Part shown: piece by piece, positions 1 to 64,000 of the stretch | Layout: each line of letters begins with the position of its first letter | Numbering within the stretch: the stretch's first letter is position 1 | From: a virus | DNA length: 64,000 nt | Virus record (IMG/VR): IMGVR_UViG_3300050821_007696 | Coordinates: 20,236-84,235 of that record | Direction: 5' to 3' (one strand) | Position numbers and translations under genes: made by a program | The notes under the pieces: generated by a model | Seen by the model: only the letters and a program-made list of their open reading frames with translations | Databases searched by the model: none | Told to the model about the DNA's origin: nothing

Positions 1-1
1 C

Positions 2-100
2 CGCGAGCGCGGGTACAAGGGCCAGTTCATCGTCCCGCTGCCCGAGCCGAGGGTAGTCAGCGCCGCCGACGCGTTCAGGGAAAGGCCCTACCGTGACTGA
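2..100 (+). CDS. C-terminal fragment of an NDP-hexose C-methyltransferase-like protein (truncated by window edge)
   Basis: Frame 2 reads RERGYKGQFIVPLPEPRVV...stop. G-x-F-I-V-P-L-P is the typical C-terminus of sugar C-methyltransferases, and the neighbouring genes modify sugars. Confidence 0.5.
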   Translation, partial: RERGYKGQFIVPLPEPRVVSAADAFRERPYRD

Positions 101-458
101 CCGCTTCGAGGACGACCGCGGCGTCATCCAGGACCTGCTGAACGACAGCGTCGACAGCATCACCTACATCTTCACCCGGCGCGGTGCCGTCCGCGGCAAC
201 CACACGCACAACGAGACCACCCAGTGGACCTACGTCATCCAGGGCAGGCTGCTGATGGCGTCCCGCGTCCCGGGCGGCGTGGTGCTCACCCGGGAACACG
301 GACCCGGCGAGCTGGTCACCGACAGACCCGGCGTCGCGCACGCCTGGGAGGCGCTGGAGGACACCGAGGTCCTGGTGTTCACCCAAGGGCCGCGGTCGGG
401 AGCGAATTACGAGGACGACGTGCAGCGGCTGCCGCCCGGGGAAAGGCTGATCGGATGA
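93..458 (+). CDS. Cupin-domain protein (NDP-sugar epimerase/isomerase-like)
   Basis: Cupin motifs RGNHTH...Q and PGVAHAW; overlaps both neighbours. Confidence 0.7.
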   Translation: MTDRFEDDRGVIQDLLNDSVDSITYIFTRRGAVRGNHTHNETTQWTYVIQGRLLMASRVPGGVVLTREHGPGELVTDRPGVAHAWEALEDTEVLVFTQGPRSGANYEDDVQRLPPGERLIG

Positions 459-1090
459 TGTCCACTTGGCAGGTCCTGATCACCTCGATCCCGCACCGGC
501 ACGAGAAGCTGCTGCGGCTCCTTGCCGAGTTCGACCGGCAGCTGCCCCGGACCGGGGTCGGCGTGCTGCTGTACCGTGACGACCTCGAACTCTGCTACGG
601 CGGCAAGACCCAGGCGCTGATTGAAGCGTCAACCGCTGATTACGTCTGCTGCGCCGACGATGACGACATGATCGCCCCGGACTACGTCGAGAAGATCGCT
701 ACCGCCCTGGAAGACTTGCCGCAGTACGTCGGCTTCCGGGTCAGGTGGACGCAGAACACCGTTCCGCAGAAGCCCGTCATCCACTCCCTCGCCTGCGGCG
801 GCTGGCAGGACACCTCCGGCCGTCTGGAACGGGACATTGCCCAGTTCAACCCGATCCGCCGTGACATCGCCCTGCTCGGCACCTGGGAAGGCGGCTGGGA
901 AGCCGAGCGCCGCTGGGGGAACCAGGTCCGGGCTACCGGGGTGCTGCGGTACGAGACCTTCATCGACGAGGAGCTGTACTACTACCAGGAATCCACCGGC
1001 GACTCCTTCAAGAGCGACCGCCGTCCCCTCGGGCACATGCCGGAACTGCCGGACTACCCGTGGCTCAGGCAGATAGGACCCTACGCGTGA
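455..1090 (+). CDS. Glycosyltransferase family 2-like
   Basis: ATG overlaps the upstream TGA; ITSIPHR N-terminal strand and YVCCADDDD (DxD) motif. Confidence 0.75.
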   Translation: MMSTWQVLITSIPHRHEKLLRLLAEFDRQLPRTGVGVLLYRDDLELCYGGKTQALIEASTADYVCCADDDDMIAPDYVEKIATALEDLPQYVGFRVRWTQNTVPQKPVIHSLACGGWQDTSGRLERDIAQFNPIRRDIALLGTWEGGWEAERRWGNQVRATGVLRYETFIDEELYYYQESTGDSFKSDRRPLGHMPELPDYPWLRQIGPYA

Positions 1091-1710
1091 TCATCCCCGG
1101 CGAACCGGGCCTAGCTGCTGCCTACACCGATGAGCAGCCTGTCCGCGATGCCTACTGGCATCCGGCACCCGGAGACACCGTCATCGACATCGGCGCGGCG
1201 GTCGGCAGCTACACGGTCCCTGCGCTGCTAGCCGGCGCTCGCGTGATCGCCGTCGACCCGGACCGGGGCGCTACGGCCAAGCTAGAGCGCGTGGCTGCTG
1301 CGAATGGCCTGACAGACTTCACGGTCCTCAATGCTGCTGTGTTCGACAGCCCGGGTTACCCGGCGGACATGCGCGCGGCTCTAGAGGCGTCAGAGTACCC
1401 GTACCTGATCCCGCGGCCGGATGTCCTGTGGGCCACACTAGACGAGATCGCTGAGGGCCTGGACAAGGTAGACCTGATCAAGATCGACGTAGAGGGTGCT
1501 GAACTAGGGGTCTTGCGCAGCGGCCCGCGGGTCCTGAACGCATTGCGCCCCCGGCTGTTGATCGAAGACCATACCGAGGTCTACCCGTACGTAGCCCAGA
1601 TAGACAGCCGTCGCCTGTGCACCGAGCTGCTCGTGGAAGCGGGCTACACCGTGACGGAAGTGCCCTGGGGACCGCCCCCGCGCACCTACCTGGTGTGTAG
1701 GCCGAACTGA
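1087..1710 (+). CDS. FkbM-family SAM-dependent methyltransferase
   Basis: VIDIGAAVG and LIKIDVEGAE motifs. Confidence 0.85.
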   Translation: MIIPGEPGLAAAYTDEQPVRDAYWHPAPGDTVIDIGAAVGSYTVPALLAGARVIAVDPDRGATAKLERVAAANGLTDFTVLNAAVFDSPGYPADMRAALEASEYPYLIPRPDVLWATLDEIAEGLDKVDLIKIDVEGAELGVLRSGPRVLNALRPRLLIEDHTEVYPYVAQIDSRRLCTELLVEAGYTVTEVPWGPPPRTYLVCRPN

Positions 1711-1719
1711 AGGAGAAGA

Positions 1720-2469
1720 GTGAGAGACCTGATGCTTGCCGTGCCCAGCCGCGGCCGTCCGCAGAACATCGCCCGGCTGATGTCCACGATGAAGGCGACG
1801 TGCGAGATGAAGACAGACCTAGCCGTCGGGCTAGACGAGGACGATCCGGCGCTGCCGGATTACCGCAGCGTAATGGAAACGAGCCAGCGCCCTGACATCG
1901 TCTCCTGGGAAATCCGGAACGACCTGCGTAAAGTCACCGCCTGGACGAACCACCTGGTTAGCTGGAAAACCTACGACTACCGGGCTTTCGGGCAGGTCGG
2001 CGACGACAACGTGTTCAGTACCCCCGGCTGGGATACGCAGATCATGGACGCGCTGGAGAAGACGCCGTTCGCGTTCGGCAACGACCAGTACCCCTCGCGG
2101 GCGCCCGGCACTCTGTCCTGCCACGTCTTCATGCGCGCCGAGGTCGTCAAGGCGCTCGGGTACTTCGGGCCGCCGTCGATCGCGCACATGTACGTGGACG
2201 TCGCCTGGTACGCCTGGGGCACCGCCTGCGGCATCACCTACCTGCACGACGTGCTGATCCCGCACCTGCACTACACCTCCGGCGGCGCCCCGCACGACGC
2301 CACCTACCAGAGTTCCTATTCCGGCACCGGCGAGGACCTGCGCGCCTGGCACGCCTACTGCCGCGACGGCAGCCTCAACGCCGATATCCGCAAGCTCGGC
2401 GGCACCGAGTTCAGCCCGCTCGCGCTCGCGCAGTTCAACAGCGACCTGTTCGTCCCGGAGGTCTGGTGA
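1720..2469 (+). CDS. Glycosyltransferase (GT-A fold)
   Basis: VPSRGRP, DEDD, GDD and HLH motifs; AGGAG RBS upstream. Confidence 0.7.
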   Translation: MRDLMLAVPSRGRPQNIARLMSTMKATCEMKTDLAVGLDEDDPALPDYRSVMETSQRPDIVSWEIRNDLRKVTAWTNHLVSWKTYDYRAFGQVGDDNVFSTPGWDTQIMDALEKTPFAFGNDQYPSRAPGTLSCHVFMRAEVVKALGYFGPPSIAHMYVDVAWYAWGTACGITYLHDVLIPHLHYTSGGAPHDATYQSSYSGTGEDLRAWHAYCRDGSLNADIRKLGGTEFSPLALAQFNSDLFVPEVW

Positions 2470-2744
2470 GCGGTCACGACCTGGTCCGCGAGATTATCGC
2501 CAAGCACGGCGCGGACCGTTATCCCACGGTAGAGCTTGCTGCGATGAAGGTCGCGGAAGAGCTAGGGGAACTGATGGCGGAGCTGCTGCGCGGGCTGTAC
2601 GTGCCGATGCCCAGCGACGGGACGCGCAAGGAGTACGCCGACGTCGGGCTTGCCCTGTACGGGCTGGGTAACATCCTCGGCCTTGACCTGGAGGCTGAGA
2701 TGCGCCGGGTCGTAGCGAACGAGACACGGAGGTTCGACCGGTGA
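2466..2744 (+). CDS. MazG-like nucleotide pyrophosphohydrolase
   Basis: EELGEL...EYADV all-alpha NTP-PPase motif. Confidence 0.7.
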   Translation: MSGHDLVREIIAKHGADRYPTVELAAMKVAEELGELMAELLRGLYVPMPSDGTRKEYADVGLALYGLGNILGLDLEAEMRRVVANETRRFDR

Positions 2745-3376
2745 GCAAGCCCCTGGTTTCGGTGATCACCCCGACCTGGGGCCAGCGGCACGAGAAGCTG
2801 GTCAACCGGTGCATCCCGTCGGTTCAGGCACAGGCGTACCCGAAGGTCGAGCACGTCATCGTGTCTGACGGCCCGGACTACAAGCTGTCGAGCCTGATGC
2901 TTGAGCTGATGTCCGGAAGCGCCTTCACTCACCGGACCGAGTTCTCCTCGCTGAAGGAGCACGACCCGGAGCCTCACTGGGGGCATCACGCCCGGCTGCG
3001 GGGCATCGAGATGTCCGCGGGCGAGTACATCGCCTACTGCGACGACGACGACGCGCTGCGCCCCGACCACGTGCGGCTGCTCGCCGGGGTGCTGAGCGAC
3101 GACCCGTCCGTCGGCTGGGCGTACTCGGTGATGGCCAGCCACAGCCGGTCCGGGGAGTGGTTCCACGTGGGGGCCGGGGCCGGCGCTCCCATGGGCGGGC
3201 AGATCGGCACCCCGATGATCATGCACCGGCGCAGCGTCCTGGAGCACGGCACCTGGGGGCCGGCGTCGGCGACGGAAGACTGGGAGCTGGTGCAGCGGTG
3301 GCTCGCCGCGGGCGTCACTTACGGGCGCGTGCACGAGGTGACAGTTGACGTCTGGCCTTCTTCGTACTGGAGTTAA
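2741..3376 (+). CDS. Glycosyltransferase family 2
   Basis: PLVSVITPTW, IVSDG, IAYCDDDD and EDWEL motifs. Confidence 0.85.
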   Translation: MSKPLVSVITPTWGQRHEKLVNRCIPSVQAQAYPKVEHVIVSDGPDYKLSSLMLELMSGSAFTHRTEFSSLKEHDPEPHWGHHARLRGIEMSAGEYIAYCDDDDALRPDHVRLLAGVLSDDPSVGWAYSVMASHSRSGEWFHVGAGAGAPMGGQIGTPMIMHRRSVLEHGTWGPASATEDWELVQRWLAAGVTYGRVHEVTVDVWPSSYWS

Positions 3377-3556
3377 CGCGTGGTAGCGTGACGCCATGAC
3401 TACTCCAGAGCCCCTTGACGAGCAGCCGGGCGGCGGCGTGGAGATCCGCGGCGGCAACAGCCCGGCCGACTGGAACCAGCCGCTGCCGTTCGTCGAGGAA
3501 GACCTGCGGCGCGAACAGGCACGCTGCGGCCCGGACTGCGACTGCGAAGAGGACGA

Positions 3557-4144
3557 GTGACCGGAGTCCAGGCGCTCACTATCACCCCCGACCCTGACCT
3601 GCCGTTCCTGTCAGCTGCCGCGGTGATCCGCGACGTCCAGAAGACCGAGCACCAGTGGTTCAGCCAGGGTGACCCGGCGTCCCCGACCCTGCCCTGGATG
3701 CCGTTCCAGCCGGCTGACTTCCTGTCGATCCTCTTCGAGTGCATCCCCGAGCTGACGGGCCGGGGCTTCCTTGACGTCGGGTGCGGCCCCGGCACCAAGA
3801 TGCTCCTGGCCCGTCACTTTTACGGGCTGAACGCCTGCGGCATCGAGATCGTGCCGGCGATGGCGAAGGCGGCTGGGCAGTACGGCGACGTCTGGAACGA
3901 CGACGCTCTCCAGATGCCTCCCGGCGCCTACGCCTCGTGGGACCTGGTCTGGCTGTACCGGCCGTTCCGCGACCGGCTGCTGGAAGAGCAGCTCGAAGCT
4001 CGCATCATGGACGAGATGCAGCCCGGCGCGATCCTGGCCGGCGGAGGCTGGGAGCTGTGCCCGGCGGCGGTCGGCTGGCCGCCCGTGATGGATGACTGGG
4101 AACTGCGGCGCGGTGCCTGGATGAAGCCTACGATGCAGTCATGA
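3557..4144 (+). CDS. Class I SAM-dependent methyltransferase
   Basis: FLDVGCGPG motif I, GIEI, YRPF. Confidence 0.8.
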   Translation: MTGVQALTITPDPDLPFLSAAAVIRDVQKTEHQWFSQGDPASPTLPWMPFQPADFLSILFECIPELTGRGFLDVGCGPGTKMLLARHFYGLNACGIEIVPAMAKAAGQYGDVWNDDALQMPPGAYASWDLVWLYRPFRDRLLEEQLEARIMDEMQPGAILAGGGWELCPAAVGWPPVMDDWELRRGAWMKPTMQS

Positions 4145-4392
4145 CTCCCCGTCGTTACGTTTCAGTGCCGCACGAGCTGTCCGTGCTGACCTGGCCGGAA
4201 GACTCCCCGGCTGACTTCGAGGCCATGATCGGCGCCGAGAACGTGAACGCCTTCCCCGGTGGTATCCAGGTCCGCAACGACGAAGGCGAGTGGTTCACCC
4301 TGCGGGACGGGTGGGCCGTCAGCCTCGACAGCAACGGTATCCGGTCGGTGGAAAGCCGCGCGGTTATAGGCCAGAAGTACCGTCCTGCCTGA
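4141..4392 (+). CDS. Hypothetical protein
   Basis: ATGA overlap with the upstream gene; GC-rich third codon positions. Confidence 0.55.
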   Translation: MTPRRYVSVPHELSVLTWPEDSPADFEAMIGAENVNAFPGGIQVRNDEGEWFTLRDGWAVSLDSNGIRSVESRAVIGQKYRPA

Positions 4393-4412
4393 CCCAGGCT
4401 TATCCTGCCGGT

Positions 4413-4691
4413 ATGAGCCTGCTGGAGTTCGTCAAGCACTTCCGGGTCACCGGGGCCGGCTGGTACTGGATCGTCTGGTTCTTCGGCGGTTTCGGCGTCT
4501 ACGAAGGCTGGGGTCTAGCCTTCAATACCCAGGACACCCTGTCGTGGCAGTTCTGGGGCCTGGAGCAGATCAACTTCGCCGACCCTATGGACTTCGCCGA
4601 GTGGACCCCTGTTCACTGGGTTATAGCAACGATGATCTTCGGCCTGCTCTTCTGGCTGGCGTTTCACCTCGTCTTCGGCATCTGGCGGTAG
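4413..4691 (+). CDS. Small membrane protein
   Basis: Two Trp/Phe-rich hydrophobic segments. Confidence 0.6.
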   Translation: MSLLEFVKHFRVTGAGWYWIVWFFGGFGVYEGWGLAFNTQDTLSWQFWGLEQINFADPMDFAEWTPVHWVIATMIFGLLFWLAFHLVFGIWR

Positions 4692-4699
4692 GAGCGTTC

Positions 4700-5002
4700 A
4701 TGGCGATGTTCGGGCAGCTGAGTCCCGGCGCGACCGTCCAGCTGATCACGCAGAAGCTCGCTGCGCTGCGGTCCGCGTTCGAGGACTGCGAGGACGTCTA
4801 CCAGTGGCTGTCGGCCTATTCCCTGTCTGATATGGAAGCTGCGCCGCTGAGCCTGTCCGCCGGCGACGGGCAGGATATCCTCAACGCCCTCGGCGACGCC
4901 CACGACCTGTGGATGACCGCCCAGGGCGAGGCCGGGTTCCCCACCGCATCCCTGCCCTACAACTTTTTCGCGTCCATGAGGATGATCACCGGCGCGCGCT
5001 AG
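4700..5002 (+). CDS. Hypothetical protein
   Basis: GGAG RBS then ATG at 4700; the stop overlaps the 16-bp palindrome. Confidence 0.55.
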   Translation: MAMFGQLSPGATVQLITQKLAALRSAFEDCEDVYQWLSAYSLSDMEAAPLSLSAGDGQDILNALGDAHDLWMTAQGEAGFPTASLPYNFFASMRMITGAR

Positions 5003-5016
5003 TGCCAGCTGGCACT
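5001..5016. promoter_or_regulatory. 16-bp palindrome AGTGCCAGCTGGCACT, copy 1
   Basis: Perfect palindrome, repeated at 13957, 21410, 34726, 44353, 56641 (1 mismatch) and 60053. Confidence 0.75.
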
Positions 5017-5089
5017 GGGAAGCGCTGGCCAGCTAGTCTGTAGCTGACGCCTGAGGCCGCACGCGGAGCCGGGCACGCCTACGAAAGGT

Positions 5090-5413
5090 GTGCCTGTGTT
5101 CGACCCCCCGCTGTTCAGTCGGCCTGACGAGTGGTACTGCCCCAACTGCGCAGTCACCGACGTCACCGCGCCCCTCCCTCCCGGCACGTCCCGGTACCAC
5201 CCGTGCGCCGGGCTGCACGGCCTCAACGCCCCATTGGTCCGGGTCGGCACCCGCGCCAAGGTCGAGGCTCATACCCGTGAGGACTACCTCAACGGCGACC
5301 AGCAGCAGCTCGGGGACGATGGCAAGGTCTACATGAACGTCGAAGTCACCCGCGACGAGGGCACCGACGTCACCGTGTTCGCGGGCCTCGCCCACGCAGA
5401 GATGAGGAGCTGA
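5090..5413 (+). CDS. Hypothetical protein with CxxC/HxC motif
   Basis: WYCPNC...YHPC; AAAGG upstream. Confidence 0.6.
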   Translation: MPVFDPPLFSRPDEWYCPNCAVTDVTAPLPPGTSRYHPCAGLHGLNAPLVRVGTRAKVEAHTREDYLNGDQQQLGDDGKVYMNVEVTRDEGTDVTVFAGLAHAEMRS

Positions 5414-5416
5414 TTA

Positions 5417-5746
5417 ATGGGAACCATGGGGACTGCTGCTGTCTTCTGGACGGCGCATGTTACGTCGGGGAACGAGGACCAAGTAAGCCTTTACGACAAC
5501 ACGCGAGAAGTTCAGATAACAGCGCTAGTAGGCGATTGCTATGTTTCGCCGAATGCCCTTACGCACCCGCCGGCGCTAGATGCGATGTCAACCAGCGACC
5601 ACTGGGATGGAGCGATTGTTCTTGAGGGACAGACACGGGTTCTCAAGCTCCGGGACTGTGATGTTCCTGACAACGTCCTTTACGTAGGGCCTGTTACCCC
5701 GTCTTCGGGCGCATGCACCTTGAGCGTTATTGCGACGGTGAACTGA
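5417..5746 (+). CDS. Hypothetical protein (lower-GC, possible insertion)
   Basis: Fills the gap between genes; visibly more A/T-ending codons than its neighbours. Confidence 0.5.
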   Translation: MGTMGTAAVFWTAHVTSGNEDQVSLYDNTREVQITALVGDCYVSPNALTHPPALDAMSTSDHWDGAIVLEGQTRVLKLRDCDVPDNVLYVGPVTPSSGACTLSVIATVN

Positions 5747-5747
5747 C

Positions 5748-6257
5748 ATGGGTTGGTCCGCGAGTGCGATTTTTCAGCAGGCGATGCTGAACCCGATGCT
5801 CGGCCGCCTCTGGACGACTGCTGCCCCGACCTCGTTCTCCAGCCTGTCGGCCGACACGATTAACTGCGCGCTCTACAACACTACGCCGACGCCGAATAAG
5901 GCTGACACTCTCGCCAATACGCTTTACCTTGCTGGCCAGTGGGTGACAGGCAACGAAATCACGGGTACGGGCTACACCGCTGGCGGCGCAACTCTAGGCA
6001 CCAAGACGTTCGCCATCGACACCGGTTCTAGCTCAATTTGCTTCACCACGGCTAACCCATCCTGGACAGGCGCGACCTTGTCTGGCGTGTTCGGCGACCT
6101 GGTCTACGACGCTACGACTACGAGCACTTATCTCAAGCAGGGGCTTTGTTACAACTACTTCGGCGGTTCCCAGTCGGTCACAGCCGGCACCTTCACCGTC
6201 CAGTGGGCCACGCCGGCCGGCGCCGCCGTCACCGCAGTCTTCAACGTCTCGGTGTAA
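5748..6257 (+). CDS. Putative virion structural protein
   Basis: DTINCALY...NEITGTGYTAGGATL motif common in phage virion proteins; Thr/Ser/Gly-rich. Confidence 0.6.
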   Translation: MGWSASAIFQQAMLNPMLGRLWTTAAPTSFSSLSADTINCALYNTTPTPNKADTLANTLYLAGQWVTGNEITGTGYTAGGATLGTKTFAIDTGSSSICFTTANPSWTGATLSGVFGDLVYDATTTSTYLKQGLCYNYFGGSQSVTAGTFTVQWATPAGAAVTAVFNVSV

Positions 6258-6266
6258 GGGGAAGCC

Positions 6267-6848
6267 GTGTCCGGTTACACGCTGACCCAGGGGGAGCTGT
6301 TCTACTGCCTCCCGGCGGCCGTTACCAAGAACACCTACACCTCGCAGGCGCCGATCTCGGCGATCGCGTCCACTTCGGTGCCCCGGTGCATGATCCCGGC
6401 GCTGTACTTCAGCCTCATCGGCAAGTCCGCCCGCTTCACGGCCTGGGGAACCATTGCCAATACCTCAGCGGCTACGTTCATCTTCGCCGCAGGACTGGAC
6501 GCGGCAGCCGGGACGATCGGCGGGACAGGCGGCGGCACGCTGTTCACGTCAGCGTCCCTGACGCCGACCGCGTCGGTGACCGCCCAGTGGATGATGCAGG
6601 GCGACGTCACCTGCCAGGCAGTCGGCAACCTGGGCACTACCCTCCAGGTCAACGCTGAGATCAGGGTCAGCAACGTCGCCTCGGCCGGCGCCTGGAGCAC
6701 GAGCTTCCAGGACGAGATGCTGGCCACCACCCTGACCGGCCTGAACAACGAGATCCCGCTGTTCCTGGAGCTGTTCGGCACGTGGTCGGCCAGCGCGGCG
6801 GGCAACACCACCACGCTCCAGCAGTTCAAGGTCTACCTGGACAACTAA
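6267..6848 (+). CDS. Putative virion structural protein
   Basis: Beta-rich, Thr/Ala-rich; lies in the structural region. Confidence 0.5.
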   Translation: MSGYTLTQGELFYCLPAAVTKNTYTSQAPISAIASTSVPRCMIPALYFSLIGKSARFTAWGTIANTSAATFIFAAGLDAAAGTIGGTGGGTLFTSASLTPTASVTAQWMMQGDVTCQAVGNLGTTLQVNAEIRVSNVASAGAWSTSFQDEMLATTLTGLNNEIPLFLELFGTWSASAAGNTTTLQQFKVYLDN

Positions 6849-6892
6849 GCGGGGGGGCGCATCCCGGAGGCCGACGGCGGAGGCGGTGAGCA

Positions 6893-9475
6893 GTGAGCTG
6901 GTCATTCGTCGGCTCCGTCACCACCGGGAACGTAGTCAGTGGCACAACCGGCACCATCTCGCTGCCGGCCGGGACCAACGGCGGCGACCTGATCGTCGTC
7001 GCCTGCTGCTTCTACAACACCACGTTCACCCAGGCGTCGTTCACCACCCAGCAGAACAGCTCCGGCTCGCAAGGCGCCAAAGACGCGTTCTGGCTCGGCA
7101 CGCGAATCGCCGGGGGCACAGCCGGCAGCGGCACGACAGACTCCACGTTCACCATCACCTTCGGTGCCACCACCTGGGGCGAGTGGGTCGTCAGCGTGTA
7201 CCGCGCCACCAACGGCGTCGGCTCGGTTGTCGGGTCGGCGGAGTACCACACCTCGTCCGGGTACGTCACCGCCTGCCCTGACGCGACCTACACCCCGACC
7301 GCGGGGAACCTGAACGTCTGGGGCTATGCCGGCCAGAACTCCACCGTCGGCACCACTGCCACCACGTTCAGCGGCACCGCGCCGACGGCCCTGACGAACT
7401 TCGTCCAGCAGGGCACCACCGGCAACGGCGGCGGCGTCGGATTCGGCTGGAAGACCACCAGCGGCTCACCCGGCGGCGCCACCGCCAACCAGGCCGTCGA
7501 CCCGACTGACTTCGCCCTGGAAGCCCAGGAAGCAGCAGGCGGCAGCGTTACGGGCAGTCCCCAGCCGCAGCCGGGCAGCCCGCTCTTCCGGAGGCGGTTC
7601 CGCCCGGTCCAGCAGTATCCCCTGGTCCCGGTTATCCCGGTAACCGTCGCGAACGCGGGGCTCGCCTCGGGTACCGGCAGCGTCCCGGCCCTCACCGTCG
7701 CGAGCGCCGGACTCGCTACGGGCACCGGCACCGCGACCACGACCAACCCGGCGTTCACCAACGTCACGGCGTTCTTCGACCCGGTCGTCACGTCCAAGCA
7801 GTTCACGCTGGCGCCGACTGCCGTCGGGGACTTCATCCTGGCGGCAATTCTCTGCCCGACAACCAACGCCGACTGGGCGACGGCCCTGTCCAGCGCGGGC
7901 GGGAACGTGCTGTGGTCGTCGATCGGGTCGCCCGCGCACCTGGCTTCCAGCGTCAACACTGCGACGGCGGCGTTGTTCATCGGCCAGGTGATCACCGCCG
8001 CCTCTCATACGGTGACGATCACCACGAATACCGGCTCGCCGACGCTGCGGATGCTCGGGTCGGAATTCAACTGCGCGAACGGGTTCAGCGCGGTCACGGT
8101 CGACGCCTCCGGTACCGAGGACGTCTCCTCTAGCGGACACTTCCCCGCTGTCACGCCGACGCGCACCGGGGACCTCTACTGGTCAGCCTGTTACGACTTC
8201 GGCAGCGGCTCCACCGGCACGACCGCGGGCTACACCTACGAGGTCGATGCCAACGGGAACGTGCTGTGCTTCAACATCAGCTGCCCGAACAGCACGCAGA
8301 CCCCGAACATCGGCAACACCGACGGCATCACCGGCATCGGCATCATGCTGTACAGCGCCGGGACCTTCGCCAGTGCCGGCCTTGCCACGGGCACCGGAAC
8401 CGCCCAGCCCCCCGGACTGGCGCAGGCAGCTCTCGCCGCAGGTACCGGCACTGCGCAGCCGCCGTCCGCCCCCGGCCCGTTCCTCGCCGGGCTCGCCTCC
8501 GGCACGGGTACCGCTCCCCCGTTCGGTCTCGCCCAGGCGGCCCTCGCCCACGGCACCGGCACGGTCACGCAGGCTGCCCTCGCGCAGGCTGCCCTCGCCG
8601 CGGGCACGGGTGCCGCCTCTTCCCTTACTGTTGCCCCGGCGGGCCTCGCCACGGGCACGGGTACTGCCCAGCCGGGACAGTTCTTCGCGGCGGCCCAGCT
8701 GGCGCATGCTACGGGCACCGCCTCCCAGTCCCCGTCTAAGGCCGGGCTGGCGACCGCGGCGGGCACGGCCCAGGCTCCGTCTGCCCCCGGCCCGGTCGCG
8801 GCCGGGCTCGCACACGGTACCGGCACGGCACTGTCGACGTCGTCACCCAACGCCGGGCTCGCGCACGGCACCGGCACGGCAGGACCGCCGCCTTTCCCCG
8901 CTCCCCTGAACCACTTCGCCGTCGCCTTCACCGAGCCGGGCCCGTCTGCGGTCCTGAGCGGGAACAGCTTCGGCGGGACACTTGCCGTGCCGAACTTCGG
9001 TGCTGCCCTGACCCCGGCCGTGAACCTCGGCGCGGCTCTCACCCTGGCAAACCTCAGCGCTGCCTTGGCCGCCCCCGGCCTGGGCGCTACCCTTGTGCTA
9101 CCGGCCTTTGGCGCCGCCGTCACCGGAGGGACCATGCAGCAGGCCAGCCTGACCCTCAGTGAGTTTAACGACATGACGGTCAACATCGCGGTCACGAACA
9201 ACGGCGTCGCGTTCAACCTCACCGGGTACAACCTCAACCTGCTGCTGAAGTCCGCGGCGGGCGTTCCCGACTCCAGCGCGCTGACCTTCTCCTCCACCGG
9301 TGGTTCCCCGGCGATCACCATTACCAGCCCGTCGGGCGGCCTTGCTGTTGCGCAGCTGCCTAACGCCGACCTGGATGCGGAAACTTACAGCTTCTACCGC
9401 CTGGACGTCGTCCAGACCTCCACCAGTTACCAGCAGACGACCGTCTACGGGCCGATCACCTGGATCACGCTGTGA
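6893..9475 (+). CDS. Large virion protein with repeated AGLA(T/S/H)GTGTA motifs and a C-terminal Ig/BppU-like domain
   Basis: More than ten copies of (A/G)LAxGTGTA; C-terminal FNLTGY...LKS...YRLDV segment. Confidence 0.6.
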   Translation: MSWSFVGSVTTGNVVSGTTGTISLPAGTNGGDLIVVACCFYNTTFTQASFTTQQNSSGSQGAKDAFWLGTRIAGGTAGSGTTDSTFTITFGATTWGEWVVSVYRATNGVGSVVGSAEYHTSSGYVTACPDATYTPTAGNLNVWGYAGQNSTVGTTATTFSGTAPTALTNFVQQGTTGNGGGVGFGWKTTSGSPGGATANQAVDPTDFALEAQEAAGGSVTGSPQPQPGSPLFRRRFRPVQQYPLVPVIPVTVANAGLASGTGSVPALTVASAGLATGTGTATTTNPAFTNVTAFFDPVVTSKQFTLAPTAVGDFILAAILCPTTNADWATALSSAGGNVLWSSIGSPAHLASSVNTATAALFIGQVITAASHTVTITTNTGSPTLRMLGSEFNCANGFSAVTVDASGTEDVSSSGHFPAVTPTRTGDLYWSACYDFGSGSTGTTAGYTYEVDANGNVLCFNISCPNSTQTPNIGNTDGITGIGIMLYSAGTFASAGLATGTGTAQPPGLAQAALAAGTGTAQPPSAPGPFLAGLASGTGTAPPFGLAQAALAHGTGTVTQAALAQAALAAGTGAASSLTVAPAGLATGTGTAQPGQFFAAAQLAHATGTASQSPSKAGLATAAGTAQAPSAPGPVAAGLAHGTGTALSTSSPNAGLAHGTGTAGPPPFPAPLNHFAVAFTEPGPSAVLSGNSFGGTLAVPNFGAALTPAVNLGAALTLANLSAALAAPGLGATLVLPAFGAAVTGGTMQQASLTLSEFNDMTVNIAVTNNGVAFNLTGYNLNLLLKSAAGVPDSSALTFSSTGGSPAITITSPSGGLAVAQLPNADLDAETYSFYRLDVVQTSTSYQQTTVYGPITWITL

Positions 9476-9537
9476 CCCCGTCTGGCGTTGACCCCATGGG
9501 GCTCCGTTATGTCTATGGCCAGCGGGGTGTGTGACAG

Positions 9538-10566
9538 ATGTCAGCTCAAGTGTATTACGACAACCCAGCGGAAGCATCCGCGGTCGTTCCGGTCACGTTC
9601 ACGACCGCGACGGGCGCTGTCGCCGATCCCACGTCGATCAGCTGCGTAGTCATCGACCCTACGGGCGTGCAGACCACCTACACGTACGGCATCACGCCGC
9701 CGAACAACACGATCGTCCGGGCGTCCCTCGGCAACTACACGCTGAGCCTCACCGGCATCACCCTCGCGGGCCTGTACACGACCATCTGGATCGGCACCGG
9801 CAACAGCGTCCAGCAGACGTCGCCGTATACCGTGCGGATCGTGCCGCTGTCGGCGGTCGGTACCGGGATGCAGTACTGGTACACCGGCCGGGAAGAGCTT
9901 AAGTCACGGCTGAACATCGTGGACAACAACAGCGACTACGAGATCCAGCTGGCAATCCAGGCCGTCACCAACTGGATTAACGCTTACTGCGGCCGAACTT
10001 TTTACCAGCTAACGGAGACCCGGACGTTCTGCCCGGACAACATCTGGGAGCTGCCGATTGACGACCTGGTGTCTACGCCCGCGGTCGCCGCGAACACCCA
10101 GGTGAACCTCGACTACGACGGCGACGGGATCTTCGAGACCGCCTGGGGCAACCCGGCTTCGCCGGTCGGCACCGGCCTGAACTACGTGCTGAAGCTCGGC
10201 ACGCCCGGCGGCTACGAGGACAACTACAACGTCAACGCGGCCGGCGTGCCCCGCCCCTACACCCAGCTCCAGGCACTCATGGCCGGGCAGGGGCAGAACC
10301 CCGCAGGCGGCGGCTGGCTCCCGTTCATCTGGCCCTACACCCACCTCAACCGGGTGCAGGTCACCGGCACCTGGGGCTGGAACACCGTCCCGCCGTCCGT
10401 CCAGCAGGCGTCCCTGCTGCTGTGCACCGACGTTTTCAAAAGCAAAGACGCGCCGTGGGGTGTCGCGGGTACCGCCGAGACCGGGCTGATGCGCGTTTCC
10501 TCCAACCCGTGGGCGGTCGAGTTTTTGCATGACTTCATCAATACGAGGCGCAAGGTCGGCGTGTAG
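9538..10566 (+). CDS. Head-to-tail adaptor with an N-terminal Ig-like domain
   Basis: YTGREELKSRL...AVTNWINAYCGRTF and VTGTWGW..VPPSVQQA motifs typical of actinophage adaptors. Confidence 0.75.
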   Translation: MSAQVYYDNPAEASAVVPVTFTTATGAVADPTSISCVVIDPTGVQTTYTYGITPPNNTIVRASLGNYTLSLTGITLAGLYTTIWIGTGNSVQQTSPYTVRIVPLSAVGTGMQYWYTGREELKSRLNIVDNNSDYEIQLAIQAVTNWINAYCGRTFYQLTETRTFCPDNIWELPIDDLVSTPAVAANTQVNLDYDGDGIFETAWGNPASPVGTGLNYVLKLGTPGGYEDNYNVNAAGVPRPYTQLQALMAGQGQNPAGGGWLPFIWPYTHLNRVQVTGTWGWNTVPPSVQQASLLLCTDVFKSKDAPWGVAGTAETGLMRVSSNPWAVEFLHDFINTRRKVGV

Positions 10567-10575
10567 GTTCCTGTT

Positions 10576-11793
10576 ATGGCACCTAAGCCGAAGGCCCCGG
10601 TCAAGGCTCCCCAGCCGACGAAGCACACGGCGGCGCCGACGGGCCTGCAGCTGTCCGCAGCGCAGTGGAAGGCGTACAACGCGGCCTACAACGCCTACGC
10701 CACCGCCGCCTACCGGACCCTGGCGCTCGCCCAGCGCCGCGCCGCGCTGAGCGCCGCCGTGCTGAACCTGCGCAAGAGCCGGCTGAGCGCCGCCTACTCG
10801 ATGGCGAAGATAACCGCTGCCTCGCACGCCGTCGCCCGGACCGCCGCCATCGCCGCGTTCGCTACCCGCATGTCCTACCGGCAGTCGGTCCTCGCCCACC
10901 AGAACGCCGCGCTCCGCAACCGGGTCTACGCGAACTTCGAGCACCACATGGCCCTGGCAGGCCGCGCGCAGTTCGTCTACAAGGGCGAGCGGGTCTACGC
11001 GCACACCGCCGTCATGCGCACCCTGACCACCCGCCAGGCGACGACGATCGAGCAGGCGCTGTTCGCGAAGGCCGTCAAGACCGCCAAGCGCGCGACAGCC
11101 TCGACTACCACGGCTCCGTCCGCCGCGACCAAGCTGATCCAGGCGGGCGCCCGCGCGGCGGGACTCGCTGCTGCCGAGGCACTGCCGGGACCGCAGCTGA
11201 CCGCCCGCCAGAAGGCGCACAACACCGCTAGCAAGCACGCTAAGGCGACGGCGAGTGCTACCGCTAAGGCGACCGCTGCACGCAACCGCGCGGCGAAGAA
11301 GAAGGGGGTAAAGACCGTCGCGTCCGCACCTCGCACCGCCCCGCGTCCGGACGGCACCGCCGCAGCCGAGAGCTGGCAGGAGTCCCCGTGGTGCGGGGCC
11401 TGGCGCGGTGACCCGGACGGGTACGACTGCGTTGCCGCGGCGGTCGCCAACCAGCTGCTGTTCTCGCAGCGCCTCTACCACTCCGACGTCCAGTACACGG
11501 TCCTGAAAGAGGAACTCGGGTACGCGCCGTCCATCGCGCGGGCACTGGGATACGTCGAGGACCACTGGCAGTTCGTCGGCTGGCCCCGGCTCGACGGGCA
11601 CGAGCCTGTCCTGTTCGACGCGGTGCCGCAGGCAGGCGAGATCATCGGCTTCACTACCAGGAAAGGGCCGCATGCCGCGCTGTACCTGGGGAACGGGCTG
11701 ATCGCCAGCTGGGGCGAAGTCCTGCTCCTAGACGACGTCATGACCGGGGAAGTCGAGGAAGCCTGGACACTGACCTGGGGAGCTGTAGTCTGA
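10576..11793 (+). CDS. Ala/Lys-rich protein with a C-terminal papain/NlpC-P60-like domain
   Basis: Basic low-complexity N-terminus; YDCVAAA (Cys) and GPHAALYLGNG (His) motifs. Confidence 0.55.
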   Translation: MAPKPKAPVKAPQPTKHTAAPTGLQLSAAQWKAYNAAYNAYATAAYRTLALAQRRAALSAAVLNLRKSRLSAAYSMAKITAASHAVARTAAIAAFATRMSYRQSVLAHQNAALRNRVYANFEHHMALAGRAQFVYKGERVYAHTAVMRTLTTRQATTIEQALFAKAVKTAKRATASTTTAPSAATKLIQAGARAAGLAAAEALPGPQLTARQKAHNTASKHAKATASATAKATAARNRAAKKKGVKTVASAPRTAPRPDGTAAAESWQESPWCGAWRGDPDGYDCVAAAVANQLLFSQRLYHSDVQYTVLKEELGYAPSIARALGYVEDHWQFVGWPRLDGHEPVLFDAVPQAGEIIGFTTRKGPHAALYLGNGLIASWGEVLLLDDVMTGEVEEAWTLTWGAVV

Positions 11794-11797
11794 CCCC

Positions 11798-12274
11798 GTG
11801 ACGACCAACATGACGCTGGTGCGGACGGCGCTCGCCGCCCAGATCGGCAGGCTCGCCGTGCCCGCGCTGCGGTCACTGCCCCAGCCCGAGGACCAGATCA
11901 ACCCGCCGGTCGGGATCGTCATGCCAGGACGTCCGTACCTGACCTACGGCACCACGCTCCAGGGCGAGACCGGGTTCCTCGGCGAGCCGTCTGCAGCCGG
12001 CAGCCAGCTGGCGTCAGTCGACTTCAACCTGGACTACCTGATCATCGTGTCGCACGCCTCAACGCTTGAGCGCATCGAGGTCAACCTGGACGCGTGGCTC
12101 GGCTTCGAGGACGACGCGTCCATCGTGTCGGTGCCGGCTGCCGTCGCTGCCGACCCGACCCTCGGCGGAGTCGTCGACTGGTGCATCCCGATCACCGCCG
12201 ACCCGCCCGGCCCCCTTTCCTGGAGCGGTCCCGAGGCGTTCGGCACCCGCATCCACTTCAACTTCTCCGCCTGA
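11798..12274 (+). CDS. Tail terminator / head-tail completion protein
   Basis: Size, position before the tail tube gene, and AVAADPTLGG motif. Confidence 0.6.
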   Translation: MTTNMTLVRTALAAQIGRLAVPALRSLPQPEDQINPPVGIVMPGRPYLTYGTTLQGETGFLGEPSAAGSQLASVDFNLDYLIIVSHASTLERIEVNLDAWLGFEDDASIVSVPAAVAADPTLGGVVDWCIPITADPPGPLSWSGPEAFGTRIHFNFSA

Positions 12275-12684
12275 TGGGCGACACTGGCGACTGCGGCCCG
12301 CACTGCCCGCCCGCCGGGTCCCCGAAGCCGCACTGCTCCTGCAAGCACTGCCACGGAAAGCCGGTGAAGTAATGAGCCTTAACGACCGGGAAGAGAAGCT
12401 ACGGCAGGCGCGAGAGTGGCTAGACGCACCGGATGCGTCGCTGGAACAGGCACAGGCCGCCGCGGAGTACCTGCTCTACCGGATGCGGGAACAGCGGGAG
12501 GAGCTGCCGTGGCGGCGCGCTCTCTCGTAACTGTCCCGTGGCGAACCGGGCGCAGCCTCGGCCGTACCCTGTACGCGCGCACCGGCGGAGACGACTGGAA
12601 AGCGGACACGTTCATCGGGATCATGGAAACCCCGGAGCTGGCGCTCGCCGTCGCCGAGTGGCACAACCAGAAGCTGGGTGACCT

Positions 12685-13800
12685 GTGGCGCGCATCCTGA
12701 TCGTTCACCCCGGGCCCGATTTTTCGGTTGCCGACGTGTACCGCGGCTGGCAGAAGGCGCTGTCGAAGCTCGGCCACACGGTGATGACGTACAACACCAA
12801 CGACCGGCTCACCTTCTACGGGCACCTGCGGATGGCCGAGCACGGCAAGCCCGCGTGCGAGGCGTGCGGGGAGGTGCCGACGCGCAAGGCGCTGGACAAC
12901 GACGGCATCCTCCAGCTGGGCATGGACGGCCTGTACGCCGACCTGAACAAGTTCTGGCCCGACGTGGTGCTGTTCGTCTCGGCGTTCTACATGTCCCCGG
13001 CGCTGCTCCAGTTCATCCGGACCCGGCGGCACAAGATCGTGATGCTGCACACCGAGAGCCCGTACGAGGACACCGCGCAGATGGAGCGCGGCCAGTTCGC
13101 CGACCTGAACCTGCTCAACGACCCGGTGAACCTGGAGGCGTGGCGCGACCTGGAAGTGCCCGCCGCCTACATGCCGCACGCTTACGACCCGGACGTGCAC
13201 TACCCCGACTGGCGTCCCGGCCGTTACGAGTCCGACTTCGCGTTCGTCGGGACGATCTTCAAGTCGCGGGCCGAGTTCTTCTCCAAGATGGACTTCACCG
13301 GCATCGACGCTGCGCTCGGCGGGGCCGGCTGGGACCTGGCGATGAAGCAGTACCCCGAGCTGGTCACGGCGGTGGTGGACGCGCAGCGGCGGACCCGGCT
13401 GGTGGACTACGTCGGGCACCCGCTGGGCGCCTGCGTCGGCAACGACGAGACCGCCCGCGTCTACCGCGGCGCCAGGTGCGGGATCAACTTCTACCGCCGC
13501 GAGGCCGAGGACGCGCACACGGGCGAGGGCTGGGCGATGGGGCCGCGCGAGGTGGAGATGGCCGCGTGCGGGCTGTTCTTCCTGCGCGACCCGCGGCCGG
13601 AGAGCGACGAGGTGTTCGGGCACATCCTGCCGTCGTTCAGCTCGCCGGAGGAGGCTTCGCAGCTGCTGCACAACTGGCTCGGCTACGGGACGCGGCGGGA
13701 GTACGCAGCCGAGCGCGCCTACCAGGCGATCGCGGCGCGCACATTCGACAATAACGCCCGTGCGGCACTGAACCTGATGGAAGAGGCAGGGATTCTGTGA
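12685..13800 (+). CDS. GT-B glycosyltransferase (CgeB/GT4-like) inside the tail module
   Basis: HTESPYED, YMPHAYDP, FAFVGT and GPREVEMAACG motifs. Confidence 0.8.
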   Translation: MARILIVHPGPDFSVADVYRGWQKALSKLGHTVMTYNTNDRLTFYGHLRMAEHGKPACEACGEVPTRKALDNDGILQLGMDGLYADLNKFWPDVVLFVSAFYMSPALLQFIRTRRHKIVMLHTESPYEDTAQMERGQFADLNLLNDPVNLEAWRDLEVPAAYMPHAYDPDVHYPDWRPGRYESDFAFVGTIFKSRAEFFSKMDFTGIDAALGGAGWDLAMKQYPELVTAVVDAQRRTRLVDYVGHPLGACVGNDETARVYRGARCGINFYRREAEDAHTGEGWAMGPREVEMAACGLFFLRDPRPESDEVFGHILPSFSSPEEASQLLHNWLGYGTRREYAAERAYQAIAARTFDNNARAALNLMEEAGIL

Positions 13801-13956
13801 TCTGCAAAACGTGCCGTGCGGCTGCTTACGTCGCTGCGGGCAAGGATGCGAACGCGAACGTCACCGGGCCGCCCTTGCTGCGTCAGGCGGACCTGCTGCA
13901 CATGCAGTGCCCGGGAGACACCTGGTGCGACTGCCAGCACTATCCGGTGCGTTCTT

Positions 13957-13972
13957 AGTGCCAGCTGGCACT
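13957..13972. promoter_or_regulatory. 16-bp palindrome, copy 2
   Basis: Exact match; overlaps the TAG of a small ORF at 13797-13958, upstream of the tail tube gene. Confidence 0.75.
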
Positions 13973-14087
13973 GGGCTGCCCTATCCAGGCAGGCAGCGGG
14001 CACCCTACACTTAGGTAGAGTAGCCGAGGCCACGTGTAAGCCACGTCGGAGCCGGACCCGTTCCTTTTTTTGGAAAAGGGGTCTGAC

Positions 14088-14540
14088 GTGGGGCGTATCC
14101 ACGGCCGCAACGGCATGGTCTACATGGCGATCCTGTCTGGCGGTACCGCTCAGCCGCTCGCCTATGTTTCCGACTGGACGATGAACTTCAACGTCGCCAA
14201 GGTCGATGTCACGGCGCTCGGCGACACCAACCTCGTCTGGGTTGCGGGCCTGCCTGACGCCTCCGGTGACTTCACCGGCTTCATGGACACGGCGACCAGC
14301 CAGACCTACCAGTCCGCGGTCGACGGCCAGCCGCGCAACTTCTACCTGTACCCGACGCTGATCGCCGTCAACGGCGGTCCAGGCAACGCGCAGGTCTCGG
14401 TCGGCCAGTACTTCTTCGGAGCCATCCTTCCTGACTTCAGCGCGGCGGGCGGCGTCGCAGCCGCGGTCACCATGAAGAGCACCTGGAATGCTGCGTCGCA
14501 GGTACAGCGGTACCCGGCCCTGGGTGTTCCTGGCACGTAA
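14088..14540 (+). CDS. Major tail (tube) protein
   Basis: GRIHGRNGMVY...DVTALGD...GLPDASG motif; about 150 aa; precedes chaperones and tape measure. Confidence 0.8.
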   Translation: MGRIHGRNGMVYMAILSGGTAQPLAYVSDWTMNFNVAKVDVTALGDTNLVWVAGLPDASGDFTGFMDTATSQTYQSAVDGQPRNFYLYPTLIAVNGGPGNAQVSVGQYFFGAILPDFSAAGGVAAAVTMKSTWNAASQVQRYPALGVPGT

Positions 14541-14626
14541 CCCTGACACGGCGACGGCCGCTTTCCAGTGCGCGGAAAGCGGCCGTCTGCCAGGGCCGTA
14601 CATGGAAATGGGGTTCCGAGACTTCA

Positions 14627-15163
14627 TTGGGCACTGACATCCCCGACCTTATATCGAAACCGGAGATTTCAATGCCCCCAGCTGCAACGCGGCGTGCCCG
14701 TACTGCCCGTCCCGTCGAAGACGCGCGCCCGGTCGACGAACTCGGCGCTGCCTTCGGCATCGAGGAGCCGCCCCGGGTGAAGGCCCGGCGCCAGGCCCGC
14801 CGCATCCAGTCGGCGACGGCCGACCCGAAGGTACGGCTGCCCGAGAACGAGCGCGCCGTCGAGGTTGCCGACGGGGAACTGTCCGCGCCGCTCGCCGGGC
14901 ACTACTTCCGGCTTCAGGAGTCCATCGGCCTGATGCCGCTGATGGAGTGGGCCGCGGCGACCGCCGAAGTAGACCCCGACAACCAGGTGCAGCTCGCCGG
15001 GCTGTTCAACCTGCTCAAGGACCTGGTTGACCCGGAGGACTGGGCGGAGTTCCGGAAGGTCTCCCGCGAGGCCAAGTGCAACGACGAGGACTTCGTCAAG
15101 TTCGTCAACGCCGCGATGGAGGCAATCGCGGCCCGCCCTACCGCGGCGCCCGCAACCTCCTGA
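14627..15163 (+). CDS. Tail assembly chaperone (start uncertain, 14627 or 14672)
   Basis: Position between tail tube and tape measure; ends AIAARPT...S. Confidence 0.65.
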   Translation: MGTDIPDLISKPEISMPPAATRRARTARPVEDARPVDELGAAFGIEEPPRVKARRQARRIQSATADPKVRLPENERAVEVADGELSAPLAGHYFRLQESIGLMPLMEWAAATAEVDPDNQVQLAGLFNLLKDLVDPEDWAEFRKVSREAKCNDEDFVKFVNAAMEAIAARPTAAPATS

Positions 15164-15624
15164 CCTGGGTACTCGCGCACTTCGCGAAGGTTAACGGCGA
15201 CTTCCTGCGCACTCACGGGCACGGCATCGAGCAGCTGAGCCCGCGGGAGCTGTGCGACGTCGCCTACTCCTCGATCGTCGCTGACATGGAACGCCACTAC
15301 TATGCCCTGGTCGCGGCCGGGGCAAAGTGGGAGGACGTCAGCGACCCGCTCGGCGACGACATCCAGCGGTTCGAGGAGCGTATCGGGCTGCGCGACGACC
15401 CCGAGGCCATCGCCCTCGCGATGCACCGGCAGTTCCTGAAGGACCAGGGCAAGGAGTGGGACGACACGCCGGTCGGCGCGGGCACCGGGCAGTGGTGGGA
15501 GCAGGACACCGAGTTCACCAGCATGTCCGACCTGGACCAGGCGTCGAAGCGCAGGCAGGCTGTAGAAAAGAACCGCGGGCTGTTCGCGAAGAACAAGGCG
15601 CCAGCGGACAAGGAGGTGCTGTAA
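15136..15624 (+). CDS. Tail assembly chaperone extension (probable -1 frameshift product)
   Basis: Open -1 frame overlapping the 3' end of the chaperone, with no good start of its own. Confidence 0.55.
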   Translation, partial: PYRGARNLLTWVLAHFAKVNGDFLRTHGHGIEQLSPRELCDVAYSSIVADMERHYYALVAAGAKWEDVSDPLGDDIQRFEERIGLRDDPEAIALAMHRQFLKDQGKEWDDTPVGAGTGQWWEQDTEFTSMSDLDQASKRRQAVEKNRGLFAKNKAPADKEVL

Positions 15625-16010
15625 TGGCTGTCTCCGTCGAGGTCAACCTTGACCCGGTGGCGATCGACTGGCTGCTGAACAACCCCGACGGGCCGGTCGG
15701 CGCGGTCATCGAGGAGCTGTCGGTCAAGGCAGCGGCAATCGCCAAAGCCGCCGCGCCCGTTATCACCCCCGGCCACTTCTCGCACTGGGGCCGCCAGTTC
15801 GACCCGAGGTACCAGTACGGCAGCCGCCCCGGGTCGACCAGGGCCAGTGTCCGCCCGTCCGGGTTCCGGTTCAACGCGCTCGGCCAGATGTACTCCGGCG
15901 TCAACGTCAACTACGGGTCGACCCTGTTCCTTGAGCAGGGCGGCGGACGGTACGGGCGCGCGGAACTGCACCCGTTCATGTCTGTCGCGCTTGACACCGT
16001 GGAGCTGTAG
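15624..16010 (+). CDS. HK97 gp10-like neck/tail completion protein
   Basis: AKAAAP...G.TRAS...YGSTLFLEQG...HPFM motif. Confidence 0.6.
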   Translation: MAVSVEVNLDPVAIDWLLNNPDGPVGAVIEELSVKAAAIAKAAAPVITPGHFSHWGRQFDPRYQYGSRPGSTRASVRPSGFRFNALGQMYSGVNVNYGSTLFLEQGGGRYGRAELHPFMSVALDTVEL

Positions 16011-16164
16011 CAGCGCTGCCGGGCGTTCGCCAATTGGCATTCGTGCTTACATTGGCCCGGCGGCGCTGTCTCATGCAGCACCAGTCCCCGTAGTGTTTGT
16101 TCCGAACGCCGCGGCCTGACCTCAGGAGCCGGTCCGATCCAGCTTTTGAGGAGATGGCGGCGGC

Positions 16165-19100
16165 GTGGCGAGGCTAATCGGGGACGCGTACATCGTCATC
16201 TATCCCCAGGGCGACCAGTTCGGTCCCCAAGCTGAGGCGATCGTCAAGAAGGGCCTCGCCGCGATCCGGCCGACGGTGCCGGTCAGGCCGCAGCTGGACA
16301 AGGCCGCCGCCGCCGCGGTCGAGGCGCAGCTGAAGGCCCTGACCGACGACGTTCCCATTTCCGCGCACCTTGACCCGGCTGCCGCCGCCAAGATCGAGGC
16401 GCAGCTGAAGAGCTTCGCCGGCAACGCGCTGAACCTCGACGTCAACCTCAGCAACCTGGCGGCACTGCGGGCGGCCACGGAGACGTACTTCCGCGGCATC
16501 CCGCTAGGTTTCGGCATCGACCCGGCGCAGCTCGCCGCCATCAAGACGAGCATCGACGCCTTCATGAAGAGCGGCATCGGGACCGCCAACGTCCCGGTAG
16601 CGATCAGCCCCGCGCAGCTCGCGGCGATGAAAGCCACGCTCAACGCCTACATGAAGAGCGGCATCGGGACCGTCAGCGTTCCGGTGAGCTTCAACGCGGT
16701 GCAGATCGCCGCGATGGCACAGGCACTGAAGACGTACCTGGCGGCCCCGGTCCCGGTGAACGTGAGCACGGCCGGGGCGATGGCGAAGGTCACCGCCCTG
16801 GCGGCGTACACCAAGGCGGCGCTGGGCAGCGGCCTGTCCGTCGGCCTTAACTTCGGCGCCGCCATCGGGCAGGCGCTGACGCTCCAGGCGGTGCTGTCCA
16901 GTCTCCAGGCGACGTGGGGCAAGCTGGGCAACACCACGGCGGCGACGGCGGCCCTCGCGACGGCGGCCATGCTGAAGACCAGTGCCTCGTTCATCAACAT
17001 GAGCACGGCCGGCGGCGGCGCGTTCGGGTTCCTCAGCGCCCAGATCACCCTGTTCGCCGGGGTGTTCAACAAGATCCTGCCCAAGGTGCTGTCCAGCGTG
17101 TCCGTGTGGCACCTGGCCGCCGACTGGGTCGTCGAGTTCGGGGCCGTCTTCATCCCGGCGACCCTCGCCATAACCGCATTCGGCATTGCGGTTGCCCCGG
17201 TCCTGCTAGACGCCAAGAACCGGCTCCAGGCCATGTCCCAGGCCGCGTCTGCGCTCGGTGTCTCCATCGGCATCTTCAACTACAACGCCAAGGGCGCCGT
17301 CGGCCCGATGCAGCAGCTGCAGAACGCGCTCCAGCCGGCCGTCTGGGAGGTGACCGGCGACGCCATCAAGGTGATGACGGCGAACACCGGAGGCTTCCAG
17401 GCGATCGTCAGGTCGGTCACTACCGTGGTGGAGAACCTGGCCGCCCGGATGACTGCTGCGTTCAGCTCCCCCGGTGCCAGCCAGGTCATGAAGAACGGCG
17501 CCCTTGACTTCCAGCGGTTCGGCACCATCATCGGCAACCTCGGCGGCGCACTGGGGAACTTCATCAAGGACGTCCCCGGCTACGCGGAGATCATCCAGGA
17601 ACTGTTCGTCAAGATCTCCGCCGGGATCGAGGCGTTCACCGCGGTGGCCGGGCCGGTCATCAAGGCCGGGCTCGCCCTGCACGGGTTCTTCCTTTACACC
17701 GGCCTCGCCGTGACCGCCGGCGTCGCGCTGATCGGCATGCTGGCCCGCGGCGCGACCGCGCTGTTCACCTTCGCCGCCGGAGCGGTCGACTTCGAGACCG
17801 TCGCCATGAGCCTCGGGGCCTCGATTGAGGCGCTGCGCCTGTCGATGATCAGCTTCGGCAAGTCGATGGGCGCGCTGCTGATCAACCCGTACGTGCTGGC
17901 GATCGCCGCTCTCGGTCTCGCCATCTACGACACCGTCAGCTACTGGAACGCGGCGTCGGCGTCGGTCAGCAAGTTCACCACCAACCTGGTGACGTCGATC
18001 GACGCGATGAAGGGCGGCGACGCCCTCCAGGCGATCCCCGACGCGATCGGGCAGATTACCGACCAGCTGAAGATCGCCGCCTCGTCGCAGGCGTTCTCGG
18101 ATATCCAGAAGAACTTCTTCAATCTGGGTAACACCGGCAACGCGTTCGCAAAGGAAACCCAGGTCCAGCTCCAGCAGGTCGGCGAGGCGTTCAAGTCGCT
18201 GGGCAGCGGCCCGATCGGCGGCGAGTTGCAAGGGTTCTTCAGCCACATGGGCGCGGCGATCAAGGACATCTTCTCGCCTGCCGCCGCCGAGGAGCAGCAG
18301 CAGGTCTCCAACACCAAGAACCTCCAGTCGGCGTTCCAGCAGCTGACCAGCCAGCAGCAGAACCTGCTGACCGTCACCGGCGACCTGATGACCGGGCAGA
18401 AGCTCGGCAATACGGCAACGTTCACCTGGGCGCAGTCGCTCGGCATCCTCGACGCGGCCGGGGTCCAGGCGAGCGACAGCCTCCAGCTGATGGAGACGAA
18501 GGTCGAGGGCTTCCTGGCCGGCTGGTCGCAGTTCGGGCTGAACGCCTCCCAGATCGGCAACGCGGTCAACGCGCTGTCACTCCAGACGGAGATGGGCCAG
18601 ACGTCGGTTTCCAAGCTGACCAGCGCCTACTCGAATTTCATCTCCACGGTGACCGGCGGTGAGTCTGCGTTCACCACCTTCGGCGAGGGCCTGAGCACTC
18701 TTAACCAGGCGTTCAGCTCGGCGGGCGCGAGCGGCGTGACGTTCAGCGACTCTCTCGGCAAGTTCAGCGTCAAGGGCACGGCTGCGGGCGCGTCGATGAA
18801 CGGCCTGACGCAGGCGTCGCTGAATGCCCGCGGCGCGTTCGCGACCGAGGTGACCAATGCGACCGGGCTGTACAACTCGCTGCTGACCCTGTCGTCGGTG
18901 TCCGCGGCCGGCGCCCAGGGGCAGAACCTGCTCGCGCAGGCAGGCAAGGACATGGTCGCGGTGCTGCTCCCGCTGGCCAAGGGCAGCCAGACGGCGATGG
19001 CCGAGGTGTCCGCGCTGGCGCAGCTGGCGGGCGGCCCTGCGACTACCTCGTTCCAGGCGCTGAGCAAGTGGGTCGGCAATACCAAGAACCCGATGCAGGA

Positions 19101-21180
19101 CCTCAACAAGATCGAGCAGCAGCTGACCGTCGCGTCTTCCAACCTGCTGAAGGACACGCAGAACCTGGCCGGGGCGATGGGGCAGACGCTGACCACCGCG
19201 ATTGCCGGGGCGGTCTTCGCCGCGGAGAAGGGACCGCAGGCACTGCAGACGCTTGCTAACGCGATGGCCGCGCTCGCTAACGGCAAGGGCTCGGTGACCG
19301 GCGTCGAGCAGGCGCTCCAGGCGACCATCCCGGCGCTGGTGCTGATGACGGGCAGCAGCAAGAACGCCGAGGCCGAGTTCCTGGCGATGGCCGGGTCGAT
19401 GCACATCAGCCAGAAGGAGGCGACGGCGCTGTGGAACGCCGTCATGCCCGGGGCGAACTCGCTGGCGCAGATCACCAAGGCGTCGCAGGCGCTGACCAAT
19501 GCGACCAATGCGAACTTCACCGCGTTCTCGCACCTTCCCGGCGCCCTGTCCATCAGCACCGCCGGGTACGCCCAGGTGTGGGCGGCGATCCTCAAGACGG
19601 ACGCCGGCCTGGTCAACAACCAGGGGTACACGAACGGCGCTAAGAACGCGTTCATCAGCTTCGCGGTGAACGGCCTGAAGTTCACCGCGGGCGAGGCGAC
19701 CCGGCTGTGGCAGACGAACCAGGCGCAGAACCTCGTTTCGCTGGCCGGCAAGGCGGGGACCACGGAAAGCGCTTTCGTCGCCCTGGCCAAGAGCGGCCTC
19801 GGGCTGACCACGACGGGCGCGCAGCAGCTGTGGGCGACGCTGCGGCTGCAGTACCTTGACACCCTGGTCGCCAAGGGCAAGGGCGCGGAAAGCCAGTTCA
19901 TCGCACTGGCCAAGTCCGGCCTGGACCTGACTACCAGCGCTGCGCAGTCGCTGTGGAACACGATGCGCAACCAGTACCTGGACACCCTGGGCAGCAAGGC
20001 GAACATCACCACCGGCCAGTTCGTCGCGCTGGCCAAGCAGCTCGGCGTGTCGCAGACCGCAGCCATCAACCTGTGGCTGTCGCTCCAGAAGCTGCCGCCG
20101 GTGGTGAAGGTCGCCGTGGACGAGACGATCGCCGGCGGCGGCAAGATCGTCGTGCAGGGCAACATCGTCGCCAACCAGTCGACGGGCATCGCGACCTCGA
20201 CGATCACCGGCGAGCAGACGTTCAACGGTTACGCCTACGCGGCGGGCGGCGTCGTCCCGGCCGGCGGCGGCCCGGCGGGCAGGGACAGCAGGCTGGCGAT
20301 GGTCGCGCCCGGCGAGCTGATCATCCCGACGGCGCACGCGCCCAAGTTCAGCGACATGGCCAGGCGGTCGGGCATCCCCGGTTTCGCGGCGGGCGGCGTA
20401 GTCGGGCAGAGCGACGCTGTGGCGGCGATGAACGCGGCGATCCTGCCCAGCGCCAGCAAGACCAGCGCCACGATCGTCGGGATGGCGGGCGAGGCGCTGG
20501 TCTCGGCGATGGCGGCGCAGCTCAAGACCATCGCTGCGGCGACGGCCGCGATTTCGCTGGCCGGGGTGTCCAACGCCTCCTCGATGGCGGCGCTTCAGTC
20601 GGCCGCGGCGAAGGCCGGGTGGACGGGTGCGCAGTGGACGGCGCTGTTCAATGTCGAGATGCGCGAGGCCGGGTTCTCGACGACCGCGCAGAACCCGAGC
20701 AGCGGCGCCTACGGCATGGCCCAGTTCATTAACGGCCCGAGCGAGTACGCCCTGTACGGGGGCAACAGCACCACCGCTGCCGGGCAGGCCGTGGCGATGG
20801 TCAACTACATCAAGTCAAGGTACGGGACGCCGTCCGCTGCATGGGCGCACGAGCAGGCGTTCGGCTGGTACAACCAGGGCGGCGTCGTCCCGCATTCAGC
20901 CGGCGGCATGGTCAGCGAGCCGGTGTTCGGCTACGGCAAGTTCTCCGGCATGCCCTACTCGTTCGCCGAGCGCGGTCCCGAGCAGGTCATTCCCGGCGGC
21001 GCGGCCAGCGTGCAGAACCAGCAGCTGCCCGGCATGACTACGTACCAGGCGAACACGCTGATCAGCCTGATGCAGCAGCAGAACAAGCTCCTGGCCCAGA
21101 TGCCGTACTCGCAGGCACAGGCCATCAACCAGGCGAACGCCGCCGGAGTCAGGCGCGGGTACTTCGCGACGAGCGGATGA
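16165..21180 (+). CDS. Tape measure protein with a C-terminal lytic transglycosylase-like domain
   Basis: 1671 aa, Ala-rich helical; C-terminal MREAGF...QNPSSGAYGMAQF...YIKSRYGTPSAAWAH...GWY. Confidence 0.9.
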   Translation: MARLIGDAYIVIYPQGDQFGPQAEAIVKKGLAAIRPTVPVRPQLDKAAAAAVEAQLKALTDDVPISAHLDPAAAAKIEAQLKSFAGNALNLDVNLSNLAALRAATETYFRGIPLGFGIDPAQLAAIKTSIDAFMKSGIGTANVPVAISPAQLAAMKATLNAYMKSGIGTVSVPVSFNAVQIAAMAQALKTYLAAPVPVNVSTAGAMAKVTALAAYTKAALGSGLSVGLNFGAAIGQALTLQAVLSSLQATWGKLGNTTAATAALATAAMLKTSASFINMSTAGGGAFGFLSAQITLFAGVFNKILPKVLSSVSVWHLAADWVVEFGAVFIPATLAITAFGIAVAPVLLDAKNRLQAMSQAASALGVSIGIFNYNAKGAVGPMQQLQNALQPAVWEVTGDAIKVMTANTGGFQAIVRSVTTVVENLAARMTAAFSSPGASQVMKNGALDFQRFGTIIGNLGGALGNFIKDVPGYAEIIQELFVKISAGIEAFTAVAGPVIKAGLALHGFFLYTGLAVTAGVALIGMLARGATALFTFAAGAVDFETVAMSLGASIEALRLSMISFGKSMGALLINPYVLAIAALGLAIYDTVSYWNAASASVSKFTTNLVTSIDAMKGGDALQAIPDAIGQITDQLKIAASSQAFSDIQKNFFNLGNTGNAFAKETQVQLQQVGEAFKSLGSGPIGGELQGFFSHMGAAIKDIFSPAAAEEQQQVSNTKNLQSAFQQLTSQQQNLLTVTGDLMTGQKLGNTATFTWAQSLGILDAAGVQASDSLQLMETKVEGFLAGWSQFGLNASQIGNAVNALSLQTEMGQTSVSKLTSAYSNFISTVTGGESAFTTFGEGLSTLNQAFSSAGASGVTFSDSLGKFSVKGTAAGASMNGLTQASLNARGAFATEVTNATGLYNSLLTLSSVSAAGAQGQNLLAQAGKDMVAVLLPLAKGSQTAMAEVSALAQLAGGPATTSFQALSKWVGNTKNPMQDLNKIEQQLTVASSNLLKDTQNLAGAMGQTLTTAIAGAVFAAEKGPQALQTLANAMAALANGKGSVTGVEQALQATIPALVLMTGSSKNAEAEFLAMAGSMHISQKEATALWNAVMPGANSLAQITKASQALTNATNANFTAFSHLPGALSISTAGYAQVWAAILKTDAGLVNNQGYTNGAKNAFISFAVNGLKFTAGEATRLWQTNQAQNLVSLAGKAGTTESAFVALAKSGLGLTTTGAQQLWATLRLQYLDTLVAKGKGAESQFIALAKSGLDLTTSAAQSLWNTMRNQYLDTLGSKANITTGQFVALAKQLGVSQTAAINLWLSLQKLPPVVKVAVDETIAGGGKIVVQGNIVANQSTGIATSTITGEQTFNGYAYAAGGVVPAGGGPAGRDSRLAMVAPGELIIPTAHAPKFSDMARRSGIPGFAAGGVVGQSDAVAAMNAAILPSASKTSATIVGMAGEALVSAMAAQLKTIAAATAAISLAGVSNASSMAALQSAAAKAGWTGAQWTALFNVEMREAGFSTTAQNPSSGAYGMAQFINGPSEYALYGGNSTTAAGQAVAMVNYIKSRYGTPSAAWAHEQAFGWYNQGGVVPHSAGGMVSEPVFGYGKFSGMPYSFAERGPEQVIPGGAASVQNQQLPGMTTYQANTLISLMQQQNKLLAQMPYSQAQAINQANAAGVRRGYFATSG

Positions 21181-21258
21181 CCGCTGCGGGCGTATCCGTT
21201 GTAGGTTGCGTGAGTATTGTGGCCCGCGTGACAGCCAGCGTGACTGTAGTATATGTGT

Positions 21259-21330
21259 GCGCCCGTAGCTCAGCGGATAGAGCACCTGCCTACGGAGCAG
21301 ATGGCGAGGGTTCGAGTCCCTCCGGGCGCA
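21259..21330 (+). tRNA. tRNA-Arg(ACG)
   Basis: GCGCCCG/CGGGCGC acceptor stem, D arm, CT-ACG-GA loop, GGTTCGAGTCC T arm; no encoded CCA. Confidence 0.9.
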
Positions 21331-21331
21331 C

Positions 21332-21404
21332 GTGCCTGTAGCTCAGGCGGGAGAGCGGTCCCCTGAAAAGGGACAGGGCGGCGGTCCGATTCCGTCCGGG
21401 CACA
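21332..21404 (+). tRNA. tRNA-Phe(GAA), atypical T loop
   Basis: GTCCC-CT-GAA-AA-GGGAC anticodon arm; T loop reads TCCGATT. Confidence 0.75.
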
Positions 21405-21409
21405 CGGCC

Positions 21410-21425
21410 AGTGCCAGCTGGCACT
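21410..21425. promoter_or_regulatory. 16-bp palindrome, copy 3
   Basis: Exact match 5 nt after tRNA-Phe. Confidence 0.75.
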
Positions 21426-21734
21426 ACGGTTCCGGGCGGCACCCGCAGCCGGGCACCTGGTAGCCGTCATCCGGCGCCGACGGCTCGGCCGATACGTACA
21501 TGACGCTGACGGTGCCGCGCGGGCAGCGGTGCTGCACCAGGGGGGATGCCGTCGCGTTCTCCTGCACTCGTGAACTGCAGGCGGCGGCAGAGTGGGTTCC
21601 GTCTCCAAAGATGGCCCGCACAGCGGTAACCCGTGTAACTCCTGAGTAGCGGCGCGTATTCCGCCGGGATAGAGTCCTGACAAGGAGCGCCCAGTACTCG
21701 CTGAGCTGGCCTGAAGTACCGACACGGAGGACGT

Positions 21735-24700
21735 GTGCCGGCCTACTCAGGCTCTGCTTTCCCGTACTGGATGACGATCGCCGGCAACGGCTCTGTCGCC
21801 AACCCCGGGGCGGTGTCCGAGAATATCCCGGTCACGGTCGGTACCAGCTACACGCTCACCGCGGACGCGTCGTTCTCCGGGTTCTTCGCCGGCGGCATGA
21901 AGCTGACGCTGACCTGGTTCCAGTCGAACGGCACGCAGATCAGCCAGGTCACCGCGACCAGCGGCGCGATGTCACCGAACCAGATCGTCTCCCTGTCGAC
22001 CACCCCGACGGCGGCCCCTGCTACCGCGGCCTACGCGGTCGCCACGGTCGCTGCCGCCGGGCTGCCCGGGGCTTCGAACGTGCTGTCGGTGTACGCGGCC
22101 TCGGTTGCCCCGCAGGGCAGTGTCAGCATCAACGTCAACTACGCCTTCACCTGGACTTTCTGGCCGTGGACGGCGGTCAATAGCGCGTCGCTTGGCTGGC
22201 AGGCGAGCCAGTTCCTGCCGCAGAACTCCGACTCCCTGGTCCTGGCGCAGACGATCGAGCTGATGGGCGGCGCGGGCGGCGTGCCCTGCCAGGCGGTCCC
22301 GTCCCTGCTCGACTCCAACGGCACGGGACCGCGGTTCCGGGTGCTGGCGCCGCCGTCGATGAACAGCGCGGCCTACGGGTACGAGGGCAGCTACGACTTG
22401 AACGCGCCGCAGCCGACCCAGGACGTCGTGGCGTCGATGCTGCTCGACGGCGAGCGGCCTTTCGGGACAAGAGCGGCAAACCGGACGATGACTATCCCGG
22501 TCATTATCTTCGGCACGCTCGCCGGCGGCATGCGCCAGGTGCTGGCCGCCCGCGAGTACCTCATGAGCCTGATCGACCGGCAGACCTGGCAGATCACCTG
22601 GACGCCGGCCGATACCGGCAAGCCGCTGATCTACGACTGCTTCCGCGCGCTGCCGTCCGTCCCGGTGTACGGCTTCAACTACAGCGCAGGCGGCAGCGCG
22701 TCGGGCTCCGCGGTTGGACGGCCTAACTACCCGGTCGCCCTGATCACCTTGTCGATCCAGGCGCTGCCCTACGGCCGGTCCGACATCGACGGCATCCAGT
22801 CACTGCCGTTCTCCAACAGCCTGCTCAGCTCCCCCGTGCCTCCCGGCTCGGTCAGCATCGACACCTTTTCCTCGGTGACCGGCGGCCAGGGCTGGGTGCA
22901 GGACAGCACCAAGTTCGTCCAGGGCGGCACCGCGTCCATCCGCTACGACGCGCCCGTGCCTGTTGCCAGTCCCTACCCGGCGGCCGTCTACTCCCGCACC
23001 CTGGGCGCGGCGGCGAGCATCATCGGGCTGCCCGCCCTGTCGGTGTGGCTCGGGCAGGCGTACGACACGCAGTGGCCCGCGTCCCCGTCGTTCGCCTCCA
23101 ACGTCACCCTCGCCTGGACGCTGACCGACGGGCTCGGCCGCACCCTGTCGTTCTCTAAGACGCAGAACGCCGCCGCCTGGGGCGCCACCCCGTCCACGCC
23201 CAAGTGGACCCTGGTCACCGCCGCGATCCCGCAGGGCACGGCGAACTTCTCCTACGGCGACGTCACCGCCTACAGCGTGCGCGTCACCAACTGGGCCGGC
23301 TCGGGCACCACCGGCCTGGTGCGGATGCACGCCTGGCTCAACGACCTGGTCGCCAACCCGCAGACCGTCGCCAACCAGGCGTCCCCGCGCGGCACGCTGT
23401 ACAACCTGTTCTCACTGCCCGGCAGCGCCCGCGCCCCGGTCAACGTGCAGGCGCAGCTGCCCGCCACCGCCCCGGTCACCCAGGAGATCACCACCCCGTC
23501 CTCGGGTACCTGGATCGTCCCGCCCGCCGTCTACCAGCTGCAGGGCGAGTGCTGGGGCGCAGGCGGCGCGGGCGCAACCGTCAACCAGTCCCGGCCGACC
23601 GCGGGCGGCGGCGGGGGCGGCGGCGAGTACGCAGCCGAGCCTGTCCTGAACGTGCTGCCCGGCATGCAGGTGCCCTACAGCCTCGGCGCCGGCGGCACCC
23701 CGTCGCAGATCCAGCAGACGGTCATCGACCAGACGGTACCCGGCCTGCACAGCTGGCTCTGCCCGGCGAACGTCACCAGCGCCCTGGTGGAGTGTTGGGG
23801 CGGCGGCGCAGCGGGAGCCGCGGGAGCAGGCGGTGGCGGGGCCGGCGGTTACGCCTCGGCGAACATCAGCGTAATCCCCGGCACGTCCTACCTGCTGTCC
23901 GTCGGGGCCGGCGGCCAGGCCAACACCGGCACCACCTCAGCGGACAACGCGGCCCGCAACGGCGGCTCTACCTGGTTCGGCGGTCCCGGCACGACGGGTA
24001 CCGGCAACGCGCTGATCGTCGCGACCGGCGGCATCTCGCCGCAGACCGGCACCGCAGGCGGCGGCACCGGCGGCACCGGCGCGGTATCCGGCCTCGGCAT
24101 CGCCGACGGCACCTTCGAGAGCGGCGTCAGCCAGTGGACCCCGGTGAATGCCGCCGTCGTGCGGTCCTCGGCGCAGGCGCACAGCGGCACCTACAGCGCG
24201 CAGGTCACCGTGTCGGGTTCCCCGGCGTCGGCGTCCCTGCAAGACGGCATTTCCTACATGGTCTCGGTCAGCCCCGGCGTGCAGTACACCACCACCCTGT
24301 GGGTGTACACCGCGACGGCCGGGCAGACGATGCACGCGTCGGTCTTCTGGTACGACAAGAACTTCAACCCCCTGTCCACCTCCGCGGCCAGCGGCACCGG
24401 GATCAGCGCGAGCACCTGGACCCTGCTGAGCGAGACCGCCACGGCGCCGGCCGGGGCCGTGTACGCCGCGTACGGCCCGGTGGTCACGTCGCCTGCTGCG
24501 AACCTGGTGTTCTACACCGACGACGTGTTCCTGAACTACGCCGTCACCACGACCTACCCCGGCGGCAACGGCGGCCACGCTCCCGGCGGGGGCGGCGGCG
24601 GAGGCGGCGGCTGCGGCGACCATACAGGCCGCGGCCATCACGGGCACCCCCCGGCGTCCAACGGGAACGGCGCGGCCTGGTGCGGCTCCGGGCAGGGCGG

Positions 24701-27425
24701 CAGCGCGCAGGGCCAGGGCGGCGGCGGCGGCAGCGGCGCGTCGGCTCCCGGTACGCCGTCAGGCGGAAGTTCCCCCGGCGGCGGCGGAGGCGGCGGTTTC
24801 TGCGGTGCCTACTTCCAGTACGCCGCGCAGGCCGCCCAGGCGACGCCGGGCCAGGCGCAAGTCAACTACATGGGCGCTAACGGCGCCAACGGCCTGGTGC
24901 AGCTCACCTACGCCATCGGCAACGGCAGCCCGGTCAACGGCGGCAGCACCACCTTCGGGTCGTCGAGTACTACCGGGACCGTGGTGACCGCGAACGGCGG
25001 CCAGTCGGTCGCGCTGAATTCCGCGACGGGAGCAGTCGGCGGCAGCGGTTCCTCGAACACCCTGCACACCCCCGGCGGCGCAGGCGGCCTCGACACCGGC
25101 ACGTCGATGGGCTCGTGGATGCTCGGCCCGTCAGTCAGCTCGCTGTTCCAGACGCTGTCCTCGTTCAGCTACAGCGCGGCCAGCCACACCTCCGGCGCCG
25201 CGGCCAGCTCGTGCGCGCAGGGCGGCGCCGTCGTGCTCGTGCAGTCGGCGGCCCCTGTATTCGACCTGACCGTCACCGACTCCGCGGGCAACACCTACCT
25301 GAACCAGGGGCAGCAGGGCGGCGGCGCCGGCGGATCGACTGGCTGCATCTACGTGTTCACCTCGCCGCTGGTCTTCCCGGTCACGACGAGCACCACCCTG
25401 ACCGTAAGCTCGGCGACCAGCCAGCAGTACGGCGCCATCTGGTACGCCAGCCCGTGGATCACCGACTCCACCGGGAGCAACACCGGGCAGGGTAACGGCA
25501 CCGGCACTGCGGTCAGCGGCCAGTTCGGGGTCACCGACAATGTCTCGGCGCAGTACGAGCTGGTGCTGGCGTTCAACGCCACCAACCAGAGCTTCGGCAC
25601 CCCGACGTTCGGCGGCAAGCTCTGGTACGCGCCCGGCTCGACGGCTTCCCTGCTGTCCGGCAGCCTGTCGATGCAGGCGTACGTCGGCCTGAACGAGGGC
25701 GGCGGCACCGGCACGGCGAACGGCGACCAGTTCGCGCTGACCCTCGGCGGCAGCTCGTCGTGGGCGGTGCTGTGCATCCCGCTGATGGCCGCCAGCCAGC
25801 AGGCGTACACGCCCAAGCTCGACTGGCGGGCCGGCACCACGCCGGGAGCATCGACCACGTGGGGCATCGACGCCTCCGTCTCCGCCGAGGGCATGATCGC
25901 CGTCGTCGGCATGGCAGGCAGTGGCTCGTCAATCACCGCCGGGCCGAGCGCGTTCAGCGACCAGGGAGGCAACGCCTACACCGTCCGGAGCACAGTCGTC
26001 CTGCCGTCTAACGGCGGCGTGGTGTTCCTGGCGACCGCCCCGGTCACCGCGGCGATGGTGCAGGGCGCGTCGGGCACGGTCAGCTGGGGCCACGCCTCGG
26101 CCGCGCCGAACTACTGGACCGCCGCGTACTGGATTCCTAACGCCACCGGCTTCGACGGCGTGTCGGCGGTAACCGGCAGCAGCTCGGCTCCGGCCGCGGT
26201 GTACGCCCCGTCGGCCAGCAACACCATGGCTTTCGCTGTGTTCGGTAACGCCGTGACAGGCACTGCTGCGGTGAGCGGGGCTGCCGCGCCGTGGAACTAC
26301 ATCGACACCAATACCCAGTCGTACCTGGACGCTCAGACATGGGCTTGCCAGGTGACCGACGTCAACCCGGTAACCGCGTCGGGTTCGCTCGGTATCTCCG
26401 CCCCGTGGGCCGTGCTCGTATTCGGGCTCCAGATGAGCGTGCGGGCAGCGGGCGGCGGCGCGGCGGGCGGTCCCGGCAATGCGGGCTACCCGTCTACTTT
26501 CTACGGGGGCGGTCCAGGCTACTCCGGCGGCGGCAAGGGCGGTCTCGGTGCGCAGTCCCTGAATACCAACGGCGGGGGCGCCAGCCTGCCTGGCGGAGGC
26601 GGGGGCGGCTCGTTCGGCTCGACGACGACCTCGATTCCCGGCGGCCAGGGCGGGCAGGGCGCGGTACGGGTAACTTACAGCCCGCCGCTGACTCCGTTCA
26701 ACACGCTGATCGTGCACCGGCCGGGGCAGGGGGCTAACCAGAATCTCAGCCCGCTGCTGTCCATTCCGTTCTCTGACGTGCCCAATAACACTGAGTACAC
26801 CGTCGTGAACGCTTCCCAGCCGTCGGTGAACGCGGTGTTCAACAGCACCTACACGGTCATCCTGGTCAACCACGCCTGGGACTCGGCGAACCTCGGCAGC
26901 GCCCGGACGATCACCGTGACCGTCTCGCAGTACGAGTACCCCGGCGGCCCGGCCAGCTCCGTCCAGGTCAGCCGGTCGGTGACGCCGTCGACGGACGTGG
27001 TGAACGGCATCCTCAACATGGGCGAGGTCACCCTGCCCATCAAGGACTACGCCAAGTTCAACGACCAGTCGCACTTCACCGTGTCGGTCAACGATACCGA
27101 CCAGAACGACCGGTTCATGGACGTGCTGTTCCTCGACACGACCGGGCAGACCGTGATGATCAACATCGACCCCAGCCAGCCGGGCTACAACACCTACGTC
27201 AACTACTACATCGACGAGCCGACCGCCGACCGCGACCTGGGCTTCGTCGGTGGCACCTGCCAGGACCGGCAGCACAACGTGAGCCTGATGGAGTACACGT
27301 TCATCTCCGGCGGCCCGCTGTACATCGGCGCGGGTGACAACCTGCTGCTGACCTACTCCCCGTCAGGTGCGCCGAGCCTCGGGCTGTCCTATAGCCCTCG
27401 CTGGTACCTAGATAGAATTGTGTGA
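21735..27425 (+). CDS. Large minor tail protein (distal-tail-like, with Gly-rich and carbohydrate-binding-like inserts)
   Basis: First large gene after the tape measure; ECWGxGGxG Gly-rich modules; DGTFESG...AHSGTYS CBM-like domain; ends YSPRWY. Confidence 0.7.
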   Translation: MPAYSGSAFPYWMTIAGNGSVANPGAVSENIPVTVGTSYTLTADASFSGFFAGGMKLTLTWFQSNGTQISQVTATSGAMSPNQIVSLSTTPTAAPATAAYAVATVAAAGLPGASNVLSVYAASVAPQGSVSINVNYAFTWTFWPWTAVNSASLGWQASQFLPQNSDSLVLAQTIELMGGAGGVPCQAVPSLLDSNGTGPRFRVLAPPSMNSAAYGYEGSYDLNAPQPTQDVVASMLLDGERPFGTRAANRTMTIPVIIFGTLAGGMRQVLAAREYLMSLIDRQTWQITWTPADTGKPLIYDCFRALPSVPVYGFNYSAGGSASGSAVGRPNYPVALITLSIQALPYGRSDIDGIQSLPFSNSLLSSPVPPGSVSIDTFSSVTGGQGWVQDSTKFVQGGTASIRYDAPVPVASPYPAAVYSRTLGAAASIIGLPALSVWLGQAYDTQWPASPSFASNVTLAWTLTDGLGRTLSFSKTQNAAAWGATPSTPKWTLVTAAIPQGTANFSYGDVTAYSVRVTNWAGSGTTGLVRMHAWLNDLVANPQTVANQASPRGTLYNLFSLPGSARAPVNVQAQLPATAPVTQEITTPSSGTWIVPPAVYQLQGECWGAGGAGATVNQSRPTAGGGGGGGEYAAEPVLNVLPGMQVPYSLGAGGTPSQIQQTVIDQTVPGLHSWLCPANVTSALVECWGGGAAGAAGAGGGGAGGYASANISVIPGTSYLLSVGAGGQANTGTTSADNAARNGGSTWFGGPGTTGTGNALIVATGGISPQTGTAGGGTGGTGAVSGLGIADGTFESGVSQWTPVNAAVVRSSAQAHSGTYSAQVTVSGSPASASLQDGISYMVSVSPGVQYTTTLWVYTATAGQTMHASVFWYDKNFNPLSTSAASGTGISASTWTLLSETATAPAGAVYAAYGPVVTSPAANLVFYTDDVFLNYAVTTTYPGGNGGHAPGGGGGGGGGCGDHTGRGHHGHPPASNGNGAAWCGSGQGGSAQGQGGGGGSGASAPGTPSGGSSPGGGGGGGFCGAYFQYAAQAAQATPGQAQVNYMGANGANGLVQLTYAIGNGSPVNGGSTTFGSSSTTGTVVTANGGQSVALNSATGAVGGSGSSNTLHTPGGAGGLDTGTSMGSWMLGPSVSSLFQTLSSFSYSAASHTSGAAASSCAQGGAVVLVQSAAPVFDLTVTDSAGNTYLNQGQQGGGAGGSTGCIYVFTSPLVFPVTTSTTLTVSSATSQQYGAIWYASPWITDSTGSNTGQGNGTGTAVSGQFGVTDNVSAQYELVLAFNATNQSFGTPTFGGKLWYAPGSTASLLSGSLSMQAYVGLNEGGGTGTANGDQFALTLGGSSSWAVLCIPLMAASQQAYTPKLDWRAGTTPGASTTWGIDASVSAEGMIAVVGMAGSGSSITAGPSAFSDQGGNAYTVRSTVVLPSNGGVVFLATAPVTAAMVQGASGTVSWGHASAAPNYWTAAYWIPNATGFDGVSAVTGSSSAPAAVYAPSASNTMAFAVFGNAVTGTAAVSGAAAPWNYIDTNTQSYLDAQTWACQVTDVNPVTASGSLGISAPWAVLVFGLQMSVRAAGGGAAGGPGNAGYPSTFYGGGPGYSGGGKGGLGAQSLNTNGGGASLPGGGGGGSFGSTTTSIPGGQGGQGAVRVTYSPPLTPFNTLIVHRPGQGANQNLSPLLSIPFSDVPNNTEYTVVNASQPSVNAVFNSTYTVILVNHAWDSANLGSARTITVTVSQYEYPGGPASSVQVSRSVTPSTDVVNGILNMGEVTLPIKDYAKFNDQSHFTVSVNDTDQNDRFMDVLFLDTTGQTVMINIDPSQPGYNTYVNYYIDEPTADRDLGFVGGTCQDRQHNVSLMEYTFISGGPLYIGAGDNLLLTYSPSGAPSLGLSYSPRWYLDRIV

Positions 27426-27439
27426 CGGGTGGTGACTGA

Positions 27440-30400
27440 GTGACCGCGACCCCCCCGAAGCCGTCCCTGGTCAAGTCTTCCGCGCTGTCGATGACGCAGG
27501 CGGTGACCAACCGGCTCAACAACCTGCTGCCGACGGTGCTGTCCCCCGAGTCCCCTGTTACCGTCTACCAGGCGGGCACGATCGGCGTCGGCGGGCAGCT
27601 GAACGCTCCCACGTCGGTGTTCCCGGCGGGCGCCGGCTACTACGGCGTGTGGACCGCGCCCGACCTGAACAACGGCAAGGACTACACGGTCCAGGTTGAG
27701 TGCTTCGGCGGCGGCGGCGGCGGCGGAGGCGGCTCGGCGACCACAGGCGGGGGCGGCGGGGGCGGCGGCGAGTACGCCGCGGAGACCTATTACCCGGTCA
27801 AGCCGGGCACCGACTACGTCTGGGTGGTCGGCGTCCCCGGCAGCGCCGGCACCGCCAACAGCAACAACAACCAGGGCGCGACCGCGGGCGGCACCGGCGG
27901 CCTAACCGTATTCGACATCGCCGGGACCGGCGTCGCAGGCGGTGTTTCCGCGCACGGCGGGCAGGGCGGCGACACCGGGAATACCGGCATCGGCGGCACT
28001 GGCGGCACCGGCAGCTTCAATACCACCGAGTACTCCGGTGGCGCGGGCGGTACCGACCTGCCGGGCGGCGGGGGCGGGTCAGGCGGCCAGGGCGGTACCG
28101 ACAATCCCATCGCCCTGTACATCGCCGGGCTGCTGAGCGCGCCGGTGCAGGCGTGGTACGTCCTCAACGACGCGTCGTCAACCGGCCTGGTCAACGACAA
28201 CTCGGGGAACGATAACCCGGCTTCCCTGGCGGGGGTCAACGGCAACAACCTCGCGTTCGGGCTGCCGGGGGCGCCGTCCCAGGTTCCCGCTTACCAGCTG
28301 GCGGCTAATCCGCCGAGTTCGCCGAACCCGGCAGACGCCGGAGCGCAGGTGCAGTTCCCGCTGAGTTCGCTCAACCAGGCGGCCGGATGCCTCCTCACGC
28401 CGGGAATCTTCTTCCAGGGGCACCACGCCACTATTTCCGGGTGGATCACTCCCGACCCGAGCGGCACCTGGGGCAATACGGCGACCAGCTCGTACGCGGT
28501 TGTCGCCGCGAACACGACCGGTTACCGCCAGTTCTACCCGAACTACGCCGGCGCCGCCGTGTTCCTGCTGAACACCGGCACGCCTTCGCGCCCCGCCTGG
28601 ACGCTCAACTTCTACTGTGGCAACGGCACTCTGTTCCAGCAGGTCAGCACACCGCTCGCACCCGTGGCGGGCACTGCGGTCTACGTTGCCGCCACGTTCA
28701 GCAGCGGCACCATGACCCTGTACGTCAACGGCACCAGTGCAGGCACTGCCACCGCCGCGTTTTCGTCGCTGCCCGGCGGCGCGTACAGCATGACCATCGG
28801 CATGAGCCCGGTGACGAACGGCGACTGGTTTTTCGGGAACATGTCGAATCTCTGGTTCGCTGACGGTGTTCTCAGTTCTCCGGGTGTCACCCAGGCGTAC
28901 TCTGGCTCCGGCGGGGGCTCCACTGAGGGCGGGGCAGGGGGCGGGGCCTCCGGGGGACCTGCTGCCGTTGGCGGGGCTGGCGCGGCAGGCAGCGGGTCCT
29001 CCGGGGGGGCGGGCGGCGTTCCGGCGACCCAGCCGGCCGCGGACATCGGGCTGAACACCCCCGCGTCGGCGGGCATCGCGGGCGCGGCCGGCAACGCGGG
29101 CAACAGCGGCATCACCGGCGCGGCGGGCGCGGGCGGCGGCGGGGCGGGCAGCTCCACGTCCCCGCCGAACATCATCACCATCCAGGTGCCGTTCACCACT
29201 GCCGCGTCCTACTGCGGGACCGACGCGACGGGCGGCGCCGCGGGCGCGGTCTACAACCCGGTCATCCAGGGCACCACCGGTCGGCTGTTCACCGGCGGCC
29301 AGTCGCAGGACAGTGCCAGCGGCTCAAAGAACTCGCTGCTGATCCTGCCGCCGAATCTCGCCGCCGGGCTGCAGAGCGGCAGTTACACGGTCCTGCGGGT
29401 GACCCTCACCGTCACCAACGCCAACCCGCAGGCCGCCCAGAACGCCCTGATGCAGGTCAGCTGGAGCACGGACACGTTCCTGCCAATCACCTACGCCGCA
29501 GGCGACCTGGCCGGCTCGGCCGGCGTGGTAGAGATCCCCGTCGGGGCCTACCAGGTCACCGCCGACCTGACCGAGTCCCAGCTAGGCAGCTACCTGCAGA
29601 GCGGCGGCGCGACTGCCCTGGTCCTCGGCCCCGGGCCTGCGCCCACCTTCGCCGCCTACAGCGCAGCTACCGCGGCGGACTTCTACACCGCCGTCTACGG
29701 GCCGGGCGCTGCCGACAACGCGGGCAACAGCCTCGCGCCGTACCTGACGATTACCTACGCGCAGTCCACCACCGTGCAGCAGGGCTCCCCCGGCGGGGCC
29801 GGCGCGGTCCTGCTCACCTACCTCAACCAGGCGCAGACCCTGGTCGGGAACTGGACCTCTACCGCGGGCCTCAACGCCCAGGGCGGCCAGCTCACCGAGA
29901 CGTCGGTAGTGCTCGGCTCGGCCAACGTCACCGACGGGCTCCCGTTCCGCCTGTCCCCGGACCTGACCGACGCCCAGCGGGACGCTATCAGTACTGCGAT
30001 CCGGGAACAGTTCACGGCTGCCCTTGGCGCGGAGTTCGGCAGGCGGCTGGGCGGCGGCATCGCCGGGGCGCCGGGCATCATCGCCGGCTACACCGCGGGC
30101 ACTACCACGACCACGCAGTCAACGCCGGGCACCTACACCTTCACCGTGCCCGCCGGGGTCACCTCCCTCAACGTCCAGTGCTGGGGCGCAGGCGCCGGCG
30201 GCACCGGCGGTAACAGCAGCAACGGCCAGGGGGCCGGCGGCGGCGGTGCGTACGCGGGCGAGCCGAATTACGCGGTCACCCCGGGCCAGGTCATCAGCTA
30301 CACCGTCGGCGCGGGCGGGACCGGCGACGCGGTCGGGTCCAGCAGCGGCCCGTCCGGCGGCCCCACTACGTTCGACACCACGCACGTCGCGGGCAGCGGC

Positions 30401-31342
30401 GTCAACGCCAACGGCGGGCAGTACTACCAGAGCAGCTTCAACTACGGTCCCGGCGGCTCGACGTCCGGCAACACGGTCGCCTTCTCCGGCGGCAACGGCG
30501 GCCCTCTCAACCACGGCCAGCCGAACGGGTCGGGCGGCGGCGGATCGGCCGGGTCGGCGGGCAACGGCGGCGGCGGTTCCCAGGGCGGTACGGCGGGCGC
30601 GGCGGGCAACGGGGGCGGCGCGGCCGGCGGCCAGGGCTCCAACACGAGTTCGGGAAGCAACGGCGTGGCTCCCGGCGGAGGCGGCGGCGGCGCAGTGCAC
30701 GGGTCGTCGGGCAACCACGGCGGCAACGGCGGCAACGGCAAGATCAACATCGTCTACGCCTCGTCCACGGCCCTGGCCACCTCGGTAGCCACCGCTCCCG
30801 GCACCGACGGCGCGGGCAACCCCTACCCGACCGGCGTGATGACCCCGGCGCTCCAGGTCAACGGCACCACCACCACCACGACGGCCACCGTGTCCGGTAC
30901 GACCACGACAGGCGTGCTGAGCGTATCGGGTACCGGCACAGTCGGCGGGGCACTGACCGCCAACACCCAGGTGCTGATCAACGCCACCGGCTCCGCTGCC
31001 CTGGAAGTCGGCGGCAACGCGCACGTGACCAGCAGTCTCCAGGCGGACGGCGGCTTCACCACCGCGGCTTCCCTGAATGCCGGCTCCCAGGTGCTGGTCA
31101 ACGCTACCGGCGCCGCGGCCCTTGAGGTCGGCGGCAACGGCCACATCACCGGCGGCCTGCAAGTCGACGGCAGCATCGTCACCTCGTCCGGCGGTTCCAT
31201 TCCGCAGGCGGTGCCGAGTACCGCGGGCTCGCCGGCCGCGCAGGGCACCTGGAGCAGCGGGCAGCAAGCCTGGGCGGCCTCGGTCACCACGATCGTCAAC
31301 GACATCCGTGCCCAGCTGCTCCTGGCCGGCGTACTTCAGTAG
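27440..31342 (+). CDS. Minor tail/fibre protein with Gly-rich and LamG-like domains
   Basis: Gly-rich modules; YVAATFSSGTMTLYVNG LamG-like motif; duplicated QVLxNATGxAALEVGGNxH repeat. Confidence 0.7.
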   Translation: MTATPPKPSLVKSSALSMTQAVTNRLNNLLPTVLSPESPVTVYQAGTIGVGGQLNAPTSVFPAGAGYYGVWTAPDLNNGKDYTVQVECFGGGGGGGGGSATTGGGGGGGGEYAAETYYPVKPGTDYVWVVGVPGSAGTANSNNNQGATAGGTGGLTVFDIAGTGVAGGVSAHGGQGGDTGNTGIGGTGGTGSFNTTEYSGGAGGTDLPGGGGGSGGQGGTDNPIALYIAGLLSAPVQAWYVLNDASSTGLVNDNSGNDNPASLAGVNGNNLAFGLPGAPSQVPAYQLAANPPSSPNPADAGAQVQFPLSSLNQAAGCLLTPGIFFQGHHATISGWITPDPSGTWGNTATSSYAVVAANTTGYRQFYPNYAGAAVFLLNTGTPSRPAWTLNFYCGNGTLFQQVSTPLAPVAGTAVYVAATFSSGTMTLYVNGTSAGTATAAFSSLPGGAYSMTIGMSPVTNGDWFFGNMSNLWFADGVLSSPGVTQAYSGSGGGSTEGGAGGGASGGPAAVGGAGAAGSGSSGGAGGVPATQPAADIGLNTPASAGIAGAAGNAGNSGITGAAGAGGGGAGSSTSPPNIITIQVPFTTAASYCGTDATGGAAGAVYNPVIQGTTGRLFTGGQSQDSASGSKNSLLILPPNLAAGLQSGSYTVLRVTLTVTNANPQAAQNALMQVSWSTDTFLPITYAAGDLAGSAGVVEIPVGAYQVTADLTESQLGSYLQSGGATALVLGPGPAPTFAAYSAATAADFYTAVYGPGAADNAGNSLAPYLTITYAQSTTVQQGSPGGAGAVLLTYLNQAQTLVGNWTSTAGLNAQGGQLTETSVVLGSANVTDGLPFRLSPDLTDAQRDAISTAIREQFTAALGAEFGRRLGGGIAGAPGIIAGYTAGTTTTTQSTPGTYTFTVPAGVTSLNVQCWGAGAGGTGGNSSNGQGAGGGGAYAGEPNYAVTPGQVISYTVGAGGTGDAVGSSSGPSGGPTTFDTTHVAGSGVNANGGQYYQSSFNYGPGGSTSGNTVAFSGGNGGPLNHGQPNGSGGGGSAGSAGNGGGGSQGGTAGAAGNGGGAAGGQGSNTSSGSNGVAPGGGGGGAVHGSSGNHGGNGGNGKINIVYASSTALATSVATAPGTDGAGNPYPTGVMTPALQVNGTTTTTTATVSGTTTTGVLSVSGTGTVGGALTANTQVLINATGSAALEVGGNAHVTSSLQADGGFTTAASLNAGSQVLVNATGAAALEVGGNGHITGGLQVDGSIVTSSGGSIPQAVPSTAGSPAAQGTWSSGQQAWAASVTTIVNDIRAQLLLAGVLQ

Positions 31343-31358
31343 GCAGAGGAGGTGAGGC

Positions 31359-33083
31359 ATGGCACTGGAGAAGCTGGACGCCACCCAGCTGTGCACCTGG
31401 GCGCCGCCGCTGCCGGCCCGCGCGTTCCCCATCCAGGCGGCCGGAGTGACCAGCGACGGGGTGAGCCTCGGCGGCACCGCGGTCAACGGCGTGCGCTACG
31501 GGTACTTCCTGCTCAACACCAGCCAGTGGGGGGTCAGCGCCAGCCTTAACCTGCCGCCGGTCAACGCGGGCGAGCGGTTCCAGCTGTGGACGGCGGCGAG
31601 CGGCAGCACTTTCCTCATGCCGAGCGCTTTCGCCACCGCGCAGGCACTGCCGCCTTCGCTGTCCCCGGTGGGCAGCACGAACGGCGCGTCGGCGCCGGAC
31701 CTGTTCAACGTCTTCATGATGTCGCCCACCGAGTGGACACTGAAGGACGCTACCTTGTGCTCGGTGGTGTCGACCCGGCAGAGCAGCGCGAACTCCTGGT
31801 ACGTTTACTACTCGCCGTACAACCCGGCTGTTACCGTCACGCCGGGCAGGGACGGCCTGCGCACAGTCCCGGAACTGTCGGACCCGCGGTGGCTCGGCCA
31901 GGTCGGGCACGTAGCCGGCGTCGACTACACCTATTCGATTCCCGGCGGCCCCGACCAGCTGACCTGCGTGCTGCAGACCGAGCCGGACTACCGGACCAGC
32001 GCGATCAACCCCGGCCGGGTCGTCACCGCGCACCGCGGCGGGTCGTGCATCTGGGAGGGCACGCTGACGGAGCCGGTTCCGGCGCCGACCGGCTGGACGC
32101 TGACGGCCAACGGGTGCGGTACCTACGGGACCAACTTCGGCGCCTGGTGGCAGCCGGACGCTCCCGGCACCTGGAACGTCGACGCGCCGCTCGACTTCGC
32201 GATCGGCCGCGGGCTGCGCTGGACGAACCTCGGGCTGAACGCGCCCGGCGGTGCCTACCTGGGACCGGTGCAGAACCCGGGTTCCCTGACTATCACGGAT
32301 TTCATGAACCTGCTGTGCACCGGCGGCGCCCTGTCCTGGCAGCTGGTGCAGCCGCCGTCGGCCAGCTCGTTCCCGCCCGGCCCGTGGGTGCTCGACCTGT
32401 TCCCGCTGCCGACCGACACCTCCGGCAACCCGATCGAGTCAGCGCCCAGCAACGTCCTGTCGTCCCAGCTGTTCACCTTCAACCGGTGGTCCCGGTCAGA
32501 CTTGTCGTCCACCTTGTCCAGACGGCCGCCGGACCTGTACATCGTCAACACCAACCCGGTAGGCCGGACTATCACCGCCGACATCAACACGATCATCATC
32601 TACTACCAGGTCACCGCCGACACGGTGGCGACGGCGACGGTCCCGGCGGTCGCGGCGACCTACAGCACCACGTTCGCCGACATCCCGGCCTCGGTCGCGC
32701 TGCACGGGCGGCTGGAGTACTACCTGGACGTGTCGAGTGCGGGAGTGATGACTCAGCCGCAGGCGGCGGCGATCGCAGCGAACGTACTGGCCAAGTACGT
32801 TCGTGCCAACTTCAGCGGCACCTTCACCGTGCAGCCGGGCCAGCTGCTCAACGTCGGCGGCCACCCTGTCGACCTGGGCTGCAACTGGGGCGGGTACATG
32901 GCGTCGGTGCAGGTGGAGAACTTCGCGGCCGGCGGCGAGGTGGGCTTCGGCCCGATCACGTTCCAGATCGGCGAGTACGAGTTCAGCGACGACACGCAGA
33001 CCGCGACGATCACGCCGTACCAGAATGCCCGCACCGATCTGGCGTCGGTGATCGCCCAGCTGTATCCGGGGAAGTTTTCATGA
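31359..33083 (+). CDS. Minor tail (baseplate hub-like) protein
   Basis: PGGPDQLTC...PGRVV...IWEGTLTEP motif; position in the tail module. Confidence 0.6.
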   Translation: MALEKLDATQLCTWAPPLPARAFPIQAAGVTSDGVSLGGTAVNGVRYGYFLLNTSQWGVSASLNLPPVNAGERFQLWTAASGSTFLMPSAFATAQALPPSLSPVGSTNGASAPDLFNVFMMSPTEWTLKDATLCSVVSTRQSSANSWYVYYSPYNPAVTVTPGRDGLRTVPELSDPRWLGQVGHVAGVDYTYSIPGGPDQLTCVLQTEPDYRTSAINPGRVVTAHRGGSCIWEGTLTEPVPAPTGWTLTANGCGTYGTNFGAWWQPDAPGTWNVDAPLDFAIGRGLRWTNLGLNAPGGAYLGPVQNPGSLTITDFMNLLCTGGALSWQLVQPPSASSFPPGPWVLDLFPLPTDTSGNPIESAPSNVLSSQLFTFNRWSRSDLSSTLSRRPPDLYIVNTNPVGRTITADINTIIIYYQVTADTVATATVPAVAATYSTTFADIPASVALHGRLEYYLDVSSAGVMTQPQAAAIAANVLAKYVRANFSGTFTVQPGQLLNVGGHPVDLGCNWGGYMASVQVENFAAGGEVGFGPITFQIGEYEFSDDTQTATITPYQNARTDLASVIAQLYPGKFS

Positions 33084-33093
33084 TACTTCCCCG

Positions 33094-33666
33094 GTGGGAG
33101 ACACAGCCTCCCGGCTGGACACCGTGGAAAGCACACCGGGGGAACCGGGAGTAGCTAGCGCAGTGCACGAGTCAGAGTCGCAGCCGGTCCCTCCGTGGTG
33201 GACCGACCCCACGGTCAACGTGCAGGCGCTGGTCGAAGCGGCGATGAAGCGGCAGGACGACCTGCGCGACGCCGAGAGGTACCACATCAGGGAGATTATG
33301 ACTCTGCGCGCGCAGCACTATTCGGAGCTGCGGCAGGCCGAGGCGGACAGGATCAACGCCATCCAGACGCGCAGCGACCTGACCGTGCAGCGTGCGGCCG
33401 AAGTGCAGGCAGCCCAGGCGCAGACCCTGGCGAACCAGGTAGCCACGACGGCGGATGCCTTCCGCGCATCGCTTGCAGCAGCTCTCGCGCCCATCATGGC
33501 GTCAATTGAAGACCTGCGGCGAGCGCAGTACGAGGCACAGGGGCAGAAAACGCAGGTAGTCGAGTCGCGCGGGAGCAGCCAGTTCACTGCTACCACTGTT
33601 ATCGCTGCTACCGTAGCCGTTGCCACGATCCTCACCCTGATCCTGCTGTACGTAACGAAGAAGTAG
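33094..33666 (+). CDS. Coiled-coil protein with a C-terminal transmembrane helix
   Basis: Heptad-rich middle, hydrophobic C-terminus. Confidence 0.6.
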   Translation: MGDTASRLDTVESTPGEPGVASAVHESESQPVPPWWTDPTVNVQALVEAAMKRQDDLRDAERYHIREIMTLRAQHYSELRQAEADRINAIQTRSDLTVQRAAEVQAAQAQTLANQVATTADAFRASLAAALAPIMASIEDLRRAQYEAQGQKTQVVESRGSSQFTATTVIAATVAVATILTLILLYVTKK

Positions 33667-33671
33667 CCGCA

Positions 33672-33992
33672 GTGGACAGCTCCCTTATCGACTACCTCCT
33701 CGGCAGCGGCGGGGCAGCCGGCCTCGCGCTGCTGCTGATCCTCACGGGTGTCCTGGTTCCCAAGCCGTACCATAAGAGGCTAGAGGAGGAAATCGAGCAG
33801 CTGAAGCAGGCCAACGACACGCTTGCCAAGGCGAACGAGCAGCTGCGCGAGTCCAACAACCAGCTCGCGTCCAGCGGGCAGCTCACCAACCAGGTGATGA
33901 CGGCCCTGGTGAGCCTGGCTGCCGGGCAGCGAACCGCAGTCCCTCTGCCCGCTGCCCCGGATACCACGGGGCAGCCGGGGAAGGTCCCGTGA
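33672..33992 (+). CDS. Membrane protein (lysis-cassette type)
   Basis: N-terminal TM helix, GVLVP motif, coiled coil. Confidence 0.6.
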   Translation: MDSSLIDYLLGSGGAAGLALLLILTGVLVPKPYHKRLEEEIEQLKQANDTLAKANEQLRESNNQLASSGQLTNQVMTALVSLAAGQRTAVPLPAAPDTTGQPGKVP

Positions 33993-34225
33993 TGTGGGTG
34001 CCCAAGATCATCAGGGAACGCCGTAAGCGCCTCGCCGACATGGCGTCAGACACCGCTGCGCGGACCCGCCACGCGGACAAGGCCGTCGCCCAGGCGAAAA
34101 CGCAATCTGCCAGGTCAGCGGTAATCGCGCAGCGTTCAGCGGAACTTGCCGAGGCGAATAACATTGCAGCGATACTCGCAGGCTCCCTGCGTATCGAGGG
34201 CACCCCCAACGGGCGTGAAAGGTAA
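33989..34225 (+). CDS. Small helical protein of the lysis cassette
   Basis: Translationally coupled to the upstream gene; ends ANNIAAILA. Confidence 0.5.
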   Translation: MMWVPKIIRERRKRLADMASDTAARTRHADKAVAQAKTQSARSAVIAQRSAELAEANNIAAILAGSLRIEGTPNGRER

Positions 34226-34228
34226 ATT

Positions 34229-34639
34229 ATGCTCCGGTCCGTTACCTGGCGCCTGTACACGGGAATCGCCCTGTTCCTGGGGGCCGACATCGGGGCCGGC
34301 TTCTGGTTTGCGAACAACGGCAACGTCGAAGAGTGGATCTACCGCGTCGGGCTGGTCATGCTGGTGTTCTCGCCGCTGGTCCTGGTCGCGGTCTACACGA
34401 TGCTGCGCCAGCAGTGGTGGAAGAACGACCTGGGGACCGCCCTGGTCTGGTGCTGCGTCACTTACATCCCGATCGCGATCCCGCTCGCCTGGGTGTTCGT
34501 ATTCGACGGCGGGATACTGACCAACACCTGGCTCGCCTGGTTCGAGGTGTCCGGCCCGGTGCTGTCGTCGCTGTCGCTACTGCGCCTGGCCTACGTGTTC
34601 GCACGGATCGGCCGGGACAAGAAGAACGGAACGCACTGA
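34229..34639 (+). CDS. Putative holin
   Basis: Three to four TM segments, WWKNDLG motif, basic C-terminus. Confidence 0.6.
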   Translation: MLRSVTWRLYTGIALFLGADIGAGFWFANNGNVEEWIYRVGLVMLVFSPLVLVAVYTMLRQQWWKNDLGTALVWCCVTYIPIAIPLAWVFVFDGGILTNTWLAWFEVSGPVLSSLSLLRLAYVFARIGRDKKNGTH

Positions 34640-34725
34640 AGGCCCGCCCGTAACGTGTGGAAAGTCGCTGCGGACGGGCCTCCGCTTCCGGTCGCGATAC
34701 TCCGGTGGACGCGCCGGAAGTTTTC

Positions 34726-34741
34726 AGTGCCAGCTGGCACT
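34726..34741. promoter_or_regulatory. 16-bp palindrome, copy 4
   Basis: Exact match at the junction of convergent gene blocks. Confidence 0.75.
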
Positions 34742-34905
34742 AACCGGTTACGGCTGCACGTCCCAGCTGGTCGTGATGACTGCACGGGCGTCGAGGTACG
34801 CGGCGCCCATTACCTTCATCAGTCCTGTCGGGCCGGCGCCGGGACTGCCGCTGGCGTGGCCTTCGATGTGCACGCACCGTTCTGTCATGGTTTTTCTCCT
34901 GACGG

Positions 34906-35073
34906 TCAGAGGCTGGCGACGAGCTTCTGGATCTCGGCCTTGATCGCGGCGAACGTGCCGGCGAACACCTTCAGCAGGGCGGCGGCCTCTGTCTTGCCCG
35001 CGGCCTCCAGTTCGATGACCGTGTCCTTGATCTCCGTGATCAGTTCGTCGAGGGTAGTGACGATCTCGTTCAC
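34906..35073 (-). CDS. Small helical hypothetical protein
   Basis: AAGGAGG RBS, GTG start, high GC3. Confidence 0.55.
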   Translation of the reverse strand: MNEIVTTLDELITEIKDTVIELEAAGKTEAAALLKVFAGTFAAIKAEIQKLVASL

Positions 35074-35235
35074 GTGGGTTCCTCCTTAGTTAGACGAGCA
35101 CGTGCCGCAGACGTGGGTGTGGGCCTGGCCGGGGTAGATCCACTCGCCGCAGACATGGGAGACGGTCCTTCCCCGGCGGCCGGGACTGCACTGTCCCCAG
35201 GTGTGCCCGCATATGACCTTGCCCGGTTCCGCCAC

Positions 35236-35469
35236 TTAGCTGCGGGCCTTCAGGTCCCGGACGAACCTGCCCCAGGACACCCCGGAGAACCGCAGTTCGG
35301 TCCGGTCCGGCTGGCCCGCCTGCTTAGTGTCCCGGACACCGATCTCACTGCCGGCGCCGACCTCGACGCACGCGCCGTTGTTGACGCTGTAACTCGCCTT
35401 GCGGTAATTGCCGACTTCGACGCACTCGCCGTTGGCGCCGCTGTAACTTGACGTGCGCGGGCTGTTCAT
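35236..35469 (-). CDS. DUF397-domain protein
   Basis: Duplicated R-x-x-S-Y-S...CVEV motif, then GVRDTK and W..FV. Confidence 0.85.
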   Translation of the reverse strand: MNSPRTSSYSGANGECVEVGNYRKASYSVNNGACVEVGAGSEIGVRDTKQAGQPDRTELRFSGVSWGRFVRDLKARS

Positions 35470-36434
35470 TACTTGCCTCCTGCCGCCGCCGGCACGGTGC
35501 CGGGGTTGCCGATGACGATCGAGCAGTGCGGGCAGTCGGCGGCCTCGTCCTGGAGCATCAGGGCGTAGTTGGCGTACGGCCCGTACAGGAGCTTAGCCTG
35601 GGTCAGCCGCGCGGCATTGGCGGCAGCGGACTGCTCGGCTGCGACCTCCTGGTTGTACGAGGTGATGACGGCCGGGTCCTGCGGGGTGACGCCGGTGACG
35701 ACCACGGTCATGCCGGGGCAGGTGAACGTCGTAGGCCCGGAGCCGCCCGCCGCCCCGGTCGCCGTCTCGCCGTCACCGCAGAAGTACGGCACGCTCGACC
35801 CGGTCTCGGTGGCCAGCGGCGCGTTCAGGTCCGCGGCGATGTCCTTGCCGAGCTGAGTCCAGTCCTGCTGGGTGCGCCACAAGTCCGGGCCAAAGTTGGC
35901 TACTGCCGTTTCCGACGCCAGGTCGACGGCCGGCCCCATGTTCTCCAGCAGCATGTTCTCCCAGCCGACTGTCGAGGAATGTGCCGTACCGGAGATGGAC
36001 GCGTCGGTCTGCGCGTCGTTGGTGGCACAGCCGTACTTGAGGCAGAACGGGAGGAACTTCGCCATCACCGTGTTGTTCTGGTTGGCGGTGAAGTACACGC
36101 GTGTCCAGACGTAGACCGGCATGCCCGGCGTCGCCCCGCTGGCCGCGGTACGCACGGCGAGGGGGTCGTTCCGGTCGCCACCTGACTTCGCGGTCACGAA
36201 GTTCCGGGCGTTGCACGGGTAGTACCAGGGGGTGTCGCCGCTGCCGTAATTCACCTGGTAACCGGGGTGCACGGTATCGGTGATGCCCTGGTTGCCGCTG
36301 CCGAAGCCGCCGTTGGTGACCATGGCGCACTCCGACAGCGCCGGGGTGCTGGTGCCGCAGCCGGCTAGCGCGGCCCCGCCCAGGACGACCGCTGCGGTCG
36401 CTGTTCCCAGGGTCCTGCTGATCTTGTGCTTCAC
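35469..36434 (-). CDS. SPFH/band-7-like lipoprotein
   Basis: Lipobox LAGC; GWENML; EVAAEQ..A coiled C-terminus. Confidence 0.55.
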   Translation of the reverse strand: MKHKISRTLGTATAAVVLGGAALAGCGTSTPALSECAMVTNGGFGSGNQGITDTVHPGYQVNYGSGDTPWYYPCNARNFVTAKSGGDRNDPLAVRTAASGATPGMPVYVWTRVYFTANQNNTVMAKFLPFCLKYGCATNDAQTDASISGTAHSSTVGWENMLLENMGPAVDLASETAVANFGPDLWRTQQDWTQLGKDIAADLNAPLATETGSSVPYFCGDGETATGAAGGSGPTTFTCPGMTVVVTGVTPQDPAVITSYNQEVAAEQSAAANAARLTQAKLLYGPYANYALMLQDEAADCPHCSIVIGNPGTVPAAAGGK

Positions 36435-36709
36435 GTAGGGTTTTTCTCCTTGGTCAGTGCCCGGGTTACCGCGTCGTACGCGGTCATGACCTGGTTCCGG
36501 TTAGCGTCTCCGAGCCCCGGGTCCGAAATGGCTGCGGCGAGCCCGTCCCGGGCCTGGGACAATGCTGTCCGTGCCCCGTCGATCCTGCGCCGTTTCGCTG
36601 CGTACAGCCGCAGTTTGCCTGCTGCCCACCAGACCGCGGCAGCAGACAGGACCGCGGCGAGGCCGAGCAGCAGGAGCGGGGGCAGGACGACGTCGAGGAA
36701 GTTGTTCAC
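36431..36709 (-). CDS. Small membrane protein
   Basis: N-terminal TM helix; coupled stop/start. Confidence 0.55.
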   Translation of the reverse strand: MNNFLDVVLPPLLLLGLAAVLSAAAVWWAAGKLRLYAAKRRRIDGARTALSQARDGLAAAISDPGLGDANRNQVMTAYDAVTRALTKEKNPT

Positions 36710-37279
36710 GGCCCTGCGGCGTCCTCAAGCTTGCCCTGCCCGGCGAGGTACGTCTCGATGGCGCCGCCTCTTGGCAGGTCAACGGGTGCGCCCCGGTGCC
36801 GCCCGGCAGGCGGGTCGCGGAGGATCTCGGCGGCCAGCTGCCGGAGAACCCCGGCCATGTGGTCGTCGTGGCTGCGGCAGACCAGCTGCGTACTGCCGTC
36901 TTCGCTCAGTACCAGGAGGAACTCCTCCCCCTGGCACTCGGCACAGCGAATGTGCACGCGTTCTCCTTCGCCTAGTTCTGCTCGTCGCCCTCGGGGAACA
37001 GGAGCTGGTGCGTGCGCGTGCCCAGGACGGACTGCTGGAACTGCCAGTCTTTCCGCCAGATAACCGGGACTGACGCCCCCTGGCTGTTGCTCGCGCCGCC
37101 GTTGGCGAAACTGTTCTTCATGACGGTTCCTTCCGGTAGGTGTACGTGACCTAACTTACGCCACATACGAAGTATTCCGCCACCGGAAGGGGATACCGCG
37201 CCCTGGCGTGCTGACTTTAGGTCCCGCTGGGACAGTTGGCCGGGCACGGAATGTCAGGCCCCCAAGTTAGGCTGCCTGC

Positions 37280-37702
37280 ATGACTACTGTTGACCGGGCG
37301 ATCGCCAACGCGCTCACCGCGCAGGTCCAGGCACAGCCGTCCCCGACTGACCGTCCCGAGACCGTGATCGTCGAGGTGCCGAAGGACAGCCGGCTAGAGG
37401 CGCTGCTGTGCCTGGAGGAAACGCGCCGGGCCGAGATGGAGGCCGCCAAAGCCGCGTGGGACGAGCTGAAAGGCGGCGTCACCGCGGAACTTGAGCGCAT
37501 GTACCCCGGCAATGCCGCGCCTACCAAGGGCTTCGAGATCCCGGCCGGCCCGATGTGGAAGGCGATCTCGGTCAGCTGGCGCGACGGTAAGGAGTACCTG
37601 CCGACCGACTTGATCAAGCAGCACATCCCGCAGGTGTGGGACGCGTTCAAGAAGCGGGGCAGCGGCTACTGGGACTTCCGCCGGATGGGCAAGCGGTCGT
37701 GA
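37280..37702 (+). CDS. Hypothetical protein (first gene of the rightward block)
   Basis: High-GC3 ORF preceding the Cas4-like nuclease. Confidence 0.6.
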   Translation: MTTVDRAIANALTAQVQAQPSPTDRPETVIVEVPKDSRLEALLCLEETRRAEMEAAKAAWDELKGGVTAELERMYPGNAAPTKGFEIPAGPMWKAISVSWRDGKEYLPTDLIKQHIPQVWDAFKKRGSGYWDFRRMGKRS

Positions 37703-37817
37703 GCAAGGAGCAGCGACCGCCGAAGCCTGCTGTCACCTGCGGGAACGGGTGCGCGTACGACTGGGTGAACGGGATCGGCTGGGTGCTGCGCCCTGATGTG
37801 AACTGCCCGGTCCACTG

Positions 37818-38630
37818 ATGGACAAGCTGGCGGAGTTCATGCGGAACGTGCCGCACACCACCGGGGCCAGCGACCCGTGGGCGGAGCGGTACGGGATGGA
37901 GCTGCGCGGCATCGTCACCCGGTACGCGAACCAGCAGCCGCGGTCGGTGCAGAAGCACCTCGGCCCGTCGGAGCTGGGGCACGAGTGCGACCGGCAGGTG
38001 GTCGCGAAGATGTCCGGGGCGAAGATGACCAACCACGTCGCGGACCCGTGGGCGTCGATCATGGGCACGGCCGGGCACGCGTACGTGGCGGGCGCGTTCG
38101 AGTGGGACAACGTGCACAACGACTACCTGCGGTGGCTGACCGAGGCGCGGGTCACCCCGGACCCCGGACCCGACCCGCACCCCGGCACCGCTGACCTGTA
38201 CGACGCGCACAGCCGCTGCGTGGTGGACCATAAGTTCCAGGGCGACTCGACCCGGGCGAAGCTGAAGTCGAAGGGGCCGCCGCGGCACTACTACGTGCAG
38301 CTGCTGCTGTACCGGCAGGGGTACCTGAACCTGGGGCTGCCCGTCGAGCGGGTGGTGATCGCGAGCTGGCCGCGGACCAAGTCGTCGCTGGACGACATGT
38401 ACGTGTGGGCGCACGTGCCGACCCCGGCCGACGACCAGCTGGTCCGCGACGTCCTGGTGCAGACCTCCTACCGGCAGCTGGTCGCCGACGCGGTGCGCGC
38501 GGGCCGGTTCGACCTGATGGACGTGCCCGCCGTGCCGGAGGACAGCGAGTGCTACTTCTGCGGGCTGTACCGGCCGCAGGCCGCCTACGACAGCCTCTAC
38601 GGCTGCCCCGGCACGCTGATGCGCAAGTGA
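37818..38630 (+). CDS. Cas4-like PD-(D/E)xK exonuclease
   Basis: GPSELGHEC, GTAGH, GTADL..VVDHK, QLLLY and C-terminal CYFC...C Fe-S ligand motifs. Confidence 0.85.
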   Translation: MDKLAEFMRNVPHTTGASDPWAERYGMELRGIVTRYANQQPRSVQKHLGPSELGHECDRQVVAKMSGAKMTNHVADPWASIMGTAGHAYVAGAFEWDNVHNDYLRWLTEARVTPDPGPDPHPGTADLYDAHSRCVVDHKFQGDSTRAKLKSKGPPRHYYVQLLLYRQGYLNLGLPVERVVIASWPRTKSSLDDMYVWAHVPTPADDQLVRDVLVQTSYRQLVADAVRAGRFDLMDVPAVPEDSECYFCGLYRPQAAYDSLYGCPGTLMRK

Positions 38631-38646
38631 TGTGTATATTGCAGGC

Positions 38647-38865
38647 ATGAGACGCATCAATGTCGTATTCACCGACAGGACCGTTAAGTGCCTCGAACTG
38701 CTGATGGAAGGCGGCGACTCCCAGACCGATATCGTCAACCAGTCGGTGCAGAAGAACGCTTACCTGGAGTGGAGGGTCAGGCAGGGCAGCAGGATCTTGG
38801 TAGCGCACCCGGACGGCACGCAGCAGGAAGTGGTCTTCAGCTACCGGATACCGGAGGAAGCGTGA
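38647..38865 (+). CDS. Ribbon-helix-helix-like DNA-binding protein
   Basis: RRINVVF beta strand, then helices and SQTDIVNQSV. Confidence 0.55.
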   Translation: MRRINVVFTDRTVKCLELLMEGGDSQTDIVNQSVQKNAYLEWRVRQGSRILVAHPDGTQQEVVFSYRIPEEA

Positions 38866-39541
38866 GCAAGGGGAACTCGGGGAACCGGGCTCCGAATCCC
38901 GGCCGCATGATCGAGGTGGACTGCCCGACGTGCGGGGGCAGCGGGCGGCGGGGCAATAGCGCCTGCGGGCTGTGCAAGGGAAAGGGGAAGATCAAGGTGC
39001 CGGCAACGTGACCGAGGTAGCCGGGGTGCCGATCATGCCGGCGCTGCGGGCGCGCGTCCGCCTGTCCGTGCTCGGCAGCACCGCCGACGGCGACGTTTTC
39101 TACCTGGTGAGCGACACGGCTACGGTATGGACTATCCGGCCCAGCCGTTACGGGGACAAGTACATGTTCCTCGCGATGGAAGCTGACGTCTGGCGGACGA
39201 TCGAGCACGTCGGCACCGGCGAGCGCGGCCAGCGGGTGGTCATCTTGCACAACACGAGGAAATTCAGCGCGGTGCCTGCCGAGCCGGAGGACTGAGTGCT
39301 AAGGTTTTCAACACGGGGCACCCTGAGCCCACTTGCCGAAAAGCGCAACGTACGCATACATGCGGCATAAGAGCCAGGCAAAGCCCCCAGGCGAGGCAGC
39401 ATCCCCAGTGCGATGACAGCGCACCAGGGCTCGGAAGTCCTCAGGAAGCCGTGACAAGGACAGTTAGGGGGCACCGGCAGCTGGCTGGTGCCCCCGCCAT
39501 GACCATGACCTCTCTCATGACAATGACCATGACAAGGACCC

Positions 39542-40756
39542 ATGACCGTGACCTCTCCCTATCCTTCTCAGCCTTACCAGCCTCAGCAGGGATACCCCGC
39601 GCAGCAGCCGAGTTACGCATCGCAGCCGGGGTACCCTGCCCAGCCGCAGTACCAGCAGCCCGTGCAGCAAGGCGGCTTCCCGCCCGGTACCTTCCAGCAG
39701 CCCCCGCCTGCTCAGCCAGTTCAGCCCGGTCCGGCGGTCGCGCCGCCGTCGCTGCGGGAGTTCATGAACCAGCCCGCCGGCGGCGGCAACTCCCTGTCTT
39801 TCATGCAGGTCGGCACCCGGTACTCGGGCACCGTCATCCGCACCGTGACAGGCGCGGACGTCGACTTCGCCTACGACATGCAGGACCGCACCAAGATCTC
39901 GAAGTTCAACGACGGCCGCGAGAAGCTGATCCTGAAGGTGCCGATTCTCCTCGACCAGCCGAACGCGCAGTACCCGGACGGTACCGCCATCTGGGTGCTG
40001 AAGAGCAACGACCGCAACGAGCTGATGCGCGCGATGGAAGCGGCCGGCGCCCAGTCTGACCCGGAGCTGGGCTTCTTCCGTCCCCAGGCGGGCGACTGGC
40101 TGTCAGTCACCTACACGCACGACCAGCCGAGCCGCAACGGGATGAACCCGCGGAAGGTCAAGGCCGTCGAGTACCGCGTCGGGAACGGCGTGCCCCCGCA
40201 GATGCCGCAGGCTCAGGTACCGCAGCCGGTGCAGTACGCCCAGCCCCAGCAGCAGGTGTGGAACCCGCAGGTTCCCGGTAACACCGCCTGGCAGCAGCCT
40301 CAGTACCAGCAGAATCCAGTCGCCACGCCCCAGCCGCAGCCGCCTCAGTGGGCACACGAGCAGCTGTACCAGCAGGCAAACGGGTGGGCGCCGTCTAACG
40401 CCCCGATGGCCGCCGCGGGCCTCGCGGCACCGCAGTACCGGGTAGGAGACGGACCGCATCTTGACGCGCCTGCGCCGCAGCCCCCGCAGTTCGACCCGGC
40501 GCAGGCGCAGCAGTTCCAGCAGCAGTACCAGCAGCCGTCGTTCCCGCAGCCGCAGGGCGGCGGCTTCCCCCCTACCCAGGGTGCGCCCGCTGCTCAGCCC
40601 GGCTCTACCCCTGGTGCGCCGCCAACGGGACCTGCATCCCCTTCTAATGTCCCGCCGCCCGACTGGCCCGCGGACGTGCCTTTCGTCCAGGGGCTGACCC
40701 CGGCGATGGCGCGTACGGCGCAGGCGCTGCGCGTTATGAACCAGCAGCCTCAGTAG
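39542..40756 (+). CDS. ssDNA-binding-like protein with Gln/Pro-rich termini
   Basis: Central OB-like core (SLSFMQVGTRYSG...LSVTYT...PRK); near the exonuclease. Confidence 0.5.
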   Translation: MTVTSPYPSQPYQPQQGYPAQQPSYASQPGYPAQPQYQQPVQQGGFPPGTFQQPPPAQPVQPGPAVAPPSLREFMNQPAGGGNSLSFMQVGTRYSGTVIRTVTGADVDFAYDMQDRTKISKFNDGREKLILKVPILLDQPNAQYPDGTAIWVLKSNDRNELMRAMEAAGAQSDPELGFFRPQAGDWLSVTYTHDQPSRNGMNPRKVKAVEYRVGNGVPPQMPQAQVPQPVQYAQPQQQVWNPQVPGNTAWQQPQYQQNPVATPQPQPPQWAHEQLYQQANGWAPSNAPMAAAGLAAPQYRVGDGPHLDAPAPQPPQFDPAQAQQFQQQYQQPSFPQPQGGGFPPTQGAPAAQPGSTPGAPPTGPASPSNVPPPDWPADVPFVQGLTPAMARTAQALRVMNQQPQ

Positions 40757-40854
40757 GCTTAGGACCAGTAGCACCGGAATACCCTGGACGCGGTTGAAGT
40801 TACACCTGTCGCGACCGGGGTATTCCGGTGTCTTGCGTAATAAGGAGTTAACGC

Positions 40855-42198
40855 ATGAATAATGATGATTACTCGTGGATGGCGCGCTCCGGTCATCCCG
40901 CCGCGGGGCAGCGCCCGCCGTGGGACATCGAGACGGTGCCCCACGCCTGGGCCGACACCGACACGATGACCGCCCCGCCCCCCGTGCCCGCCCGCTACAC
41001 GCCGACCGCCGTCAGCCCGGCAGTAAAGGAAGACCGAGATGATGATCATGATTCCCGTCGGGGTGACGATCCTGGCCTACGCCGGGCTCGGGCTCGGGCT
41101 TCTCGTCCGCGGCGCAGTCCGGTGGTCACGCCGGATGTGGCAGCCCTCACCCTGACCGCTGTCGTCCCGGTGTACAACGGGGCACTCGGCCTGGCAGAGA
41201 CCCTGCACGCGCTGCGCTCCCAGACCACGGCCCCGGACCGGGTCATCGTCATCGACGACGGCAGCACGGACAACACGTCCGAGATCGCGCGCTCGTTCGG
41301 GGTCGAGGTCTTCCGCCGCGAGCAGCGGTCGGGCAGCAAGTCCCGCGCGCTCAACCACGTGCTGATGGAAATCGGCACCGACCTGGTCCTGAACGTCGAC
41401 GACGACACCGTGCTCTGCGAGGACTACGTCAAGCGGATCAAGTGCGCGTTCGCCGACCCGCAGGTAGCAGTCGCCGCGGGCATCGTCCAGGTGTGGAACC
41501 CTAAAGGCGTCCTCCAGCGCGGGCGCCAGGTCGAGTACCTGCTCGGCCAGCACCTGTACCGGCCCATCCAGAACTTCTGGTCCTCGCCCACCGTGTGCCC
41601 CGGTGCCGCCTGCGCCTACCGCCGCGCCCCGCTCGCCGCCGCCGGCGGTTTCCCTGACGACACCGTCGCCGAGGACATGGCCTACACCTGGCAGATGATG
41701 CTCACCGGGTACAAGGCGGTGTACGTGGCCGGCGCCGAGTGCTACGTCATCGACCCGCGCACGCCGCAGGAGCTGGGCACCCAGCTGTGGCGGTGGATGT
41801 CCGGCTACTTCCAGTGCGTGCGGCTGAACTGGCGCGAGGTAACCCGGCGCAAGAAGGTGCTGGCGCTGCTGATCCTGGCGAGCATGTGGGACATCGTGTC
41901 GCTGCCGCTGTGGCTGGTTTCCCCGCTAGTGCTGGCCGGGTCGCACGGCCGGTCGTTCCTTGAGGTGATGCTGATCGCCCTGTTCGGCACCGACCTGGCC
42001 GTCACCGTGCCCGTCGTGGCGGTCGCCGCGGTCCGGCGCGGCATCAACCCGCTGCGGGCGCTGGCGAACGTCCCGCTTATCTGGGTGATGCGGGCGTTCA
42101 ACTTCTGGTACTCCGGCAAGGCAATGCTGTACGAGCTGGTCCTGGTCCCGTGCCAGTGGAAGGCCAGCCTGTCCGTCTTCAAGAAGGGGCACGCGTGA
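40855..42198 (+). CDS. Processive GT2 polysaccharide synthase (PgaC/chitin/hyaluronan synthase-like)
   Basis: DDGS, DDD, AEDM and QLWRW (QxxRW) motifs; C-terminal TM helices. Confidence 0.85.
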   Translation: MNNDDYSWMARSGHPAAGQRPPWDIETVPHAWADTDTMTAPPPVPARYTPTAVSPAVKEDRDDDHDSRRGDDPGLRRARARASRPRRSPVVTPDVAALTLTAVVPVYNGALGLAETLHALRSQTTAPDRVIVIDDGSTDNTSEIARSFGVEVFRREQRSGSKSRALNHVLMEIGTDLVLNVDDDTVLCEDYVKRIKCAFADPQVAVAAGIVQVWNPKGVLQRGRQVEYLLGQHLYRPIQNFWSSPTVCPGAACAYRRAPLAAAGGFPDDTVAEDMAYTWQMMLTGYKAVYVAGAECYVIDPRTPQELGTQLWRWMSGYFQCVRLNWREVTRRKKVLALLILASMWDIVSLPLWLVSPLVLAGSHGRSFLEVMLIALFGTDLAVTVPVVAVAAVRRGINPLRALANVPLIWVMRAFNFWYSGKAMLYELVLVPCQWKASLSVFKKGHA

Positions 42199-43100
42199 AC
42201 GCGAAACTGTTCTTCCGGCGCCTGGCCGTCATCGCCGTCGCCGTGCTCCTGCTGGCCGGCATCGGCTCTGCTGCCGCATGGCGGGCCGGGGCGTTCAGCA
42301 CAGCGGGCAGCACTGCCGCCGGGCTTGCCGTGACCGGAAGGTCGCAGGCGGTCCGGGTTACCCTGCCCCCGGCGCCGAAGGGCCTGCCCGTCCTGGCGAA
42401 CAGCTGCTCGGCCGGGTACGTCACCTTTACCTTCGACGACGGGCCGGACAAGGACACCCTCGCGCTGGCCAGCGAGCTGCTCGCCGAGCACGTGCCCGCG
42501 GTGTTCTTCGAGATCGGCGACAAGGTCGCGGCGACTCCGGGCATCACGAGGCTGCTCGCGCAGCGCCACTTCGTGATCGGGGACCACACCTGGGACCACG
42601 CGTCGCTGACCGGCGCGAGCACCAAGACGAAGCCGCTGACCGACGCCCAGGTGAAGACCGAGCTGACCCGGGCGATGGCGGCGGTCAGCGCAGCCGGGGC
42701 ACCCAGGCCGAAGCTGTGGCGGGCACCGTACGACGACGTCAGCCAGCACGACGTCTCCATTGCCGCCTCACTCGGGCTGCGGCTGGTCATGAGCTACGGC
42801 CTGGCCCAGGGCGGCAACATCGACGACAGCCAGGACTGGTCCGGCAACTCGGCCGCGTCCGTCGCCGCGCACGTCGACACCGGCTACACCCTGGACGGCT
42901 CGTCGTTCCCCGGCATGCGCAACCAGACGATCCTGTCCTTCCACGACGGGATCAACGCGACCGCGCCGAACACGATCAAGGCCATTCCCGTGATCGTCGC
43001 CTTCATGAACCGGCACCACCTGTGCGCGACCAGCACGGTACGCCCGGACGCGACCGGCGGCGTGGTCAGCCAGACTTCGGTCGCGGCAGGCGGCGAGTAA
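42195..43100 (+). CDS. Exported polysaccharide deacetylase (NodB/CE4)
   Basis: Signal/TM segment; TFDDGP, HTWDH, RAPY, DSQDW and LSFHD motifs. Confidence 0.9.
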   Translation: MNAKLFFRRLAVIAVAVLLLAGIGSAAAWRAGAFSTAGSTAAGLAVTGRSQAVRVTLPPAPKGLPVLANSCSAGYVTFTFDDGPDKDTLALASELLAEHVPAVFFEIGDKVAATPGITRLLAQRHFVIGDHTWDHASLTGASTKTKPLTDAQVKTELTRAMAAVSAAGAPRPKLWRAPYDDVSQHDVSIAASLGLRLVMSYGLAQGGNIDDSQDWSGNSAASVAAHVDTGYTLDGSSFPGMRNQTILSFHDGINATAPNTIKAIPVIVAFMNRHHLCATSTVRPDATGGVVSQTSVAAGGE

Positions 43101-43158
43101 GGCAGCAGCCCGTCAGCGGGGCCTCACCCGGCGCAGCTTCATCGTCGCCGCGGCGGCC

Positions 43159-44142
43159 TTGCTGGCGGGCTGCACGACAGGTAACCATGAGACCAGGCCC
43201 AGCAGCCCGCCTCCGGAAGGACAGTCCGTGACAGGTCACCACCACCCGCACCCGAAGCCGCCGAAGCCCCCCGTCCCCCCGTCCCCGCCCGTGACCGGCA
43301 AGTACCTGTTCGAGGACGAGTTCACCGGGCCGGCCGGCGCGTCCCCGGACGAGGGCACCTCGCCGTCGTCGAAGCTGTGGACGCTGCGCAGCGGCTTCAC
43401 CAACAACGGCGCCTACGTGACCGGCAGCCCGGCGGTCGCCTACCTGGACGGCAGCGCGCAGGGCAACCTGGTGCTGGCCGTCGGGAAGGCGGGCTCCCTC
43501 GGGGCGAAGGCGGGCTTCTTCCCGGCCCCGATCCTCGACACCGGCGGCGGCCCTGCTTCGCAGCAGTACCCGAGCGACGGCAGCCCGGTGAACTTCGCGC
43601 TCCAGCCGGGCATGTCCTGCGAGATGCGGGTCGCGGTCAACACGGTTGCCGGCACCTGGCCCGCGGCGTGGTTCGTGCCGGTTCTCGCCGGGGCGAACTA
43701 CCCGGAGGGCTGGTCCGAGATCGACATGGAGGAGAGCTACGGGACCGGTTTCGCGGACTCCTCGATCTGGAGCACGTCGTCCGGCGGCGACCTGGTGAAC
43801 ACGGCGAACCCGAAGGTGCTGCCGAAGCTGGACAGCGGCTTCCACGTGTTCCGCCTCGACTACGAGGGCTCGGGCAGCACCGTGTCGCAGGTCTCGATGT
43901 ACCTGGACAACGCGGCTGTCCCGTACAGCACGATGACCCCGGCCGCAGCCAAGGCCAAGGGCGCCGTCTGGAACTACGACAGCAACCAGGGCATGTTCAT
44001 CGAGCTGAACGTAGCGGTATTCAGCACCACCACCTGGCAGCCGACGCCGCCGAAGGCCGGCAGCACCCCCGGCGTGATCATGCAGGTCGACTACGCCCGG
44101 GCGTGGGCTCCTGCCGGGCCTGACCCGGTCGCCGGGAAATAA
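43159..44142 (+). CDS. GH16-like glycoside hydrolase (probable lipoprotein, start uncertain)
   Basis: FEDEF, WPAAW, EIDMEE catalytic motif, FHVF, MQVDYAR; LAGC. Confidence 0.8.
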   Translation: MLAGCTTGNHETRPSSPPPEGQSVTGHHHPHPKPPKPPVPPSPPVTGKYLFEDEFTGPAGASPDEGTSPSSKLWTLRSGFTNNGAYVTGSPAVAYLDGSAQGNLVLAVGKAGSLGAKAGFFPAPILDTGGGPASQQYPSDGSPVNFALQPGMSCEMRVAVNTVAGTWPAAWFVPVLAGANYPEGWSEIDMEESYGTGFADSSIWSTSSGGDLVNTANPKVLPKLDSGFHVFRLDYEGSGSTVSQVSMYLDNAAVPYSTMTPAAAKAKGAVWNYDSNQGMFIELNVAVFSTTTWQPTPPKAGSTPGVIMQVDYARAWAPAGPDPVAGK

Positions 44143-44352
44143 CCGCCAGCCGGGCCATGTTAGGGACGTAACCCAGTGAGGCCGCGCCCGGCTGGCGGGG
44201 ACACGATCAGGACGCCGCCCAATAAGGCAACGCCCCGCCCCGGACCCGGTTGCAAACGGGTGCGAATCCCGTGCTGCAGGCAGCGGTGACAGTCCGTGCC
44301 AGCCGGATGCGACGGCCGCTCTCCAAGCCTCCGGGGAGCGGCCGTTGCCGTC

Positions 44353-44368
44353 AGTGCCAGCTGGCACT
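44353..44368. promoter_or_regulatory. 16-bp palindrome, copy 5
   Basis: Exact match after a strong hairpin, between convergent ORFs. Confidence 0.75.
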
Positions 44369-44387
44369 ACGCGCGGACGCTGGGGAG

Positions 44388-44546
44388 CTAAGGGTGCACC
44401 CACGGGCGCCAGGCGAACACCACCTCAAGGGCGAGGCAGGCACCGCCGGCGTAGGCAATCGCATCGGCGTGATGGGCTGCGGAGCCGCCGGTCCAGGCGA
44501 GGATCGCCGCGATGACGAACAGGATGAAAGACAGGATGCCGAACAC
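44388..44546 (-). CDS. Small two-TM membrane protein (not in the ORF track)
   Basis: AGGAAAGG RBS; MFGILSFILFVIAAILAW...ACLALEVVFAW. Confidence 0.55.
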   Translation of the reverse strand: MFGILSFILFVIAAILAWTGGSAAHHADAIAYAGGACLALEVVFAWRPWVHP

Positions 44547-45209
44547 CGGGCGCCTTTCCTTGCGGGAACGGGTCCGGCTCCCGGTAAAACGGGCCGCGGC
44601 TCAGGTACCTTCCAGTTACCCACGAAAGGGGGACGCGTGCAACTGAAGCTCGTTACCGCGGAGACAGCTAAGTGCCGGGCCTGCCCGCCGCAGGAGGCGC
44701 TGCCCGTCGTGGAGGTGCTGTGCCCGCACGGTTTCGGCTACCCGGTCGGGGATGTGCCGGGGCTGACCGCGAAAGAGTTGCAGCTGATGCTGCTTGCCGC
44801 TGAAGTCGGGTTCGGGGAGTGGGCCGGAGGGCGCGTTACCAAGGAAGACGAGGCAGCACTGGCAAAATTCCGGGCTTTCGTAGAGGGAACCTCGTGACGT
44901 TCGCTAACAACCTCTACCTGGTCGTCGGCGGCTTCACCCTGCTGATGCCTGTCTGCTGGCTGCTGTGGCCGCGCGTACTGGCGTCGTGGGGCAAGGTGTC
45001 CGGGGCAGAGGTCTCCTACCTGCTGGCAATGACCGGATTCTCGTTCGTGCCGGGCTTCGCCTGGGCGACGCGGGGCCTCATGCTCATGGACCTCGCAGTT
45101 TACGTACTGCTGTACCTGAGGCAGCGGCGGAAGGAGAAGGCGTGAGCGGTGACGAGGTGATCCCGGGAGAACGCGACACGGACCTGCCGGCCTTCATCAC
45201 CGGGCTCGC

Positions 45210-47048
45210 GTGAGCACCGTCTTCGGCGAGCTTGACCAGTCGGGGCAGTTCATCCTCGTCACCTGCACCGGGGACGCCCGGGACACGGACCAGTGCGCGG
45301 GCGTGCTGCGCAGCCTGACCGCCGCCGTCAACCCGACGCAGAACGAGCACGTGTACGCGGTGCCGCTGTCGTGGTCGGCGTGCACCCAGCTCGCGCATTC
45401 GTTCACCGGGGAGCCCGCGTGGGACGGGCAGCCGGGCCTGAGCTGGGCGCCGGGGGCGGCGCTGTCCGCGTGGCTGTTCGCGGAGATCCTGCGCCGCTCG
45501 TGCGAGGGCGACTTCACCGGGCAGCCGCCGGCCCGCGTCCCGATGGCCCACCAGCGGGCCGGGGCGGTCGCCGTCGGGATGAACGGCCGGTTCATCTTCT
45601 GCGACGACATGGGCACCGGGAAGTCCCAGACGTACCTTATGAGCCTGGCCGAGCTGGAGGCCCGCAACCGCAGCCCGTGGCCGGCGCTGCTGGTGACCCC
45701 GGCCGGGGTGGTCGACACGGTGCTGGAAGAGGTGCCGCAGATCTACCCCGGCTGGACGGCGGTCGCCTACCGGGGCGGCTCGCGGCAGCGGTACCTGAAG
45801 TCGAACGCGCAGCTGCTGGTGATGGGATACGAGACGATGCGCAACGACACCGGGGACAGTAAGAAACCGGGGCCGCTGATGAAGTTCCGCGCGGGCACGC
45901 TGATCCTAGATGAGTGTCATTTTCTTTGTAACTTTGCTTCACTTCAGTCACGCGAGGCCCGCAAGCTGGCGAAGTCCGTCCGGAACGTGTTCGCCGGGTC
46001 CGGCACCCCGATCACCCTGAACGCGGCCGGCTTCTGGCCGGTGCTCAACTCGCTGTACCCGGACAGTTACCCGAGCCGCGACCGGTTCAAGAGGCTGTAC
46101 TTCCTGTCCCGGGGCAAGGCGCAGTACGGCAGCGGGGACTCCGACATCCTCGGCCTCGACCCGCTGCGGGAAAAGCAGTTCCGGGTGGAGATGCAGGGGG
46201 TGTTCCGACGGGTCGCCAAGGCCGACGTGCTCGACCTGCCGCCCAAGACCTACTCCCGGCGCTACGTGGAGATCCCGGCCGCCTGGCGGGCCGCCTACGA
46301 CCAGATGGAAGCCGACATGCTAGCCGAGCTGCCCGACCAGCTGACCCCGCTGGAGGCCCGCGCGGCGATCGTCAAGATGATGCGGCTGCGGCAGCTGGCC
46401 TGCTCGGCGTGCGACGTCACGGTCACCCGCGAGGTAGAGCAGAAGCCCCGGTCGCCGAACTTCGGCCAGGAGGTGGAGCACACCTCGGTCACCTTGAAAG
46501 AGCCGTGCTGGAAGGGCGCAGAGCTGGTCAGCATCCTGCGCGAGCTGCACGAGGCCGAAGGGGAGTTCGACGAGCGCGGCGGCCAGCACGGGCACGTCGT
46601 AGGGTCGCGGCCGGCGATCACCTTCGCCGAGTCAGCCCAGCTGGTACGGCTGTGCGGGCAGGCGGCGGAGAAGAAGGGGTACGCCGTCGGGTACTTCGAC
46701 GGGGACGTGAAACCCGCGGAGCGCAGTGAGGTACGGCACGCATTCCAGGCGAACAAACTCGACCTGCTCTGCGTTACTACTGGAGCGGGCGGCGCCGGGC
46801 TGAACCTCACCGCGGCAGACACGGTAGTGTTCGTGGCGCCGCCGTGGGGGTACGTCCCCAGGACGCAGTCCGAGGACCGGGCCTACCGGCTGGGGCAGAC
46901 TAAGCCGGTGCAGGTGATCGACATCATCGCCAAGGACTCGGTGGAGAGCCGGGTGCTGGCGCGGCTGCGGGAGAAGGCCGGGAACCTGGCCGAGCTGGTC
47001 GCCGACCGGCGCATTGTTGAGTCCTTCCTCGGCGGAGGGGGGCGCTAG
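45210..47048 (+). CDS. SNF2-type SF2 helicase
   Basis: DDMGTGKS, ILDECH, SGTP, GAGLNLTAA and QSEDRAYRLGQ motifs. Confidence 0.9.
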   Translation: MSTVFGELDQSGQFILVTCTGDARDTDQCAGVLRSLTAAVNPTQNEHVYAVPLSWSACTQLAHSFTGEPAWDGQPGLSWAPGAALSAWLFAEILRRSCEGDFTGQPPARVPMAHQRAGAVAVGMNGRFIFCDDMGTGKSQTYLMSLAELEARNRSPWPALLVTPAGVVDTVLEEVPQIYPGWTAVAYRGGSRQRYLKSNAQLLVMGYETMRNDTGDSKKPGPLMKFRAGTLILDECHFLCNFASLQSREARKLAKSVRNVFAGSGTPITLNAAGFWPVLNSLYPDSYPSRDRFKRLYFLSRGKAQYGSGDSDILGLDPLREKQFRVEMQGVFRRVAKADVLDLPPKTYSRRYVEIPAAWRAAYDQMEADMLAELPDQLTPLEARAAIVKMMRLRQLACSACDVTVTREVEQKPRSPNFGQEVEHTSVTLKEPCWKGAELVSILRELHEAEGEFDERGGQHGHVVGSRPAITFAESAQLVRLCGQAAEKKGYAVGYFDGDVKPAERSEVRHAFQANKLDLLCVTTGAGGAGLNLTAADTVVFVAPPWGYVPRTQSEDRAYRLGQTKPVQVIDIIAKDSVESRVLARLREKAGNLAELVADRRIVESFLGGGGR

Positions 47049-48150
47049 AAGGAGAAGGAGAGCGGATGACAGGCAGGAAGCAGAACGCCGTCCGCGTGCC
47101 CGCGGGAGCTTTGCGCCTGCTGGCGCTGGACGCCCTGCAGCGGTACGTACACGACATGGGACTGCTCCAGCCTGGCGACATGCTGTTCAGCAAGATCCTC
47201 GACCGCGTGTGCGATGCCGAGTAAGCGGGGCAAGGGGAAGAAGCGCCAGCATGTCTACCGCAGGCCGAAAGCACGGCCGGGCGCGAAGTTCCCCGGCAGC
47301 CACCACTGCCCCGAGTGCGGCAAGTGGTGCTACCGGACGCGGGATGACGCGCAGGACGCCGTGCGGCAGATGCACCCGGGTGCGACGGTGCACTATTACG
47401 AGTGCACGACCGAGGCCGGCGCCTGGTGGCATTTCACGTCGATGACCGCGGCGCAAGTGGAGGACATCCGCGCCCGCGAGTCAGTCCTGCCTCCGGACGA
47501 GCCGGAAGAATTCGCCTGCTAAAGGTGTTGCACGTGCTATGACTAGTAAAGGACAGCCTGCCTGCCCGTACCGGCTTTCCTGCGTGTGCGACTGCCGCAA
47601 CGAGGACGGGACGCGAGGCGGCTGCCTCGACAACCGGCACTGCGGCAAGCACGCCCGGGGCTGCCACTACTACTGCGGAACCTGAAGGAGCCAGCATGCC
47701 GGTCTGCGGTGTTACCTGGGGGATGTGCGCGATGCGCAGCGGAAATGGCCGGAACAACCCGCACCTGTGCACCGACACCAGCGGGAAGGCGCACCACCAC
47801 GTGTGCACCGCCTGCGAGACGCCGAAGTGACCCGGCCGCCGAAGCCGGCGGACCCGGACTGCGGGTACTGCCAGTACATCTGGCACCAGAGCCGGTGGCT
47901 CCTGTCGGTGCACCCCAACTGCCGGCGGCACAGGAAGTAAAGGAGAACAGGTGGCGAGGAAAGAGCAGTGCCCCGAACAGTGCTACCAGTGCAGCAACCA
48001 GTGCAAGCTCGAAGCGGGCCACCCCTGGACGCAGATGCACGACTGCGGCCGGGACCACAGCAAGTAAAGGACAGGCCGGGGCCGGCCCAGCTTCTCACGT
48101 GACCCGAAGTGGAAACGCCAGGCCCGGTTACAACTGGAGAGGAAGCACGC

Positions 48151-49191
48151 ATGACGCTGCGGTACGTCAGCCTGTTCAGCGGCGCAGGCGGGCTCGACCT
48201 GGGACTGACCCGGGCCGGCTTCACCCCGGTGATGGCCACCGACGAGAACCGGAACGCGTGCGCGACGCTGCGCTCGGCGATGCCGCCGGTCCCGGTAGTG
48301 CAGGCCGACATCCACGACCTGCTCAACGCCGGGGACACCGGGGTACTCGCCCGCCAGGCGCCGGACGGCCTCGTCGCGGGGCACCCGCCCCTGGTGAGCA
48401 GCGGCAGGTTCGACAAGCTGGCCGACCCGGACGGCGACGAGCCGCAGCTGCTCTACCGGTTCCTCGACGCCGTCGCCCTGGTCCGCCCGGCCGCGTTCGC
48501 CCTGGCTACCATCCCCGCGCTCGCCAGTCTCCGGTGGTCCGCGGTGATGACCCGGCTGCGGCGGCTGGCCCGTGACCACGGCTACGACACCTTCGCCCCC
48601 GTGCTCGACGCCGCCGACTACGGCGTGCCGCAGCACCGGGAGCTGCTGTTCCTGATCGGGATGCCGAAAGGCTGCAAGCCGGACGCGTCCGCCGCGGAAA
48701 CCACGGCCGGGCGGGCTAGTGCGGGCGCTGCGCTGGCAAATCTGCCGGCCGGGGCCAGGGACGTGCCGTGCCCGGCCGGGGTGACCCTCGCCGCTCACCC
48801 GGTGCTGCGCAACTCGCCGTACTCCGGGCAGCTGCTGTCGGGAACCGGGCGGATGCTCGACCTGCGCCGCACCGCGCCGTTCATCGCCGCGGCACTCGGC
48901 GGCAACCGCACCCCGGTACTCGACCTGGACCAGCTGGAGTACGGCGCGGCACCGTGGATTGAGCGTTACCACGAGTACCTGTCGAAATGGGGCGGTACCC
49001 CGGGTACGTTCGACGGGACGCCCGGCCGGATGCGCAGGCTATCGCTGCGGGAGTGCGCCGCGCTCCAGGGGTTCCCGCCCGGTCACCCGTTCAGCGGCAG
49101 CCCCGTCGCCCAGTTCAAGCTAGCGGGCGCGGCTGCTCCCCCGGCTCTCGGCGAGGCCGTCGGCCGCAGCATCCTGGCGGGACTGGCATGA
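48151..49191 (+). CDS. DNA cytosine-C5 methyltransferase homologue lacking the catalytic Cys
   Basis: SLFSGAGG, YGVPQHRE and RECAALQGFP present; motif IV reads GHPPL and motif VI reads ATI. Confidence 0.8.
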   Translation: MTLRYVSLFSGAGGLDLGLTRAGFTPVMATDENRNACATLRSAMPPVPVVQADIHDLLNAGDTGVLARQAPDGLVAGHPPLVSSGRFDKLADPDGDEPQLLYRFLDAVALVRPAAFALATIPALASLRWSAVMTRLRRLARDHGYDTFAPVLDAADYGVPQHRELLFLIGMPKGCKPDASAAETTAGRASAGAALANLPAGARDVPCPAGVTLAAHPVLRNSPYSGQLLSGTGRMLDLRRTAPFIAAALGGNRTPVLDLDQLEYGAAPWIERYHEYLSKWGGTPGTFDGTPGRMRRLSLRECAALQGFPPGHPFSGSPVAQFKLAGAAAPPALGEAVGRSILAGLA

Positions 49192-50030
49192 GACTGGAAT
49201 GGGTGGTCAAGTTCATCCTCTCCGTCATCTCCGGGGTGATCATCGCCCTGCTGGCGGTCTACCCGTCGCTCAACTACAACGACTGGGGCTACCTCGCGGC
49301 GGTTCCCTGCGGCTTCGCCCTGTTCCTCGTCCTCGAAGACGGCGAGCGGAAACGGAGAGCGCAGCGCCTCGCCTGGAAGCAAGCCGCCGCAAAGCGGGAG
49401 AAGATCAGGGCGCAGCGGGACCTTGAGCGGAAGGAACGGGAGCTGGGCCTGGTACCGCCGGCGGCGACCGGGGTACCGCTCACGGCGGTGCCGTTCGAGC
49501 GGGGCGACCCCCGGTACTGGGGCTGCGAGCACGCAGAGTGCGACCCGGCTTATCCCTGCCAGCGCAAGGCACCGAGGGTCACCCCGGTCAAGAGCGGGGA
49601 CGTGCCGCCGCTGGTTCAGCTTGCACAGGTAGCCGAGCAGCACCGGCTGCCCGTGCCGCCGGCCGTCGCGCACTCGATGGAGCAGTGGAACGCGCACGTG
49701 CAGGAACTGCAGGAGGCGCTGGCGGCGGAGGTGCAGGAAGCCCCGGAGGAGCCGGAGTACATCCCGGAAGGGCAGGCGGCCCTGGACGCGATGCTGCTCG
49801 CGCACATGCGGCAGCAGGTCAGGGACGCCGCTCCCTCACGGGCCGGGCACAGCGTGCCGTACCCCGGCACCTGGACAATGAACGCCGAGTGGGCCGCCGA
49901 GGTGCGCAAGCTGAAAAAGGCCGACGGCAGCCTGCTCTGGCACCCGGACTTGTACACGGTGCTCGGCTACACGGTTGAGCTAGGCGACGAGTACGGCGCT
50001 CCCAGCCTGGAGACAGGAGGCACACTGTGA
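49188..50030 (+). CDS. Membrane protein with a C-terminal capsid-like motif
   Basis: Two N-terminal TM helices, coiled coil, then WTMN...RKLKKADGSLLW...VLGYTV. Confidence 0.5.
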   Translation: MRLEWVVKFILSVISGVIIALLAVYPSLNYNDWGYLAAVPCGFALFLVLEDGERKRRAQRLAWKQAAAKREKIRAQRDLERKERELGLVPPAATGVPLTAVPFERGDPRYWGCEHAECDPAYPCQRKAPRVTPVKSGDVPPLVQLAQVAEQHRLPVPPAVAHSMEQWNAHVQELQEALAAEVQEAPEEPEYIPEGQAALDAMLLAHMRQQVRDAAPSRAGHSVPYPGTWTMNAEWAAEVRKLKKADGSLLWHPDLYTVLGYTVELGDEYGAPSLETGGTL

Positions 50031-50422
50031 CCGCGTTCAACGGGCCGTGCCCGGCGGACTGCCGGTGCGGGCGCCACCGGGGCAGCAGGCGGCCCGGCCC
50101 CGCGGAGGACGTCGCGCTGTTCCGCCGCCGGTTCTTCGAGCAGGTGCCGCCGCCGTACTACTGCACGCACTGCGGGGAGCCGGTCACCGCGGACGGCTAC
50201 TGGCGGGACGCCGGCTACCTGGTGCTGCAGCGCAGGGACGGCAACCCGCGGAACACCGCCGCCGGGAACCTCGCCCCGGCGCACCGCGCCTGCGTGCTGA
50301 CCGCCGCGCAGCAGCTGAAACGGGAGTGCGAGTGCGGCAAGGTCATGCGCCCGCTGAACATGGAACAGCACCGGCGCCGCACCGGGCACCAGCTGAAGGA
50401 ACCAGAGAGGGCTCTACCATGA
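50027..50422 (+). CDS. Degenerate HNH/zinc-finger protein
   Basis: CTHCG...RDGNPRNT..GNL...HRAC. Confidence 0.5.
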   Translation: MTAFNGPCPADCRCGRHRGSRRPGPAEDVALFRRRFFEQVPPPYYCTHCGEPVTADGYWRDAGYLVLQRRDGNPRNTAAGNLAPAHRACVLTAAQQLKRECECGKVMRPLNMEQHRRRTGHQLKEPERALP

Positions 50423-51718
50423 GTTATGCCCCTGACGCACCACCCGGTGCGCTTGTTCCGCCTGTCGTGCGGCTGCCTGCGCGAGTACCCGGTGATGCCG
50501 GCGGGCCTCCAGCACACGGTGCTGTGCATTACCTGCCGCCGGGAAGCGGTCACCGTCTTCGCCTACCCGGAGAAGGCATGCGGTGCCCGCGGGAGCTACG
50601 CCGGCTTCCCGCTGTCGTGCACCCGCGGAACAGGACAGTGCGCTGCCGGGCTGCACTGGGACGAGATCGCAGGGACTGAGTTCGCCGCCGGGTCGCCGAG
50701 GCTCGCACGGAGCCGCGAGGGAAGGACAGGGAGAGCATGAGGCTGCACGATCTGGCCACCGCCGTCCACAACCGGACGCACCGGCACTACACGGCGACCA
50801 GGGACGGCGTCGGGACATTCGCGTTCTGCGAGTCACGGCGGCCCGCCTGGCTGCTCGGCGGGGTCAAGGTCGCGTTCGCGCCGGACGGCAGCGAGGACCG
50901 CGCCTACGGCGTCCCGGTGGTCCGTTACGCCGGCGGGGACACGCTGTTCGAGCGGATGCTGTACGCCGACAGCAGCAAGCACGCGATGGCCCTGCTGCGC
51001 CAGGGATTCGGGGAAAGCTGATGGGGCCTAGCTGGTGGACTCCGGGGCTGGACCAGGCGGCTACCGCGCAGAGGGGAGTCGCCGGGACGCAGCCCGGCTG
51101 GTGCCAGGACTACGCGCGGGACCTGTGGGAGCTGCACGACAAGCGCGGGCAGGTTGCTGTCTGCGTCACCGCTGAACTGCTGGCACTGGGACCGCACGTG
51201 GAAGAGCTGTTTGAAATCAGGTTCGGCGTGCCGTTCCCGAAGGAGGACGAGTGACAGTCGCAAGTGAGGCAGGCATCGACGCGGCGGTCGAGGAGCTGAC
51301 CGACGCTGACCTGAGGCACAGCCCCCCGTGCGAGTCCCGGTACCTGCGGGTCTGGGAGTTCCGGAAGATCCGGGCGTTCACCCGGGGCGGTTACGACGGG
51401 CACCTGTGCGGGAAGCCGTCGGCCGCGCGGCTGCGCGTGCACTGCCGTAACTGCGGCGCGCGGTACCGCCTGTTCCTGTGCCGCTGGTGCGCGTGGCGGT
51501 TCAGGAACGGCGTGCTCATCGCGTGCCGTGCCTGCGGCAGGGAGGGCAAGTGCCGGGGAACGGAAAGCTGATGCCACTGCCCGACGAGCCGCTGCAGGGC
51601 GTCGGCGAGATCGCCGTCGCGCTCAACGAGCTGTTCACCAGCCTGAAGGCGGCTACCTTCACCGACTCGCAGGCGCTGTACCTGACCGGCAAGTTGGTCG
51701 AGGGGCTGGCGGCCCGCA

Positions 51719-52555
51719 GTGCGTAAGTTCCGCATGCTCGCCGGGTGCGAGTGCTCCGGTGAAGTTCGCAACGCGTTCGCGGCGAGGGGCTGGGAGGCGT
51801 GGTCGGCGGACATCGAGCCGAGCGAGACTCCGGTGATGACGTTCGTTGCGGCGGAGAACCGCTGGGTGAACGTCCCGGACCAGCCCGAGGCGGGCACGCG
51901 CGTCCGGCACTACCAGGGCGACGTGCGGGACCTGTTCAAGATCACTCATCCGGTCAACCGGGTGCGCGGGTACGAGATCCTGCACCGGCACGCGGGTACC
52001 ATCGGCGGCCCCGAGCAGAACTTGTGGGACCTGTTCATCGGCTTCCCGCCGTGCACGCACCTGTCGCTGGCCGGGGCGGTGTGGTGGAAGCAGAAGCGCG
52101 TTACCCGGGTAGGACCGGGCGGGGAGTACCCGTTGCCGTCGGTGCAGGACGAGGCGGCGGACTTCTTCATGGAGATGACCCGCGCCCCGGCACCGCACGT
52201 GGCGGTGGAGAACCCGCGCGGCGACATGACCCGCCGTTACCGGCCGCCGGACCAGTACGTGCAGCCGTGGTGGTTCGGTGACCCGCTGGTGAAGGCAACC
52301 GGGCTGTGGCTGGGGAACCTGCCGCTGCTCGTCGCGGACAACCCGGTCACGCCATCGGGCCGGGTGGCAACCGGCGGGGGCAGCTGGCGCACTGACCGGG
52401 ACAACCCGAAGGAAGGGTGGGAGCCGAGTAACACGCACGAGGACGGCAAGGGCCGCAGGTTCCGGCAGCGGGAGCGCAACCGCACCCTGCCCGGCCTCGC
52501 CCGCGCGATGGCGGACCAGTGGGGTGCCTACGTCGAGGAGCAGCATGCCGAGTGA
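51719..52555 (+). CDS. Phage DNA cytosine methyltransferase
   Basis: CECSG..R.AF, FPPCTHLS, ENP, QPWWFG, K.TGLWL and T.PG.A.AMA.QWG motifs. Confidence 0.75.
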   Translation: MRKFRMLAGCECSGEVRNAFAARGWEAWSADIEPSETPVMTFVAAENRWVNVPDQPEAGTRVRHYQGDVRDLFKITHPVNRVRGYEILHRHAGTIGGPEQNLWDLFIGFPPCTHLSLAGAVWWKQKRVTRVGPGGEYPLPSVQDEAADFFMEMTRAPAPHVAVENPRGDMTRRYRPPDQYVQPWWFGDPLVKATGLWLGNLPLLVADNPVTPSGRVATGGGSWRTDRDNPKEGWEPSNTHEDGKGRRFRQRERNRTLPGLARAMADQWGAYVEEQHAE

Positions 52556-52788
52556 GATCACGGTGCACACCGGGTTCGGCGACTACACGTTCACTGAGTG
52601 CCAGGTGAGCAAGGACGGTGAGAGCCTGATCGTCAAGCGCAACGGGGTGCCGCTGCTGTGGGCTAGCTGGCCGTGGACGGTGACCTTCACGTGAGCCGGA
52701 GGTTCTACCGGGGAATCCGCTGCCGGACCTGCTGGCGGCTGTTCCTGGACTGGGCGGACCACGCCCGGCACGTTAAGAGGAGGAAGCA

Positions 52789-53319
52789 TTGATCGACAGC
52801 TGCGTCGGGCTCGACCCGGGACCGGCTACGGGCATGTGCTTCCTGGACTACAACGCCGGGAGGCTCGTCGGGCGCAGCCTGATCCAGGCGGTGGGCGCGG
52901 ACGCTGCTGTCGTGCTGCAGGGCATGCTGAATACGTACTACTCCGGCAAGCCGTACCCCGTGGGCAAGCGTGTCGCGTCGGTGGAGAAGTTCGTCACCGG
53001 GCGCAGCGCGGGCAGCCGCGGCAAGCCGGCCGACGTCACCCGGCAGCTGGTATACGAGCTGGCCGAGGTGCTGGAGATGTTCGGCTACACGGTGAAGATC
53101 CGCCCGGCCGCGGACGTCAAGCCGTGGGCGAGCGACAAGCGGCTGGTGGCCGCCGGGGTCGTGCCGTCGCTGAAAGGCATGCACGGCGACATGAACCATG
53201 CCTACGACGGTGCCCGGCACTGCCTGTTCGGGGCAAGGGACGCGGGAATCATCCAGGACCCGCTGCTCAAGACAGGTATACTGGTGAGTCCTGATGACAG
53301 CAAGGGAGCTACTGCGTGA
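52789..53319 (+). CDS. RuvC-like Holliday junction resolvase
   Basis: GLDPG..TG, VEKF and HAYDGARH acidic motifs. Confidence 0.7.
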   Translation: MIDSCVGLDPGPATGMCFLDYNAGRLVGRSLIQAVGADAAVVLQGMLNTYYSGKPYPVGKRVASVEKFVTGRSAGSRGKPADVTRQLVYELAEVLEMFGYTVKIRPAADVKPWASDKRLVAAGVVPSLKGMHGDMNHAYDGARHCLFGARDAGIIQDPLLKTGILVSPDDSKGATA

Positions 53320-54520
53320 GTACTGTTGAACACGAGCACGACTGGGGCGACTGGACCCGGTGGATCTTCTACGGCTCCGGCCTGGACATCCGCGAGAAGT
53401 TCTGCCGCGACGACCCCTGTACCGGCAACGACTACGAGACGCGCAAGCACCAGCACGACTACCAGGCGGGCGTACCCGACCCGTTCGCGCCGGTCGGCAG
53501 CGGCCTCACCCTGAAGATCTGCTCCGCCTGCCACGACGTTAAGAGCTGAGGATGGGTCCGTCCAGTGGGCACGTCTGGTCCGTGTGGAGTGCCTGGCAGG
53601 ACATGGGCAACGGCGAGGAGATGCGCGAGCGGCACTGCATGGTGCCCGAGTGCGGCGAAACCGAAATCCAGACCCGGAGAAAGAAGAAGTAGCGCATGAG
53701 CAACTGCAAGTGGAAGACCGGGTGGGCGTCCCTCACCCCGCCCGGCAAGGTCATCTACACCGCGATCTGGGTGTTCGCCCTCGGGTGCTTCCTGTGGGGC
53801 TTCGGCGTCATCTGAACGAAAGGAAAGGCAATGGGAGACGAAACCCGCTGCCCGTACTGCCAGTGCTTCTTCCCGACCAGCGAGATCGAGGCGCACAAGC
53901 GGGACTGCTCCGACCGGCCGCGCGGGAGGTAAAGGCATGAGCAAGGGAGAGTGCGCCCAGTGCGGCGGCGCCGGCAAGCGAGAGTGCCCCTTCTGCCAGG
54001 CGAAAGGCTGTCGTCAGTGCGGCGGCACCGGCAAAGTCCAGTGCCCTGACTGCCACGGCACCGGCTCAAGGTAAAGAAAGGACCCGTGTGAGAATCGTGG
54101 GCAGGAAGGCGGGCGAGCCCCGCAGGCTGCCTCCCGTCACCGCGGCGCCGCTGCCGGAGGCGATCCCCGACGAGCCGTGCGACCGCTGCGGTGCTCCCGC
54201 CCGGCACCTGGTCCGGGTCTCCTACCGGCAGCCCCCGCACGGCACCTGGAAGCGCGGAAGGCTGATGTTCTGCGAGCACCACTACCGCGAGCACGAGACT
54301 GACCTGCTGGTCTGCGGCTTCGTCTGGAACATCTGATGATCCCCGGGCGCGCGGAGACCGACGAGCAGAAGCAGGAGATCCTGCGGCGGCTGCTGGAAGC
54401 CTGGCGGAAAAAGCCGTCGATGCGGCTCGGCCAGCTGGTCTACGTCGCTACCGCCGGGCGGGACATCTTCAGCGACGAGGACGAGCAGCTGGCCACCGAC
54501 ATCGAAACCTGGACAGGCTG

Positions 54521-55015
54521 ATGACCCCCGGACTGCGGCCGATAGCACGGCAGTCAGCGCGGGCGCTCCCGGTCAGTGACGACGGGCGCCTGCTCCTGAT
54601 CCGGCGGGTCAGGCCGGGGCTGCCCCCGTACTGGACGACAGCCGGCGGCGGCATAGAACCCGGTGACCCCTCGGCTGAGGCCGCGATGCACCGCGAGCTG
54701 TTCGAGGAACTCGGGGCGACCGCCGCCGGCGCGTCACAGGTGCTCCTGGTCAGCTCGGTGTTCAGGACGGGGCTGACCGTCCAGCGTTTCTTCGTTACGC
54801 GCCTGGTCAGCCTCGACCTCTCCGCGCGCACCGGCACTGAGGTCAGCGACAAGGCCCGCGGCACGTACGACCCCGGGTACTTCGACCTGCACAGCAGGTT
54901 CCTCTCCAGGAGCCTGCTGTGCGCCGACATCCGCCCTCCCGAGCTGGGGCCGTTCATCCTGGCCAACCGCGAGGCCATCCTCGCCGAAGCCGCCCGCTTC
55001 TCACCGGGCGCCTGA
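54521..55015 (+). CDS. Nudix hydrolase
   Basis: Nudix box GGGIEPGD...AMHRELFEELG. Confidence 0.9.
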   Translation: MTPGLRPIARQSARALPVSDDGRLLLIRRVRPGLPPYWTTAGGGIEPGDPSAEAAMHRELFEELGATAAGASQVLLVSSVFRTGLTVQRFFVTRLVSLDLSARTGTEVSDKARGTYDPGYFDLHSRFLSRSLLCADIRPPELGPFILANREAILAEAARFSPGA

Positions 55016-55591
55016 TGTTCCAGGTCCTGGTGAAGACGACCCCGCACATGCAGGGCAGCTACCCGTACACGTTCGAGCACCGGGAAGACCGTGACGCGTT
55101 CGTCATGCGCGGCGACATCTGGTGGTACCACTTGGGCGAGGACGACGACTGGGACTGGCGCAAGGGCGGCGCGTGGGAGATCGCGGCAATGCAGAGCGGG
55201 ATACCCGGTGACTTGTCGCCGATGCGCGCGGGCACGCCAGCGGTCCCTGATATCCCGAAGGTACCAACCATCGAGACAAGCCGGACCGTACAGGCAAATC
55301 CTGCTGAGGGGAACGAGGAGGACGATGCCCGGTGGTGACCGCCGGAAGGTAATCAGCTGGTGCGTACTCTGCCACCATGCGATCGTGCCCGCGGAAGACG
55401 GCGGCTGGGGGCACTGCAGCAACGACGACTGGGCCGGCCCGGACAGCGAGTGCACGTGCGCCTGGAGCCTGGTCCCGTGCCGCCCGCCGCGCAGGACCCT
55501 GCGCCGGGGCCGCATCCAGGGGTACAGCCCGCCGCTGATCGTCTACGACGAGGTTAAAGACTTCGGCAAGGGCGCTCCGTAGACTGGCCGC

Positions 55592-56446
55592 ATGAGCTTC
55601 ACCCTCGCGTTCGACGTCACCGCCGCGAACTACGCCAGCGCCCCGAAGAACTACCAGCTGGCCGGCTACGACACCGGGCCGGGTGTCGCCTGGACCCCGG
55701 CGATGTGGGCCGCGCACCCCGGCGCCGTGCACATCGCCCAGTCCCCGGACCTCGCCCTCGACGAGGGGCACACCTCCGACGTCCTCGACTGCGAGGACGG
55801 CGCCATGGCCGTCGGGTCGCCGGACATCGCACGGTGGGCGAGGTACGCGCTGGCGTCGTACGCGTCGGCGAAGCGCCCCGGGCAGCGCAGGCCCGCCCTG
55901 TACCAGTCGGCGTCCAGCGTCACCGCGAACGTCAATGCGCTCGTAGCGGGCGGCGTCACTTCTGGCGTCGGGCTGTGGATCGCCAACTGGAGTCTCTCGA
56001 CGGCCGCCGCGATCGCCGAGCTAGCTGCCGCGTCCGGCCCGTTCGCGATCATCGGCATTCAGTTCAACGACAACGGGCCGACCGACAGCGACGTGTTCTC
56101 GACGGGCTGGCTCGACGCCGTCTCCGGCAACGGGTGGGTGTTCGGCCCGGTCCGCAACGTCGCCTGGACGGGCGGAATAACCTCGTTCAGCGTGGTGTTC
56201 ACCTCCCCTGGGACGCCGGAAAGCCAGGGCGTCAGCGAGTACGAGATCGCCGTGTGCGAGGGGAACCAGTTCACCACGGAGACCGCCAGCTACCCGCGGT
56301 ACACCCCGGAGGGCACCGACCCGCAGCACTTCCAGGGCGGCAGCCTCAAGTCCGGAACGTCCTACACCGCCGGCGTCCGCGCGCTCGCCAGCGGCGGCGC
56401 CCACGCAGGCCCCTGGGTCGCCGGGCACTTCACTACAGGAGGGTAA
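55592..56446 (+). CDS. Putative endolysin: GH25-like catalytic domain plus Fn3-like domain
   Basis: AGY, LDCEDG, RPALY, LWIANW, IQF and DSDVF motifs; C-terminal LKSGTSYTAGVRA. Confidence 0.6.
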   Translation: MSFTLAFDVTAANYASAPKNYQLAGYDTGPGVAWTPAMWAAHPGAVHIAQSPDLALDEGHTSDVLDCEDGAMAVGSPDIARWARYALASYASAKRPGQRRPALYQSASSVTANVNALVAGGVTSGVGLWIANWSLSTAAAIAELAAASGPFAIIGIQFNDNGPTDSDVFSTGWLDAVSGNGWVFGPVRNVAWTGGITSFSVVFTSPGTPESQGVSEYEIAVCEGNQFTTETASYPRYTPEGTDPQHFQGGSLKSGTSYTAGVRALASGGAHAGPWVAGHFTTGG

Positions 56447-56640
56447 TCGTCATGACGTCGCCGAAGCAGGCACTGCAGGACGCCGACGCCGGCCTCGTCT
56501 ACCTGGTAGCCAGCTCTGCCGCGCTCGTGCTGGCTGCGCTCGTGCTCGCGGTACTGACGTGAGCGACGGCGTGCTCCTGCTCTGGATCGTCATCGGCGTC
56601 ATCGTGCTGGCCTGGCTGAACCGCAGGCGGCCCCGCCCGT

Positions 56641-56656
56641 AATGCCAGCTGGCACT
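56641..56656. promoter_or_regulatory. 16-bp palindrome, copy 6 (1 mismatch)
   Basis: AATGCCAGCTGGCACT overlapping a TAA stop. Confidence 0.7.
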
Positions 56657-56894
56657 CAGCCATGCTCACCCGCACCCCGGGCAGCGCACCAGGCTGCGGC
56701 CGTTCCAGACCGTGCCGGAGTCATGGCACCGGGAGCAGCGGCACTTGCACGGCGATCCGTAAGGGCACACACCTAAGCATTGCACCCGAGCCAGCTGACC
56801 CGGCAGTGGTCGGTGACGCCGTGCACGCCCCGGCAGCCGGCGCACTGGCAGTTGCAGCCGCGTCCCTTCACTGTTCCTCCCGGGAAACTATGGT

Positions 56895-56927
56895 GCCCCC
56901 CCTACCCATGCCCAGGGTAGGGGGGGC
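56895..56927. terminator. Strong hairpin at the convergence of the + and - gene blocks
   Basis: 13-bp perfect stem GCCCCCCCTACCC/GGGTAGGGGGGGC with a 7-nt loop. Confidence 0.65.
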
Positions 56928-56928
56928 G

Positions 56929-57002
56929 ATGACATCGGGGGACTTGAACCCCCAATACCCGGTTCCGAATACCGGTGCGTTTTCCGATTACGCTAGGTGT
57001 CG
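56929..57002 (-). tRNA. tRNA-Arg(TCG), atypical acceptor stem
   Basis: CCGGT-AT-TCG-GA-ACCGG anticodon arm; GGGGG-TTCAAGT-CCCCC T arm; two C-A mismatches in the acceptor stem. Confidence 0.65.
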
Positions 57003-57008
57003 GTTGGC

Positions 57009-57146
57009 GTCTTCGTGATCGTTGAGGTGCAGCCGCTCTTCCGAGGGGTGATGCTCTGCCAGCTGAGCTACGCCCCGATGCTGGACGGGGCGCGGGGGGT
57101 CGAACCCCGGACCTTCACCTTGACGTAACTGCCCTCGCGGGAAGAC
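57009..57146 (-). ncRNA. Circularly permuted tRNA-like RNA (YrlA/Y-RNA-like)
   Basis: Order on the minus strand: GGTGA, T arm, CGCCCCG, loop TCCAGCAT, CGGGGCG, D arm, TCACC. The flanks pair into an extended bulged stem. Confidence 0.8.
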
Positions 57147-57266
57147 CTGAAGGCTAACGGCTCGAAGGACAAGGAGCGAACGGCTGAGCAGCACGGCTCC
57201 CGGCTAACGGCTGATGCTAGGTCCTTACAGGAGTAACACTACCGCACGCCGGGCGCACGCGCAAAC

Positions 57267-58031
57267 TTACGGCCGCCGCAGCCACTCGAAGATCGCCGCG
57301 CCCTCGTTCAGCTGGGTGACCTGCGCCGAGTTCGCCTCTTCCCTCGCCATCTTCACCGCGGTCCGCAGCTGCGACAGCCGGTCGGTCAGCTGCGCCTTCC
57401 GTTCGGCGGGCAGCGCACCCGAGTAGTTCACCGTGGTGGTGTACTCGACGACCTCGTCGCGGGTCATCACGTCCACGATCTCCTGGAACTTGTCGGTGCC
57501 GTTGCCGCGGTGCCAGTTGAACGGCACCTTCTCCTTGCGGTCGCCTTCCTTCTCGGCCGACTTCCACTGGCCCGGCTCGACGTTCTCCGTCGTCCAGGTC
57601 TGCGCCCCGTCGAGCACCGGGATGCCCGCGACCAGCGTCAGCAGCTTGCCGATCTCGCCCTCCAGGTACACCAGGTGACGTACCGGGACGTCGTGCAGCA
57701 GCACCTCGCCGTCTACGGTGACGTCCGCCTTCGCGGCGCCCTGCGCGGTGTCCAGCGTCAGCGCCAGGTCCCAGCCCTGGGTCAGCACCTTCTCCGCGTC
57801 GGCCAGTGCCTGTCCGGCGGTGTACCGGACCTTGGTCACCTGGGGAGGCGTAGCACGCCGCCGCTGCCGGTTCTTCTCCTCGCCGTCCGGGTCGGTCAGC
57901 CGGGACGTCTTGACCAGGCCCGTCATCAGGGTCTCACTGTGCGCGGCCTGGGTCAGCCGGGTTACAGCCGCGTCGGTCTCGGCCTTGACGCCGCCGATAA
58001 CCGCGAGCAGCTGGTGAATGCGAACAGCCAT
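57267..58031 (-). CDS. Conserved actinobacterial/phage protein (DUF7873-like)
   Basis: IHQLLAV..GVK, A.ADVTVDG.VL..DVPV..L.YLE and SGALP...L..AVK.AREEAN motifs, recognised from memory of Streptomyces homologues. Confidence 0.65.
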   Translation of the reverse strand: MAVRIHQLLAVIGGVKAETDAAVTRLTQAAHSETLMTGLVKTSRLTDPDGEEKNRQRRRATPPQVTKVRYTAGQALADAEKVLTQGWDLALTLDTAQGAAKADVTVDGEVLLHDVPVRHLVYLEGEIGKLLTLVAGIPVLDGAQTWTTENVEPGQWKSAEKEGDRKEKVPFNWHRGNGTDKFQEIVDVMTRDEVVEYTTTVNYSGALPAERKAQLTDRLSQLRTAVKMAREEANSAQVTQLNEGAAIFEWLRRP

Positions 58032-58170
58032 GCCTTTCTCCTTCTTCCTAGTTCCCGCCCTTGCAGACGCACATAACGCACGTGCACTTGCACTTAGCGG
58101 GGCACGAGCACTGGATCGTGCTTACCGTCGCCCCGCAGCAGCTGTCCTTCGTCGTACTTTCCTTCCGGTT

Positions 58171-58298
58171 CAGCGGCGCAGACAGACTGGGTACCGCGTG
58201 TCAAGTAGCCGCCGGCGGCGTTGTCAAGTCGGGCCTCGTGGGTTAAGTGACCGCCGGCGGTGTAGCCAAGTTAGGTTTCGCGCGGTGAATGTCCGCCG
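58171..58298 (-). repeat. Orphan TIGR-like mini-array (3 units)
   Basis: Six exact 9-nt spacers separated by alternating 9-nt loop repeats and 15-nt edge repeats matching the arrays at 62-64 kb. Confidence 0.75.
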
Positions 58299-58360
58299 TG
58301 CGTGGAACCGCCGCCCCGCGACGGCTCTGGGGAAGACGGCCGGGCCGCGGGACGGCGGAG

Positions 58361-58432
58361 AGCCTCGTCGCGGGATTGAACCGCGGACCTTCGCCTTACC
58401 ATGGCGGCGCTCTGCCACTGAGCTAACGAGGC
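58361..58432 (-). tRNA. tRNA-Thr(GGT)
   Basis: GCCTCGT/ACGAGGC acceptor stem; AT-GGT-AA loop; GGTTCAATCC T arm. Confidence 0.9.
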
Positions 58433-58718
58433 GCAACCGGGCGGGGGTGCTGCCACTGTGGGGGACGCTGCGGATAATGTCCCCGCCCGGGTCGCGGGTT
58501 ACAGAACGGGGGCGGTGTCCTGGGCGTACGGACCGGTGCCGAGGTCGAAACCGGGGTAAGCCCACCCGCTGATGACGCCCTGGTCCAGTGCCCGGTCGAA
58601 GGTCATCAGCGCCTGGCGGTGCGCGCCGCAGCCGGAGCACTGCTCCTGGTCCGCCCGGACGATGTGGGAACAGTTGCGGCAGTAGCCGTGGCCCTGCCCG
58701 GTGTGCTCGTAGCACATG

Positions 58719-59402
58719 TCAGTTTTCTCCTTCGGTTGCCGGTGCTTCTTCTCCCGACTCGCCGAGAGAACGTTCCTCCAGCGAGAGGTCGTAGCTGCCC
58801 GCCGCTGCCGCGGCCGAGGCGACCGGGGCACGGGACAGGTAGTCCGAAGACATCTTCCAGGCGTTGCGCTGCCCGGTGTTCGACGAGACCGTGTTCACCG
58901 ACAGGCCGCTGCGGGTGCCGATCCTGGCGCCCTCGTCGAAGGCCGCCTGCCCGCAGCCCATGTACAGCACCCGCCAGCCGTAAGCGTCCTGCTGGTGCTC
59001 AAGCGCCTCTTTCGCCTCGGGGCCGTCGTGCTCCACCCAGGTGTTGTGCTCGCCGTCGCTGTCGATCACCACGGTGACGTCCTCGGGCCGCTGGTCCCCG
59101 GGCAGCTCCGCGAGCTTGCGGCCCTCGGCGGCGACCGCCAGCACGACCGCGTCGTACAGGTTGGTGCCGCCGCGCGGCCGGATCTGGTAGCCGCGGACCG
59201 CTTCCGGGGTCTCGAAGGAGTGCACGCAGCGGATCTCGGTGTCGAAGTCCCACAGGCTGACCGTCACCTTGCCAGTACGGTGCGAGTCGCCTTCCGCAGC
59301 CAGGAACTCGTCGAGGCCGGCCTGCGCGCCCTCCAGGATCTTCTCCATGCTGCCCGACCGGTCCTGGATGACGACCCGGTGCCGGTAGCCCTTGCGCGTC
59401 AT
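58719..59402 (-). CDS. vWA-domain protein
   Basis: DRSGSM MIDAS motif, GGTNLYDA, SDGEHN. Confidence 0.85.
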   Translation of the reverse strand: MTRKGYRHRVVIQDRSGSMEKILEGAQAGLDEFLAAEGDSHRTGKVTVSLWDFDTEIRCVHSFETPEAVRGYQIRPRGGTNLYDAVVLAVAAEGRKLAELPGDQRPEDVTVVIDSDGEHNTWVEHDGPEAKEALEHQQDAYGWRVLYMGCGQAAFDEGARIGTRSGLSVNTVSSNTGQRNAWKMSSDYLSRAPVASAAAAAGSYDLSLEERSLGESGEEAPATEGEN

Positions 59403-59728
59403 TTCTTCTCCTTCGCCTTCTTTACCTTGCGCCCGCAGTAGGAGTAGTGCTCCTGGTTGCGCTTCCTCTTGGCGAGGCGGCGACGCGCGTCGTGCCCCAG
59501 CCCGTTACGGGAGGAGTGCATCGGCCTGTGGTGGCGCCGCTTGCGCTCCGGGTTACTGCCGTCCATTCGTGGCATTGCTTCCGGCTGACGCGCCGGCGGG
59601 CGGTGAGTGGTGAAGAAGGGTGCAGGCCCCCGCGCCAACGAGAGCCTGCCGTTCCTCTAATCCCCTAGAGAGGCGACGGGCCGGGTGCAATTGCCTCTTG
59701 GGGAGTTCTGCTCCGGCCCGTCGTGCTC

Positions 59729-59756
59729 AGCTTACCTGTGTCCTGCTGTGCGTCAA
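59729..59756 (-). promoter_or_regulatory. Candidate sigma70-type promoter TTGACG-N16-TAAGCT
   Basis: Intergenic; resembles actinobacterial housekeeping promoters. Confidence 0.4.
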
Positions 59757-59826
59757 ACGGTAATCCGTGATCATCAGTGCGGGGCGTGACTAAATTGGTG
59801 CGCGTTACGCTGTTGGCCCCCTTGCG

Positions 59827-59899
59827 CGGTGGCGACGGGACTCGGACCCGCGATCGCTTCCTCGACAGGGAAGTGCCCTGGCCGCTGGGCTACGCCACC
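59827..59899 (-). tRNA. tRNA-Asp(GTC), atypical T loop
   Basis: GGTGGCG/CGCCACC acceptor stem; CTTCC-CT-GTC-GA-GGAAG anticodon arm; T loop TCCGAGT. Confidence 0.8.
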
Positions 59900-59909
59900 A
59901 TGACCACCT

Positions 59910-60038
59910 TCAGACCGACGACTGGAACCGTCCCGGCTGCGTCTCCGGCACGGGCAGGTCCAGGGCGAGCATCCGCGCTAGTTCTTCCAGGGGCACCGCC
60001 GCCAGCTCGCCGAGGGGGATGTCCGCTGTCTCGTCCAT
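59910..60038 (-). CDS. FxSxx-COOH RiPP-precursor-like peptide (42 aa, not in the ORF track)
   Basis: MDETADIPLGELAAVPLEELARMLALDLPVPETQPGRFQSSV*; GAGAGGA RBS. Confidence 0.65.
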   Translation of the reverse strand: MDETADIPLGELAAVPLEELARMLALDLPVPETQPGRFQSSV

Positions 60039-60052
60039 GCCTGTCCTCTCTC

Positions 60053-60068
60053 AGTGCCAGCTGGCACT
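60053..60068. promoter_or_regulatory. 16-bp palindrome, copy 7
   Basis: Exact match touching the TGA of a minus-strand Cys-rich ORF. Confidence 0.75.
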
Positions 60069-60220
60069 CAGTACCGCGGCGTGCAGTTGTAATGGCACCG
60101 GTTGCCGTGCTGGTAGCAGTGCCGGTTCTTCTGCCTGTCGCAGCAGTTGCAGGTGCAGATACCCGCGCTGTCGCAGTTCACCTTCGCCGTTACCTCGTTC
60201 ACGCCTGCTCTCCCTTGCCG

Positions 60221-60294
60221 TTGCGGAGCCTGGATTTGAACCAGGGGCCTCCGGGTTATGAGCCCGGCGCGCTGCCGAACTGCGCCACCCCGCA
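60221..60294 (-). tRNA. tRNA-Met(CAT), initiator-like
   Basis: CCGGG-CT-CAT-AA-CCCGG with three G-C pairs; U1-A72 instead of C1xA72. Confidence 0.85.
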
Positions 60295-60370
60295 CCGTAT
60301 CCCTGCGGCGTCCGGGAACGCCCGCCGCAGGGCACAACATCACCTTACTCCTGTCCCGCACGAGCCGCAG

Positions 60371-60571
60371 TCAGTCTTCCACCGTGTAGGTGTCCGTTGC
60401 CTGCGGCCCGTTCGCCACGGTCACTTTCTTCGCCCCGGCCCGCAGCTGGGACAGCACCTGCTCCGCGTACTCCTCCGTCGCGCTGACTTCCAGTTCGGCC
60501 GCCAGCTCGTCCAGGGAGTACCAGGTCTCCGGGTCGTCCTCGAACCCGTTGGACGTCACCAGGATTCTCAC
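60371..60571 (-). CDS. Small acidic hypothetical protein
   Basis: GGAGG RBS; GTGA overlap with the upstream gene. Confidence 0.5.
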   Translation of the reverse strand: MRILVTSNGFEDDPETWYSLDELAAELEVSATEEYAEQVLSQLRAGAKKVTVANGPQATDTYTVED

Positions 60572-61587
60572 TCGCCGTCCTCCTTCCGGGTACCCGCGCC
60601 CGCGGCGATCTTCTCGCGCAGGGCCAGCAGCTGGGACATGTCGCCGCGTTCCATCGCCTCGCGGGCGGTGCGCAGCTGGTGGCGGGTCATCGTGCCCGCG
60701 TCCGGCGGCAGGAAGTCCGGCACGTTCGCGGCCGGGAAGTACAGCGACCCGTCGCGGCGCCGCTCGAATCCCGGGTTCACCCGCGTGTAGCCGGCCCCGG
60801 TGACATTCTTGTTCCAGGACGTGGCGTAGGCGTAGAACTCCATCAGCCGCCGGTCGGCCGGGCGCCGGTCGCGCTTGACGCCGTTCATCAGCCAGTTGCG
60901 CAGCGCCATCGCGGGATCGCCCTTGACCAGGTTCTCGCCGTGGCGGACCTTCTCCCAGAACGGGTCCACGGTGAACGTGCCGTCCTCCGCGACCGACCCG
61001 GTGCGCCACACGGCGAAGGCCGCCCAGCTCGGGTTGGCGTGCACCGCCCGGTACAGTGCCTCCCCGGCGTGAATCGACTTCATCACCGCGTCGCTGTTCA
61101 GGTGCGCGTTCTTGGCCTGCTGGGTGACCGGGTACCGGCTCGGGTTGCGGATGCCCTCGACCCCGTAGCCCTCGTACAGGGCCATGTACCGGGTCAGCAC
61201 CGACTGGCGCTTGTAGTCGGGCACCTCGCCCATGCGGAGCATGTCCGCGTAGGTGCGCTTGCGGCCGGTGTCGATGTACTCCGCCGCCTCGTCGCGCACG
61301 CCGTAGATGAACAGCATCCACGCGCTGATCCCGGTGTTGACCACCGCCTGGAACCGGTGCTGGGCGTCGTAGGACGCCGGGCTGTCCGGGTCGGCGTCCA
61401 TGAACACCGGGCTGATCTCCGGCCACCACGAGTCAGACTTCAGGTTCTCCTCCTGGAGCCCCACCTCCATCCGCGACCTGCTGCGGTTGGGGTGCATCGT
61501 CTCCAGCAGCTCTTTCGCTATCTCCGGTGTCACCAGGACTTCCTCCGTGCGGAAGCCCGGCGGGAATCCCCTGCTCTGTCGGGACAT
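60568..61587 (-). CDS. ParB/Srx-like (DGQHR-type) N-terminal domain protein
   Basis: VTPEIAKELL...NR and YDAQHRFQAV...IDTGRKRT..D motifs; GAGGAG RBS before ATG 61587. Confidence 0.6.
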   Translation of the reverse strand: MSRQSRGFPPGFRTEEVLVTPEIAKELLETMHPNRSRSRMEVGLQEENLKSDSWWPEISPVFMDADPDSPASYDAQHRFQAVVNTGISAWMLFIYGVRDEAAEYIDTGRKRTYADMLRMGEVPDYKRQSVLTRYMALYEGYGVEGIRNPSRYPVTQQAKNAHLNSDAVMKSIHAGEALYRAVHANPSWAAFAVWRTGSVAEDGTFTVDPFWEKVRHGENLVKGDPAMALRNWLMNGVKRDRRPADRRLMEFYAYATSWNKNVTGAGYTRVNPGFERRRDGSLYFPAANVPDFLPPDAGTMTRHQLRTAREAMERGDMSQLLALREKIAAGAGTRKEDGE

Positions 61588-61678
61588 GCTTTCTCCTCTT
61601 TCACTGAGAGTCACTGACAGGCATAACATGCCATGCGTAACATCTATTCCTCGTCCGGGCAGCTGCCCTCAGCAGGGC

Positions 61679-61975
61679 TCACCCGTGCTCTTTCCCGTAA
61701 TTCACGCCGTACAGGAACGCGTCGCGCGCCTCGGTTTTCTCCGGTGCGGTGTCGTCATAGCCCTCGCAGTGCGTCTCCCGCCAGTACTCCTCGAACGCTG
61801 CCTCCAGGCCGAACGGCTGCCCGTCGGCGCGCTCCAGGTTCGTGACCTTCAGGGTGTACCCGCCGGAACTCAGCCGCACGGGATTGGCGCCGGCGCGAGT
61901 CATCGCGGCTAGGGTGCCGTCCGGGTCCTCGCCGGACACCGTCACCTTCAGGTCCAGCGTCTTCGTCCTGCTCAT
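61679..61975 (-). CDS. Hypothetical protein
   Basis: AGGAGG RBS and ATG at 61975, immediately after the array. Confidence 0.6.
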   Translation of the reverse strand: MSRTKTLDLKVTVSGEDPDGTLAAMTRAGANPVRLSSGGYTLKVTNLERADGQPFGLEAAFEEYWRETHCEGYDDTAPEKTEARDAFLYGVNYGKEHG

Positions 61976-62000
61976 GCTCTTCCTCCTTTTCTCTCGTTCC

Positions 62001-62545
62001 TGTGCCCGGCGTATTCCACGTGGCTGCCGCAGGGGTGACGGCCGGGCGTTATTACCGATGGCTGCCGTAGCAGGTACGGCCCGGCGCCTGCAAGCTGGTG
62101 CTCGTTTTCGAAGTGGCCGGGCGGCGTTACACACTGGGGTCGCGCGCCATGTTTGGCCGCCCGGCGTTATTCGCTTGGTGCCCGCAGATCTTGTGGCCGG
62201 GCGTTTCCAGCTTGGCTCCCGCTGATTCAGTGGCCCGGCGTACTTACGATGGAGCTGCCGTGCTTCGATTGGCCGGGCCGGGGCGTCTGTCGCGTGGTTC
62301 CCGTTATGAGGATGTCCCCTCTGCCCTGGCGTTCCTTCCATTGAGCCCTGTCCTGAGATTGGCCGGGCCGGGGCGTCTATCGCGTGGTTCCCGCTGCTCG
62401 TATGTCCCCTCTGCCCTGGCGTCTCGCCTTCGGTTCCCGTTTCCGTTACAGCCGGGCGGGGCGTACCCGCGATGGCTCCCGTGACCTACTCGGCCCCCTG
62501 CCCCGGCGTTACCCACACTGGGCCGCGTCTCCACATTGGCCAGGG
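62001..62545 (-). repeat. TIGR-like array downstream of tas (about 13 dual-spacer units)
   Basis: Units of edge repeat (10-19 nt), 9-nt spacer, loop repeat (mostly 9 nt, CGGGAACCA-like on the minus strand) and 9-nt spacer. Confidence 0.85.
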
Positions 62546-62557
62546 CAGGGAAACCCC

Positions 62558-63463
62558 TCAGCTGTGCAGCCCGCCCCCGGTCCGGTGCCTGCCCCGGCGC
62601 CTGCCCTCCTCGCCCGCCCGGCTCGCGCCGAACACCGGCTCCTGCCCCCCGGCCGTCAGCCACAGGTCCCGCAGGATCTCCTTCGCCGTGTGCCGCAGCG
62701 CGATCGCGTGCACGTGCGAGGGCTGAAACGGGTCGCCCGCCTCGGCGTAGCCCATCTTCGCCTTCTCCCGCTCGGCCAGCTCGCCGTAGAACTGCCCCGA
62801 GGTGTCCTGCGGGCGGGTCTTGCACTTGACGTACAGCGCCCCGGAGAACCCGCCCTCGCACTTCACCGAGTGCACCTTCAGCGCGTACTTCTCCTTCACC
62901 CGGTCGTACACGTGCCGGTACCCGGTGCCGCCCTTCGCGTTCGACTTCACCTGCGCCGACGCCAGCAGGTAGCCCAGCTTCTTCGCGTCGGGGCGGCCGT
63001 TCGCCATCAGTGCCTCCGCGTCCCCCTTCACGTCCCGGTTCTTCGGGGCGCCGCGGCCGGTGTACTGCCACAGCTGGCTCAGCATCCGCGGGTGCGGCTC
63101 GTCGTCCACCAGGTGCCGGTCGCTGCCGGTCCCCTCCCAGTGCCTCGGGTACGCCATCCGCGGGTCGCCGGTGATGCCCAGCAGCCGCGCCAGGGTGTGC
63201 TCCCCGATCCCCGGGGTCTCCCGCGCCCAGCTCTGCACCGTCTCCGGCACCGTCACCCGGTAGCAGGCCAGCAGCTCCTTCTCCGTCCGCTTCTCCGCCT
63301 CGGCGTACAGGTCCGCGACCGGCCCCAGGGCCTCGGTCGCGACCGTCCCCGACCGCTCCTTGTTGTCGAACGCGATCCGCGCGGCCTGCGCGTCCGCGAA
63401 CGCCTCCGCCCACATCCGCAGCTCCGCGTACGAGCCCGGGTTGGTGCGCTTCGGTGTCCTCAT
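62558..63463 (-). CDS. tasA: TasA-like Nop/IS110-related RNA-binding protein without a nuclease domain (301 aa)
   Basis: AGGAGG RBS and ATG at 63463; N-terminal coiled coil, TPGIGEHTLARLLG, SQLWQYTG, HAIALRHTAKEILRDLW; no DEDD RuvC or HNH domain; flanked by dual-spacer arrays. Confidence 0.8.
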   Translation of the reverse strand: MRTPKRTNPGSYAELRMWAEAFADAQAARIAFDNKERSGTVATEALGPVADLYAEAEKRTEKELLACYRVTVPETVQSWARETPGIGEHTLARLLGITGDPRMAYPRHWEGTGSDRHLVDDEPHPRMLSQLWQYTGRGAPKNRDVKGDAEALMANGRPDAKKLGYLLASAQVKSNAKGGTGYRHVYDRVKEKYALKVHSVKCEGGFSGALYVKCKTRPQDTSGQFYGELAEREKAKMGYAEAGDPFQPSHVHAIALRHTAKEILRDLWLTAGGQEPVFGASRAGEEGRRRGRHRTGGGLHS

Positions 63464-63478
63464 GCTGTTCCTCCTGTT

Positions 63479-64000
63479 TGCCCGGCGGCGTAAAGCCCTT
63501 GGTTTCCGTACCTGGTACGGCCGCCTGGCGTGTTCGGTGCTGAGCCTTGTTATCCTGCTGGCCGGCGGCGCTGGCATCTTGGGTACCGCCTAGCGTGTAG
63601 CCGCCTGGCGTGCCTGTTCTGGTCCTCGTGCAACATGTGGCCGGCGGCGTTTAGTGATTGGCTTCCGTCAGTTCGCTAGCCGCCCGGCGTGTCTCATTTA
63701 GTTTCCGCTGAACCGATAGCCGGCGGCGCCTGATCCACGGTTCTCGCCCTTCCACTGGCCGCCCGGCGTTCGATGTTCGGCTGTCGCGTAAACGGTGGCC
63801 TGGCGGCGCTGATCCTCTGGCTCCCGCGTTTTCGGTTTAGCCGCCCGGCGTATTTTCTCTGGTCCGCGTCGGGACTGTGGCCGGCGGCGTCCGGATGGTG
63901 GTTTCCGTCACTATATTGGCCGCCTGGCGCTTCCCCAGCGGGGCTCGTCTCCGTTCATAGCCGGCGGCGTCGCGATAGTGGTTCCCGTCATTAGACTGGC
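63479..64000 (-). repeat. TIGR-like array upstream of tas (at least 13 units, runs off the window)
   Basis: Period about 40 nt; plus strand TGGCCGGCGGCG or TAGCCGCCYGGCG, N9, TGGTTTCCG-like, N9. Confidence 0.9.

What the first reader, a model, noticed from the sequence alone, without database searches (positions are those of the whole stretch)
58171..58298. Orphan third mini-array 4 kb from tas, with spacers carrying -35 boxes
Seen: cagacagac-tgggtaccg-cgtgtcaag-tagccgccggcggcg-ttgtcaagt-cgggcctcg-tgggttaag-tgaccgccggcggtg-tagccaagt-taggtttcg-cgcggtgaa. All six spacers are exactly 9 nt, and the loop tgggtaccg is identical to one in the main array. Assuming target = spacerA + revcomp(spacerB), by analogy with IS110 bridge-RNA loops, two of the three targets are CTTGACACGCAGACAGAC and ACTTGACAATGGGTTAAG. 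Both have TTGACA within 1-2 nt of one end. Inference: guides supplied in trans that direct TasA to promoters.
Basis: partly seen in the sequence, partly recalled or inferred. Interest (0 to 1): 0.85.

Follow-up and report, generated by a model that had tools for sequence, protein, structure and literature searches.

The report
Distal TIGR guide-RNA mini-array in phage
The repeat at 58173-58298 is a real three-unit guide-RNA array of this soil phage's TIGR-TasA system, lying 4.3 kb from its protein gene and one of about ten guide genes scattered over the genome; no target was found, so the idea that it aims the protein at promoter -35 boxes has no support.

Summary
Window 58173-58298 holds three in-phase units of stem half / 9-nt spacer / 9-nt loop / 9-nt spacer. 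Two profiles built without them detect them, one from the tas-flanking arrays and one from two related phages only.

On it both repeat types read CG...CCA, and the array runs the same way as tasA, tRNA-Thr and the DUF7873 gene.

The 301-aa protein at 62558-63463 folds like solved TasH and TasR and shows no nuclease domain, so it is TasA-like.

The array is not unique. At least seven more solitary or paired units lie in intergenic gaps of the window, three clusters beside tRNA genes. Two related 117-122 kb phages show the same scatter, including a mini-array directly upstream of their DUF7873 gene. This scan has reported scattered tigRNA units in other phages before.

No target turned up in the phage, its relatives, 401 sampled Actinomycetes genomes or IMG/VR. 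Promoter-like hexamers are not enriched over 106 inferred targets. Promoter targeting is therefore neither shown nor excluded.

The parts
58263..58298 (-). Unit 1, the 5'-most on the minus strand. 5'-truncated edge CGGCGGACA (58298-58290; stem half GGCGG plus variant box C ACA), spacer A1 TTCACCGCG (58289-58281), loop CGAAACCTA (58280-58272), spacer B1 ACTTGGCTA (58271-58263). Inferred target T1 = TTCACCGCGTAGCCAAGT.
   Evidence: Sequence. R2 scores it 22.9 bits on the minus strand. It is the most degenerate unit: R1 did not score it.
58221..58262 (-). Unit 2. Edge CACCGCCGGCGGTCA (58262-58248; 3' stem half of unit 1 plus 5' stem half of unit 2), spacer A2 CTTAACCCA (58247-58239), loop CGAGGCCCG (58238-58230), spacer B2 ACTTGACAA (58229-58221). 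Inferred target T2 = CTTAACCCATTGTCAAGT.
   Evidence: R1 13.1 bits, E 0.011. R2 30.1 bits, E 0.0008 over the whole window. Its terminal stem forms in the minimum-energy fold. One soil contig reads G at 58250, which turns box C UCA into CCA.
58173..58220 (-). Unit 3. Edge CGCCGCCGGCGGCTA (58220-58206), spacer A3 CTTGACACG (58205-58197), loop CGGTACCCA (58196-58188), spacer B3 GTCTGTCTG (58187-58179), 3'-truncated edge CGCCGC (58178-58173). Inferred target T3 = CTTGACACGCAGACAGAC.
   Evidence: R1 15.8 bits, E 0.0016. R2 24.3 bits. The loop is identical to the array-1 loop at 63580-63588.
58097..58136 (-). G+C-rich hairpin about 36 nt 3' of the array. It has no U run. It may be a terminator or a processing structure ahead of the DUF7873 gene.
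   Evidence: It folds in both the minimum-energy and the centroid structure. The consensus terminator scan, which needs a T run, does not call it.
58308..58358 (-). Hairpin with a 13-bp stem between tRNA-Thr and the array.
   Evidence: If it terminates transcription the array needs its own promoter, and none was seen.
58360..58432 (-). tRNA-Thr (GGU), same strand, 61 nt 5' of the array.
   Evidence: ARAGORN and Rfam.
57267..58031 (-). DUF7873 gene (P0002), the next gene 3' of the array on the same strand.
   Evidence: Pfam PF25283, E 4.6e-59. In two related phages a 4-unit mini-array also sits directly upstream of the orthologous gene.
62558..63463 (-). tasA (P0003, 301 aa): Nop-domain protein with no nuclease domain detected.
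   Evidence: AlphaFold model with pLDDT 83. The best Foldseek hits are TasH 9vzx and 21kl and TasR 9mty (probability 1.0, E 5e-7 to 7e-6), then IS110-family recombinases. No Pfam hit; phrog_4285. The N-terminus is a helical hairpin.
63475..64000 (-). Array 1. About 13 units, from the right end of the genome to 15 nt before the tasA start codon.
61990..62547 (-). Array 2. About 13 units between the tasA stop and a 98-aa gene (61679-61975).
60568..61629 (-). 353-aa ParB/Srx-like gene downstream of tasA, a possible tasParB counterpart.
   Evidence: Conserved DGQHR motif. The best Foldseek hits are all ParB-N, ParB, Noc, KorB or sulfiredoxin, but weak (E 0.013-0.3). In a relative its locus tag (VGG75_38080) is 10 above that of a TasA homologue (VGG75_38070), so the two genes are probably neighbours.
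59777..59824 (-). Solitary tigRNA-like unit starting about 2 nt 3' of tRNA-Asp (ends at 59826): spacers ACAGCGTAA and ATTTAGTCA, 5-bp terminal stem.
   Evidence: R1 17.3 bits, R2 29.1 bits and E 0.0013, sequence.
16016..16063 (-). Solitary unit in an intergenic gap, 46 kb from tasA.
   Evidence: R1 19.1 bits, R2 40.5 bits and E 6.6e-6, gene map.
21183..21230 (-). Solitary unit 30 nt from tRNA-Arg (21259, + strand). A unit sits in the same position in relative G001.
   Evidence: R2 32.7 bits, E 0.00025.
37199..37247 (-). Solitary unit in a divergent intergenic region.
   Evidence: R1 16.3 bits, R2 26.0 bits.
44147..44240 (+). Two adjacent units on the plus strand, after the gene that ends at 44142. 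The first has a 13-bp perfect terminal stem.
   Evidence: R2 39.5 and 26.1 bits, sequence.
48078..48125 (+). Solitary unit just upstream of the gene at about 48109-49191.
   Evidence: R1 13.8 bits, R2 27.2 bits and E 0.0031.

Best explanation
The region is a genuine three-unit TIGR array of the stem-loop, or intermediate, type, encoded on the minus strand. Each unit is: 5' stem half, box C (CCA, CUA, UCA or ACA), 9-nt spacer A, 9-nt loop CG-NNNN-CCA, 9-nt spacer B, box D (CG or CA), 3' stem half. Each 15-nt 'repeat' is the 3' stem half of one unit joined to the 5' stem half of the next.

Inferred steps, not shown here. The units are transcribed with the co-oriented block of tRNA-Thr and the DUF7873 gene. 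They are cut into tigRNAs of roughly 45 nt. Dimers of the TasA made 4.3 kb away, possibly acting with the neighbouring ParB-like protein, load them in trans. By the published rule each RNP would bind an 18-bp DNA site, with spacer A pairing one strand and spacer B the other. The sites are T1 TTCACCGCGTAGCCAAGT, T2 CTTAACCCATTGTCAAGT and T3 CTTGACACGCAGACAGAC. TasA has no nuclease, so the expected outcome is binding and local repression, not cutting. The sites are not in the phage, so they should lie in the unknown host or in competing mobile elements. The mini-array is one member of a genome-wide set of scattered tigRNA genes that this phage lineage shares.
For: Anatomy and statistics. These include two profiles built without these units, one of them from other phages only.

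Strand: on the minus strand both repeat types end in CCA, the published box C, and the loop is A-rich like the TaTasR loop. Arrays 1 and 2 flank tasA on that strand, and array 1 ends at the tasA ribosome-binding site. R2 gives 23-30 bits on the minus strand against at most 3.6 on the plus strand.

Terminal stem: in 106 units chosen without regard to stems, stem positions 4-7 pair in 73-94% against 44-57% with shuffled partners, using both G-C and C-G. On the 68-unit alignment, whose rows were pre-selected for at least 6 of 7 stem pairs, 77 cells changed on both sides against 25.7 in shuffles.

Protein: the fold matches TasH and TasR.

Comparative: two phages whose TasA is about 69-75% identical carry 4-unit mini-arrays directly upstream of their DUF7873 gene on the same strand, with different spacers. 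They also carry 11 and 17 further distal clusters.

Placement: every solitary hit in the window lies in an intergenic gap, although about 83% of the genome is coding.

Array ends: both outer edges are truncated, as Faure et al. describe for TIGR arrays.

Function of the family: TasA RNPs bind DNA and repress transcription in reporter assays (Xu et al. 2026 preprint).
Against: There is no RNA evidence, so transcription, strand, processing and TasA loading are all inferred. No sigma-70-like promoter was found on the minus strand, and a strong hairpin lies between tRNA-Thr and the array. Unit 1 has variant boxes (ACA and CA) and may be decaying. No target was found for any of about 106 units, so DNA targeting by this lineage rests on analogy. 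Box D is CG here, not the published UG.
Confidence: 0.7

Rival explanations
1. One reading: the three guides direct TasA to -35 regions of sigma-70-type promoters, in the host or in a rival element, to shut off transcription.
For: B2 and A3 both start with (A)CUUGACA, and B1 and A2 start with ACUUGGC and CUUAAC, so TTGACA-like hexamers sit at the outer end of all three 18-bp sites. Exact TTGACA occurs in 3 of 106 targets against 0.7 expected, reached by 16 of 500 shuffles, and two of the three are here. TasA can repress transcription. Spacers are 46% G+C in a 67-68% G+C genome, as expected for regulatory DNA.
Against: No matching site was found anywhere. Matches of 5 of 6 to the -35 hexamer, and -10-like hexamers, are not enriched across the lineage's guides: 12 against 12.4, 33 against 37.6 and 9 against 14.4. 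The mini-arrays of the two relatives upstream of DUF7873 have no TTGAC. Units 1 and 2 may share the motif through duplication, since their targets are 11 of 18 identical (my own by-eye alignment of the sequences).
Confidence: 0.13
2. A decaying or inert fragment of the main arrays, copied to this spot by recombination and no longer used.
For: Unit 1 has non-canonical boxes. The 15-nt edges differ from the 12-13-nt edges of arrays 1 and 2. No promoter or target was found.
Against: The 9-9-9 geometry, the loop G:C pair and the terminal stems are intact in all three units. Relatives keep a mini-array in the same place with fully different spacers, which points to turnover under constraint. The region is unchanged in contigs of two further soil runs, and a third carries one change toward the consensus box C.
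Confidence: 0.1
3. The array is transcribed from the plus strand. The repeats would then read UGG...CG, and each target would have its two halves in the other order.
For: Read that way the repeats begin with UG, the published box D. Several solitary units lie antisense to the surrounding genes, so co-orientation is not a rule.
Against: The repeats would end in CG or GCG instead of CCA, and the loop would be U-rich instead of A-rich. The tas-flanking arrays and all three DUF7873 mini-arrays run with their neighbouring genes on the CG...CCA strand. The other join order has no matches either.
Confidence: 0.05
4. It is not a guide RNA at all but a structured intergenic repeat, such as a terminator, a REP-like element or a protein-binding DNA site, that merely resembles the arrays.
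For: It is G+C-rich and palindromic, and it lies between genes.
Against: It shares the specific two-spacer architecture, box nucleotides and loop with arrays that flank a protein of confirmed Tas fold, and profiles from other phages find it.
Confidence: 0.02

Closest known systems
Stem-loop and intermediate TIGR arrays with TasA (PlTasA of a Peromyscus leucopus gut contig; BlTasA; MbTasA). Faure et al. 2025, PMC12045711; Xu et al. 2026, bioRxiv 10.64898/2026.09.09.750476
   Same: A nuclease-less Nop-domain protein. [quoted passage not shown] Abutting or overlapping stems, that is zero linker. Arrays on both sides of tas. Sub-arrays separated by intergenic DNA.
   Different: Published arrays were sought and described around tas; the widest gap reported is about 450 nt, or units inside tas. 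Here the array is 4.3 kb away, and single units lie up to about 54 kb (weakest hit; about 46 kb for the best-scored one) from tas inside the window; the regex alone also flags units at genome 3629-3860, outside the window. Some are next to tRNA genes. Box D is CG, not UG. The CUU linker motif reported for processing has no counterpart, because there are no linkers.
Dual-repeat TIGR arrays (TaTasR, SpTasH, FpTasA). Faure et al. 2025
   Same: Edge / spacer A / loop / spacer B with 9-nt spacers. An A-rich 9-nt loop ending in CCA. Truncated edges at both array ends. The same tandem-spacer target rule.
   Different: The edges here are palindromic and vary between units with compensatory changes, forming a stem of about 7 bp. 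Units are about 42 nt rather than 36 nt. Whether this TasA has the Y/H processing loop was not examined.
TasA-tasParB operons (Faure et al. 2025, fig. S14 and methods)
   Same: tasA, an array, and then (after a 98-aa gene) a ParB/Srx-like gene on one strand.
   Different: The ParB assignment rests on a DGQHR motif and weak fold matches only. No comparison with the published tasParB sequences was possible.
Box C/D sRNAs, and dicistronic tRNA-snoRNA genes of plants (from my own knowledge, not tested here)
   Same: Small guide RNAs with box C/D-like anchors and a terminal stem, sometimes encoded directly beside a tRNA and released by tRNA-processing enzymes.
   Different: Those guide RNA methylation with fibrillarin. 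These are expected to guide DNA binding. Release by RNase P or RNase Z is only a suggestion here.

Membership tests
TIGR-Tas system (stem-loop/intermediate type, TasA) | A Tas protein with a Nop domain and a coiled-coil dimerisation hairpin | tested here: met
   P0003 model with pLDDT 83. The best Foldseek hits are TasH and TasR structures at probability 1.0.
TIGR-Tas system (stem-loop/intermediate type, TasA) | Units of two 8-12-nt spacers separated by a loop of about 9 nt and bounded by an edge repeat or stem | tested here: met
   All three units are 9-9-9. Profiles R1 and R2 detect them.
TIGR-Tas system (stem-loop/intermediate type, TasA) | Box C (CCA) before and box D (UG) after each spacer, covarying between edge and loop | tested here: inconclusive
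   Box C is CCA, CUA, UCA, ACA or CCG. Box D is CG, or CA once, in both edge and loop throughout the lineage. That is a consistent departure from UG in both elements.
TIGR-Tas system (stem-loop/intermediate type, TasA) | A terminal stem formed by the two ends of a unit, supported by covariation | tested here: met
   The stems of units 2 and 3 are 6 and 5 bp. Unit 1 has 5 bp plus a mismatch.
TIGR-Tas system (stem-loop/intermediate type, TasA) | Array next to or inside tas | tested here: not met
   It lies 4,260 bp from tasA, with several genes (among them the 98-aa, ParB-like and vWA-like ones) and two tRNA genes between. This is a matter of layout, not of mechanism.
TIGR-Tas system (stem-loop/intermediate type, TasA) | Expression and processing into discrete tigRNAs bound by Tas | not testable with these tools
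   This needs small-RNA sequencing or a pull-down.
TIGR-Tas system (stem-loop/intermediate type, TasA) | Sequence-specific DNA binding at spacer A + revcomp(spacer B) | not testable with these tools
   The rule was verified from published oligonucleotides. No natural site was found.
TasA-tasParB operon | A ParB-like gene in an operon with tasA | tested here: inconclusive
   DGQHR motif. Foldseek ParB/Srx hits at E 0.013-0.3. No Pfam or PDB sequence hit. The gene is probably a neighbour of tasA in a relative, by locus tags 10 apart.

The most novel reading that the evidence does not exclude
The mini-array is a dedicated promoter-silencing cassette. Its guides place TasA, perhaps with the ParB-like partner, over the -35 region of a small family of related host promoters carrying (A)CTTGRC. 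That would give the phage RNA-programmed shut-off of chosen host genes. The scatter of single guide genes beside tRNAs would let each be expressed and matured with a different transcription unit, and so at a different time in infection.
Probability: 0.12. Interest if true: 0.8.

Novelty: new variant of a known kind. Interest (0 to 1): 0.45.

Why it matters
The two TIGR-Tas papers read here for this point (Faure et al. 2025; Xu et al. 2026) mention no orphan, dispersed or solitary guides. Array finders look only around tas. This phage and two relatives show that a large share of the guide set can lie kilobases to tens of kilobases away, as mini-arrays or single stem-loop genes, some fused to tRNA genes. 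Catalogues built around tas therefore undercount guides. "Arrayless" Tas genes or "orphan" arrays may simply be halves of such dispersed systems. The natural targets and role of phage TasA remain open, and a culturable host for this lineage would make them testable. The specific -35 idea would be an important first natural function if true, but it has no support yet.

Tried and rejected
- **Self-targeting.** No site with 3 or fewer mismatches for T1-T3 exists in the 84-kb genome, in either join order. For 106 units against three phage genomes, real joins gave the same counts as control joins. A relaxed search, with one half perfect and the other at least 6 of 9, gave nothing beyond controls.
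- **Other loci held (1.08 Mb).** Only chance-level hits.
- **Sampled hosts.** T3 with up to 1 mismatch matched 0 of 401 Actinomycetes genomes, while the control pattern matched 2. A degenerate T1/T2 consensus gave 1 hit in 301 genomes. The host is unknown, so this says little.
- **IMG/VR.** T3 has 13 exact hits. They reduce to three independent sequences in unrelated 45-55% GC phage contigs, in what read as coding stretches. T2 has none. Canonical units whose spacer starts with ACTTGRC: none.
- **A look-alike guide in another phage.** A unit in L151 (a 60% GC phage) has spacers resembling unit 1 with the slots swapped. Ungapped identity of the two targets is only 11 of 18, which is common among random pairs. 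An all-against-all comparison of 152 units showed no excess of shared targets over shuffled partners. I dropped it as a lead only.
- **A shared 9-mer.** The 9-mer ACGCAGACA is shared between T3 and a spacer of relative G002. It is offset by 6 nt and I treat it as chance.
- **TTGACA as internal promoters.** No usable -10 follows either copy, and the promoter scan finds nothing on the minus strand.
- **A fourth unit 5' of tRNA-Thr (58437-58490).** It has a 10-bp stem, but R2 gives only 11 bits, about the same on both strands. Not claimed.
- **RNA evidence.** No RNA holder was listed among public runs. The contigs laid are DNA only.
- **Tools and collections.** The phages collection gave no megablast match.

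Full report
**What is there.** The window is the right-hand 64 kb of an 84,235-bp, 68% G+C virus record. Public contigs that hold it come from soil metagenomes.

Two 15-nt near-identical G+C-rich palindromic repeats and two truncated copies bound three blocks of 27 nt. Each block splits 9-9-9 around a middle element of the form yGGnnnnCG.

**The system it belongs to.** The same architecture fills 63475-64000 and about 61990-62547. These two arrays flank a minus-strand gene at 62558-63463. Its 301-aa product has no Pfam hit. Its AlphaFold model (pLDDT 83) matches the solved TasH and TasR structures best (probability 1.0, E 5e-7 to 7e-6), followed by IS110-family recombinases.

The protein starts with a helical hairpin and shows no HNH or RuvC domain, so it is TasA-like. 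The layout is the TIGR-Tas system of Faure et al. 2025.

**Strand.** Published tigRNA repeats start with UG (box D) and end with CCA (box C), and the loop is A-rich. On the minus strand the window's loops read CGGAAACCA and similar, and the edges read CG...CCA or CUA. On the plus strand they would end in CG.

Arrays 1 and 2 are co-oriented with tasA, and array 1 ends 15 nt before its start codon. The mini-array is co-oriented with tRNA-Thr, 61 nt upstream, and with the DUF7873 gene downstream.

| Unit | Element | Sequence | Window coordinates |
|---|---|---|---|
| 1 | 5'-truncated edge | CGGCGGACA | 58298-58290 |
| 1 | spacer A1 | TTCACCGCG | 58289-58281 |
| 1 | loop | CGAAACCTA | 58280-58272 |
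| 1 | spacer B1 | ACTTGGCTA | 58271-58263 |
| 1/2 | edge | CACCGCCGGCGGTCA | 58262-58248 |
| 2 | spacer A2 | CTTAACCCA | 58247-58239 |
| 2 | loop | CGAGGCCCG | 58238-58230 |
| 2 | spacer B2 | ACTTGACAA | 58229-58221 |
| 2/3 | edge | CGCCGCCGGCGGCTA | 58220-58206 |
| 3 | spacer A3 | CTTGACACG | 58205-58197 |
| 3 | loop | CGGTACCCA | 58196-58188 |
| 3 | spacer B3 | GTCTGTCTG | 58187-58179 |
| 3 | 3'-truncated edge | CGCCGC | 58178-58173 |

Truncated edges at both ends are what Faure et al. describe for TIGR arrays.

**Is it more than chance?** Model R1, built from 18 units of arrays 1 and 2 only, finds units 3 and 2 at E 0.0016 and 0.011 in a filter-free search of both strands of the window.

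Model R2 was built only from 68 units of two other phages, with a terminal stem and the loop pair as structure. It scores the three units 30.1, 24.3 and 22.9 bits on the minus strand, against at most 3.6 bits on the plus strand. Three abutting, in-phase hits of this strength cannot be chance.

**Type of array.** Each 15-nt edge is the 3' stem half of one unit (GCCGCC) joined to the 5' stem half of the next (GGCGGC). A processed unit can therefore close with a 5-6-bp stem, as a box C/D RNA does.

In 106 units from three phages, chosen without regard to stems, stem positions 4-7 pair in 73-94% of units. With shuffled partners the figure is 44-57%. Both G-C and C-G pairs occur.

On the 68-unit alignment, 77 cells have compensatory changes against 25.7 in shuffles. 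That set was pre-selected for pairing, so only the covariation counts there.

This makes the system a stem-loop or intermediate TIGR type with zero linker.

**It is not alone.** R1 and R2 also find solitary or paired units at the places below:

| Window coordinates | Strand | Note |
|---|---|---|
| 16016-16063 | - | |
| 21183-21230 | - | 30 nt from tRNA-Arg |
| 37199-37247 | - | |
| 44147-44240 | + | two units |
| 48078-48125 | + | |
| 59777-59824 | - | about 2 nt after tRNA-Asp |
| 9478-9526 | - | weak hit |

All lie in intergenic gaps of a genome that is about 83% coding.

**Relatives.** Two IMG/VR phages of 122 and 117 kb encode TasA homologues about 69-75% identical and DUF7873 homologues 63-65% identical. 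Each has a 4-unit mini-array directly upstream of its DUF7873 gene on the same strand, with unrelated spacers. They also have 11 and 17 distal clusters in all.

One relative has units in the same places beside tRNA-Arg and tRNA-Thr. Scattered guides, and a mini-array at this position, are therefore a conserved trait of the lineage. The same conclusion has been reached by this scan for other phages.

**Natural variation.** Contigs of three other soil runs cover parts of the mini-array. Two are identical over it. One has a single change, A to G at 58250, which turns the UCA box C of unit 2 into the consensus CCA. That rests on one contig at depth 4.4, so it is weak evidence.

**Targets.** Table S3 of Faure et al. 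lists TaTasR tigRNA1 and its synthetic target. Spacer A equals the first 9 nt of the target strand, and spacer B is the reverse complement of the next 9.

On the minus strand the rule gives T1 TTCACCGCGTAGCCAAGT, T2 CTTAACCCATTGTCAAGT and T3 CTTGACACGCAGACAGAC.

None has a site with 3 or fewer mismatches in the phage, in either join order. The 106 targets of three phages hit the three genomes no more often than wrong-join or reversed controls. They also hit 1.08 Mb of other loci no more often than controls.

- T3 with up to 1 mismatch matched none of 401 sampled Actinomycetes genomes.
- T3's 13 exact IMG/VR hits are three independent sequences in what read as coding stretches of unrelated 45-55% GC phage contigs.
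- T2 has no exact IMG/VR hit.
- A degenerate T1/T2 consensus gave one hit in 301 genomes.

Two TasA homologues carry the source name Trebonia sp. MAG. Beyond that the host is unknown, so these blanks do not exclude host targets.

**The -35 idea.** TTGACA is present in B2 and A3, each 1-2 nt from the outer end of its site. B1 (ACTTGGC) and A2 (CTTAAC) resemble it.

Over the 106 targets, exact TTGACA occurs 3 times against 0.7 in composition-preserving shuffles, and 16 of 500 shuffles reach 3. Matches of 5 of 6 (12 against 12.4), TANNNT (33 against 37.6) and TATAAT-like hexamers (9 against 14.4) are not enriched. The DUF7873 mini-arrays of the relatives have no TTGAC.

The motif is not the CUU processing signal of Xu et al., which lies in linkers outside the stems. 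Neither copy has a usable -10 downstream, so they are not promoters themselves.

What remains is a local oddity of modest significance, noticed after the fact. It may partly reflect duplication, since I count the targets of units 1 and 2 as 11 of 18 identical by eye. The spacers are 46% G+C in a 67-68% G+C genome. That fits regulatory or foreign DNA, but it also fits a simple need for easy strand opening.

**Mechanism.** Shown here: the anatomy, the fold of the protein, the conservation of the layout, and the absence of self-targets. Taken from the literature: TasA-type RNPs bind 18-bp sites through both strands and repress transcription without cutting.

Inferred: minus-strand transcription with the tRNA block, processing, loading in trans, and host or competitor targets. 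A 353-aa gene two genes downstream of tasA is ParB/Srx-like by a DGQHR motif and weak fold matches. It recalls the published tasA-tasParB operons and may take part.

**Verdict.** This is a real, conserved, distal TIGR mini-array. It is a new layout of a known system, not a new system. The promoter-targeting inference is unsupported but not excluded.

Noticed in passing
window 9478-9526, 16016-16063, 21183-21230, 37199-37247, 44147-44240, 48078-48125, 59777-59824: Solitary or paired tigRNA-like stem-loop units in intergenic gaps, up to about 54 kb (weakest hit) from tasA. Some lie antisense to the surrounding late genes. Three of seven distal clusters in the genome lie within 61 nt of a tRNA gene.
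   Followed up: partly
genome positions 3629-3860 (left of the window, + strand): The regex finds three more unit-like matches, two with box C ACA and one with an 11-bp stem. In the first, spacer B is nearly complementary to its own loop. None was scored with the models.
   Followed up: no
window 60568-61629 (-): A 353-aa protein with a conserved DGQHR motif whose best fold matches are ParB-N, ParB, Noc, KorB and sulfiredoxin, all weak. By its locus tag it is probably a neighbour of tasA in a relative. Possible tasParB counterpart.
   Followed up: partly
window 58437-58490 (-): A hairpin with a 10-bp stem and a 34-nt interior fills the gap between a gene stop and the 5' end of tRNA-Thr. Relative G001 has a clear tigRNA unit at the same position before its tRNA-Thr. 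Here the interior fits the unit model poorly (11 bits).
   Followed up: partly
window 63963-64000 and genome start: Array 1 runs to the last base of the record and begins there with a 5'-truncated edge (GCCA). If the genome circularises, its promoter would lie in the left end of the genome.
   Followed up: no
window 57009-57160 (-): tRNA-like pieces in an unusual order: a tRNA 3'-half-like stretch similar to tRNA-Thr (repeat D13), followed by a 5'-half-like stretch. ARAGORN calls only tRNA-Arg at 56928-57002.
   Followed up: no
window 62260-62422: Two array-2 units 90 nt apart are 86% identical over 73 nt. One spacer is nearly kept and the partner spacer is replaced, which looks like unit duplication followed by change of one half-guide.
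   Followed up: no
all arrays of G000, G001 and G002: The ninth spacer position was required to be A or G by the unit search, so that restriction is by construction; within it, A is strongly preferred (83 of 106 A spacers, 91 of 106 B spacers). If real, the conserved box D may be RCG and the freely variable part of each spacer 8 nt.
   Followed up: partly
G002 (L117/L118): units at 93923 and 108314: A solitary unit 14 kb from the arrays shares its whole spacer B (AATCCATCA) and its loop with an array unit, while spacer A differs. Half-guides appear to be exchanged or copied between array and scattered units.
   Followed up: no
window 56641, 60053 and others: Copies of a palindrome (GTGCCAGCTGGCAC-like) at gene ends in the tRNA/guide block.
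   Followed up: no

Follow-up and report, generated by a model that had tools for sequence, protein, structure and literature searches.

Dual-spacer guides of a probable TIGR-TasA system in a soil virus: promoter-like hexamers as by-products of spacer composition, and low GC content as a probable constraint on the guide RNA

One end of a soil virus record (a single contig of 84,235 bp, 68.1% GC, CheckV completeness 59%) carries an array of short paired spacers that are poorer in GC than the surrounding genome and that, when the two spacers of a unit are joined into one target, yield hexamers resembling bacterial -10 elements. The virus is probably a soil actinophage-like one. Its locus raises the questions of what kind of system uses these spacers, why their GC content is low and whether the hexamers betray their natural targets, as a first-pass annotation of this DNA had proposed in casting a nuclease-free Tas protein as a CRISPRi-like repressor of promoters. 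We analyzed the final 64 kb of the record (hereafter, the window), the last part of which, positions 63479-64000, reaches the contig end. The reading that we consider probable is that these positions hold an array of a TIGR-TasA system with stem-closed dual-spacer guides that would bind without cutting, that the low GC of the spacers reflects a constraint on the guide RNA and that the promoter-like hexamers are its by-products. A promoter signature would have been the first clue to the natural targets of a nuclease-free TIGR-Tas, but as shown below, that signature is absent.

The tas locus and its gene neighborhood

The elements of the locus, and the further guide units found in the window with a stem-aware scan, are as follows:

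63479..64000, minus strand: TIGR array 1, 13 dual-spacer units, 15 nt upstream of the tas ATG
62558..63463, minus strand: tasA (P0001), coding part 62561-63463, 301 aa, lacking a nuclease domain; stop codon 62558-62560
62000..62553, minus strand: TIGR array 2, 13 units, from the tas stop codon to the 98-aa ORF
61679..61975, minus strand: 98-aa ORF, directly 3′ of array 2, with a GGAGG ribosome-binding site in front
60568..61587, minus strand: gene for a 339-aa protein, neighbor of tas; PHROG 5931 (E 5.7e-27), with a DGQHR-like motif
59785..59816, minus strand: solo tigRNA unit, 9 nt 3′ of tRNA-Asp (59826-59899), with pairable GGGGG / CCCC flanks
58177..58250, minus strand: mini-array 3, 2 units, with a DUF7873 gene on one side and tRNA-Thr on the other
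44155..44186, plus strand: solo tigRNA-like unit, stem-closed; 13-bp perfect stem flanking the core motif, duplex energy -34.3 kcal/mol
21191..21222, minus strand: weaker candidate for a solo unit
16024..16055, minus strand: solo tigRNA-like unit, stem-closed; flank duplex energy -30.1 kcal/mol
9486..9518, minus strand: solo tigRNA-like unit, stem-closed; flank duplex energy -22.1 kcal/mol

The same scan recovered 2-3 further units in the part of the record upstream of the window. Array 1 is cut at its 5′ end, the contig terminating within it, and an AGGAGG ribosome-binding site separates it from the ATG of tasA. Array 2 includes a duplicated pair of units (62260-62332 and 62350-62422, 86% identical). 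All five terminator-like sites in 57000-64000 lie on the strand opposite to tas, so that array 1, tas, array 2, the 98-aa ORF and the 339-aa gene probably belong to one transcription unit, most likely a minus-strand operon in that order. Pfam, PHROG and NCBIfam searches with the 98-aa ORF returned no match, as did a blastn search of 60300-64000 against the phage collection. Three soil metagenome runs hold the arrays, with zero differences over the stretches covered, and the sole RNA (metatranscriptome) run with matching DNA covers 60300-60617, outside the arrays.

A nuclease-free Tas protein

The product of tasA matches the NCBIfam model NF052498 (TIGR_Tas_endo) with an E-value of 7.7e-26 over residues 15-270 and profile positions 1-213 of 215, at a score of 91.4 bits, slightly short of the curated cut-off (100). 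The protein by itself gave no match in Pfam or in single-sequence searches of the PDB, but a profile built from 41 Tas homologues matches the solved structures of TasR (9mty, E 4e-10) and TasH (21kl, E 3e-8). An AlphaFold2 model (pLDDT 86, pTM 0.81) comprises an N-terminal helical hairpin (helices 12-38 and 43-71) followed by a C-terminal domain, and Foldseek ranks cryo-EM complexes of TasH and TasR first among its matches (probability 1.00), followed by the recombinases of the IS110 family.

Since the Nop-core model spans residues 15-270 of the 301, there is no space for a RuvC or HNH domain. Moreover, the alignment with TasR 9mty begins only at residue 118 of TasR, opposite residue 24 of the query profile, leaving the ~95-residue RuvC part of TasR without a counterpart; together with the coiled coil that begins at residue 12, this identifies the protein as TasA, the form that lacks a nuclease. 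It is thus a Tas of the TasA subtype, with a Nop-type RNA-binding domain and a coiled-coil dimerization hairpin, and the proposal that this Tas is nuclease-free is borne out. Lacking such a domain, TasA would be expected to bind its target without cutting it. The conserved columns of the family alignment stop at W268, and the tail beyond is not conserved. SpTasH uses Y289 and H296 to process its own guides, but no such conserved C-terminal Tyr/His pair is evident in the alignment of the present family.

Anatomy of the guide units

The window contains 29 units in and around the tas locus, the number given in the first-pass annotation: 13 in array 1, 13 in array 2, 2 in mini-array 3 and the solo unit beside tRNA-Asp. 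Read on the minus strand, each consists of a box C (CCA/CTA), the 9-nt spacer A, a loop, the 9-nt spacer B, a CG and a GC-rich edge, for a unit length of 39-42 nt. The box before spacer A is CCA in 15 of the 29 units, CTA in 6 and another triplet in 8. The loop (CG-N4-6-CCA, 9-11 nt) always starts with CG and ends with CCA in most units. The box D position is occupied by CG in every unit and never by UG, which we read as a sequence variant of the motif. The order of the boxes, with CCA before and box D after each spacer, is that described by Faure et al. (2025, PMC12045711), and on this basis the transcribed strand would be the minus strand, which is also that of tas, the gene that the two arrays adjoin on both sides.

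The edges of array 1 alternate between two mutually complementary GC-rich forms, and those of array 2 vary in length (10-21 nt) and form unit-specific stems. Across the units, the two flanks show pairing and covariation: at flank pair 4, 100% of units are paired (15 C-G, 13 G-C) as against 48% when flanks are mispaired between units, and the mean contiguous flank stem is 4.96 bp versus 3.09 bp with mispaired flanks. By eye, neither a CUU motif nor a linker was noticed between units in the main arrays.

We propose that each unit gives rise to one guide RNA, closed by its GC-rich stem, that would present two 9-nt spacers, each set between CCA and CG boxes. If the solved Tas complexes are a guide, a TasA dimer might then recognize two adjacent 9-bp half-sites, spacer A base-pairing with one DNA strand at the first and spacer B with the opposite strand at the second.

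Related phages share the architecture but not the spacers

A word-limited search recovered 58 Tas homologues, nearly all from soil metagenomes, and scans of viral and genome collections yielded 54 Tas loci. Two close homologues lie on ~120-kb contigs that are binned with Trebonia MAGs. For comparison of whole relatives, we used G001 (122 kb, complete, Tas 76% identical) and G002 (117 kb, Tas 70% identical). Both share with the window arrays that flank tas, edges that switch between two complementary forms, numerous stem-closed solo units dispersed over the genome and a purine at spacer position 9. Pairwise comparison of the three phages reveals not one spacer in common, and the spacer sets thus turn over completely between close relatives. 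A purine bias of the spacers is seen in this phage only (P 0.009) and is absent from the two relatives. More distant Tas relatives display CTT at the stem bases.

Relationship to known RNA-guided systems

TIGR-Tas systems were described in 2025 (Faure et al., Science, PMC12045711), and the blocking of transcription or replication by TasA was already proposed there. The present locus resembles the TIGR-TasA systems of that study in its nuclease-free Nop-domain Tas, its phage carrier, its repeats of about 10 nt, its two 9-nt spacers per unit with a CCA box ahead of each and the placement of its arrays 5′ and 3′ of tas and in the interval between tas and a conserved neighbor. The published TasA operons likewise have arrays upstream, downstream and between the two genes, and 10-nt repeats, but their second gene is ParB-like (Faure et al. 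2025, PMC12045711), whereas the neighbor here has no ParB profile match (see below). The locus further departs from TIGR-TasA in that its post-spacer box is CG after a purine rather than UG, its units are 39-42 rather than 36 nt long, its edges alternate in two complementary forms that close every unit by a stem and extra stem-bearing solo units are dispersed over the genome. The unit length, the edges of two complementary kinds or of variable length and the unconserved tail of Tas also set it apart from dual-repeat TIGR arrays in general, in which edge and loop repeats are each constant, units measure 36 nt and Tas has a C-terminal Tyr/His processing loop.

The pairing, covarying flanks and the solo units with stems of their own are reminiscent of stem-loop arrays, which have palindromic flanks specific to each unit and a CUU motif at the stem base. 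The stem-loop TIGR systems (MbTasA, CsTasR, PateTasR and BlTasA; Xu et al., bioRxiv 10.64898/2026.09.09.750476, September 2026) are alike in their stem-closed units, nuclease-free effector and flexible placement of units around tas, and like them, the present system has no evident conserved C-terminal Tyr/His processing loop. It differs from them in that adjacent units share one edge and no CUU/linker was noticed in the main arrays, and in its carrier, a soil actinophage here and CPR or gut bacteria there. The same preprint reports that TasA and dead TasR bind DNA and mediate RNA-guided, reversible repression of reporters and a chromosomal gene; repression is thus demonstrated for those proteins, and the TasA described here may act likewise. 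The system itself is of a kind already known, and what is specific to this clade is CG rather than UG behind the spacers, a purine at position 9, shared complementary edges and dispersed solo units.

dCas9-based CRISPRi and the CRISPR effectors that naturally lack a nuclease (type IV and type V-M) are alike only in their manner of working, as programmable RNA-guided DNA binders that block transcription without cutting; TasA has an unrelated fold, two 9-nt guides that would read both DNA strands, no PAM and no known adaptation genes. The IS110/IS621 bridge-RNA recombinases share the RNA-binding core fold (Foldseek matches 9t56, E 9e-4, and 8wt9, E 1e-2) and the use of dual-loop guides. Unlike them, TasA lacks the DEDD/RuvC and Tnp catalytic domains and element ends, and it is accompanied by many guide units instead of one bridge RNA.

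Promoter-like hexamers follow from the composition of the spacers

To build an 18-nt target from a unit, the first-pass annotation had taken spacer A followed by the reverse-complemented spacer B (A+rc(B)). In TIGR-Tas, cleavage of each strand occurs 5′ of the base that pairs with the fifth guide nucleotide counted from box C, and the break leaves 8-nt 3′ overhangs (Faure et al. 2025, PMC12045711); the A+rc(B) join is the only geometry that fits both, and this choice was therefore sound. We assume, by analogy, that this geometry and DNA binding hold for the TasA of this clade. The four -10-like hexamers quoted in the annotation are all present in the A+rc(B) targets (units at 63600, 63561, 63520 and 63919); as described, the join falls within three of the four.

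Their frequency does not exceed expectation. The 29 targets contain 13 TANNNT sites, distributed over 10 targets, as against 11.3 in mispaired controls (P 0.26), 13.6 upon shuffling within spacers (P 0.59) and 12.7 upon column permutation (P 0.49). Near-TATAAT sites (at least five of six positions) number 6, versus 6.0 (P 0.64), 4.2 (P 0.25) and 4.3 (P 0.26) in the same three controls, and there is no perfect TATAAT among the 29 targets. None of the hexamer tests across the window showed enrichment (P 0.10-0.64). The pooled 90 units of the three phages behave likewise, with 39 TANNNT sites versus 38.9 upon column permutation (P 0.50) and 12 near-TATAAT sites versus 11.3 and 16.2 in two controls (P 0.88 against column permutation). 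The pooled TANNNT count is slightly over that of mispaired controls (39 vs 32.6, P 0.036), an excess that does not survive the number of tests. Likewise, none of the 5-mers and 6-mers among the spacers rises above the null maximum.

The concentration of such hexamers at the join has a simple origin. Spacer position 9 is a purine in 58/58 spacers (A in 41/58, G in 17/58), and because this purine is fixed, the A+rc(B) join always reads R|Y (29/29 targets; A|T in 16/29), which raises the number of TA-type hexamers across it; join-spanning TANNNT sites number 8 against 6.3-6.8 expected. Other join geometries contain fewer TA-type hexamers (7-8 TANNNT sites), since it is in the A+rc(B) join that the fixed purine generates R|Y. 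Accordingly, spacer composition and the invariant purine at position 9 yield the -10-like hexamers as by-products. The claim that the spacers reconstruct -10 promoter elements had been staked beforehand on an excess over shuffled controls, and as far as hexamer content goes, it falls with the absence of that excess. More generally, promoter boxes are easily read into short sets of guides with ~50% GC spacers and a fixed purine at position 9.

These results bear on the possibility that the guides are aimed at the -10, and perhaps -35, elements of host-defense or competitor-phage genes, with TasA acting as a natural CRISPRi that occludes RNA polymerase. Such a role would be in keeping with the lack of a nuclease, with the TasA-type repression demonstrated in reporter assays, with the expectation that targets of ~47% GC in a host of ~68% GC would mostly be AT-rich intergenic DNA, with the small pooled TANNNT excess over mispaired controls and with the occurrences of TTGAC noted below. 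We nevertheless regard it as very improbable: the hexamer counts equal those of controls that keep position-specific composition (P 0.49-0.50), near-TATAAT sites in the pooled set are at or under expectation, no k-mer stands out, the join-spanning hexamers follow from the position-9 purine and zero targets above control level were found in the DNA scanned (see below). Further, the published repression worked from sites within coding sequence, and promoter elements are thus not required for it. The broader notion of a nuclease-free RNA-guided repressor is plausible by analogy and is already in print (Xu et al.); it is the promoter-directed part of the CRISPRi-like proposal that is not supported, the hexamers being at control level.

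As a separate observation, TTGAC occurs in 5/236 distinct spacers of the three phages versus 0.95 expected (uncorrected P 0.004), a weak -35-like hint that is not entirely dismissible.

Low spacer GC as a probable constraint on the guide RNA

As the annotation had noted, the spacers are indeed poor in GC: the 58 spacers have 247 G+C in 522 nt, or 47.3% versus 68.1% for the genome (z about -11), and sets of 58 random genomic 9-mers average 355.8 +/- 10.0 G+C, the lowest of 5000 draws having 321, so that 0/5000 are as low. Spacer positions 1-8 are at 49.6% GC with near-even base use, and the corresponding values for G001 and G002 are 50.2% and 52.5%. Thus, three phages of 66-68% GC (66-67% in the two relatives) that have no spacers in common agree closely in this respect. 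Among more distant Tas loci, spacer GC is lower than locus GC in 9/9, by 5-14 points, indicating that GC depletion of spacers is general among high-GC Tas loci.

We examined the accessibility of the spacers in thermodynamic ensembles of isolated units, modeled with no protein. The predicted unpaired probability of the spacer bases is 0.567, and it drops to 0.435 +/- 0.027 when 9-mers of genome composition are substituted for the spacers, 0/40 replicates reaching the real value. When the real spacers are re-dealt among the units, it is kept at 0.548, which makes the accessibility effect one of composition. In mechanistic terms, spacers of ~50% GC would remain single-stranded within a very GC-rich scaffold into which GC-rich spacers would be drawn, and an 18-bp site of moderate GC might also open more easily without a helicase. 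With low GC recurring in every related Tas locus examined, and the spacers predicted to be kept unpaired in the GC-rich scaffold, the low GC is best explained by a constraint on the guide RNA, as these thermodynamic predictions suggest, and promoters are not needed to account for it.

The same composition could instead mirror that of foreign elements of ~50% GC, such as competing phages or plasmids, whose replication, transcription or inheritance TasA would block. The values of 50-52% GC at the variable positions in three phages with wholly different spacer sets would accord with this, as would the complete spacer turnover between phages with Tas proteins 70-76% identical, which is reminiscent of an arms race; competition between elements was, in addition, proposed for TasA by Faure et al. 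(2025, PMC12045711). On the other hand, no targets were found in ~1 Mb of Tas-bearing loci or in the two whole related phages, and spacer acquisition machinery is not known for TIGR systems (Xu et al., bioRxiv 10.64898/2026.09.09.750476). Spacer GC is also lower than locus GC in prophage-borne relatives from three host genera, for which a general constraint fits better than a shared low-GC enemy. We accordingly deem this explanation unlikely.

A constraint on guide composition leaves room for a preference for AT-rich targets as well. Among the 18-mers of a phage genome at 68% GC, just 7% have 9 or fewer G+C, and any host target would therefore sit in unusually AT-rich DNA. AT-rich DNA in actinobacteria is largely intergenic. 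It is conceivable, if something of a long shot, that phages of this clade, with 30-45 guides each, are tuned to the AT-rich intergenic fraction of a high-GC actinobacterial host and that TasA, perhaps with the 339-aa partner, runs a many-guide program that reshapes or shuts off host transcription.

Searches for targets

In the searches for A+rc(B) targets, the mismatch limit was set at 2-4 according to the run, and the half-sites could lie 0-2 bp apart, such gaps between half-sites being tolerated by TasR (Faure et al. 2025, PMC12045711). In a sequence collection of 596 Gb, by our estimate, any one 18-mer would turn up some 17 times through chance alone. The annotation had seen no self-target in the window, and an 18-mer search extended to the whole 84-kb contig (up to 3 mismatches, gaps 0-2 bp) agrees, with 4 matches versus 3.8 in mispaired controls. 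In ~1 Mb of Tas-bearing viral and bacterial loci, cross-targets number 9 against about 10 in controls, and 120 guides searched against three whole or near-whole phage genomes gave matches at control level. Relaxing the geometry to both half-sites within 40 nt in any orientation yielded 85 matches versus 84-107 in controls, and there is no sign of palindromic targets, in which A would resemble B (Hamming distance 6.1 vs 6.4). In the sequence covered, a contig rated 59% complete, the guides do not target the phage itself.

Host targeting was assessed with prophage-borne relatives in Microbacterium, Nocardioides and Mycobacterium, each of which has 4-5 stem-loop guides just upstream of tas. In these three genera, there are zero targets within 60-100 kb of tas. 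The Microbacterium relative has zero targets at up to 1 mismatch in a 2.08-Mb host contig (about half of that genome); at 2 mismatches, there are 3 matches versus 1.25 in controls, all from a single GC-rich guide. The expectation that the guides are aimed at promoters thus met with no target, at a promoter or elsewhere, in the DNA scanned. The natural targets most likely lie in host or other mobile DNA, and not in this contig or the two whole related phages. Xu et al. (bioRxiv 10.64898/2026.09.09.750476) likewise state the natural targets of the family as unknown.

An entirely different mode would be action on RNA in the manner of box C/D guides, with each spacer pairing singly with tRNA, rRNA or mRNA. 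Nop-domain proteins and C/D-like boxes are held in common with snoRNPs, and two sets of units lie among tRNA genes, one just 9 nt from tRNA-Asp. However, exact 9-mer matches of single spacers in the phage genome (20) are neither enriched nor depleted relative to those of shuffled spacers (22.4 +/- 6.1), no spacer shows full complementarity to any of the window's six tRNAs, there is no evident methyltransferase partner and TasR is inactive on RNA substrates (Faure et al. 2025, PMC12045711). We give this mode hardly any credence.

A conserved neighbor of tas

The 339-aa protein encoded next to tas may be a partner of Tas. It is possibly ParB/DGQHR-like, a label that comes only from a short motif. 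Were it so, TasA and its neighbor might form an RNA-guided loading platform for partition, bridging, spreading or silencing, in place of simple steric repression. Profile searches speak against this: ParB_N (Pfam) detects nothing in the genome at E-values up to 10, and searches of the family against Pfam, NCBIfam and PDB profiles found no ParB. The arrangement does, however, match that of the TasA operons with ParB-like genes (Faure et al. 2025, PMC12045711), and homologues of the 339-aa gene occur together with those of tas in G001 and on 11 or more independent contigs. On balance, a loading platform appears quite unlikely to us. Within the family of the 339-aa protein, D74, H77 and R78 are invariant, constituting a D..HR motif within the DGQHR-like consensus.

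Dispersed guide units and proposed array growth

The phage genome displays solo tigRNA-like units that are dispersed at sites distant from tas; a long, GC-rich stem of its own closes each unit:

44155-44186 (+), window: solo tigRNA-like unit
16024-16055 (-), window: solo tigRNA-like unit
9486-9518 (-), window: solo tigRNA-like unit
21191-21222 (-), window: solo tigRNA-like unit, weaker candidate
3631-3704 (+), genome coordinates, outside the window: solo tigRNA-like unit

At least ten solo units of the same stem-closed type are found in each of the two related phages that were fetched whole, G001 and G002. Within array 2, units 62260-62332 and 62350-62422 constitute a duplicate pair, 86% identical, with a one-base difference between their spacers B and unrelated spacers A; three spacers also recur within the arrays of G002. 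Together, the duplicate pair and the repeated spacers suggest that the arrays expand when units are duplicated and the copies then diverge.

Certain guide units lie beside tRNA genes: a solo unit (59785-59816, -) is positioned 9 nt 3′ of tRNA-Asp (59826-59899, -), and a tRNA-Thr adjoins mini-array 3. Co-transcription of such units with the tRNAs and their release by tRNA-processing enzymes is conceivable. Adjoining tRNA-Arg, we also observed a match to the Rfam YrlA (Y RNA-like) family (57023-57135, -), which at 38.5 bits falls below the gathering score of 69.

Spacer content and self-targets

The three phages have 236 distinct spacers, of which 5 contain TTGAC, the start of a -35 box, where 0.95 would be expected (P 0.004 before correction); this excess is not significant when all 5-mers are taken into account. 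The spacers bearing TTGAC are located at:

58177-58250, window (mini-array 3): TTGAC-bearing spacers
79926-80034, G001: TTGAC-bearing spacers
108783-108814, G002: TTGAC in spacer sequence

One copy of a dispersed 16-bp palindrome lies at 60051-60070; the self-target scan, at up to two mismatches, found no match between this copy and the 18-bp target of any guide.

Conserved neighbor and relatives of Tas

A 339-aa gene (60568-61587, -), a member of PHROG 5931, is a conserved neighbor of tas on at least 11 contigs and features an invariant D..HR motif inside a DGQHR-like consensus; ParB profiles give no match to it. More distant relatives of Tas, about 30% identical, are found in Microbacterium, Nocardioides and Mycobacterium chromosomes (L049, L051, L054), with 4-5 stem-loop guide units directly upstream of tas or inside its 5′ part:

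9052-9887, L049: guide units
9763-10534, L051: guide units
9733-9970, L054: guide units

These units carry CTT at their stem bases and show no purine rule at position 9. In G002, the tas match (C1:94080-94976, -) has one in-frame TAG inside a 412-codon open frame.
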